Source: a virus
Strand: one strand, 5' to 3'
Virus genome (UHGV): UHGV-1820336
DNA length: 10,031 nt
Part shown: positions 1 to 10,031 of the stretch, piece by piece
Layout of the letters: the number at the start of each line of letters is the position of its first letter
Numbering within the stretch: position 1 is the first letter of the stretch
Position numbers and translations under genes: made by a program
The notes under the pieces: generated by a model
Databases searched by the model: none
Told to the model about the DNA's origin: nothing
The model's input: the letters and a program-made list of their open reading frames with translations, nothing else

Positions 1-48
1 TTAACAGCTAACTCATAGCAACTCATTCCTATTCAGATACTAATTTAA

Positions 49-76
49 CCCTCTGTTTTTACAGAGGGTTTTTGTT
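49..76 (+). terminator. Rho-independent terminator-like hairpin upstream of the integrase gene
   Basis: Seen in sequence: 8-bp stem CCCTCTGT (49-56), loop TTTT, stem ACAGAGGG (61-68), followed by TTTTTGTTTTT. Likely ends transcription coming in from the left flank. Confidence 0.5.
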
Positions 77-135
77 TTTATGTATTCATTTCTATTCACT
101 CTACACCATATTTTTCTGCGGTACAGGTGACGGTA

Positions 136-150
136 TTACCTTAAAGGTAT
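136..150. promoter_or_regulatory. Imperfect copy of the TTACC-N5-GGTAA palindrome (TTACC-TTAAA-GGTAT) upstream of the integrase gene
   Basis: Seen in sequence; 9/10 match to the palindrome found at the immunity region. Overlaps a second inverted repeat GGTAT-N6-ATACC (146-161). Function inferred only. Confidence 0.3.
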
Positions 151-192
151 ACTCTCATACCGTCATGAAAATGGTTTCTATACGGGTGAATT

Positions 193-1443
193 GTGCTTAC
201 CGATACAAAATTAAAAAACCTCAAGCCGCAGGACAAACTGTACAAGGTATCCGATCGTGACGGGCTGTATGTAGCTGTGCTTACGTCAGGCACGGTCTCG
301 TTTCGCTATGACTACCGTATCAACGGTCGCCGCGAAACACTGGTAATCGGGCAGTATGGGCGTGACGGTATCAGCCTGGCAGAAGCGCGAGAAGAACTGA
401 TTGCTGCAAAGAAGCTGCTTAAAGCAGGCCAGTCACCGGCTGCGGCTAAACGTGACGGTATCAAAAAGATTCGTGGTGCCGAGACGTTTGCGGTACATAC
501 CGACAGTTATATGAAACACGTCATCCTGGCTGACAGTACCCGCGCAATGAAGCAGGCGGTGATCGACCGTGACATACTTCCGGTTCTTGGCAACAAAATG
601 ATGGCTGAAATTACCACATCGATGGTTCGTGATTTGTGTGGCCGGATTGTCGAACGTGGTGGTCGGGCAACAGCAGTACAGGCCAGGGAGATCATCAGCA
701 GCGTATACCGTCACGCCAATGACCGTGGTCATGGTTTGTTTAATCCTGCGGCTGACATTAAACCTTCGTCTATCGCCATATTTAAACCACGAGAGCGAAC
801 ACTGACACCAGAAGAAATTGGCCTGTTCTTCCGCACGTTGGATGCCATTGGTGCTATGGGCACTATGAAAATGGCTTTAAAACTGGTGCTTATCACTATG
901 GTTCGTAAGGGCGAATTCACCAATGCAACGTGGGATGAAATAGATTTTAAAAAATGGACATGGACAATTCCTTCAGACCGCATGAAGGGAAGCCGGGCGC
1001 ATGTTATTTACCTGCCTAAACAGGCTCAGGATATATTGGTCGGGTTGCAGATGTGCGCTGGTGGAAGTGAATATCTGGTTCCTGGTCGTTACAATTTCAG
1101 GAAGCCATTATCTAATGCCGCGCTGAACTCTCTGATCGACAGAACGGTGAAAATAATAAATGAAGATGGTGAGAATATTCAGGACTTCACCGTACACGAT
1201 ATGCGCCGTACAGCCAGTACGTTGTTGCATGAGGCTGGTTATCCTTCAGACTGGATTGAAAAGGCTCTGGCACATGAGCAGAAAGGTGTGCGCGCCGTAT
1301 ATAACAAAGCGGAATACGCCAGACAGCGCGCCTACATGTTGCAGCAGTGGTCCGATATGATTGATTCCTGGATTAACGGGGAGCATACGGATCTGATTCC
1401 GTTCTCCCCGTCGAAGTTTGAGAAGTGGATGGCGGGGGAATAA
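193..1443 (+). CDS. int: Tyrosine site-specific integrase, P4/CP4-57-like
   Basis: 416-aa ORF. N-terminus (TDTKLKNLKP...YKVSDRDGLYVAV...FRYDYRINGRRETLVIGQY) is typical of the DUF4102-type integrase arm-binding domain. C-terminus has H-x-x-R (VHDMRRT) and a tyrosine in VRAVYNKAEY consistent with the catalytic motifs. Start is GTG at 193 with a weak SD; exact start uncertain. Confidence 0.9.
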   Translation: MLTDTKLKNLKPQDKLYKVSDRDGLYVAVLTSGTVSFRYDYRINGRRETLVIGQYGRDGISLAEAREELIAAKKLLKAGQSPAAAKRDGIKKIRGAETFAVHTDSYMKHVILADSTRAMKQAVIDRDILPVLGNKMMAEITTSMVRDLCGRIVERGGRATAVQAREIISSVYRHANDRGHGLFNPAADIKPSSIAIFKPRERTLTPEEIGLFFRTLDAIGAMGTMKMALKLVLITMVRKGEFTNATWDEIDFKKWTWTIPSDRMKGSRAHVIYLPKQAQDILVGLQMCAGGSEYLVPGRYNFRKPLSNAALNSLIDRTVKIINEDGENIQDFTVHDMRRTASTLLHEAGYPSDWIEKALAHEQKGVRAVYNKAEYARQRAYMLQQWSDMIDSWINGEHTDLIPFSPSKFEKWMAGE

Positions 1444-1446
1444 CGT

Positions 1447-1641
1447 TTAATAGTCCTGCTGATTTTCTTCCATCTCTGCTTCTGCTGCCAGTGATTCAAT
1501 TTTGTTTTCGAATATTGCTGACAGTGTTGCAAATTCAGCATCAGTGACAGCGGGAATTGGAACAAACCTGATCCCGCTGTGTGCAAGCATGTTTGCAGTT
1601 TCAAGGCATTTCCTTAAATCTGCTGGTGATGCCCTGTTCAT
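1447..1641 (-). CDS. Hypothetical small protein (64 aa), last gene of the leftward operon
   Basis: ATG at 1641..1639 overlaps the TGA stop of the upstream methyltransferase (ATGA overlap), implying translational coupling. No family recognised. The six-frame ORF extends further upstream, but that extension overlaps the methyltransferase. Confidence 0.5.
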   Translation of the reverse strand: MNRASPADLRKCLETANMLAHSGIRFVPIPAVTDAEFATLSAIFENKIESLAAEAEMEENQQDY

Positions 1642-2288
1642 GCTGCACGCTCCCGCCCCTGGTTGTCTGTTGGTGACAGCGGAGCATTGCTGAATGCATT
1701 TGTTAATCTGGCAATATCCAACGCGTATCCAGGGTGTAGTTGCACTGCCGGGTCTTCGCACTGATTACCCCAAACATCGAAGCCATGAGACGACTGGCGG
1801 GCGAACAGTTCAATGCGAGAAACATCGCCTAACAATTGCACAAGTTTTTCACGAACGACATCTGGTTTTCTTGAATGCTCAAGCCGCGGTGCGGTAAATG
1901 ACTGAACGATCCCTGCATTAATGCGCGTAGGTAGTTTTCCCTTAACTGCAAACAGGCAATCTTCACTATTGGCGCGAGTCATGTGCCCCATACCCATAAC
2001 CAGTTTATCTGGTTGTCGACTACCACATTTTATCCACGTGAAGCCCTTCATGGTCATCAGACGGAATCCCCAGGCTTCAACAACTTTTAGTGCTTCGAGT
2101 GGTTGTGTTGGCACCCACCACATGGCCAACAGACAGTTTTCACCGGCCAAATCCCACACAGGAAGGCGGCAGATATCCAGCACACTCATAACCGGATATT
2201 TAAAACCGGCACCGCGATTACCATCTGCGGCTTTGTCCCGGTATACCCAGGGTGGATCTGCATAGATTAGTGTGTATTTCTTAGTCAT
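1638..2288 (-). CDS. MT-A70 family N6-adenine DNA methyltransferase (orphan, phage-type)
   Basis: Protein begins MTKKYTLIYADPPW; DPPW is the catalytic motif of MT-A70/Dam-like m6A methyltransferases. ATG at 2288..2286 overlaps the stop of the upstream ORF (TTTATGACTAA). The ORF track's GTG start at 2300 is an alternative. No restriction endonuclease partner is seen in the window. Confidence 0.85.
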   Translation of the reverse strand: MTKKYTLIYADPPWVYRDKAADGNRGAGFKYPVMSVLDICRLPVWDLAGENCLLAMWWVPTQPLEALKVVEAWGFRLMTMKGFTWIKCGSRQPDKLVMGMGHMTRANSEDCLFAVKGKLPTRINAGIVQSFTAPRLEHSRKPDVVREKLVQLLGDVSRIELFARQSSHGFDVWGNQCEDPAVQLHPGYALDIARLTNAFSNAPLSPTDNQGRERAA

Positions 2289-2580
2289 AAACCACCCCAC
2301 AACATCCTATGCCGCTATAGTCGCCACGGCGAAGGCCGTTACCTTTTGTGATACATTGGTCCCTGCGAACCGCGATCCTTGCACGCTCAACATCACCAGA
2401 AGCAACATCCATACACTGAAGCCAAAGGTGGGCGGCAATGCGGAACTGCCCTTTTTTCTCTCTTTCAATCGCGCGTTTTTCGATCTCTATCGCCGCAGGA
2501 GTAACGGCAACAACCTTTGAATGGCTGCGCATTGAAACCTTGTTCATGTGATATTTTTCAAGTCGGCTTAACTTTCTCAC
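2281..2580 (-). CDS. Hypothetical protein, start uncertain
   Basis: ORF in operon context between the AlpA-like gene and the methyltransferase, with its stop overlapping the methyltransferase start. Candidate starts: GTG 2580, ATG 2547, ATG 2532 (the last has an AAGG SD-like element). No family recognised. Confidence 0.45.
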   Translation of the reverse strand: MRKLSRLEKYHMNKVSMRSHSKVVAVTPAAIEIEKRAIEREKKGQFRIAAHLWLQCMDVASGDVERARIAVRRDQCITKGNGLRRGDYSGIGCCGVVYD

Positions 2581-2689
2581 TTAATCCAACCCTCTCTGAA
2601 AATTAATGCCAGCAGATAAAGCCATGCTGAAACAGAGGCCAGGAATAAGTACCATCCTGACCATTTGCTCCAGTGCCTTAGCAGCGCAC

Positions 2690-2938
2690 TCATGCAGCGT
2701 TGCTCACAGGACGATATACACGTTGCTGAACAGGAGGTTTTTTACCCTGGAACTCTGCCGGGCTTGCTGCCTGACGTTCATCAAGCCAACGCTCAACTTC
2801 ATCACGGTTCCATGCGCAGCGTTTATCGGTGATATACCAGCGTTTAGGAAATTCCCCTGCGCGCTCCATACGGTCGATAGTGCTCCATGACAGTGGCACC
2901 ACCGCCAGGAGTTCCTTCTTACCTAATGCACCTTTCAT
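2690..2938 (-). CDS. AlpA-family DNA-binding regulator / excisionase-like protein
   Basis: 82 aa. The segment LLAVVPLSWSTIDRMERAGEFPKRWYITDKRCAWNRDEVERWL matches the architecture of the phage AlpA / Xis-type winged-helix domain. Good SD (AGAGAGG) upstream of ATG at 2938. Confidence 0.8.
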   Translation of the reverse strand: MKGALGKKELLAVVPLSWSTIDRMERAGEFPKRWYITDKRCAWNRDEVERWLDERQAASPAEFQGKKPPVQQRVYRPVSNAA

Positions 2939-2960
2939 AAATACCTCTCTTGGTTGCAGT

Positions 2961-2979
2961 GCGGCGCGCGTGGCGCCGC
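2961..2979. other. GC-rich perfect hairpin between the annealing-protein and AlpA-like genes
   Basis: Seen in sequence: GCGGCGC (2961-2967), loop GCGTG, GCGCCGC (2973-2979). No flanking T-run on either strand, so not a canonical intrinsic terminator. Confidence 0.4.
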
Positions 2980-2987
2980 GGTGGTGG

Positions 2988-3929
2988 TTACATAGATGTT
3001 TCGTTTAATTCTTCCCGACGAACGCTGTAAACGTCGGTGGCTTTTGCCAGCAGTTCGTCATCATCTGAAAGTTTTTGTGCAATGTATTTGTAAGCCTTAT
3101 CCAGTTCGGAGACAGTGCTGTAATTCATCGCTGCGCTGGTAAAGGCCATCAGCATTTCTTCTGGATCACGGCTATCCGATTTACGCGTTTGCTCATCAGG
3201 CTTTTTCGCTGGTTTAGCGTTGATCAGACTGTTCATTCCCGCAGCAGTGGTCGTTTGCGGAGTAATGTCTCGCTCAACGCGCGGTGCCGTTTCCTGTAAT
3301 TCGTCTGGGGTGTAGACGCCCATGATTACGTCAGGACAGTGCAGGCGAGACCAGCGTTTTGTCGCAAGGTATGCGAGTTGTTGTTTCGGATCACTGGCCC
3401 AAAGTGTGGAGTTTCTTACCTGTGCTTGAGACAGCATTAACTCAAGCACTCGAGGTTGATCCTCGCCCTTCATGGTTGCCCATACGCGAACACCGCAGCC
3501 TTCTTCGTCTTTTAGAGTCCAGCCTGGTGCGATATATGGATTGCCGTTTTTGGATGTTTTCTCAACAAACTTACCGATCACGCGTTCCCACGGCCCGAAC
3601 CACTCGTAGTTGATGCGATCTTTTGTTGGCGACATCGTTGAGATAACTGCGTTTACTAATTGGGCTTCATAACCTAGCGTGCCGTTCACAACATGGGTTT
3701 TCTGAGCCACGGCAAACGGGTTCATTCCCCACTGCGCAGCCTGCATTGCCACGGCCATGCAATCAGCTGGTTTCCCGGCGAGGTGCGCCGGTACCGTTAC
3801 GCGGCTTTGCGCCATTACCTCGGCGAATTTCATCAGTTGGTTCAAGCCGTCTGGGCTGAAAATAGTTGCAGCAGTTCCAGCGATTGCTGTGTCTACTGGT
3901 GCGTTGATGTTTGCGATGTCGTTGCTCAT
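2988..3929 (-). CDS. Redbeta/Bet (RecT-superfamily) single-strand annealing recombinase
   Basis: Protein from MSNDIANINAP. Shares recognisable motifs with lambda Bet as recalled from memory: NPF/NPW, W-x-S-x-PK-x-x-L...KRW, GVYTPDE versus GIYDKDE, and ERDITP. ATG at 3929 overlaps the TGA of the upstream exonuclease gene (ATGA). Confidence 0.85.
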   Translation of the reverse strand: MSNDIANINAPVDTAIAGTAATIFSPDGLNQLMKFAEVMAQSRVTVPAHLAGKPADCMAVAMQAAQWGMNPFAVAQKTHVVNGTLGYEAQLVNAVISTMSPTKDRINYEWFGPWERVIGKFVEKTSKNGNPYIAPGWTLKDEEGCGVRVWATMKGEDQPRVLELMLSQAQVRNSTLWASDPKQQLAYLATKRWSRLHCPDVIMGVYTPDELQETAPRVERDITPQTTTAAGMNSLINAKPAKKPDEQTRKSDSRDPEEMLMAFTSAAMNYSTVSELDKAYKYIAQKLSDDDELLAKATDVYSVRREELNETSM

Positions 3930-4747
3930 ATGTACATATCCTGTTTGCGTGCCCACTCAGGGCGTTTAATGATTTCCACACCGCCCCATTCATCATTGAT
4001 ACGGCATTCGTGATAGGTATTCAGATCCCGGCGGAACAGAGCGTGCCCGGCATCGACATCCTGCGCATCCAGCTCGAACACGCGTACCGGATACCGACCA
4101 CAATCAATGCTTTCGCTCACGGCAAGAAAGAAAAAACCATGCGGCTGACCAGTAACCCTCATTGCGCCTTCGCGGTACATTGCGTCCTGCACGTGGTAGC
4201 GGAATTCCTCGATGTGGCGTGCAAAACGGTCCATATCTGCAACCTTTTTCACGTCGACGATCACGTTGTGCTCGTTCAGCCATTTGTCTGGACGAATTCG
4301 GCACAACTCCCCCGTCTCTTCATCGTTCCAGTACATTGATGCTTCGCAGTAACCAGGTGCTTCCAGCATCCAGCGTGCCGCCGGGTGAGCCATTGCGCTA
4401 TCACGCATCAGCTCCAGTTTCCGCCACTGCTCGGCATCAAGTACCGTAATCCCCATATCCGCCACATCACGAAGAAATTCCTCTTCGTCAGCTTTACCTT
4501 GTTTCGTCCGACGATCGAATTTCGGTGAAACAATGAAGCGTTTGTCGAACTCTCCAGGCTCCAGAAGCAGACAGTGCAATGCGGTTCCCATATCCAGTGC
4601 AGACTTTTTCTCTTCGTCTTCTGGTGCTGCCTGAACCCATTTAAGAAGCGCCGGATTCTTGGCAACCATGTCCAGTTGCGACTTACTCACGCCGTCACCG
4701 GCGTGGTAGTCTTCGTTGCTGATGTCGAAATAAATTCCCGGTTTCAT
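3926..4747 (-). CDS. PD-(D/E)XK family recombination exonuclease, RecE C-terminal-domain-like (DUF3799-type)
   Basis: 273 aa. N-terminus MKPGIYFDISNEDYHAGDGVSKSQLDMVAKNPALLKW...LDMGTALHCLLLEP is typical of RecE-like / exodeoxyribonuclease VIII-type phage nucleases. Sits immediately upstream of, and coupled to, the annealing protein. Family assignment from memory, not searched. Confidence 0.75.
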   Translation of the reverse strand: MKPGIYFDISNEDYHAGDGVSKSQLDMVAKNPALLKWVQAAPEDEEKKSALDMGTALHCLLLEPGEFDKRFIVSPKFDRRTKQGKADEEEFLRDVADMGITVLDAEQWRKLELMRDSAMAHPAARWMLEAPGYCEASMYWNDEETGELCRIRPDKWLNEHNVIVDVKKVADMDRFARHIEEFRYHVQDAMYREGAMRVTGQPHGFFFLAVSESIDCGRYPVRVFELDAQDVDAGHALFRRDLNTYHECRINDEWGGVEIIKRPEWARKQDMYI

Positions 4748-5043
4748 GCCGCGTCCCTCTGCCCATCAAGCTGATCAGCCAGATCCCAGCGGGCGATAAT
4801 TGCCATTGCCTCGCGCCGGTAGGCATCCATTAGTTCTTCGAACTCAGGGCTGTCTTTAGCGGCCTCCAGTACTTCCTGGCGAACGCCTTTAACTGTTACA
4901 ACGTCGAAAGTTGATGCCAGTTGATGAAGCCGGATACTCTCAATCAGTTCAACTTGTCGGTCATATAGCTGTTCTGACAGACGGTAGTCCTTGTCGAATG
5001 CCAGCATGATTTTTTGAAGATTTTTCTGCTGATTAACGTTCAT
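4744..5043 (-). CDS. Hypothetical protein (99 aa) upstream of the exonuclease
   Basis: ATG at 5043..5041 preceded by GGGAGGG SD. Stop overlaps the exonuclease start (ATGA). Acidic protein, no family recognised; position suggests a possible host-nuclease inhibitor but that is speculation. Confidence 0.55.
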   Translation of the reverse strand: MNVNQQKNLQKIMLAFDKDYRLSEQLYDRQVELIESIRLHQLASTFDVVTVKGVRQEVLEAAKDSPEFEELMDAYRREAMAIIARWDLADQLDGQRDAA

Positions 5044-5045
5044 TA

Positions 5046-5198
5046 TCAGCCCTCCCATATCTCGTTATCGTTGGCCACATCGCGAGCTTCTTTGCTGACG
5101 AAAGCCCACTTAATGCCTTCCTGTAAGGTGCGGAACTTCCAGCTCATGAATCCGCATGCAGTAACGCAGTACCAACCGTTGATGATTTTCCACTGCAT
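5046..5198 (-). CDS. Small ORF (50 aa), first gene downstream of the candidate PL promoter; absent from the supplied ORF track (below length cutoff)
   Basis: ATG at 5198..5196 with GAGGTAA SD 9 nt upstream. Product MQWKIINGWYCVTACGFMSWKFRTLQEGIKWAFVSKEARDVANDNEIWEG. Stop TGA at 5048..5046, 2 nt before the next gene's ATG. Not arginine-rich, so not N-like. Confidence 0.4.
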   Translation of the reverse strand: MQWKIINGWYCVTACGFMSWKFRTLQEGIKWAFVSKEARDVANDNEIWEG

Positions 5199-5217
5199 AA
5201 CTTGTTACCTCGGTCTG

Positions 5218-5294
5218 TTACCGTTGAGGTAATAATTATGCGTATATGGTTTGATGTCAATAGATATGAGTTAAAAAAATTACCCGTTAGGTAA
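5218..5294. promoter_or_regulatory. OL-like region: two perfect operator palindromes flanking a candidate leftward promoter
   Basis: TTACC-GTTGA-GGTAA at 5218-5232 and TTACC-CGTTA-GGTAA at 5280-5294, centres 62 bp apart. Between them on the - strand is a perfect -35 TTGACA (5260..5255) and an AT-rich -10 region (around 5232-5240; hexamer assignment ambiguous). Confidence 0.6.
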
Positions 5295-5304
5295 TCGAAT
5301 AGGC

Positions 5305-5331
5305 AATAAAAAAGCCGCCATAAGGCGGCTT
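5305..5331 (-). terminator. Rho-independent terminator of the repressor gene
   Basis: Stem AAGCCGCC (5312-5319), loop ATAA, stem GGCGGCTT (5324-5331). On the - strand the hairpin is followed by TTTTTTATT. About 20 nt downstream of the repressor stop. Confidence 0.6.
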
Positions 5332-5351
5332 ACTTACTGAAAAATATGGTT

Positions 5352-5936
5352 TTATTGTTTGTTTTTTTCGTTCTGGTTGATGACAAATTCAATGTAACTT
5401 TCGATCTTTGCTTTCTCGGTTTCGGGTAACAATGCGTAGCGCGAGCGATCATAGTTGATGGTCGCAGGGTCGTGCGGGTGAATCAGTAATTCATAGCCGT
5501 GACGCCCGAATGCGGATGCAACATTCTCCAGGGTGGAAATGGAAACGCTGACCTCATTGTTTAACAGGCGGCTGATTGTCACCTGGGCTACGCCGGATGC
5601 GCGGTGAAGTTTTCCCTGTGTTGAAAGGTCGCGGCTTTCGCTCATCCAGCGTTCCAGGTTGTGAGCCGCCAGCTGGCCAATGTCGCTTGGGCCGACAGGC
5701 TGAAAACCTTCCTGAGAAAGCGAGCGATCGATATCAAGCCAGTTACGGGGTTTATTGGCGGCAGCTTCAATTTTTCGTGCAACCTGGTCGCCGATAACCT
5801 TCTTGCCAAGAGCCCAGCGGTTTACCAGATTTGCCTGAGTTCCAAGTTTTTCAGCCATCCGCGTCTGAACACCATTGAATTCACGGTCGATCAAGTCGTT
5901 GAGATTTTGCCTGCGGACGTCCTGGATACTTTTCAT
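5352..5936 (-). CDS. Phage repressor (CI-like function) with two predicted helix-turn-helix regions and no LexA/S24 peptidase domain
   Basis: 194 aa. N-terminal segment QTRMAEKLGTQANLVNRWALGKKVIGDQVARKIEAAANKPRNWLD and a second segment RASGVAQVTISRLLNNEVSVSISTLENVASAFG both resemble XRE/CI-type HTH motifs. Divergent from a Cro-like gene with operator palindromes in between. No Ala-Gly / Ser-Lys peptidase motifs recognised. Confidence 0.8.
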   Translation of the reverse strand: MKSIQDVRRQNLNDLIDREFNGVQTRMAEKLGTQANLVNRWALGKKVIGDQVARKIEAAANKPRNWLDIDRSLSQEGFQPVGPSDIGQLAAHNLERWMSESRDLSTQGKLHRASGVAQVTISRLLNNEVSVSISTLENVASAFGRHGYELLIHPHDPATINYDRSRYALLPETEKAKIESYIEFVINQNEKNKQ

Positions 5937-5991
5937 TTTCTGGAAAATCGCCTCATATATGAATCAGTAGATGATTCAATTTAAAGCAATA

Positions 5992-6054
5992 TTACCCAAC
6001 AGGTAAATGCACCCCACAGGTAACTATCCTTGATTTTTGTTACCTTATGGGTGA
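5992..6054. promoter_or_regulatory. OR-like region: three operator sites plus candidate PR
   Basis: Perfect TTACC-CAACA-GGTAA at 5992-6006. Imperfect GCACC-CCACA-GGTAA at 6009-6023 and TTACC-TTATG-GGTGA at 6040-6054. Centre spacings 17 and 31 bp. Candidate rightward promoter TTGTTA (6037-6042) -17- TATTAT (6060-6065), with an alternative -35 TTGATT at 6030-6035; the third site overlaps it. Confidence 0.6.
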
Positions 6055-6090
6055 ATATTTATTATCTGAAATAAATATCAGGCAATAGCT

Positions 6091-6321
6091 ATGAGCGATA
6101 ACGGACATTTCGATTTCAAAAAGCACTGGCTTGCACTTACTCCGGATGAGCGTGAAGCCTTCGCACAGGAAGCCGGAACGACGAGTCACTATATCCAGAC
6201 TCACTTAACAGGTAAGCGCAAAATGCCAGGTAAGGTATTGATGAATGGGCTTTTTAAAGCCTGTAAAACAAGACAATGGCTGCGCTCAAAAGCAGAATTG
6301 GCATACTTCTTCTACTCATGA
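6091..6321 (+). CDS. Cro-like small DNA-binding protein (YdaS/DUF1019-like HTH)
   Basis: 76 aa. Divergent from the repressor gene across the operator region. Segment EAFAQEAGTTSHYIQTHLTGKRKMPGKVL resembles Cro/YdaS-type HTH proteins. Weak SD. Confidence 0.65.
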   Translation: MSDNGHFDFKKHWLALTPDEREAFAQEAGTTSHYIQTHLTGKRKMPGKVLMNGLFKACKTRQWLRSKAELAYFFYS

Positions 6322-6342
6322 TATCCAGCCACAACCCTCTGT

Positions 6343-6366
6343 AGACCGCCATCCGGCGGTCTTTTC
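6343..6366 (+). terminator. Rho-independent terminator after the Cro-like gene (tR1-like position)
   Basis: Stem AGACCGCC (6343-6350), loop ATCC, stem GGCGGTCT (6355-6362), followed by TTTTCAT. Confidence 0.6.
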
Positions 6367-6376
6367 ATATCTATTC

Positions 6377-6437
6377 GTACCTCAAAGGTAATAAAAAACC
6401 AAATCTGGTTGATCTTTTTTTTGTGTCAGCACAAAAT
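6377..6437 (+). promoter_or_regulatory. Operator-like site plus candidate promoter for the zinc-ribbon / O / P genes
   Basis: GTACC-TCAAA-GGTAA at 6377-6391 (9/10). Then 17 bp to a candidate -35 TTGATC (6409-6414), 17-nt spacer, candidate -10 CAAAAT (6432-6437). Promoter call is weak. Confidence 0.35.
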
Positions 6438-6471
6438 GACCGTAATCCCAATACTAATAACAGGGCTTACC

Positions 6472-6672
6472 ATGGAAATCATTACACGTATTGATGCCGC
6501 AAAGCGCGGACTTAAACGCTACTACACCGGAAAAACATGTAAGCACGGACATGACAGTGAACGCTGGGTTTACAACGGACACTGTGTTGAGTGCACCATG
6601 GAATCAAACCGTCGTATCAGGGCAGAGATTAAGCAGATCATGATTAATTCCTCCCCACAACATTCAAGCTGA
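6472..6672 (+). CDS. Small putative zinc-binding protein (66 aa)
   Basis: MEIITRIDAAKRGLKRYYTGKTCKHGHDSERWVYNGHCVEC...: Cys/His cluster C-x-H-x-H-x10-H-C-x2-C. Occupies the position cII has in lambda but shows no similarity to cII. An in-frame ATG at 6436 is an alternative start. No clear SD. Confidence 0.5.
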   Translation: MEIITRIDAAKRGLKRYYTGKTCKHGHDSERWVYNGHCVECTMESNRRIRAEIKQIMINSSPQHSS

Positions 6673-6687
6673 TAGCGGAGATTAATC

Positions 6688-7479
6688 ATGAGCAGACATG
6701 CAACAGATTGGGCCTGGGAGACAGATCCAGGTAGCTCATCATTAAAGCTCATACTGCTCTCGATGGCTGACAGAGCCGATGAATATAACCTCTGCTACCC
6801 CAGCATAGAACGCCTCGTTAAAGACACTTGCCTGAATAAAAAAACCGTGCAGGCCGGGCTTATATCGCTCATGAAAATGGGGCTTATTTCAGATACCGGA
6901 GAGAGAAAGGGAGCGACAAAAAGAGTGCGGGTTTTCTCTCTTAATATAACCAAAAACGGGAACATTAAAGGCAACCGGGAGGGGGGCAATGAACCCGAAA
7001 ACGGGAATATACCCGAAAACGGGAATATACCCAAAAACGGGATGTTGAATGATCCCAAAAACGGGATCCAGAACCAGTCATATAACCAGTCATTTAACCA
7101 AGAGAGGGAGAGCAGGACAAAAAGCGGGGATTCTGTGCCTCATGACCCCGGAGCAAACAACGCCGTGATGAATAACTTTGTTCCTCCTGGTGGGCCAGGG
7201 CAATTAGGCAAATTTGTCATGCATGAACAATGGCAGCCATCAGATGACTTTCTTCGGAAAAGCTCATTGCAGGGGATCTACCTGGACAGTCTGCCAACGG
7301 CACAGGAACTTGCAGAGTTCAGAATTTACTGGATGGCTGAGGGTAAGGCATACCATCAGGCACAGTGGGAGCAGAAGCTGGCAAGGCGGCTGCAGATTAG
7401 CAGACAGAAGCAATCAACATTACCTGATAACAACGTTCCGCACTGGAACAGCCCTGAAGCATGGGAGGATTTCTTGTGA
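6688..7479 (+). CDS. Replication initiator, lambda O-like (N-terminal HTH DNA-binding domain; origin iterons embedded in the linker region)
   Basis: 263 aa. N-terminus WAWETDPGSSSLKLILLSMADRADEYNLCYPSIERLVKDTCLNKKTVQAGLISLMKMGLI is typical of phage replication-initiator HTH domains. Central low-complexity KNG/ENG repeat is encoded by the iterons. SD GGAG 7 nt upstream. The next gene is P-like. Confidence 0.8.
   Translation: MSRHATDWAWETDPGSSSLKLILLSMADRADEYNLCYPSIERLVKDTCLNKKTVQAGLISLMKMGLISDTGERKGATKRVRVFSLNITKNGNIKGNREGGNEPENGNIPENGNIPKNGMLNDPKNGIQNQSYNQSFNQERESRTKSGDSVPHDPGANNAVMNNFVPPGGPGQLGKFVMHEQWQPSDDFLRKSSLQGIYLDSLPTAQELAEFRIYWMAEGKAYHQAQWEQKLARRLQISRQKQSTLPDNNVPHWNSPEAWEDFL
6950..7068. 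repeat. Candidate replication origin: iterons CC(C)RAAAACGGGA, palindromic core CCCG-AAAAC-GGG
   Basis: Copies start at 6950, 6994, 7012, 7030 and 7054. 6994-7011 and 7012-7029 are an exact 18-bp tandem duplicate, CCCGAAAACGGGAATATA. Followed by a 12-bp direct repeat AACCAGTCAT(A/T)T at 7072-7095. Resembles the lambda ori iteron design (recalled as TCCCTCAAAACGAGGGA) located inside the O gene. Confidence 0.7.
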
Positions 7480-8261
7480 ACAACGTTTTTACCGCGATAC
7501 AAAACCGTGACGGAGAAGCCCTTTCTCGCATGTCAGGTTATGAGCATCAGTACGTCAACAATGACAATGTGGTGAACATGTCAGCAGAGAGGCTTGTTGA
7601 TGCCCTTTTTAAACAGCTGAAACAACTGTTTCCGGCGGCAGTGGTAACCAACCTGAAGACGCCAGAGCAGGAAGTTGCTGCAAAACAGCAGTGGATTGCT
7701 GCGTTTGCCGAAGGGGGGATCCGAACCCGTGAACAGGTTTCTGCTGGTATGCGCCACGCCCGCGCCAGTGAATCTCCGTTCTGGCCGTCTCCAGGGCAAT
7801 TTATCAAGTGGTGCAAAGACAGCAAGATGGTTCTTGGCGTCACCATTGACGATGTGATGGCGGAGTTTCACCGGTACAGCAAGGAAAAAAGTTTATATCC
7901 TGGTGGTCCCGAAAGATTCCCGTGGCGACATCCGGTTATGTACTGGGTCGTATGTGATACCCGCCGTGCAATGTATCAGCGCCAGCTTAGCGAGATTGAG
8001 GTTGAGAAACACGCACGCAGGCTGCTCGATGATTGGGCGAAAAAGGTGGCTTCCGGACAGCAGATACCCGATCCGGTGATCAGCATACAGGCAAAGCCAG
8101 AGCCCATGAGTACGCCTCCGGACACAGGGAGAGACGTTTACCATCCACCAGGGCGAAGTTTCGGGTGCATGCCTAACGCCGCCACCCTTGGGGGAATAAC
8201 ACCGGCGCAGTGGCTGATGGAGGAATACAGGCGGGGAAAGGCGGCAGGATTTATCAAGTAA
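7476..8261 (+). CDS. Replication protein P-like helicase loader
   Basis: AAFAEGGIRTREQVSAGMRHARASESPFWPSPGQFIKWCK aligns with lambda P as recalled from memory (LAFRENGITTMEQVNAGMRVARRQNRPFLPSPGQFVAWCR). Start taken as GTG 7476 (SD GGAGGA 7464-7469, overlapping the O-like stop in GTGA). The in-frame ATG at 7461 is an alternative. Confidence 0.85.
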   Translation: MNNVFTAIQNRDGEALSRMSGYEHQYVNNDNVVNMSAERLVDALFKQLKQLFPAAVVTNLKTPEQEVAAKQQWIAAFAEGGIRTREQVSAGMRHARASESPFWPSPGQFIKWCKDSKMVLGVTIDDVMAEFHRYSKEKSLYPGGPERFPWRHPVMYWVVCDTRRAMYQRQLSEIEVEKHARRLLDDWAKKVASGQQIPDPVISIQAKPEPMSTPPDTGRDVYHPPGRSFGCMPNAATLGGITPAQWLMEEYRRGKAAGFIK

Positions 8262-8264
8262 TAC

Positions 8265-8286
8265 CAGCGCGATAGCGCATTTTTTT
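8265..8286 (+). terminator. Weak terminator-like element after the P-like gene
   Basis: Short GC stem GCGC (8267-8270) / GCGC (8275-8278) with loop GATA, followed by a 7-T run (8280-8286). Stem is only 4 bp, so low confidence. Confidence 0.3.
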
Positions 8287-8298
8287 ACGCCTCGACAA

Positions 8299-8375
8299 TT
8301 ACCTGTTAGGTAATAAAATATTCTAAAATCTATTGATTTCGTGTCTTATGTGGTTTTTAATTACCTCAGAGGTAA
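8299..8375 (+). promoter_or_regulatory. Second operator pair flanking a candidate rightward promoter upstream of the DUF1064-like gene
   Basis: Perfect TTACC-TGTTA-GGTAA at 8299-8313 and TTACC-TCAGA-GGTAA at 8361-8375, centres 62 bp apart (same as the OL pair). Between them -35 TTGATT (8333-8338), 17-nt spacer, -10 TTTAAT (8356-8361). The downstream site overlaps the SD (GAGG 8369-8372) of the ATG at 8379. Confidence 0.6.
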
Positions 8376-8378
8376 ATC

Positions 8379-8723
8379 ATGAGAAAACAGATACAGGCTC
8401 TTGGTCGACTCAAAACAGGTCAGATGAACAAAACAGAATCTGCGTATTGCCAGCACCTTGAGCTGCGTAAACGTGCAGGAGAAATCGTCTGGTATCGATT
8501 TGAGGGTATCAAGCTGCGGTTAGCTGACAACACGTTCTATACGCCCGATTTTGCTGTGATGCTCGCCACCGGCGAGATGGAACTGCACGAAGTGAAAGGT
8601 TTCTGGACCGACGACGCCAGGGTGAAAACCAAAGTCGCCGCAGATCAGTATCCGTTCCGAATCATCGGGGTAACGGTTAAACCAAAGAAAGCAGGTGGTG
8701 GCTGGATCATCGAAGAGTTCTGA
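8379..8723 (+). CDS. DUF1064-like phage protein with a PD-(D/E)XK-type motif
   Basis: 114 aa. Pattern E-x2-Y-x3-LE...G-E-I...YTPDF-x-V...ELHEVKG...K-x-K...YPF matches, from memory, the conserved layout of DUF1064 phage proteins (D...E-x-K nuclease-like core). Not verified by search. Confidence 0.7.
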   Translation: MRKQIQALGRLKTGQMNKTESAYCQHLELRKRAGEIVWYRFEGIKLRLADNTFYTPDFAVMLATGEMELHEVKGFWTDDARVKTKVAADQYPFRIIGVTVKPKKAGGGWIIEEF

Positions 8724-8739
8724 ATCGACGATCTTTTTA

Positions 8740-8772
8740 GTTATCAATGTTATCAATAAGTTATGTGGATAA
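8740..8772. promoter_or_regulatory. Tandem GTTATCAAT repeats plus a perfect DnaA-box consensus (TTATCCACA on the - strand) upstream of the 8785 gene
   Basis: GTTATCAAT at 8740-8748 and 8749-8757; TGTGGATAA at 8764-8772 is the reverse complement of TTATCCACA. Immediately upstream of SD GAGGGT and ATG at 8785. Functional role inferred. Confidence 0.3.
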
Positions 8773-8784
8773 GCGAGGGTAAAG

Positions 8785-9195
8785 ATGGAAAGTAATATCA
8801 AATGGTTAGTTGCCGCCGGGCATGAGATGGCTTCGGAACTGAAAGCAGAATGTGGTGCCGTTGATATGCGCAGTGTGGCAAAGCTGATCAGCGATTTGGC
8901 AACGCAACTGGAAGTGCAACTGGCGCGGATTGCGCTGGCCTCGCTTGAGGCAGAGCCAGTTGGTGCATTCCACATTGCTGAACAGCAAGTTGACGGCACA
9001 AGTGACTATCTCAAGGATGGAGAATGGCCTATTGATAATGGGATTATTGAAGTCTACGCCGCTCCGCCAGCACCGGTAGTGCCAGATGATTGGCAACTCG
9101 TACCTAAGAAAATAACACTGGAAATGGAATGTGCTCTATCAAAAGCTGATAGCTATGAAATTGGTTGGCTATGGGCATTGGCAGGCCGCACCTAA
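8785..9195 (+). CDS. Hypothetical protein (136 aa), paralogous to the N-terminal part of the following gene
   Basis: Shares LARIALA(S/A)LE(A/V)EP(V/I)G and (V/I)YAAPPAPVVP(D/E)(D/E) with the ORF starting at 9279. SD GAGGGT upstream. No family recognised. Confidence 0.6.
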   Translation: MESNIKWLVAAGHEMASELKAECGAVDMRSVAKLISDLATQLEVQLARIALASLEAEPVGAFHIAEQQVDGTSDYLKDGEWPIDNGIIEVYAAPPAPVVPDDWQLVPKKITLEMECALSKADSYEIGWLWALAGRT

Positions 9196-9278
9196 ATACG
9201 AAGTACAGAACGCTAAACGCGTGCAAAACGCGCTTAACGCCTGCCGCGCCGCCATGCTTCAGGGTAAAGGAGAGTGAT

Positions 9279-10031
9279 ATGACCACTATAACCAAAGATC
9301 GACTACTGACAATCAAGCAGTGGCGCGAAACATACGGACCTGGTGGCAACGTTGTACTGCCAGCAGAAGAAGCGGAAGAACTGGCACGAATTGCTCTGGC
9401 AGCGCTGGAAGTCGAGCCGATAGGTTTCCGTTGCAGGCGCAATGATAACCTTGGTGATTGGAGTTACGTATATCATCGAGAGCCAGATGATTTTGAGCGC
9501 AAACATTTAGTGATAGAGGGTATTTACGCCGCCCCTCCAGCGCCAGTAGTACCGGAAGAAAAACCAATGCCTAATCCTCTTAGCATGTACGCGGTCGATG
9601 CTGTTGCCGCTATTGCAGAGGTGAGAGGCTGGAACGCCTGCCGCGCCGCCATGCTTCATAGTGCCGAACCTGCAAGTAATCATGAAGAGTTGCCGCTTGA
9701 TTATCTCCAAGGTCAAAAAGATGGTCTTGAATGGGCTGCGCAGCTTGCAGAAGCAAATCACCCACAAACTGGCGACTGGCTTTACGATGACCCGCTGGAG
9801 CTGGCTAAAGCTATCAGAAAAGGTCCTGACATGCCCGAATTCGATGGACCAACTCCGGTAACTCAGGATAGTTGGATAAGCTGTAGTGAGAGAATGCCGG
9901 AAGACACCAAAATGTTACTGGCATTTAGTCAAGGTGAAATCGTGGCCGCATATTGGAACTGGGTTGTAAATCCAATTGATTACAAAAAATATAGAGCTTT
10001 CACGTATTTATCAGGAAATATCTTGGATGAC
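9279..10031 (+). CDS. Hypothetical phage protein, 3'-partial (runs off the window end); N-terminal module paralogous to the 8785 gene, C-terminal region possibly DUF551-like
   Basis: Open frame from ATG 9279 (SD AGGAGA 9268-9273) to the window end with no stop by my manual translation; not in the ORF track, presumably because it lacks a stop. C-terminal WISCSERMPEDTKMLLAF resembles the W-I-S-x-x-(D/E)-R-L/M-P-E motif I associate with DUF551 phage proteins (tentative). Confidence 0.65.
   Translation, partial: MTTITKDRLLTIKQWRETYGPGGNVVLPAEEAEELARIALAALEVEPIGFRCRRNDNLGDWSYVYHREPDDFERKHLVIEGIYAAPPAPVVPEEKPMPNPLSMYAVDAVAAIAEVRGWNACRAAMLHSAEPASNHEELPLDYLQGQKDGLEWAAQLAEANHPQTGDWLYDDPLELAKAIRKGPDMPEFDGPTPVTQDSWISCSERMPEDTKMLLAFSQGEIVAAYWNWVVNPIDYKKYRAFTYLSGNILDD

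Follow-up and report, generated by a model that had tools for sequence, protein, structure and literature searches.

The window, a stretch of 10,031 nucleotides, belongs to an E. coli prophage that is integrated at guaA and resembles phiV10 and epsilon15 (Uetakevirus). Its gene order matches that genome type, and positions 5000-8500 share 97-99% nucleotide identity with phiV10, PAS61, phiv142-3, and BP9. The region of interest holds a 194-aa repressor gene on the minus strand (5352-5936), a small Cro-like helix-turn-helix (HTH) protein gene on the plus strand (6091-6321), a Zn-ribbon-like gene with O/P replication genes, and a DUF1064 (resolvase-like) gene. Between these genes lies a palindrome, TTACC-N5-GGTAA, and the five perfect copies named in the first-pass annotation were recovered at the same positions (5218, 5280, 5992, 8299, and 8361); 0.01 copies are expected, and none of 200 shuffled sequences contained five or more. 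The four imperfect copies listed there were likewise found by a window scan, with one mismatch at 136, 6040, and 6377 and two at 6009. All nine sites lie between annotated genes, as had been claimed. Additional two-mismatch matches at 4695, 6201, and 9701 fall within coding sequence and fit chance, since about three matches with up to two mismatches are expected.

The copies at 5218/5280 and at 8299/8361 are each exactly 62 bp apart, start to start. The identical spacing and layout noticed earlier in these pairs hold up: both share a cassette in which the distal operator is followed by 19 nt, a -35 hexamer, 17 nt, and a -10 hexamer whose last T is the first T of the proximal operator. Here and below, promoters are predictions from consensus and conservation. 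The leftward cassette contains a PL-like early promoter (5232-5260, minus strand; TTGACA 5260-5255, 17 nt, AATTAT 5237-5232) with 10/12 matches in the consensus scan, and CTATTGAC at PL is kept in all relatives. The PL proximal operator (5218-5232) has the last T of the -10 as its first base and spans the expected transcription start, while the perfect distal operator (5280-5294), 19 nt upstream of the -35, is followed by a T-tract. An intrinsic terminator on the minus strand (5312-5331), called by the terminator scan and annotated in the phiV10 record, separates rep from PL. In the rightward cassette, a perfect distal operator (8299-8313) precedes the DUF1064 gene, again 19 nt upstream of the -35 of a predicted plus-strand promoter (8333-8361; TTGATT 8333-8338, 17 nt, TTTAAT 8356-8361). 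This promoter was read from the sequence; the consensus scan did not call it because position 2 of the -10 is T. The proximal operator (8361-8375) is also perfect and includes the GAGG ribosome-binding site of the gene starting at 8379. The 62-bp pair occurs in at least 120 viral-contig stretches, among them 96 unique pair regions, and the CTATTGA of the -35 and the fixed spacing are kept in these 96 regions and in seven genomes. The 96 regions also keep the -10/operator junction.

Three sites occupy the intergenic region between rep and the Cro-like gene. The OR distal operator (5992-6006) is perfect and is supported by the scan and by relatives, and the middle operator (6009-6023; GCACC-N5-GGTAA) has two mismatches in a degenerate left half that is stable inside the phiV10-like lineage. 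The proximal operator (6040-6054; TTACC-N5-GGTGA) sits inside the spacer of the predicted rightward promoter of the Cro-like gene (6030-6058, plus strand; TTGATT 6030-6035, 17 nt, GAATAT), the -35 of which is kept in all relatives. The consensus scan offers an alternative for this promoter, with TTGTTA at 6037, 17 nt, and a TATTAT ending at 6065. Across 40 unique rep-cro intergenic regions, chosen without regard to the presence of these sites, the three sites stand at fixed positions with their half-sites kept and the N5 free to vary.

The first-pass annotation placed terminators after both the Cro-like and the P-like genes. The former stands at 6343-6362 on the plus strand, where it was called by the terminator scan and where relatives keep a hairpin at the same place; the latter is weak, a 4-bp GC stem followed by T7, was not called by the scan, and is annotated as putative in the phiV10 record. 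Downstream of the Cro-like terminator lies a third, degenerate cassette. Its distal operator (6377-6391; GTACC-N5-GGTAA) is kept in position with one or two mismatches in all relatives and is followed, as described before, by 17 nt and a candidate -35 (TTGATC, 6409-6414), which with a further 17 nt and CAAAAT would form a plus-strand promoter (6409-6437) for the Zn-ribbon-like and O/P replication genes. What remains of a proximal operator, a TGACC half-site only (6437-6451), begins with the final T of the -10, and its counterpart in BUCT554 is TTACC-N5-AGTAA. The 6409 promoter scored below the threshold of the consensus scan. The poor quality of this promoter, its degenerate operators, and the short stem of the P-like terminator would all suit a lambda-like scheme in which the repressor controls PL and PR only, with 6377 and 8299/8361 as relics or roadblocks and the downstream genes reached by read-through or antitermination. 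We consider such a scheme improbable: the 8299/8361 cassette is conserved as well as PL (-35, spacing, and both operators, in seven genomes and dozens of variants), and GGTTGATCTTTTTT (6407-6420) is invariant in 7/7 sequences that differ elsewhere. Furthermore, neither phiV10 nor the prophage has an annotated N-like or Q-like gene, and for the small proteins near PL the only PHROG matches are to families of unknown function. The earlier proposal that this prophage does without antitermination is thus plausible, although a very divergent antiterminator may remain.

The leftmost site, TTACCTTAAAGGTAT (136-150, one mismatch), is 43 nt upstream of the int start codon and shows the identical GGTAT imperfection in 6/6 relatives. 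The block around it is near-invariant and holds repeated GGTAT motifs that are annotated as integrase sites in the epsilon15 record, which makes its operator status uncertain; it is possibly a weak operator or possibly a by-product of integrase arm-type sites.

The palindrome flanks promoters at matching places in six Uetakevirus genomes whose hosts are Escherichia, Salmonella, Enterobacter, and Klebsiella; the repressors of these phages are 42-100% identical. Each of these ∼39-kb genomes carries 8-11 perfect sites, where ∼0.03-0.04 are expected, and the promoter-flanking pairs are 62 bp apart in 11/12 cases and 63 bp apart in the remaining one. A conserved host protein could account for a motif shared by phages of four enterobacterial genera, as could a host repeat family in AT-rich intergenic DNA. 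Such a host origin is highly improbable given that a 165-kb sample of the host chromosome contains no perfect copy and only nine one-mismatch matches, about twice the ∼4.5 expected from base composition. In addition, the sites follow the geometry of the phage promoters, and a related half-site flanks the homologous repressor of a Pseudomonas phage.

Beyond the window, the same operator recurs in the terminase, portal, tail-fibre, lysis/conversion, and antirepressor regions. The epsilon15 record AY150271.2 labels ATTACC-N5-GGTAAT as repressor sites, which are possibly predictions; the seven labeled sites (terminase, portal, tailspike, three at PL, and post-replication) are homologous to sites of phiV10 and of the window, and in the phiV10 record no such site is labeled. 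The regulon extends further than the first-pass annotation saw, and it is not new, since epsilon15 already has these sites annotated and the repressor family has been characterized in SPC32H. A MS 198-1 prophage that is 99.7% identical encodes, outside the window, an 85-aa homologue of the antirepressor Ant with the perfect LexA box CTGTATATTTATACAG; it shows the feature typical of Ant, a small antirepressor next to a tailspike or tail-fibre gene. Ant homologues with a LexA box are also present in phiV10, epsilon15, SPC32H, Tyrion, and BUCT554, while the box in BUCT711 is degenerate only. In phiV10, its relatives, and the MS 198-1 prophage, a Rep operator adjoins the Ant gene. Judging from the box, Ant would be under LexA control.

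The repressor aligns over residues 1-190 to residues 2-197 of SPC32H Rep (PDB 5D50_A; phmmer E = 4e-42), for which the structures 5D50 and 5D4Z are available and for which a Rep/Ant switch was described by Kim & Ryu 2013 and Kim et al. 2016, as cited in PMC7380047 and PMC9986798. It has a three-part build, with an N-terminal HTH DNA-binding domain, a middle dimerization domain of HTH_3-like fold, and a C-terminal tetramerization/Ant-binding domain, the roles being those given in PMC9986798. Pfam finds HTH families only and no Peptidase_S24 domain in the repressor. A six-way alignment contains 66 invariant columns distributed over all three parts; the N-terminal domain is 54% identical to that of SPC32H Rep, and its NLVNRW segment is invariant. 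SPC32H Rep is reported, in PMC9638917 and PMC9986798, to bind palindromic sites as a tetramer whose DNA-binding domain pairs are drawn from different dimers and which is disassembled by the Ant tetramer. The repressor of phage ZX5 is identical to that of this prophage, and its overexpression lowered transcription of the phage holin, which the authors see as a block on lytic-gene transcription (PMC9782041).

Taken with this homology, the comparative conservation supports the earlier idea of a multi-promoter regulon under one DNA-binding protein, and TTACC-N5-GGTAA is very probably the operator of the prophage's own 194-aa lysogeny repressor, a member of the SPC32H/epsilon15 Rep family. Since the motif does not differ among the relatives, co-variation of repressor and operator is no help in assigning the binder. 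A tentative alternative is that the palindrome is read mainly by the Cro-like protein, or by this protein and Rep together, in the way that lambda Cro and CI use common operators. It is an HTH protein of the 'transcriptional repressor' PHROG (phrog_35, E = 5.6e-13), and its putative recognition helix, AGTTSHYIQ.HLT, is invariant across six phages, paralleling the invariant motif; a Cro-like homologue accompanies TTACC-type operators in the Pseudomonas phage too, and three graded sites at OR are classically the mark of a two-protein switch. The Cro-like protein cannot serve as the silencer in the lysogen, since an operator lies in the spacer of its own promoter; in the epsilon15 record the sites are attributed to the repressor, and SPC32H Rep reportedly binds palindromic sites. 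At OR, the Cro-like protein may nevertheless share sites with Rep. PL is near-consensus and would have to be silent in the lysogen, and with the Cro-like gene behind an operator-covered promoter the silencer of PL would have to be Rep. More generally, PL and the other promoters can be silenced only by a protein made in the lysogen, which narrows the likely binder to Rep.

From the SPC32H literature, we would expect each palindrome to be read by a pair of Rep N-terminal HTH domains, and since the tetramer has two such pairs, one Rep tetramer may hold two operators at once. A distance of 62 bp is about six helical turns and so would place both operators on one face of the DNA. At the PL and DUF1064 promoters, which are bracketed by an upstream distal operator and a proximal operator that begins on the final base of the -10 and extends over the start, Rep bound at both sites would keep RNA polymerase out and would probably hold the promoter in a small loop. 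We note that 62 bp is short for a protein-held loop, and the looping is something we infer. In the rep/cro-like region, Rep would act at three graded sites, one of them within the rightward promoter's spacer, and the degenerate third cassette lies between the Cro-like gene's terminator and the replication genes. The arrangement of cassettes and terminators suggests that each early unit is shut off by a terminator and opened again from a Rep-controlled promoter of its own. Induction would be expected to proceed through the small, LexA-controlled antirepressor Ant, which would remove Rep from all operators simultaneously.

This arrangement resembles lambda CI/Cro in having three graded operators between divergently oriented repressor and cro genes and a leftward early promoter under the same repressor. 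It is unlike lambda in that the operators also guard internal early and late units, in that pairs bracket single promoters at 62 bp where lambda has tandem triplets linked by a 2.4-kb loop, and in that the repressor lacks a RecA-dependent cleavage domain, its inactivation being expected by an antirepressor. A lambda-type CI/Cro/N/Q circuit does not describe this prophage, with no S24 domain and no N or Q homologue annotated. One repressor acting at many sites genome-wide, late regions included, is known from the C1 operators of phage P1, which also employs antirepressors, and from the gp71 stoperators of mycobacteriophage L5. Those sites are asymmetric and mostly single, whereas here symmetric palindromes stand in a fixed promoter-bracketing cassette. 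LacI and GalR are looping repressors, tetramers with two DNA-reading heads and operators on either side of a promoter. Another such repressor is pLS20 Rco, and the C-terminal tetramerization domain of Rep is described as having the same TetDloop fold as Rco (PMC9986798). Compared with LacI, GalR, and Rco, the in-phase distance here is much shorter and strictly 62 bp, and looping by Rep is putative. The cI of Pseudomonas phage PseuP_224 has an N-terminal HTH homologous to that of Rep and TTACC/GGTAA half-sites at OR and OL, but its spacer is N4 (TTACC-N4-GGTAA) instead of N5, its C-terminus is an S24 peptidase (LexA-like self-cleavage), and it belongs to a lambda-like genome with a Q antiterminator gene. 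Our sites and those of the epsilon15 record coincide at the terminase, portal, tailspike, PL, and post-replication positions; the record has no label for several others found by the scan, namely the three at OR, the proximal member of the post-replication pair, and those at lysis and int. Compared with the SPC32H Rep/Ant system, Rep is ∼42% identical overall (54% in the DNA-binding domain, 34% in the dimerization domain), the degeneracy of the middle and proximal OR sites takes another form, and phiV10-type phages have an additional recognizable site after the cro terminator. The two systems nevertheless share full-length repressor homology, the same genome position, the same operator core including the 62-bp pairs, and an Ant with a LexA box (85 aa here versus 86 aa in SPC32H, about 85% identical).

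The palindrome TTACC-N5-GGTAA occurs in five perfect copies in the window, at 5218, 5280, 5992, 8299 and 8361, against an expectation of 0.01, and none of 200 shuffled sequences reaches five. Imperfect copies lie at 136, 6040 and 6377 (one mismatch each) and at 6009 (two mismatches); as the first-pass annotation had claimed, all nine sites are intergenic when set against the gene annotation. Three further two-mismatch matches fall inside genes and fit the chance expectation of about 3. The genes concerned are int (193-1443), a leftward operon of recombination and regulator genes between int and the repressor gene, the repressor gene itself (5352-5936, minus strand), a Cro-like gene (6091-6321), a small gene (6472-6672), a DnaT-like replication gene (6688-7479), a lambda-P-like gene (7461-8261) and a DUF1064 resolvase-like gene (8379-8723). 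Between 5000 and 8500, the window is 97-99% identical to Escherichia phage phiV10, which serves as a reporter phage in O157 detection, and to its relatives (Uetakevirus, epsilon15-like podoviruses). Matching prophages are present in 564 of 5426 complete E. coli genomes, about one in ten; the best match (99.7%) is a prophage of E. coli MS 198-1 located at the 3' end of guaA. This prophage carries a tRNA-Arg gene between its terminase and portal genes and several truncated genes, and a copy of IS200C adjoins its right end (L003 31040-31116; L132 12993-13451).

The 5218/5280 and 8299/8361 pairs share a spacing of exactly 62 bp, and each brackets a promoter in a layout that had been described correctly to the base. 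On the minus strand, the leftward promoter reads distal operator (5294-5280), 19 nt, TTGACA (5260-5255), 17 nt, AATTAT (5237-5232) and proximal operator (5232-5218). The rightward DUF1064 promoter, on the plus strand, reads distal operator (8299-8313), 19 nt, TTGATT (8333-8338), 17 nt, TTTAAT (8356-8361) and proximal operator (8361-8375), followed by the start codon at 8379. In both promoters, the first T of the proximal operator is the last T of the -10 hexamer. The proximal operator at 8361-8375 includes the GAGG ribosome-binding site of its first gene, and on the minus strand (5199-5232) a GAGGTAA 13 nt past 5218 is a ribosome-binding site abutting the proximal operator; the leaders of transcripts from these promoters would therefore be very short. 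A promoter scan also returned TCGACA-16-TAAAAT over the 8299 site. Relatives keep TTGATT at 8333 but not the -35 of this alternative, which we therefore did not accept as the conserved promoter.

The motif was searched for in the complete genomes of six Uetakevirus phages (phiV10, epsilon15 and SPC32H, with Tyrion and BUCT554 of Enterobacter and BUCT711 of Klebsiella), whose repressors are 42-100% identical to that of the window. Each genome holds 8-11 perfect sites where about 0.03-0.04 would be expected, and the operators fall at ten kinds of place common to most or all of the six: the terminase start, with two sites 18-20 bp apart; the portal operon; the divergent region between the small antirepressor gene ant and the tail-fibre gene; downstream of ant; the conversion/lysis divergent region; upstream of int; the pair at the leftward early promoter PL; three sites from rep to the Cro-like gene (OR); after the Cro-like terminator; and the pair before a DUF1064 or RuvC-like gene. 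Among pairs that bracket a promoter, the spacing is exactly 62 bp in 11 of 12 and 63 bp in the other. In gap-free alignments, conservation covers the half-sites, the A/T tract that follows the distal site, the -35 sequence CTATTGA and the junction of -10 and operator; the five bases at the centre and the spacers of the promoters vary. When viral contigs were scanned for 62-bp pairs, at least 120 stretches came up, mostly from contigs of about 40 kb, and the 96 unique oriented variants among those listed give a footprint identical to that of the six genomes. The rep-cro intergenic region lay outside the search pattern and hence offers an unbiased check: in 40 unique versions, with Rep identities of 41-100%, sites at fixed positions occur in all 40, three sites in 39 and two in one. 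Here too the half-sites are kept and the cores are free to vary, and the second and third sites are weakened in ways that differ between lineages but are stable within each.

Two features of individual phages accompany this map. In epsilon15 (L004 32479-32494) and SPC32H (L006 33528-33542), a third operator is present on the PL side, 76 bp downstream from the proximal operator and directly before the first PL gene; the phiV10 lineage has only a GAGGTAA half-site there. The annotated terS start of phiV10 at 41 (L002 41-715) is probably too early; a start codon at L002 124, in the context ATGCC(T/A/C)GC... kept in five phages, closely follows two Rep operators and a TGnTAnTAT extended -10-like element, and the second operator overlaps its ribosome-binding site.

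The 194-aa repressor is a full-length match to SPC32H Rep (PDB 5D50, 5D4Z; E = 4e-42). In SPC32H Rep, DNA binding is assigned to the N-terminal domain, dimerisation to the middle one, and tetramerisation and Ant binding to the C-terminal one (PMC9986798). SPC32H Rep is a tetramer on palindromic sites, with each DNA-reading pair coming from different dimers, and it is disassembled by tetrameric Ant (PMC9638917). No S24 self-cleavage domain is present in the repressor of the window. Its N-terminal domain is the best conserved part across the six phages (54% identity of the window's protein to that of SPC32H, compared with 34% in the middle domain) and contains an invariant NLVNRW segment that is probably the recognition helix. 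Co-variation of repressor and operator was unusable as a test of the binder, since all four repressor types (42-100% identical) keep identical half-sites. For ZX5, a nearly identical phage, a 2022 paper reports an effect of the repressor on the lysis-lysogeny balance and defines no operator (PMC9782041). The Cro-like protein is also of the HTH type, its putative recognition helix is invariant, and it may bind at OR as well. As the silencer in a lysogen it is excluded, because its own promoter is covered by an operator. Site geometry, conservation and membership of the Rep family thus support the proposal of a multi-promoter repressor regulon, with Rep as the very likely binder.

Behind the Cro-like terminator (6343-6362) lies a looser version of the same layout: GTACC-N5-GGTAA (6377-6391), 17 nt, TTGATC (6409-6414), 17 nt, CAAAAT and a lone TGACC half-site. 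Within it, GGTTGATCTTTTTT is unchanged in all seven compared sequences despite differing flanks. We take it to be a weakened version of the bracketed-promoter cassette that would drive the replication genes. The site at 136 fared less well: it matches the motif with one mismatch, but its standing as an operator is doubtful because it overlaps repeated GGTAT motifs that are annotated as integrase sites in the epsilon15 record. Window positions 100-175 form a near-invariant block upstream of int with three (A/C)GGTAT copies and an inverted repeat, GACGGTAT...ATACCGTC; together these are probably the integrase arm-type sites of attP.

As to how the system would be induced, the ZX5 paper names a Bro-N protein as antirepressor (PMC9782041). 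We did not adopt this assignment, since the protein homologous to the Ant of known structure is a different one, of 85 aa and with a LexA box. It is encoded beside the tail-fibre gene (L132 7735-8190; L002, phiV10, 20798-20998) and is about 85% identical to SPC32H Ant by our own count. The ant start codon is closely preceded by a perfect LexA box in phiV10, epsilon15, SPC32H, Tyrion, BUCT554 and the MS 198-1 prophage (CTGTATATTTATACAG in the last), with a Rep operator about 55 bp away in all of these; BUCT711 has only a degenerate box. LexA control of ant has reportedly been demonstrated in the primary papers on epsilon15 and SPC32H. We suggest that Rep tetramers would sit on the two operators of each pair and close the promoter that these bracket, possibly through a small loop, and that DNA damage would free ant from LexA, upon which Ant would remove Rep from every operator. 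Each early unit would be transcribed from its own promoter and not via antitermination, a reading consistent with the conserved arrangement of terminator plus cassette and with the absence of annotated N or Q homologues from the phiV10 and MS 198-1 prophage records.

A second motif, CATAT(G/A)TGGTT, also accompanies the promoters and forms the palindrome AACCA-N4-TGGTT at two places. It occurs in the window at 8345-8355 and 6397-6410 and in phiV10 at L002 3308, 20921, 24736/24739, 33132/33135 and 35116. The phiV10 genome has 8 matches against 1.27 expected, seven in promoter regions (portal, tail fibre, lysis/oac, third cassette, DUF1064) and one within the oac gene. A longer form, ATRTGGTT-N5-GGTAATA, is confined to the portal and tail-fibre promoters. 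The motif may bind a second regulator, perhaps one that acts late. In its fullest form, our model is less likely than not: the cassette would be a modular duplicated unit in which a single Rep tetramer clamps each promoter in a very small in-phase loop, one repressor would directly control all 39 kb of the genome, from early and replication genes to late, lysis and conversion functions, without an antitermination cascade, and timing after Ant release would come from promoter strength and the second motif.

The epsilon15 GenBank record holds seven features labelled "protein_bind: repressor", before the terminase genes, before the portal operon, in the gp19-tailspike gap, three at PL and after the replication genes; all read ATTACC-N5-GGTAAT, whose core is the window motif. 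The phiV10 record has no repressor-site features, and a literature text search with the motif strings returned unrelated primer matches only. The feature in the window is therefore the phiV10-lineage copy of an operator/repressor system annotated in epsilon15 and characterised in SPC32H, a refinement and not a new system. What may go beyond existing annotation is the strictly conserved 62-bp cassette, the sites absent from the epsilon15 record and the second promoter-associated motif. Records of phiV10-like prophages lack operator annotation, and carrying over the epsilon15/SPC32H map gives them a wiring diagram of Rep-held promoters with an SOS entry point. The 62-bp operator-promoter-operator cassette is also well suited to studying how two sites are engaged by a tetrameric repressor whose DNA-binding domains are swapped.

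An alternative is that the palindrome is the site of a host factor or a host repeat. A 165-kb host chromosome sample contains no perfect copy, on which basis we rejected a host repeat family, and TTACC-N4-GGTAA sites occur at both OR and OL of Pseudomonas phage PseuP_224 (L133 5900-5995, 6790-6850), whose cI is Rep-like; a host origin is thus disfavoured relative to a phage operator read by Rep. Upstream of this cI lies an unannotated leftward ORF with a Cro-like resemblance by eye. The PseuP_224 sites have a spacer of four bases, whereas those of the window have five, and its cI fuses a Rep-like N-terminal HTH to an S24 peptidase, unlike the Rep of the window. One DNA-reading module has therefore been joined to a different inactivation mechanism.

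What the first reader, a model, noticed from the sequence alone, without database searches (positions are those of the whole stretch)
5352..5936. Repressor with two HTH-like regions and no autocleavage domain, implying antirepressor-type induction
The 194-aa repressor shows two XRE-like HTH segments and none of the LexA/CI-type peptidase motifs, so RecA-stimulated self-cleavage is unlikely. Induction would then need an antirepressor or another trigger, and none is identifiable in this window. A two-HTH architecture could also explain recognition of the bipartite TTACC/GGTAA site.
Basis: inference. Interest (0 to 1): 0.45.

Follow-up and report, generated by a model that had tools for sequence, protein, structure and literature searches.

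The report
Phage repressor switched off by antirepressor
This gene is the already published master repressor of phiV10/epsilon15-type E. coli prophages, most likely inactivated by a small SOS-controlled antirepressor encoded far outside this window rather than by self-cleavage; its second "DNA-binding-like" region corresponds to a dimerisation domain, so the finding is correct in outline but ordinary.

Summary
The 194-aa ORF at 5352-5936 (minus strand) is real. It has two XRE-type helix-turn-helix regions and no S24 peptidase domain. It is 100% identical to the repressor of phages phiV10 and vB_EcoP_ZX5. It is 42% identical over its full length to Rep of Salmonella phage SPC32H (PDB 5D50/5D4Z, E=4e-42). 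SPC32H Rep is not cleaved; a LexA-controlled 86-aa antirepressor, Ant, inactivates it.

No ant gene or LexA box lies in the window. In the closest complete genome (E. coli MS 198-1) and in phages carrying the identical repressor, an Ant about 88% identical to SPC32H Ant sits beside the tail-fibre gene, behind a near-consensus LexA box. Rep and Ant co-occur in 35 of 36 phage records. ZX5, with the identical repressor, is induced by mitomycin C.

The secondary idea is not supported. The second HTH corresponds to SPC32H Rep's middle dimerisation domain. The TTACC-N5-GGTAA sites are symmetric palindromes, best explained by two copies of the basic, conserved N-terminal HTH. They occur 8 times in the window (0.17 expected) and overlap the early promoters.

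Novelty: already known. Interest: low.

The parts
5352..5936 (-). rep: 194-aa prophage master repressor (SPC32H Rep family); 100% identical to phiV10 p40 and ZX5 ORF21
5727..5936 (-). Rep residues 1-70: N-terminal Cro/YdaS-type HTH, inferred to be the DNA-binding domain (pI 10.0; 54% identical to SPC32H Rep; helix 3 NLVNRW invariant across clades)
5673..5726 (-). Rep residues 71-88: variable, disordered linker (pLDDT <50 for residues 73-84)
5478..5672 (-). Rep residues 89-153: the second HTH_3-type domain, corresponding to the middle dimerisation domain (MDD) of SPC32H Rep
5355..5477 (-). Rep residues 154-194: C-terminal segment corresponding to the CAD of SPC32H Rep (tetramerisation and Ant binding); 49% identical
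5312..5331 (-). intrinsic terminator-like hairpin just downstream of rep
   Evidence: annotated as a terminator in phiV10
5218..5232 (.). operator palindrome TTACCGTTGAGGTAA, abutting the -10 hexamer of the leftward early promoter candidate (OL-like)
   Evidence: equivalent sites are annotated as repressor binding sites in epsilon15
5280..5294 (.). operator palindrome TTACCCGTTAGGTAA, 62 bp from the previous site and upstream of the -35 hexamer (OL-like)
5232..5260 (-). leftward early promoter candidate (TTGACA, 17-nt spacer, AATTAT) for the recombination operon
5992..6006 (.). operator palindrome TTACCCAACAGGTAA in the rep/cro-like intergenic region (OR-like)
6040..6054 (.). operator palindrome TTACCTTATGGGTGA (1 mismatch), between the -35 and -10 hexamers of the rightward promoter candidate
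6037..6065 (+). rightward early promoter candidate (TTGTTA, 17-nt spacer, TATTAT) for the cro-like and replication genes
6091..6321 (+). divergent 76-aa gene (phrog_35, 'transcriptional repressor'), in the Cro-like position
6377..6391 (.). further palindrome GTACCTCAAAGGTAA (1 mismatch), after the cro-like terminator
8299..8313 (.). further perfect palindrome upstream of the DUF1064 gene
8361..8375 (.). further perfect palindrome, 62 bp from the previous one
136..150 (.). palindrome with 1 mismatch upstream of int

Best explanation
The ORF encodes the lysogeny repressor (Rep) of a phiV10/epsilon15-type (Uetakevirus) prophage that, in relatives, integrates at the 3' end of guaA. By homology with SPC32H Rep it has three parts: an N-terminal HTH that binds DNA, a second HTH-fold domain used for dimerisation, and a short C-terminal segment that builds the tetramer and is the docking site for the antirepressor. 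Pairs of N-terminal domains would read the symmetric TTACC-N5-GGTAA operators that overlap the leftward and rightward early promoters on either side of rep and recur at other promoters of the prophage. Rep has no S24 peptidase and is not expected to be cleaved. Induction most likely works indirectly: DNA damage inactivates host LexA, which de-represses an 85-aa Ant gene next to the tail-fibre gene, roughly 30 kb from rep and outside the window, and Ant binds the Rep C-terminal region and releases Rep from DNA. Shown here: the homology, domain layout, absence of S24, operator enrichment and positions, the presence of Ant with a LexA box in relatives, and Rep/Ant co-occurrence. Taken from the literature: repressor activity of the identical protein, mitomycin C induction of ZX5, and the SPC32H domain roles. 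Inferred: that this Rep binds these operators through its N-terminal domain, that it is a tetramer, and that this Ant binds it.
For: Full-length match to the PDB 5D50_A repressor (E=4e-42) and to 5D4Z, Rep residues 92-198 (E=4e-20). 42% identity to SPC32H Rep. Foldseek places the model's C-terminal two-thirds on 5d4z_H with TM 0.83 and 2.4 A rmsd. No S24 domain and no AG/CG dipeptide. 100% identity to the phiV10, ZX5 and PAS61 repressors. For ZX5, overexpressed ORF21 repressor gives no free phage and 99.99% less endolysin mRNA, and mitomycin C raises the titre from 1e7 to 1e9 PFU/mL. SPC32H Rep consists of DBD + MDD + CAD, with the CAD mediating tetramerisation and Ant binding; the tetramer binds DNA and an Ant tetramer binds two Rep dimers. 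The Ant homologue in MS 198-1 is 88% identical to SPC32H Ant, with the LexA box TACTGTATAAATATACAGTT immediately upstream; the same arrangement is seen in SPC32H and ZX5. 35 of 36 phage records with a full-length Rep have Ant, and all 35 Ant records have Rep. The rep region is in 541 and the ant locus in 529 of 5426 complete E. coli genomes. The operator palindrome occurs 8 times against 0.17 expected and overlaps promoter candidates. The same sites are annotated as repressor binding sites in the epsilon15 record.
Against: The ant gene is not in the window, and no complete genome in the collection matches the whole window exactly (best: MS 198-1, 96% coverage at 99.1% identity), so Ant in the window's own prophage is inferred from relatives. 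Rep is only 42% identical to the solved protein (34% in the MDD), so oligomeric state and Ant docking are extrapolated. The primary SPC32H papers could not be read, so domain roles come from citing papers and my memory of the abstracts. The only antirepressor tested in an E. coli relative is the Bro-N/Ant-domain fusion, not the small LexA-controlled Ant. The ZX5 authors assign DNA binding to the C-terminal HTH, but only from a domain-database hit.
Confidence: 0.82

Rival explanations
1. Both HTH regions bind DNA: the N-terminal and second HTH of one chain each read one arm of the TTACC/GGTAA site, or the second HTH reads additional DNA such as the partner site 62 bp away.
For: The second region is a statistically solid XRE-type HTH (HTH_3 E=1.2e-9) and keeps the canonical signature, with Q107, Q118 and R123 invariant in close relatives. 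The ZX5 authors assign DNA binding to it. Operators occur in pairs 48-62 bp apart.
Against: The site is a two-fold symmetric palindrome, which implies two identical reading heads. The homologous region of SPC32H Rep is described as a dimerisation domain, with the DBD at the N-terminus. The second domain is neutral (pI 7.1) while the N-terminal domain is basic (pI 10.0). Its helix 3 varies between clades (Q118 is Pro in SPC32H and epsilon15) although all clades use the same half-site, whereas the N-terminal helix 3 NLVNRW is invariant.
Confidence: 0.07
2. Induction in these E. coli prophages runs mainly through the larger Bro-N/Ant-domain fusion protein, which sits behind an IsrK-like sRNA and a C4 antisense RNA (a P1 immI-like module), and not through the small LexA-controlled Ant. 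This does not exclude the best explanation.
For: The fusion's C-terminal 78 residues are 40-42% identical to Ant (E=1e-19). Rfam finds C4 (77.8 bits) and isrK (67.4 bits) in its leader. This is the protein whose overexpression lowered lysogeny in ZX5.
Against: It has no LexA box of its own, while ZX5 is induced by mitomycin C. SPC32H lacks this fusion (one Ant place in the record) yet is induced through the small Ant. The small Ant, with its LexA box, is conserved at 88-100% identity.
Confidence: 0.2
3. Classical LexA/CI-type induction: Rep is inactivated by RecA-stimulated self-cleavage.
For: The phage family is SOS-inducible.
Against: There is no S24 domain at E<=1 in Pfam, NCBIfam or PHROGs. 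There is no AG/CG cleavage dipeptide. The C-terminal part superposes on the all-helical Rep 92-198 structure, not on a beta-rich peptidase. From memory of Kim & Ryu 2013, the homologue SPC32H Rep is not cleaved on SOS induction; a review cites that paper for LexA-controlled antirepressor induction.
Confidence: 0.02
4. The protein is not a phage repressor but the antitoxin of a toxin-antitoxin pair (HigA/VapI-like), as one phage record annotates it.
For: The BP9 record calls it 'plasmid maintenance system antidote protein VapI'. There are weak NCBIfam hits to HigA and HipB (E about 1e-3 to 0.1, far below the cut-offs).
Against: There is no adjacent toxin gene. It sits in the classical immunity position, between divergent early operons with operators. 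The identical protein has direct repressor activity.
Confidence: 0.01

Closest known systems
Rep/Ant lytic switch of Salmonella phage SPC32H (PDB 5D50, 5D4Z; Kim & Ryu 2013 J Virol; Kim et al. 2016 PNAS)
   Same: Same genus (Uetakevirus) and the same gene order (rep between the recombination operon and the cro-like/replication genes; ant next to the tail spike/fibre gene). Full-length Rep homology, no S24 domain, Ant about 88% identical, a LexA box in front of ant, and the same TTACC-N5-GGTAA operator half-sites.
   Different: Rep is only 42% identical (NTD 54%, MDD 34%, CAD 49%) and the operator spacers differ. The E. coli phages carry an extra Bro-N/Ant-domain fusion with a C4/IsrK leader that SPC32H lacks.
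Repressor of phages phiV10 (p40) and vB_EcoP_ZX5 (ORF21)
   Same: 100% identical protein. phiV10 annotates 'two helix-turn-helix motifs'. ZX5 ORF21 was shown to repress lytic genes.
   Different: Nothing in the protein. The window is a mosaic sibling prophage, not either phage itself.
Epsilon15 gp38 repressor and its annotated operators
   Same: 42% identical. The current GenBank record cites HHpred 5d50_A and marks ATTACC-N5-GGTAAT sites as repressor binding sites at the same relative positions.
   Different: Salmonella host; A/T-rich operator spacers.
LexA-controlled antirepressors of coliphage 186 (Tum) and the Gifsy/Fels prophages
   Same: The same logic: an uncleavable repressor, with SOS sensed through LexA control of a small antirepressor (review).
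   Different: No similarity between those antirepressors or repressors and Rep/Ant was looked for here. From memory of the Kim & Ryu 2013 abstract, SPC32H Ant is structurally distinct from them.
Phage P1/P7 immI (C4 antisense RNA - icd - ant) and the Gifsy-1 isrK locus
   Same: C4 and IsrK-like RNAs precede the Bro-N/Ant-domain gene in the sibling prophage.
   Different: This module is outside the window and controls the second antirepressor, not rep. Its role here is untested.
Lambda CI / LexA (S24 autocleaving repressors)
   Same: The position of the gene between OL-like and OR-like operators, and an N-terminal HTH.
   Different: No S24 domain and no cleavage site. The oligomerisation module is an HTH-fold domain plus a short C-terminal segment.

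Membership tests
SPC32H-type Rep (Uetakevirus repressor, PDB 5D50_A) | Full-length sequence homology to SPC32H Rep | tested here: met
   phmmer E=4e-42 over residues 1-190; BLASTP 42% identity, E=2e-53
SPC32H-type Rep (Uetakevirus repressor, PDB 5D50_A) | Three-part architecture: N-terminal HTH DNA-binding domain, middle HTH-fold dimerisation domain, C-terminal tetramerisation/Ant-binding segment | tested here: met
   Pfam HTH hits at residues 21-61 and 104-148. AF2 model with two helical bundles plus a C-terminal helix. Foldseek TM 0.83 and 2.4 A to 5d4z_H.
SPC32H-type Rep (Uetakevirus repressor, PDB 5D50_A) | Partner Ant gene with a LexA box in the same phage | tested here: met
   Met in relatives with the identical Rep: MS 198-1, ZX5 and phiV10, with 35/36 co-occurrence. 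It could not be checked in the window's own genome because ant lies outside the window.
SPC32H-type Rep (Uetakevirus repressor, PDB 5D50_A) | Immunity-region synteny and palindromic TTACC-N5-GGTAA operators at the early promoters | tested here: met
SPC32H-type Rep (Uetakevirus repressor, PDB 5D50_A) | Tetramer binds DNA; Ant binds the C-terminal region and releases Rep from DNA; Rep is not cleaved | not testable with these tools
   Needs SEC/EMSA/pull-down and a western blot after SOS induction. Only overexpression phenotypes exist for the identical protein.
LexA/CI-type autocleaving repressor (Peptidase S24) | C-terminal S24 peptidase domain with a Ser/Lys dyad | tested here: not met
   No S24 hit at E<=1 in Pfam, and none in NCBIfam or PHROGs. 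The C-terminal part is helical and matches Rep 92-198.
LexA/CI-type autocleaving repressor (Peptidase S24) | Ala-Gly or Cys-Gly cleavage site in the linker | tested here: not met
   No AG or CG dipeptide anywhere in the protein
XRE/Cro-C1 HTH superfamily | HTH_3-type helix-turn-helix domain above the Pfam gathering score | tested here: met
   HTH_3 38.5 bits against a cut-off of 23; HTH_26 26.2 against 22. Structural neighbours are SinR, DdrO, Stl and C.BclI.
Type II antitoxin (HigA/VapI/HipB) | Score above the family cut-off and an adjacent toxin gene | tested here: not met
   HigA 18.7 bits against a cut-off of 47.7; HipB 12.7 against 79. The neighbours are phage early genes.

The most novel reading that the evidence does not exclude
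phiV10-type E. coli prophages may run a two-input induction switch on one repressor. One input is an 85-aa Ant gated by LexA (DNA damage). The other is a Bro-N/Ant-domain fusion gated by C4/IsrK-type RNAs. Both would dock on the same C-terminal region of Rep, and both genes also sit next to Rep operator palindromes. Only the first has been studied, in Salmonella SPC32H, and only the second has been tested, by overexpression in E. coli ZX5. A smaller variant of this reading is that the second HTH domain keeps some DNA contact that helps bridge the operator pairs spaced 62 bp apart.
Probability: 0.35. Interest if true: 0.4.

Novelty: already known. Interest (0 to 1): 0.12.

Why it matters
Scientifically it adds little: the repressor, its two HTH motifs, its operators and antirepressor-type induction are already documented for identical or homologous phages. 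Three practical points remain. First, about 10% of complete E. coli genomes carry this prophage type (541 of 5426), so SOS-inducing drugs are expected to induce it through LexA and Ant rather than through repressor cleavage. Second, the small Ant is still labelled "hypothetical protein" in RefSeq and in phage records, "unknown function" in PHROGs (phrog_450), and has no Pfam family, so automated pipelines miss the inducer. Third, the ZX5 paper assigns DNA binding to the C-terminal HTH, which probably should be corrected to the N-terminal one.

Tried and rejected
1. I tried to read the primary SPC32H papers (DOI 10.1073/pnas.1602618113, PMC4983836, PMC3807360) and the epsilon15 genome paper (PMC2698709). 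None is held, so the domain roles come from citing papers and my memory of the abstracts.

2. I first took the phiV10 Bro-N protein (p23) as the Ant equivalent. Its PDB match to 5d50_E is marginal (E=0.34). The true orthologue is the 85-aa gene next to the tail-fibre gene, and the Bro-N protein turned out to carry an Ant-like C-terminal domain.

3. I looked for the window's exact source, to see ant in the same prophage. No complete E. coli genome matches the whole window at 100%, and L002 lacks exact copies of the window's first and last 200 bases. The Ant evidence therefore rests on relatives.

4. I looked for covariation between operator half-sites and helix-3 residues across four Rep clades. 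All clades share the same half-site, so there is no covariation to use, only the invariance of the N-terminal helix 3.

5. The attachment core reported for ZX5 is not inside the window.

6. Rfam finds no RNA family in the window itself.

7. Two Python calls failed only because the loci are stored together in one file.

Full report
**Observation.** The window carries a 194-aa ORF on the minus strand at 5352-5936. Pfam detects HTH_3 with two passing stretches (best at residues 106-147, E=1.2e-9), HTH_26 at 104-144, and a Cro/YdaS-type HTH at residues 21-61. No Peptidase_S24 family appears even at E<=1. NCBIfam and PHROGs return only HTH and repressor families. There is no Ala-Gly or Cys-Gly dipeptide. 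An AlphaFold2 model (mean pLDDT 74) gives two helical bundles (helices 4-59 and 86-151), a disordered linker and a long C-terminal helix. So is the statement that no antirepressor is visible in the window: Ant has no tblastn hit and there is no LexA box.

**Identity.** The window is the left arm of a phiV10/epsilon15-type (Uetakevirus) prophage, running from int through the recombination genes and rep to the cro-like and replication genes. In the closest genome, and in the ZX5 paper, this prophage type sits at the 3' end of guaA. The protein is 100% identical to the repressor of phiV10 (p40), vB_EcoP_ZX5 (ORF21), PAS61, the O157 typing phages 9 and 10, and others. The rep region occurs in 541 of 5426 complete E. 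coli genomes. The phiV10 record already notes "two helix-turn-helix motifs".

**Solved homologue.** The best PDB match is 5D50_A "Repressor" (E=4e-42, residues 1-190), followed by 5D4Z (Rep residues 92-198, E=4e-20). Both come from Salmonella phage SPC32H, whose rep is 42% identical. Foldseek places the C-terminal two-thirds of the model on 5d4z_H with TM 0.83 and 2.4 A rmsd. All other structural neighbours are XRE-type HTH domains.

**Domain roles.** Papers citing the SPC32H work describe Rep as an N-terminal DNA-binding domain, a middle dimerisation domain (MDD) and a C-terminal domain (CAD) that makes the tetramer and binds the antirepressor Ant. They also report that the tetramer is the DNA-binding form, that the pairs of N-terminal domains come from different dimers, and that a tetrameric Ant binds two Rep dimers. 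From my memory of the abstract of Kim & Ryu 2013 (paper not held): SPC32H Rep is not cleaved during the SOS response, and ant is repressed by LexA.

**The missing antirepressor.**
- SPC32H ant is an 86-aa gene on the minus strand just before the tailspike gene.
- At the same position in the closest complete genome (E. coli MS 198-1, locus L002) there is an 85-aa "hypothetical protein" that is 88% identical to SPC32H Ant.
- It is preceded by TACTGTATAAATATACAGTT, a near-consensus LexA box, and by a TTACCTGAAAGGTAA palindrome. SPC32H and ZX5 have the same arrangement.
- In the phage collection, 35 of the 36 records with a full-length Rep-family gene also have Ant, and all 35 Ant records have Rep. 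The exception is BP9.
- In complete E. coli genomes the ant locus occurs in 529 genomes against 541 for rep, each with 3 plasmid-borne places.
- Ant has no Pfam family and falls in phrog_450 "unknown function", which is why it goes unannotated.

**Experimental support in E. coli.** For ZX5, which has the identical repressor, overexpressed ORF21 abolished free phage and reduced endolysin and holin mRNA by about 99.99%. Mitomycin C raised the free-phage titre from 1e7 to 1e9 PFU/mL. Overexpression of the "ORF4 anti-repressor" lowered the prophage count a thousand-fold. ORF4 is a Bro-N protein whose C-terminal 78 residues are 40-42% identical to Ant (E=1e-19). These E. coli phages therefore carry two Ant-domain proteins. 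The leader of the fusion gene contains a C4 antisense RNA (77.8 bits) and an IsrK-like sRNA (67.4 bits), as in P1 immI-type antirepressor control.

**Operators.** TTACC-N5-GGTAA occurs 8 times in the window at <=1 mismatch, against 0.17 expected. Two sites, 62 bp apart, flank a leftward promoter candidate (-35 TTGACA at 5260-5255, -10 ending at 5232). Two more lie between rep and the cro-like gene, and one of them sits inside the spacer of a rightward promoter candidate at 6037-6065. Further sites lie at 136, 6377, 8299 and 8361. In the full prophage there are more at the ant, Bro-N and structural-gene promoters. The same palindrome sits at the same relative positions in SPC32H, epsilon15, Tyrion and a Klebsiella relative. 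The epsilon15 record already annotates these sites as repressor binding sites and cites 5d50_A for its repressor.

**Which HTH reads the site.** The site is a perfect two-fold palindrome with half-site centres 10 bp apart. That is the signature of two identical domains on one face of the DNA, not of two different domains in one chain. The N-terminal domain is basic (pI 10.0, 13 Lys+Arg). The second HTH is neutral (pI 7.1) and the C-terminal segment is acidic. The N-terminal helix 3 (NLVNRW) is invariant across all clades that share the half-site. Helix 3 of the second HTH varies: Q118 is Pro in SPC32H and epsilon15. The ZX5 paper's statement that the C-terminal HTH is the DNA-binding part rests only on a conserved-domain hit.

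**Mechanism and confidence.** Rep tetramers most likely hold the early promoters shut through their N-terminal HTHs. DNA damage removes LexA from the ant promoter, and Ant docks on the Rep C-terminal region and releases Rep. The second antirepressor may add another input. Confidence is 0.82. The main caveats:
- ant is outside the window, and the window's exact source genome is not in the collection.
- Oligomeric state and Ant docking are extrapolated from a 42%-identical homologue.
- The primary papers could not be read.

**Novelty.** Already known. The protein is identical to published phage repressors. The mechanism was established for a congeneric phage with crystal structures, the operators are annotated in GenBank, and repressor/anti-repressor activity was shown for ZX5. 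Interest is low (0.12). The only mildly new points are the unannotated LexA-gated Ant in E. coli relatives, the Ant-like C-terminal domain of the Bro-N antirepressor with its C4/IsrK leader, and the probable misassignment of the DNA-binding domain in the ZX5 paper.

Noticed in passing
L002:36898-37584 (-) in E. coli MS 198-1; ZX5 L007:3174-3869: The Bro-N 'anti-repressor' of phiV10-type phages carries a C-terminal domain 40-42% identical to the small SPC32H-type Ant (E=1e-19). These prophages therefore encode two Ant-domain proteins, and some records show three places.
   Followed up: yes
L002:37633-37718 (-) and L002:37743-37819 (-): A C4 antisense RNA (RF01695, 77.8 bits) and an IsrK-like sRNA (RF01394, 67.4 bits) lie in the leader of the Bro-N/Ant-domain gene, resembling P1 immI and Gifsy-1 isrK control of antirepressors.
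   Followed up: partly
window 8299-8313, 8361-8375, 6377-6391, 136-150; L002 16163, 19371, 36811, 37856, 37949, 39069: The Rep operator palindrome is not limited to the OL- and OR-like regions. It recurs, often in pairs 62 bp apart, in front of the DUF1064 gene, near int, and at the terminase, structural, Bro-N and ant promoters. Rep may therefore silence most transcription units directly.
   Followed up: partly
L003, L004, L005, L006 immunity regions compared with window 5200-6400: Rep clades only 42-78% identical (phiV10, Tyrion, Klebsiella BUCT711, epsilon15/SPC32H) all use the same TTACC/GGTAA half-sites and share the invariant helix-3 motif NLVNRW. Only the 5-bp spacers differ, which leaves open how, or whether, these phages are heteroimmune.
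   Followed up: partly
window 6993-7042: An 18-bp unit (ACCCGAAAACGGGAATAT) is repeated 2.8 times at 96% identity inside the DnaT/O-like replication initiator gene (6688-7479). It encodes the NGNIPENGNIP peptide repeat and looks like an iteron-type origin within the initiator gene, as in lambda O.
   Followed up: no
window 2988-3956 (-) and 3926-4747 (-): RecT-like and PD-(D/E)XK (RecE-like) genes are two overlapping ORFs here and in MS 198-1, whereas the phiV10 record annotates a single fused recET gene.
   Followed up: no
PP488543.1 (Escherichia phage BP9, 138 kb), record positions 133449-134649: This is the only phage record with this repressor but no Ant, and it annotates the repressor as 'VapI antidote'. 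The 138-kb record probably contains a fragment of a phiV10-type prophage.
   Followed up: no
PMC9782041, section 3.3: The ZX5 paper assigns DNA binding of the repressor to its C-terminal TreR-like HTH, and it mentions neither SPC32H nor LexA nor the small Ant gene. The SPC32H structural work places DNA binding in the N-terminal domain.
   Followed up: partly
L002:43860-43983 (+): An STnc490 sRNA match (146 bits) lies next to an IS200C transposase at the right end of the prophage in MS 198-1. This is the usual IS200-associated RNA.
   Followed up: no

Follow-up and report, generated by a model that had tools for sequence, protein, structure and literature searches.

A probable replication origin inside the initiator gene of a phiV10/epsilon15-like E. 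coli prophage

Five short dyad repeats lying within the gene of a phage replication initiator are very likely to constitute the replication origin of a phiV10/epsilon15-like prophage, an assignment that we base on comparative sequence analysis. The 10,031 nucleotides analysed (hereafter the window) come from an E. coli prophage of the phiV10/epsilon15-like (Uetakevirus) kind, of which they form the early region. Three hallmarks of a lambdoid origin are found in it together, namely at least four dyad repeats between the domains of the initiator, a P-type gene next to it, and constraint on the repeats at the level of DNA. This places an origin for a group of E. coli prophages whose records annotate none; in the phiV10 record an origin annotation is absent. 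No description of the window's origin was found in the literature on phiV10, epsilon15, the phi80 origin and the iteron sequence, and the literature yielded no experiment on any member of the HTH_36 initiator family to which the window's protein belongs. Modestly new are the wide conservation of the iteron core among HTH_36 initiators, the fact that it occurs in three reading frames, and the GAAYC repeats that lie downstream of it.

The surroundings of the replication genes are those of a temperate phage, with the following features in the window:

193-1443, integrase
2988-3956, minus strand, RecT
3926-4747, minus strand, PDDEXK nuclease
5352-5936, minus strand, repressor-like gene with two HTH
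6037-6065, plus strand, candidate pR-like promoter for the cro-like gene, the initiator and P (consensus scan, 9/12 match)
6091-6321, cro-like gene
6343-6362, plus strand, tR1-like intrinsic terminator, past the cro-like gene and ahead of the replication genes (terminator scan; phiV10 annotates a terminator at the equivalent place)
6409-6672, small ORF
8379-8723, DUF1064 gene

The promoter and terminator are used here for context only, as the totals of such sites in the scan of the window were not above chance. Rfam and tRNA scans of the window gave no matches. A region of 1.7 kb carrying the initiator and P is 96-99% identical to phiV10 and several other E. coli phages (96% at the DNA level for phiV10, whose p43 shares 93% protein identity with the initiator), and 543 (∼10%) of the 5426 complete E. 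coli genomes contain it.

The replication genes themselves and their domains are as follows:

6688-7479, plus strand, replication initiator gene, 263 aa (ORF; Pfam HTH_36 and DnaT; PHROG 1032)
6688-6951, plus strand, part coding for the N-terminal winged-HTH, aa 1-88, presumed to bind the iterons (Pfam HTH_36, aa 18-67)
7201-7458, plus strand, C-terminal DnaT-like ssDNA-binding domain, aa 172-257 (phmmer; Pfam PF17948, aa 176-244)
7461-8261, plus strand, gene for a lambda-P-type helicase loader; overlaps the stop of the initiator gene (PF06992, E 1.5e-56; PHROG 109)

The initiator matches PHROG 1032, 'replication initiation protein', with E 7e-103, and in relatives it is named either this or 'DnaT-like ssDNA-binding domain-containing protein'. 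Its C-terminal domain matches the E. coli DnaT chains 9zbt, 6aep and 4ou6 in phmmer (E 6.5e-21). The preliminary description had likened the locus to the origin-in-O design of lambda. The likeness holds for the role and layout and for the P-like loader but does not extend to membership of the lambda O family: Pfam detected HTH_36 (PF13730) and DnaT (PF17948) in the initiator and neither Phage_rep_O (PF04492) nor Phg_2220_C, and in BLASTP neither lambda O nor phi80 gp15 came up as similar. The window's initiator has no lambda-O-type, P-binding C-terminal domain, its place being taken by the DnaT-like one. A single-sequence AlphaFold2 model was unusable (mean pLDDT 38), and a search of PDB sequences with the N-terminal domain returned no significant match. 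This domain is kept in five diverged phages, and 567 cluster representatives carry it at E<=1e-10.

The loader varies together with the C-terminus of the initiator. The window's P is 86% identical to that of Tyrion, 35% to phi80 gp14 and 31% to lambda P, and in both the window and Tyrion the partner is an initiator with a DnaT-type C-terminus. The P of GF-2 is 55% identical to lambda P, and its partner initiator has a lambda-type C-terminus. That divergence of P follows the C-terminal type of the initiator is consistent with contact between the initiator's C-terminus and P.

The repeats match [A/C]CC[A/G]AAAACGGG and lie at 6949-7065, with starts at 6949, 6994, 7012, 7030 and 7054. A search with this pattern gave 5 matches where chance predicts 0.10, and of 200 shuffles not one had as many. 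The five cores are:

6949-6960, plus strand, iteron 1, core ACCAAAAACGGG (sequence, pattern search)
6994-7005, plus strand, iteron 2, core CCCGAAAACGGG, equal to the core of a phi80 gp15 site (pattern search, phi80 comparison)
7012-7023, plus strand, iteron 3, core CCCGAAAACGGG, within the exact 18-bp duplicate of iteron 2 (pattern search, Tandem Repeats Finder)
7030-7041, plus strand, iteron 4, core CCCAAAAACGGG, which is the family consensus (pattern search)
7054-7065, plus strand, iteron 5, the last, core CCCAAAAACGGG, its 3' flank overlapped by GATC (sequence, pattern search)

The exact 18-bp tandem duplicate that had been reported is present, ACCCGAAAACGGGAATAT occurring at 6993-7010 and 7011-7028, and Tandem Repeats Finder describes it as an 18-bp period with 2.8 copies at 6993-7042. 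Five iterons with a palindromic core had also been claimed. The number stands and a dyad of the form CCC(G)...(C)GGG is present, but the full CCCG/CGGG arms occur in 2 of the 5 copies only. Copies 2 and 3 read with their flanks ATATACCCG-AAAA-CGGGAATAT, so that the central copies form a dyad of ∼22 bp in which neighbours, at 18-bp spacing, share 4 bp. As described previously, the array occupies the inter-domain linker, encoding aa 88-126, with HTH_36 (aa 18-67) on one side and the DnaT domain (aa 176-244) on the other. It is the sole multi-copy repeat cluster of the 10-kb window.

All five copies in the window stand in one reading frame and encode TKNG, PENG, PENG, PKNG and PKNG. It might therefore be argued that the repeats are a peptide-level, N/G-rich flexible linker that has grown by slippage, the DNA itself having no role. 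Close relatives (88-94% protein identity) differ almost solely by whole repeat units, with 5 to 11 KNG/ENG units, most often 7, and 80 viral contigs of phiV10-like type have 4 to 9 copies, with a mode of 6. Whole-unit variation in copy number of this kind would fit such a linker, as it would suit any tandem repeat. Nor do the phiV10-like genes discriminate by their substitutions: among 44 haplotypes, third positions were variable at 3/24 in the core and 33/210 in the rest (p=1), a test without power.

The more diverged relatives do discriminate. In GF-2 (Edwardsiella), PPompW (an E. coli prophage), Her (Vibrio) and AP22 (Acinetobacter), whose initiators share 46-57% identity with that of the window over the first ∼88 residues, arrays are found at 260-470 nt from the start of the gene; their copies fall in frames 0, 1 and 2 and have the core variants CCCAAAAACGGG, CCCAAAATTGGG, CCCAAATTTGGG, CCCATATACGGG and CCCGAAAACGG. 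The CCC...GGG dyad is constant while the encoded residues vary (PKNG, PKIG, PKFG, PIYG), and copies in other frames encode TQKRD, TQKRE and DPKTE. To extend this comparison we used a profile scan with the N-terminal domain, taking one genome per species. As a scan of viral contigs gave only near-identical loci, the diverse set was taken from genome contigs; it comprises 80 loci and spans Gamma-, Beta- and Alphaproteobacteria and Desulfovibrionia. In 64 loci of different species, the most repeated 12-mer (with up to 2 mismatches) was sought in the 400 nt past the domain. The preliminary description had envisaged, as the adverse outcome, repeats conserved only at the protein level, whereas the motif turned out to be conserved as DNA and in three frames: at least 4 copies of one 12-mer occur in 56 of the 64 loci (mode 6, maximum 11), whereas of 314 control windows taken from these loci only 4 had as many and none had 5. 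Almost all of the most-repeated 12-mers are variants of CC[C/G]AAAAACGG. The comparison across homologous prophages that had been proposed thus shows the core recurring at the equivalent place in the gene, with 4-11 copies, in prophages of ∼60 other species that share the N-terminal domain.

Spacings across these loci peak at 17, 18, 24 and 33 bp, 17 being the commonest, which puts copies in all three reading frames. Of the 42 loci with at least 3 strict sites, 35 spread their copies over two or three frames of a single open gene, and one locus has 11 copies in frames 1,0,1,0,2,0,1,0,2,0,0. Since diverged relatives keep the motif across frames and with unlike peptides, we conclude that the iterons are selected as DNA. 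The KNG/ENG repeat, which the iterons of the window do encode as had been noted, is incidental, because copies of the same DNA in relatives encode TQKR, DPKT, FPKT and others. The peptide repeat as an explanation of the array is ruled out by the multi-frame copies in relatives. A 12-bp motif occurring in all three frames of single open genes, at spacings such as 17, 22 and 25 bp, and keeping its CCC...GGG dyad through unrelated peptides (PKNG, TQKR, DPKT, FPKT, PKIG, PKFG and PIYG), leaves a slippage-grown linker with a next to negligible probability for the window as well.

The array follows the N-terminal domain rather than any particular C-terminus. It precedes a DnaT-like C-terminus in the window and PPompW, a lambda-O-type C-terminus in GF-2 (with 62% identity to residues 156-299 of lambda O), and other C-termini in AP22 and Her; among 150 cluster representatives with the domain, 140 have HTH_36, 17 a DnaT C-terminus and 2 Phg_2220_C. 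The array is absent from Enterobacter phage Tyrion and Salmonella phage SPN1S, which have a DnaT-like C-terminus and a different N-terminus. The 'O' of Min27, a distant HTH_36 initiator (29% identity), has at the equivalent position three copies of another repeat, GGGGTGGGGCAGGAGCTGCCC. A binding site and the domain that binds it would be expected to co-occur in this way, which suggests that the winged-HTH reads the iterons.

Directly after the last iteron there is a second repeated element:

7067-7105, plus strand, candidate unwinding element CAGAACCAGTCAT-AT-AACCAGTCAT-TT-AACCAAGAG (Tandem Repeats Finder, stability, GAAYC counts)

A short AT-leaning direct repeat had been reported here. The repeat is real, a 12-bp tandem AACCAGTCATAT/AACCAGTCATTT at 7072-7095 that Tandem Repeats Finder extends to 7100 (2.4 copies), but its AT-richness was overstated: the 24-bp repeat is 67% A+T, which is mild, and 40-nt windows there have ∼42% GC (∼58% A+T). 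By nearest-neighbour energies the 40-bp window from 7066 is among the least stable 2% in the gene, while relative to the whole window these 40 bp reach only the 92nd percentile and the downstream flank the 92nd-95th. Nearly every relative locus has two or three tandem 11-13-mers of the type GAAYCTAYCA or GAACCAGTCA after the last iteron, often with an A-run at the end. The frequency of GAAYC past the last iteron is 2.1 per 70 nt, as compared with 0.09 in controls, and tandem copies are present in 28 of 42 loci as against 33 of 350 controls. This DNA is common to loci in which the last iteron stands in different frames. Across loci, the interval from +10 to +50 has 63-65% A+T as compared with a locus mean of 56%. 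It is plausible that the tandem GAAYC stretch at 7067-7105 is an unwinding or loading element, albeit a weak one by composition.

This compositional weakness bears on another explanation, according to which the repeats are sites where the initiator acts in autoregulation, titration or copy control, with replication starting elsewhere in the phage. Plasmid iterons do work in copy control as well (PMC4980987), and the flank beside the array is a weak unwinding candidate by composition. However, the 10-kb early region has no second repeat cluster, the conserved tandem element and a local stability minimum come directly after the last iteron, and the position and layout are those of the mapped lambda origin and of the annotated phi80 origin, whose core is also that of the window. 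We therefore consider this explanation unlikely, and a replication origin the far better account of the array.

The closest parallel to the iterons is found in phage phi80, whose record (GenBank JX871397) gives four gp15 sites in gene 15: AACCGGAAACGGGAA, TTCCCGAAAACGGGAA, TTCCCGAAATCAGGAA and TTCCCGAAAACGGTA. The 14-bp CCCGAAAACGGGAA within the site TTCCCGAAAACGGGAA recurs unchanged in iterons 2 and 3 of the window (6994-7007 and 7012-7025). Phi80 resembles the window in having its iterons within the initiator gene, with the same core CCCGAAAACGGG(AA) and the A-run in the same orientation relative to transcription, and in that a P-type loader comes next (gp14, with 35% identity to the P of the window). 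In gene 15, too, the stability minimum sets in at the last iteron, and it is deeper than that of the window. Phi80 differs in its initiator, gp15 being of the Phage_rep_O and lambda-O type (39% identical to lambda O), in its four sites, which are spaced 20-21 bp apart and read in another frame (FPKTG), and in having a clearly AT-rich flank as well as the lambda-like palindrome. Because the 12-14-bp core is identical to annotated gp15 sites, the iteron is of phi80 type and not new. The distinct initiator specificity that had been proposed on the grounds of a different iteron sequence consequently holds relative to lambda, with its CCC-N9-GGG iterons, and not relative to phi80.

That one core should be shared by initiators which Pfam keeps apart would be explained if it were read by a host or other phage protein and not by the N-terminal domain of the initiator. 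The 12-14-bp identity between phi80 and the window, together with N-terminal domains that have no detectable similarity, speaks for such a reader. When the N-terminal domain was compared with lambda O/phi80 gp15 in hhalign, the result was 16% for a profile of 5 sequences and 7.7% for one of 142; these profile comparisons place the HTH-wing segments at equivalent positions, at a probability of only 8-16%. On the other hand, the array is strictly tied to the N-terminal domain and gone where that domain is replaced, and the distant HTH_36 domain of Min27 pairs with a different repeat. Lambda O, moreover, binds related repeats directly (Tsurimoto & Matsubara 1981, as cited in PMC5509034), and a published HHpred result links the N-terminus of lambda O with PF13730 (Brezellec et al. 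2017, PMC5509034). In view of that link, deep homology of the lambda O, phi80 gp15 and HTH_36 N-termini, with a frozen DNA specificity, would be the simplest reading, and simpler than a separate reader, which we regard as very unlikely.

With a shared core in mind, one may speculate that the CCCRAAAACGGG iteron and the downstream GAAYC repeat form one ancient mobile cassette, found in prophages of Alpha-, Beta- and Gammaproteobacteria and Desulfovibrionia and served by N-terminal domains that are no longer similar (the phi80 gp15 type and the HTH_36 type). This idea is tentative, and we think it rather unlikely. If it were true, phages as unlike in appearance as phi80 and the phiV10-like prophages might be able to fire, titrate or exclude one another's origins, and the GAAYC repeats would be an undescribed specific unwinding or loading element, not a generic AT-rich tract. 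The core common to phi80 in any case prompts one to ask, in a testable way, whether phages with unrelated-looking initiators show cross-specificity or incompatibility.

To judge from lambda O and from phi80, initiation at an origin within the initiator gene might proceed as follows. Early rightward transcription would yield the initiator and the P-like loader. Initiator dimers would then settle, through their N-terminal winged-HTH, on each of the five dyad iterons (6949-7065), and the initiator-bound iterons would assemble into an O-some-like complex. The resulting strain may open the adjacent, less stable stretch with its tandem AACCAGTCAT repeats (7067-7105), where the C-terminal DnaT-like domain could hold the single-stranded DNA, dock the P-like protein, or both. 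The P-like protein would finally deliver the host DnaB helicase.

Beyond E. coli, the arrangement offers a rule for finding origins in hundreds of HTH_36-initiator prophage families: a CCCAAAAACGGG array past the N-terminal domain, followed by GAAYC tandems. It also provides a clean example of a DNA signal that is kept intact while the reading frame overlapping it changes.

Among known systems, lambda shares the general plan, the layout of its origin within O being as described in the literature, which also reports six iterons in Stx phages (PMC7466680, PMC3349717). The lambda record shows four iterons (ATCCCTCAAAACGAGGGA and variants) in O and then an AT-rich tract. Like the probable origin of the window, that of lambda occupies a central place in the initiator gene, flanked by the parts for the DNA-binding N-terminus and the loader-binding C-terminus; in both, P follows directly and the iterons are dyad-symmetric with a CCC..AAAAC..GGG skeleton. 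The differences are in the iterons (CCC-N9-GGG in lambda, CCC-N6-GGG in the window), in the flank (a 38-bp high-AT tract in lambda, tandem 12-mers of modest and much weaker AT content in the window), and in the initiator (PF04492, plus PF09524 by published HHpred, PMC5509034, in lambda O; PF13730 and PF17948 in the window). The Stx phages P27 and 933W resemble the window's family in that the number of iterons varies among relatives (6 as compared with 4 in lambda) and that the initiator linker lengthens with it (PMC7466680); they differ in having iterons and O proteins of the lambda type.

Circumstantial support for the origin comes from an 8.46-kb circular E. coli record, which resembles a lambda-dv plasmid but may be an assembly artefact. 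Its only replication-type genes are a block of cro-like gene, YdaT, initiator and short P, and all three of its iteron matches fall inside the initiator gene.

The E. coli DnaT protein (primosomal protein I) acts in PriA-dependent restart. Its residues 85-170 align with aa 172-257 of the initiator (E 6.5e-21), but it has neither an HTH domain nor iterons, whereas the window's protein fuses a DnaT-like domain to what is presumably an origin-binding module. The same protein architecture as in the window, HTH_36 plus a DnaT C-terminal motif with an adjoining lambda-P-like protein, is known from DopC/DopE, which are domesticated in Cellvibrionales and Oceanospirillales and reported without iterons (Brezellec et al. 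2017, PMC5509034). These pairs are chromosomal residents, whereas the pair of the window belongs to a prophage, with integrase, RecT, repressor and cro genes and phiV10 synteny, and is accompanied by iterons. An iteron-less DopC fits the view that the origin function becomes dispensable once the genes serve the chromosome.

Homology at the DNA level between the window and Enterobacter phage Tyrion begins 28 nt upstream of the start codon of P, the lambda-P-type loader gene, a position that marks a recombination junction at the boundary between the initiator gene and P. The initiator ends in the same ~15 residues (VPHWNSPEAWEDFL) in both (window 7433-7479; Tyrion locus L006 ~1960-2007), with the remainder of its C-terminal domain being only 36% identical.

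Three plasmid records, NZ_CP076267.1, NZ_CP079771.1 and NZ_CP079768.1, hold whole phiV10-like genomes of 38.7-41 kb. One of these strains, NADC1036, carries a phiV10-like copy in its chromosome as well, and together these records suggest that the cultures contained phage DNA that was extrachromosomal or induced. The recombination genes of the window form a pair of ORFs that overlap and are read in different frames (2988-4747, minus strand):

2988-3956, minus strand, RecT ORF
3926-4747, minus strand, PDDEXK nuclease ORF

These ORFs span 1760 nt in total, whereas in phiV10 a single fused RecE-RecT CDS of 1761 nt is annotated. The 1-nt difference reflects either a frameshift in the window or, on the phiV10 side, a fusion or an error.

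A circular E. coli 'plasmid', NZ_CP148379.1 (whole record, 8461 bp; source given as 'single cell'), has as replication-type genes only a cro-like gene, YdaT, an initiator of the type found in the E. coli prophage PPompW and a short P. Three CCCAAAAACGG[G/A] sites lie within its initiator gene (6630-6796). By appearance, this record is a lambda-dv-like mini-replicon of natural origin, or else an assembly artefact. In phage Min27, the 'O' protein is a more distant, HTH_36-type relative of the window initiator, and its gene contains three 21-bp repeats (GGGGTGGGGCAGGAGCTGCCC; locus L170 1790-1855) at the same within-gene position as the iteron array of the window. These repeats are probably another unannotated origin, of different specificity. 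Elsewhere in the window, an exact 9-bp tandem (GTTATCAAT x2, 8740-8757) occupies the intergenic space after the DUF1064 gene.

Directly left of iteron 1 there is a second low-stability spot (6920-6950, TTCTCTCTTAATATAACC), whose stability is a little below that of the right-hand flank, the one that follows the last iteron. In family-wide profiles, AT enrichment on the left side of the array was not consistent. At the other end, the last iteron shares its 3' edge with a GATC (GGGATCC, 7062-7068), and in enterobacterial relatives GATCT appears again in the third repeat 3' of their last iteron (..AAAGATCTAAA..; loci L130, L141, L142, L146, L153 and L156). It is possible that these sites around the last iteron confer Dam/SeqA control; the GATCT-bearing downstream repeats of the enterobacterial relatives are reminiscent of the 13-mers of oriC.

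Follow-up and report, generated by a model that had tools for sequence, protein, structure and literature searches.

The mosaic Ea22, ead and EaA genes of lambdoid and P22-like phages, which lie in the exo-xis or 'ea' region, are non-essential, early-operon genes built from blocks, in which a conserved N-terminal or coiled-coil part is combined with unrelated, portable C-terminal domains such as DUF551 (PMC10834534). Both the mosaicism of the Ea22 genes and the portability of DUF551 are set out by Goddard et al. (PMC10834534), who give the block structure at the protein level and do not mention the NACRAAML linker discussed below. Our search of the literature for this motif, and for modularity of DUF551 and DUF550, also returned no description of the NACRAAML linker. 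The formation of mosaics on short or diverged homology is driven by recombinases of the RecT type (PMC3945230), with a minimal efficient pairing segment of 23-27 bp for Red-beta as opposed to 31-34 bp for RecA (De Paepe et al. 2014, PMC3945230). The locus examined here fits within this picture: we put at roughly 0.85 the probability that it consists of mosaic accessory genes joined at a conserved linker, the first of which has been frameshifted by one G, and that it represents ordinary phage mosaicism plus a small lesion. Gene 1, as we call the affected gene, is a frameshifted member of an already known mosaic phage accessory family, and no new mechanism is involved.

The DNA that we analyzed (the window, 10,031 nt in its entirety) is taken from a metagenome assembly contig (ENA ERZ501981 NODE_726) of 10,220 nt with a k-mer coverage of about 1.75x, and spans the left and early regions of a lambdoid (lambda-like) prophage of E. 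coli. Its gene order is int, MT-A70 methylase, RecT, PD-(D/E)XK (DUF3799) exonuclease, HTH repressor and cro, with an O-like DnaT/HTH_36 gene, lambda P, DUF1064, gene 1 (8785-9195) and gene 2 (from 9279) further downstream. In its present form gene 1 is a 136-aa ORF on the + strand that ends in ...WALAGRT*, and the source contig has a gene call for it. Gene 2 (9279-10031, + strand), which is cut by the end of the window, encodes a modular protein of more than 251 aa with a C-terminal DUF551. Predictions for the region around the two genes gave no terminator, no + strand promoter and no tRNA, and because there is neither such a promoter nor a terminator around them we read genes 1 and 2 as part of one operon. 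The nearest prophage is that of E. coli MS 198-1 (L210), which is 99.3% identical across window 1-8800. The sole indel between the two over these 8.8 kb is one of 6 nt, in frame, which sits at window 7026-7030 in the O-like (DnaT/HTH_36) replication gene.

Both genes are associated with copies of a 26-bp sequence, AACGCCTGCCGCGCCGCCATGCTTCA, present without mismatch on the + strand at 9236-9261 and 9633-9658. Further copies with up to three mismatches are not found in the window, and none of 200 dinucleotide shuffles contained any match. The exact repeat is at most 26 bases long, since the flanking bases differ at once when the two copies are compared. Copy 2 (9633-9658) encodes NACRAAML in the frame of gene 2, its first base lying 354 nt from the gene 2 start (9633-9279 = 354), and is placed, in the context W-NACRAAML-H, where the N-terminal modules of the protein give way to its C-terminal part. 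Copy 1 (9236-9261) begins 41 nt past the TAA of gene 1 (9193-9195), and here NACRAAML is read in the +1 frame relative to the present ORF of gene 1; this frame closes at a TGA at 9275-9277. The preliminary description of this DNA had reported an exact 26-bp repeat at these two positions that encodes one peptide in different frames, and both the sequence and its translation agree with that claim. It had also described the +1 frame as open from 9194 to the TGA at 9275-9277, of which the end is right and the start is not, this frame being open already from 9116, behind a TAA at 9113-9115. The +1 frame is therefore open for 53 codons and overlaps the final 80 nt of gene 1, as is expected from an internal frameshift.

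Homologs of gene 1 were sought by a BLAST search of positions 8950-9300 against 5,426 complete E. coli genomes. Many matches to 9066-9262 were obtained at 96-99.5% identity, and every close one is 1 nt shorter than the query. When the segments from the MLI109 chromosome (L001), a 1296KP plasmid (L002) and an O157:H7 plasmid (L003), three independent homologs from E. coli, are aligned with the window over 197 columns (alignment A1), the single difference is GGCAGGCCGC in the window against GGCAGCCGC in all three homologs. This 1-nt insertion at 9184-9185 on the + strand, GG where homologs have a single G, puts gene 1 out of frame. The three homologous segments lie, in one frame, inside intact ORFs of 348 aa (L001), 157 aa (L002) and 461 aa (L003) that read ...WALAAAPKYEVQNAKRVQNALNACRA(A/D)MLQ..., the O157:H7 plasmid having NACRADML, and the C-terminal module of gene 1 is likewise in frame in the database proteins P0003, P0006, P0024 and P0030. 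Deletion of one G at 9184/9185 yields an ORF of 492 nt, encoding 163 aa plus a stop, that ends in ...NACRAAMLQGKGE* at the TGA at 9275-9277. The putative ancestral coding sequence for the gene 1 C-terminus (9186-9277, + strand) now stands in the +1 frame, where it reads AAPKYEVQNAKRVQNALNACRAAMLQGKGE*. The same tail peptide is in frame in L002, L001, L003 and P0003, and a 137-aa gene of MS 198-1 (gene A) ends with exactly the NACRAAMLQGKGE* tail. Moreover, window 9236-9293, a segment that spans the 26-mer, the stop and the first 15 bases of the next gene, is identical to L210 3799-3856 at 58/58 bases. In addition, position 124 of PHROG 5117 (125 positions) aligns to residue 161 of repaired gene 1, and in gene 2 this PHROG aligns to residue 128, in both genes just beyond the motif. 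Taken together, the single-frame homologs, the repaired ORF, the MS 198-1 tail and PHROG 5117 indicate that the out-of-frame motif is the displaced C-terminus of gene 1.

The suspicion voiced in the preliminary description, that the first gene is frameshifted and was once longer, is thus supported by the homologs without the extra G and by the 163-aa repaired ORF; alignment to homologs answers in the affirmative the question of whether this gene is normally longer, with no homolog stopping at 9193. The full module combination of the repaired 163-aa sequence is present in no database protein, the best other match being 61% identical, so that the ancestor is reconstructed rather than observed. 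We propose that gene 1 was formerly a 163-aa short-form member of its family, whose stop codon was separated from the gene 2 start by one base, and that a single G inserted at 9184/9185 shifted the final 30 codons, and with them the linker, to the +1 frame and created the premature TAA at 9193-9195, leaving the 136-aa product. Gene 2 is intact, with a ribosome-binding site of its own, and there is no recoding. At the junction (9267-9281, + strand), a Shine-Dalgarno-like AAGGAG (9267-9272) lies inside the ancestral end of gene 1 and is followed by the TGA (9275-9277) and the ATG of gene 2 (9279-9281); this GTGATATG stop/start arrangement is common to the window, L002 and L210.

Three readings of the extra G need to be weighed. 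The preliminary description had raised ribosomal frameshifting, by which gene 1 would yield both the 136-aa product and, through a programmed +1 shift, a longer one that regains the NACRAAML tail. The conserved peptide is indeed encoded in a +1 frame that is open for 53 codons, but homologs (L001-L003, P0003, P0006, P0024, P0030) have the tail in the 0 frame and lack the extra G, the stretch around 9180-9195 (codons GCA GGC CGC ACC TAA at the site) contains no slippery motif, and shuffled sequence folds as well as the local RNA (z = -0.04), for which Rfam has no match. Since all homologs examined are single-frame, the two-frame layout is not conserved. With homologs that need no frameshifting, a site that is not slippery and a fold z of -0.04, the proposal is not borne out, and we regard it as extremely improbable. 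A much less remote reading, though still an unlikely one, treats the locus as an artefact: either the G is an error in a low-coverage contig and gene 1 is an intact 163-aa gene, or the gene order reflects a chimeric path through repeats of co-resident prophages. Consistent with this reading are the coverage of about 1.75x, as given by the cov value in the contig name, the absence of the 28-mer spanning the insertion from all 5,426 complete E. coli genomes and of the insertion from every close match, the fact that the best public record covers no more than 57-66% of the region, and the finding of the truncated gene 1 protein in databases only from this prophage. Nevertheless, a second assembly of this prophage (ERZ28628966 scaffold_714; NIEL14-1_SAMEA1968151; L223), which may derive from the same sample and reads, also carries the GG and agrees in module order as far as 9402, where it ends. 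Aligned to window 786-9402, this scaffold differs by two SNPs (6360 T>G and 8923 G>T, the latter giving A47S in gene 1) and carries a run of N at 8040-8051 that marks a scaffold gap. The 6-nt in-frame difference from the 99.3% identical relative is, moreover, the only other indel of the window in 8.8 kb, with no frameshifting indels there, and insertions of one base are rare in Illumina data. Frameshifts caused by a single base are also common in this gene pool, as seen in the DUF551 gene of MS 198-1 and in the roughly 4% of motif sites that look disrupted. On balance, the extra G is probably a real mutation.

Genes 1 and 2 belong to a very large and hypervariable pool of accessory genes annotated as EaA, ead/Ea22-like, DUF551 or DUF550. 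Both match the EaA-type PHROGs 60, 5117, 660, 3323 and 12449 (E values from 6e-41 to 6e-6), and the matches of gene 1 include PHROGs 492, 250, 60, 5117 and 660; all of these PHROGs are of unknown function. DUF551 (PF04448) scores above the gathering threshold in gene 2 (E = 3.1e-9; 38 bits against a cutoff of 22), where it aligns to aa 198-243, or 9870-10007, and is cut by the window end; gene 1, truncated or repaired, has no match to this domain. Gene 1 has no match in Pfam at all, and searches of NCBIfam and PADLOC were empty for both genes. Neither gene matches Ead/Ea22 (PF13935, IPR025153; NCBIfam 'ead/Ea22-like'), even at E values of up to 10 or 1, and PF13935 is present in only some of the homologs that share modules with them, P0033 being one example. 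An in-frame (W)NACRAAML within a long ORF is found in gene 2 as it stands and in gene 1 only once the extra G is removed. An AlphaFold2 model of P0003 built on a 45-sequence alignment (pLDDT 54, pTM 0.23) was too poor to use.

Gene 2 is 98.3% identical to a gene in E. coli EF5-18-41 (L224 2501-3292) that lies within a P22-type early-left 'ea' region, between anti-RecBCD and ead/Ea22-like genes on one side and Eag/TorI on the other. Because gene 2 is located beyond the replication genes here and in the 'ea' region in EF5-18-41, such genes appear to move between operons as well. Near the end of gene 2, the window has A6 at 9985-9990 where MS 198-1 (L210 about 4300-4404) has A5, and the DUF551 gene of that relative is frameshifted; RefSeq gives it as two CDS. 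The frame of the window past A6 runs into the usual ...THWMPLPEPP end.

The two genes were initially said to have an N-terminal module in common. They do share a module, which is not at the extreme N-terminus: aa 45-100 of gene 1 correspond to aa 34-92 of gene 2 (42% identity, E = 6e-10), and the first 44 residues of gene 1 and the first 33 of gene 2 are unrelated to each other. The limits of this module are the motifs LARIALA(S/A)LE(A/V)EP and YAAPPAPVVP. The former (J1) is found on the + strand at 8920-8958 in gene 1 (LARIALASLEAEP) and at 9381-9419 in gene 2 (LARIALAALEVEP). The latter (J2), also on the + strand, is YAAPPAPVVP in both genes, at 9055-9089 in gene 1, where identity to the module of L001-L003 begins, and at 9525-9559 in gene 2, where the DNA is 80% identical to the gene 1 copy. 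Gene 1 is itself a patchwork. Positions 8700-8940 are 97% identical to the start of a 187-aa MS 198-1 gene as far as the ARIALA motif, the middle matches the common Eaa protein P0088 up to PAPVVP, and 9066-9262 matches the L001-L003 module; P0003, for its part, combines the N-terminal half of gene 2 with the C-terminal module of gene 1. The module shuffling that had been claimed for this locus is accordingly upheld, with gene 1 drawn from three sources that meet at conserved motifs and with the 26-mer serving as a junction across the family.

Exact copies of the 26-mer are present in at least 120 IMG/VR contigs and in 11 species-representative genomes from Enterobacter, Leclercia, Citrobacter and Intestinirhabdus. 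Cultured phages with the sequence include Salmonella phages g341c and 29485, Enterobacter phages, Stx1a phages, cdtI, mEp043 and mEp213, and also the P1-like P7 and SJ46, so that its spread spans phages of E. coli, Salmonella and Enterobacter and takes in lambdoid, P22-like and P7/SJ46 types. The phage genes that contain it are annotated EaA, DUF551 or hypothetical, mostly EaA or DUF551. One outcome contemplated at the outset was that the repeat would prove to be a widespread, generic GC-rich motif; it is widespread, but it is a specific coding linker, always in one frame, rather than generic. Column conservation, at 1.0 in the 26-mer, is down to background (0.3-0.5) about 6 nt or less beyond either edge, and the 60-nt flanks of 118 sites include 78 distinct left and 82 distinct right sequences. 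A degenerate scan for any DNA that encodes WNACRAAML gave 82 sites among the 80 loci listed, in 37 variants when compared across 29 nt (the nine WNACRAAML codons and the next two bases). The exact consensus is present at 23 of these 82 sites, and most of the others are one or two bases off. The consensus carries the uncommon Leu codon CTT, and its uniformity is far above what codon usage predicts; the CTT suggests that this uniformity stems from shared descent and not from codon preference. Upstream of the motif, the in-frame ORF has a median length of 128 codons (206 sites). On these comparisons, the 26-mer represents the DNA consensus for a linker that is read in frame in the EaA / Ea22-like / DUF551 accessory-protein pool. 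Other linker copies (L095, L169 and L080 in IMG/VR) lack a proper start, are preceded by fewer than 80 open codons and look like further frameshifted or truncated members of the family; such sites make up about 4% of the 206. Special selection on the 26-mer at the DNA level was considered and dropped: third-position diversity in the linker (0.26) matches that in other family motifs (0.18-0.33; unselected sample), its synonymous sites thus being no more conserved than theirs, and we therefore claim none.

Similarity between members of the pool tends to end at the linker. For 234 of the 395 pairs of sites with at least 100 nt of similar left flank, similarity breaks off no more than 15 nt beyond the right edge of the motif, and in 205 of these pairs no more than 5 nt beyond it; 193 of 266 pairs that share a right flank lose it within 15 nt to the left. 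Clustering of the flanks of 210 sites gave 93 left and 113 right clusters in 150 combinations, including 15 four-gamete rectangles, and 23 left clusters have two or more right partners, with a maximum of 14. The 26-mer is therefore a short stretch of conserved DNA with unrelated and reassorted flanks and with breakpoints at its edges, which are the features of a module boundary. On the window sequence itself, BLAST boundaries fall at 9236, 9279 and 9658; among the phage records listed, more than 20 have a match to 9279-9658 that ends with the final base of copy 2, and for two the match starts there. Since the motif stands in one phase within long ORFs, exchange at this point keeps the reading frame. 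The interval from DUF1064 to the DUF551 gene of MS 198-1 (L210 724-4404) is about 2.7 kb longer than window 8785-10031, the extra stretch comprising seven added small genes, one of them an ead/Ea22-like fragment, and similarity to the window restarts past it exactly at the 26-mer. The DUF1064-DUF551 region is a hypervariable cassette array, even among prophages that are otherwise 99% identical.

In the reading that these observations favor, the proteins of the pool are strings of unrelated modules, with LARIALASLEAEP, YAAPPAPVVP and (W)NACRAAML(Q) as the joints, and the repeat amounts to the consensus DNA of the third motif occurring once in each tandem gene. As the breakpoints suggest, the linker and its sister motifs may offer short stretches of identity through which genes with no other relationship recombine homologously into in-frame chimeras. 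The likely agents would be phage Rad52-like/RecT recombinases, which need only about 23-27 bp of identity; a pair of RecT and a PDDEXK nuclease is encoded in the window.

An alternative origin for the repeat is a recent local duplication, or gene conversion, between the tandem genes. The 26-bp copies are 100% identical, and the other motifs common to both genes are only about 80% identical in DNA, as this alternative would have it. The 26-mer is, however, the family consensus, and the consensus form accounts for 28-33% of the sites that encode the peptide in an unselected sample, so that two consensus copies side by side are unremarkable. Identity between the copies ends at the motif edges, and their closest relatives differ, copy 1 being closest to L210 3799-3856 and copy 2 to EF5-18-41 and Stx1a phages. 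Because the 26-mer is a widespread coding linker, exact identity of the two copies is no proof of recent local duplication, and we consider such an event improbable. We give slightly more credence, though we still think it doubtful, to the idea that the NACRAAML 26-35-mer and its sister motifs constitute a selected, phase-preserving signal for cassette exchange, sized to the minimal pairing length of RecT/Red-beta. If this idea were true, it would mean in-frame swaps of effector domains among lambdoid, P22-like and P1/P7-like phages in several enterobacterial genera, and hence a domain-level shuffling system for a protein family engaged in an arms race.

Under the reading that we prefer, mosaic genes joined at a linker with one G too many in the first, gene 1 should be annotated as a frameshifted copy, or as a copy with a miscalled base, of a 163-aa short-form EaA-type gene, and the 26-bp repeat should not be counted as a sign of local duplication or recoding. 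The motif is a handy marker for a huge pool of accessory proteins of unknown function, with more than 5,700 matches out of 8,000 scored candidates, and the breakpoint statistics provide a concrete and testable case of in-frame domain exchange at a homology patch of 26-35 bp. Automatic pipelines often mis-annotate the mosaic ORFs of this pool as partial pseudogenes. PGAP, for example, calls the intact mosaic ORFs at L001 1256-2302, L002 1238-1711 and L003 1219-2439 (348, 157 and about 400 aa) 'incomplete; partial in the middle of a contig', and these calls of short pseudogene fragments look like an annotation artefact of module-shuffled proteins.

Compared with the systems already described, the locus resembles the Ea22/ead/EaA genes in that homologs of both window genes are annotated EaA, Ea22, ead/Ea22-like or DUF551. 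It differs from them in position, the window genes following the replication genes on the PR / nin side instead of lying between exo and xis, and its genes are without a Pfam Ead_Ea22 match. The 26-35 bp of the linker are close to the 23-27 bp segment of Red-beta in relaxed, Rad52-like recombination (PMC3945230), and RecT and an exonuclease are encoded in the same prophage. With the boundary or linker sequences of the modular theory of phages it shares a short conserved stretch with unrelated flanks at a point of module exchange. Classical boundary sequences, those associated with Susskind and Botstein in 1978 and with Clark et al. in 2001 on HK620, are said to lie mostly between genes. The NACRAAML linker, in contrast, lies inside coding sequence and preserves phase, and for that reason recombination at the linker would swap protein domains rather than genes. 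Finally, gene 1 is like the frameshift pseudogenes of prophage accessory regions, dispensable genes that are cut short by an indel of one base while the start of the next gene is left in place; MS 198-1, the closest relative, has a comparable lesion in its DUF551 gene. The only departure of gene 1 from the ordinary case is that the displaced tail carries the most recognisable motif of the family.
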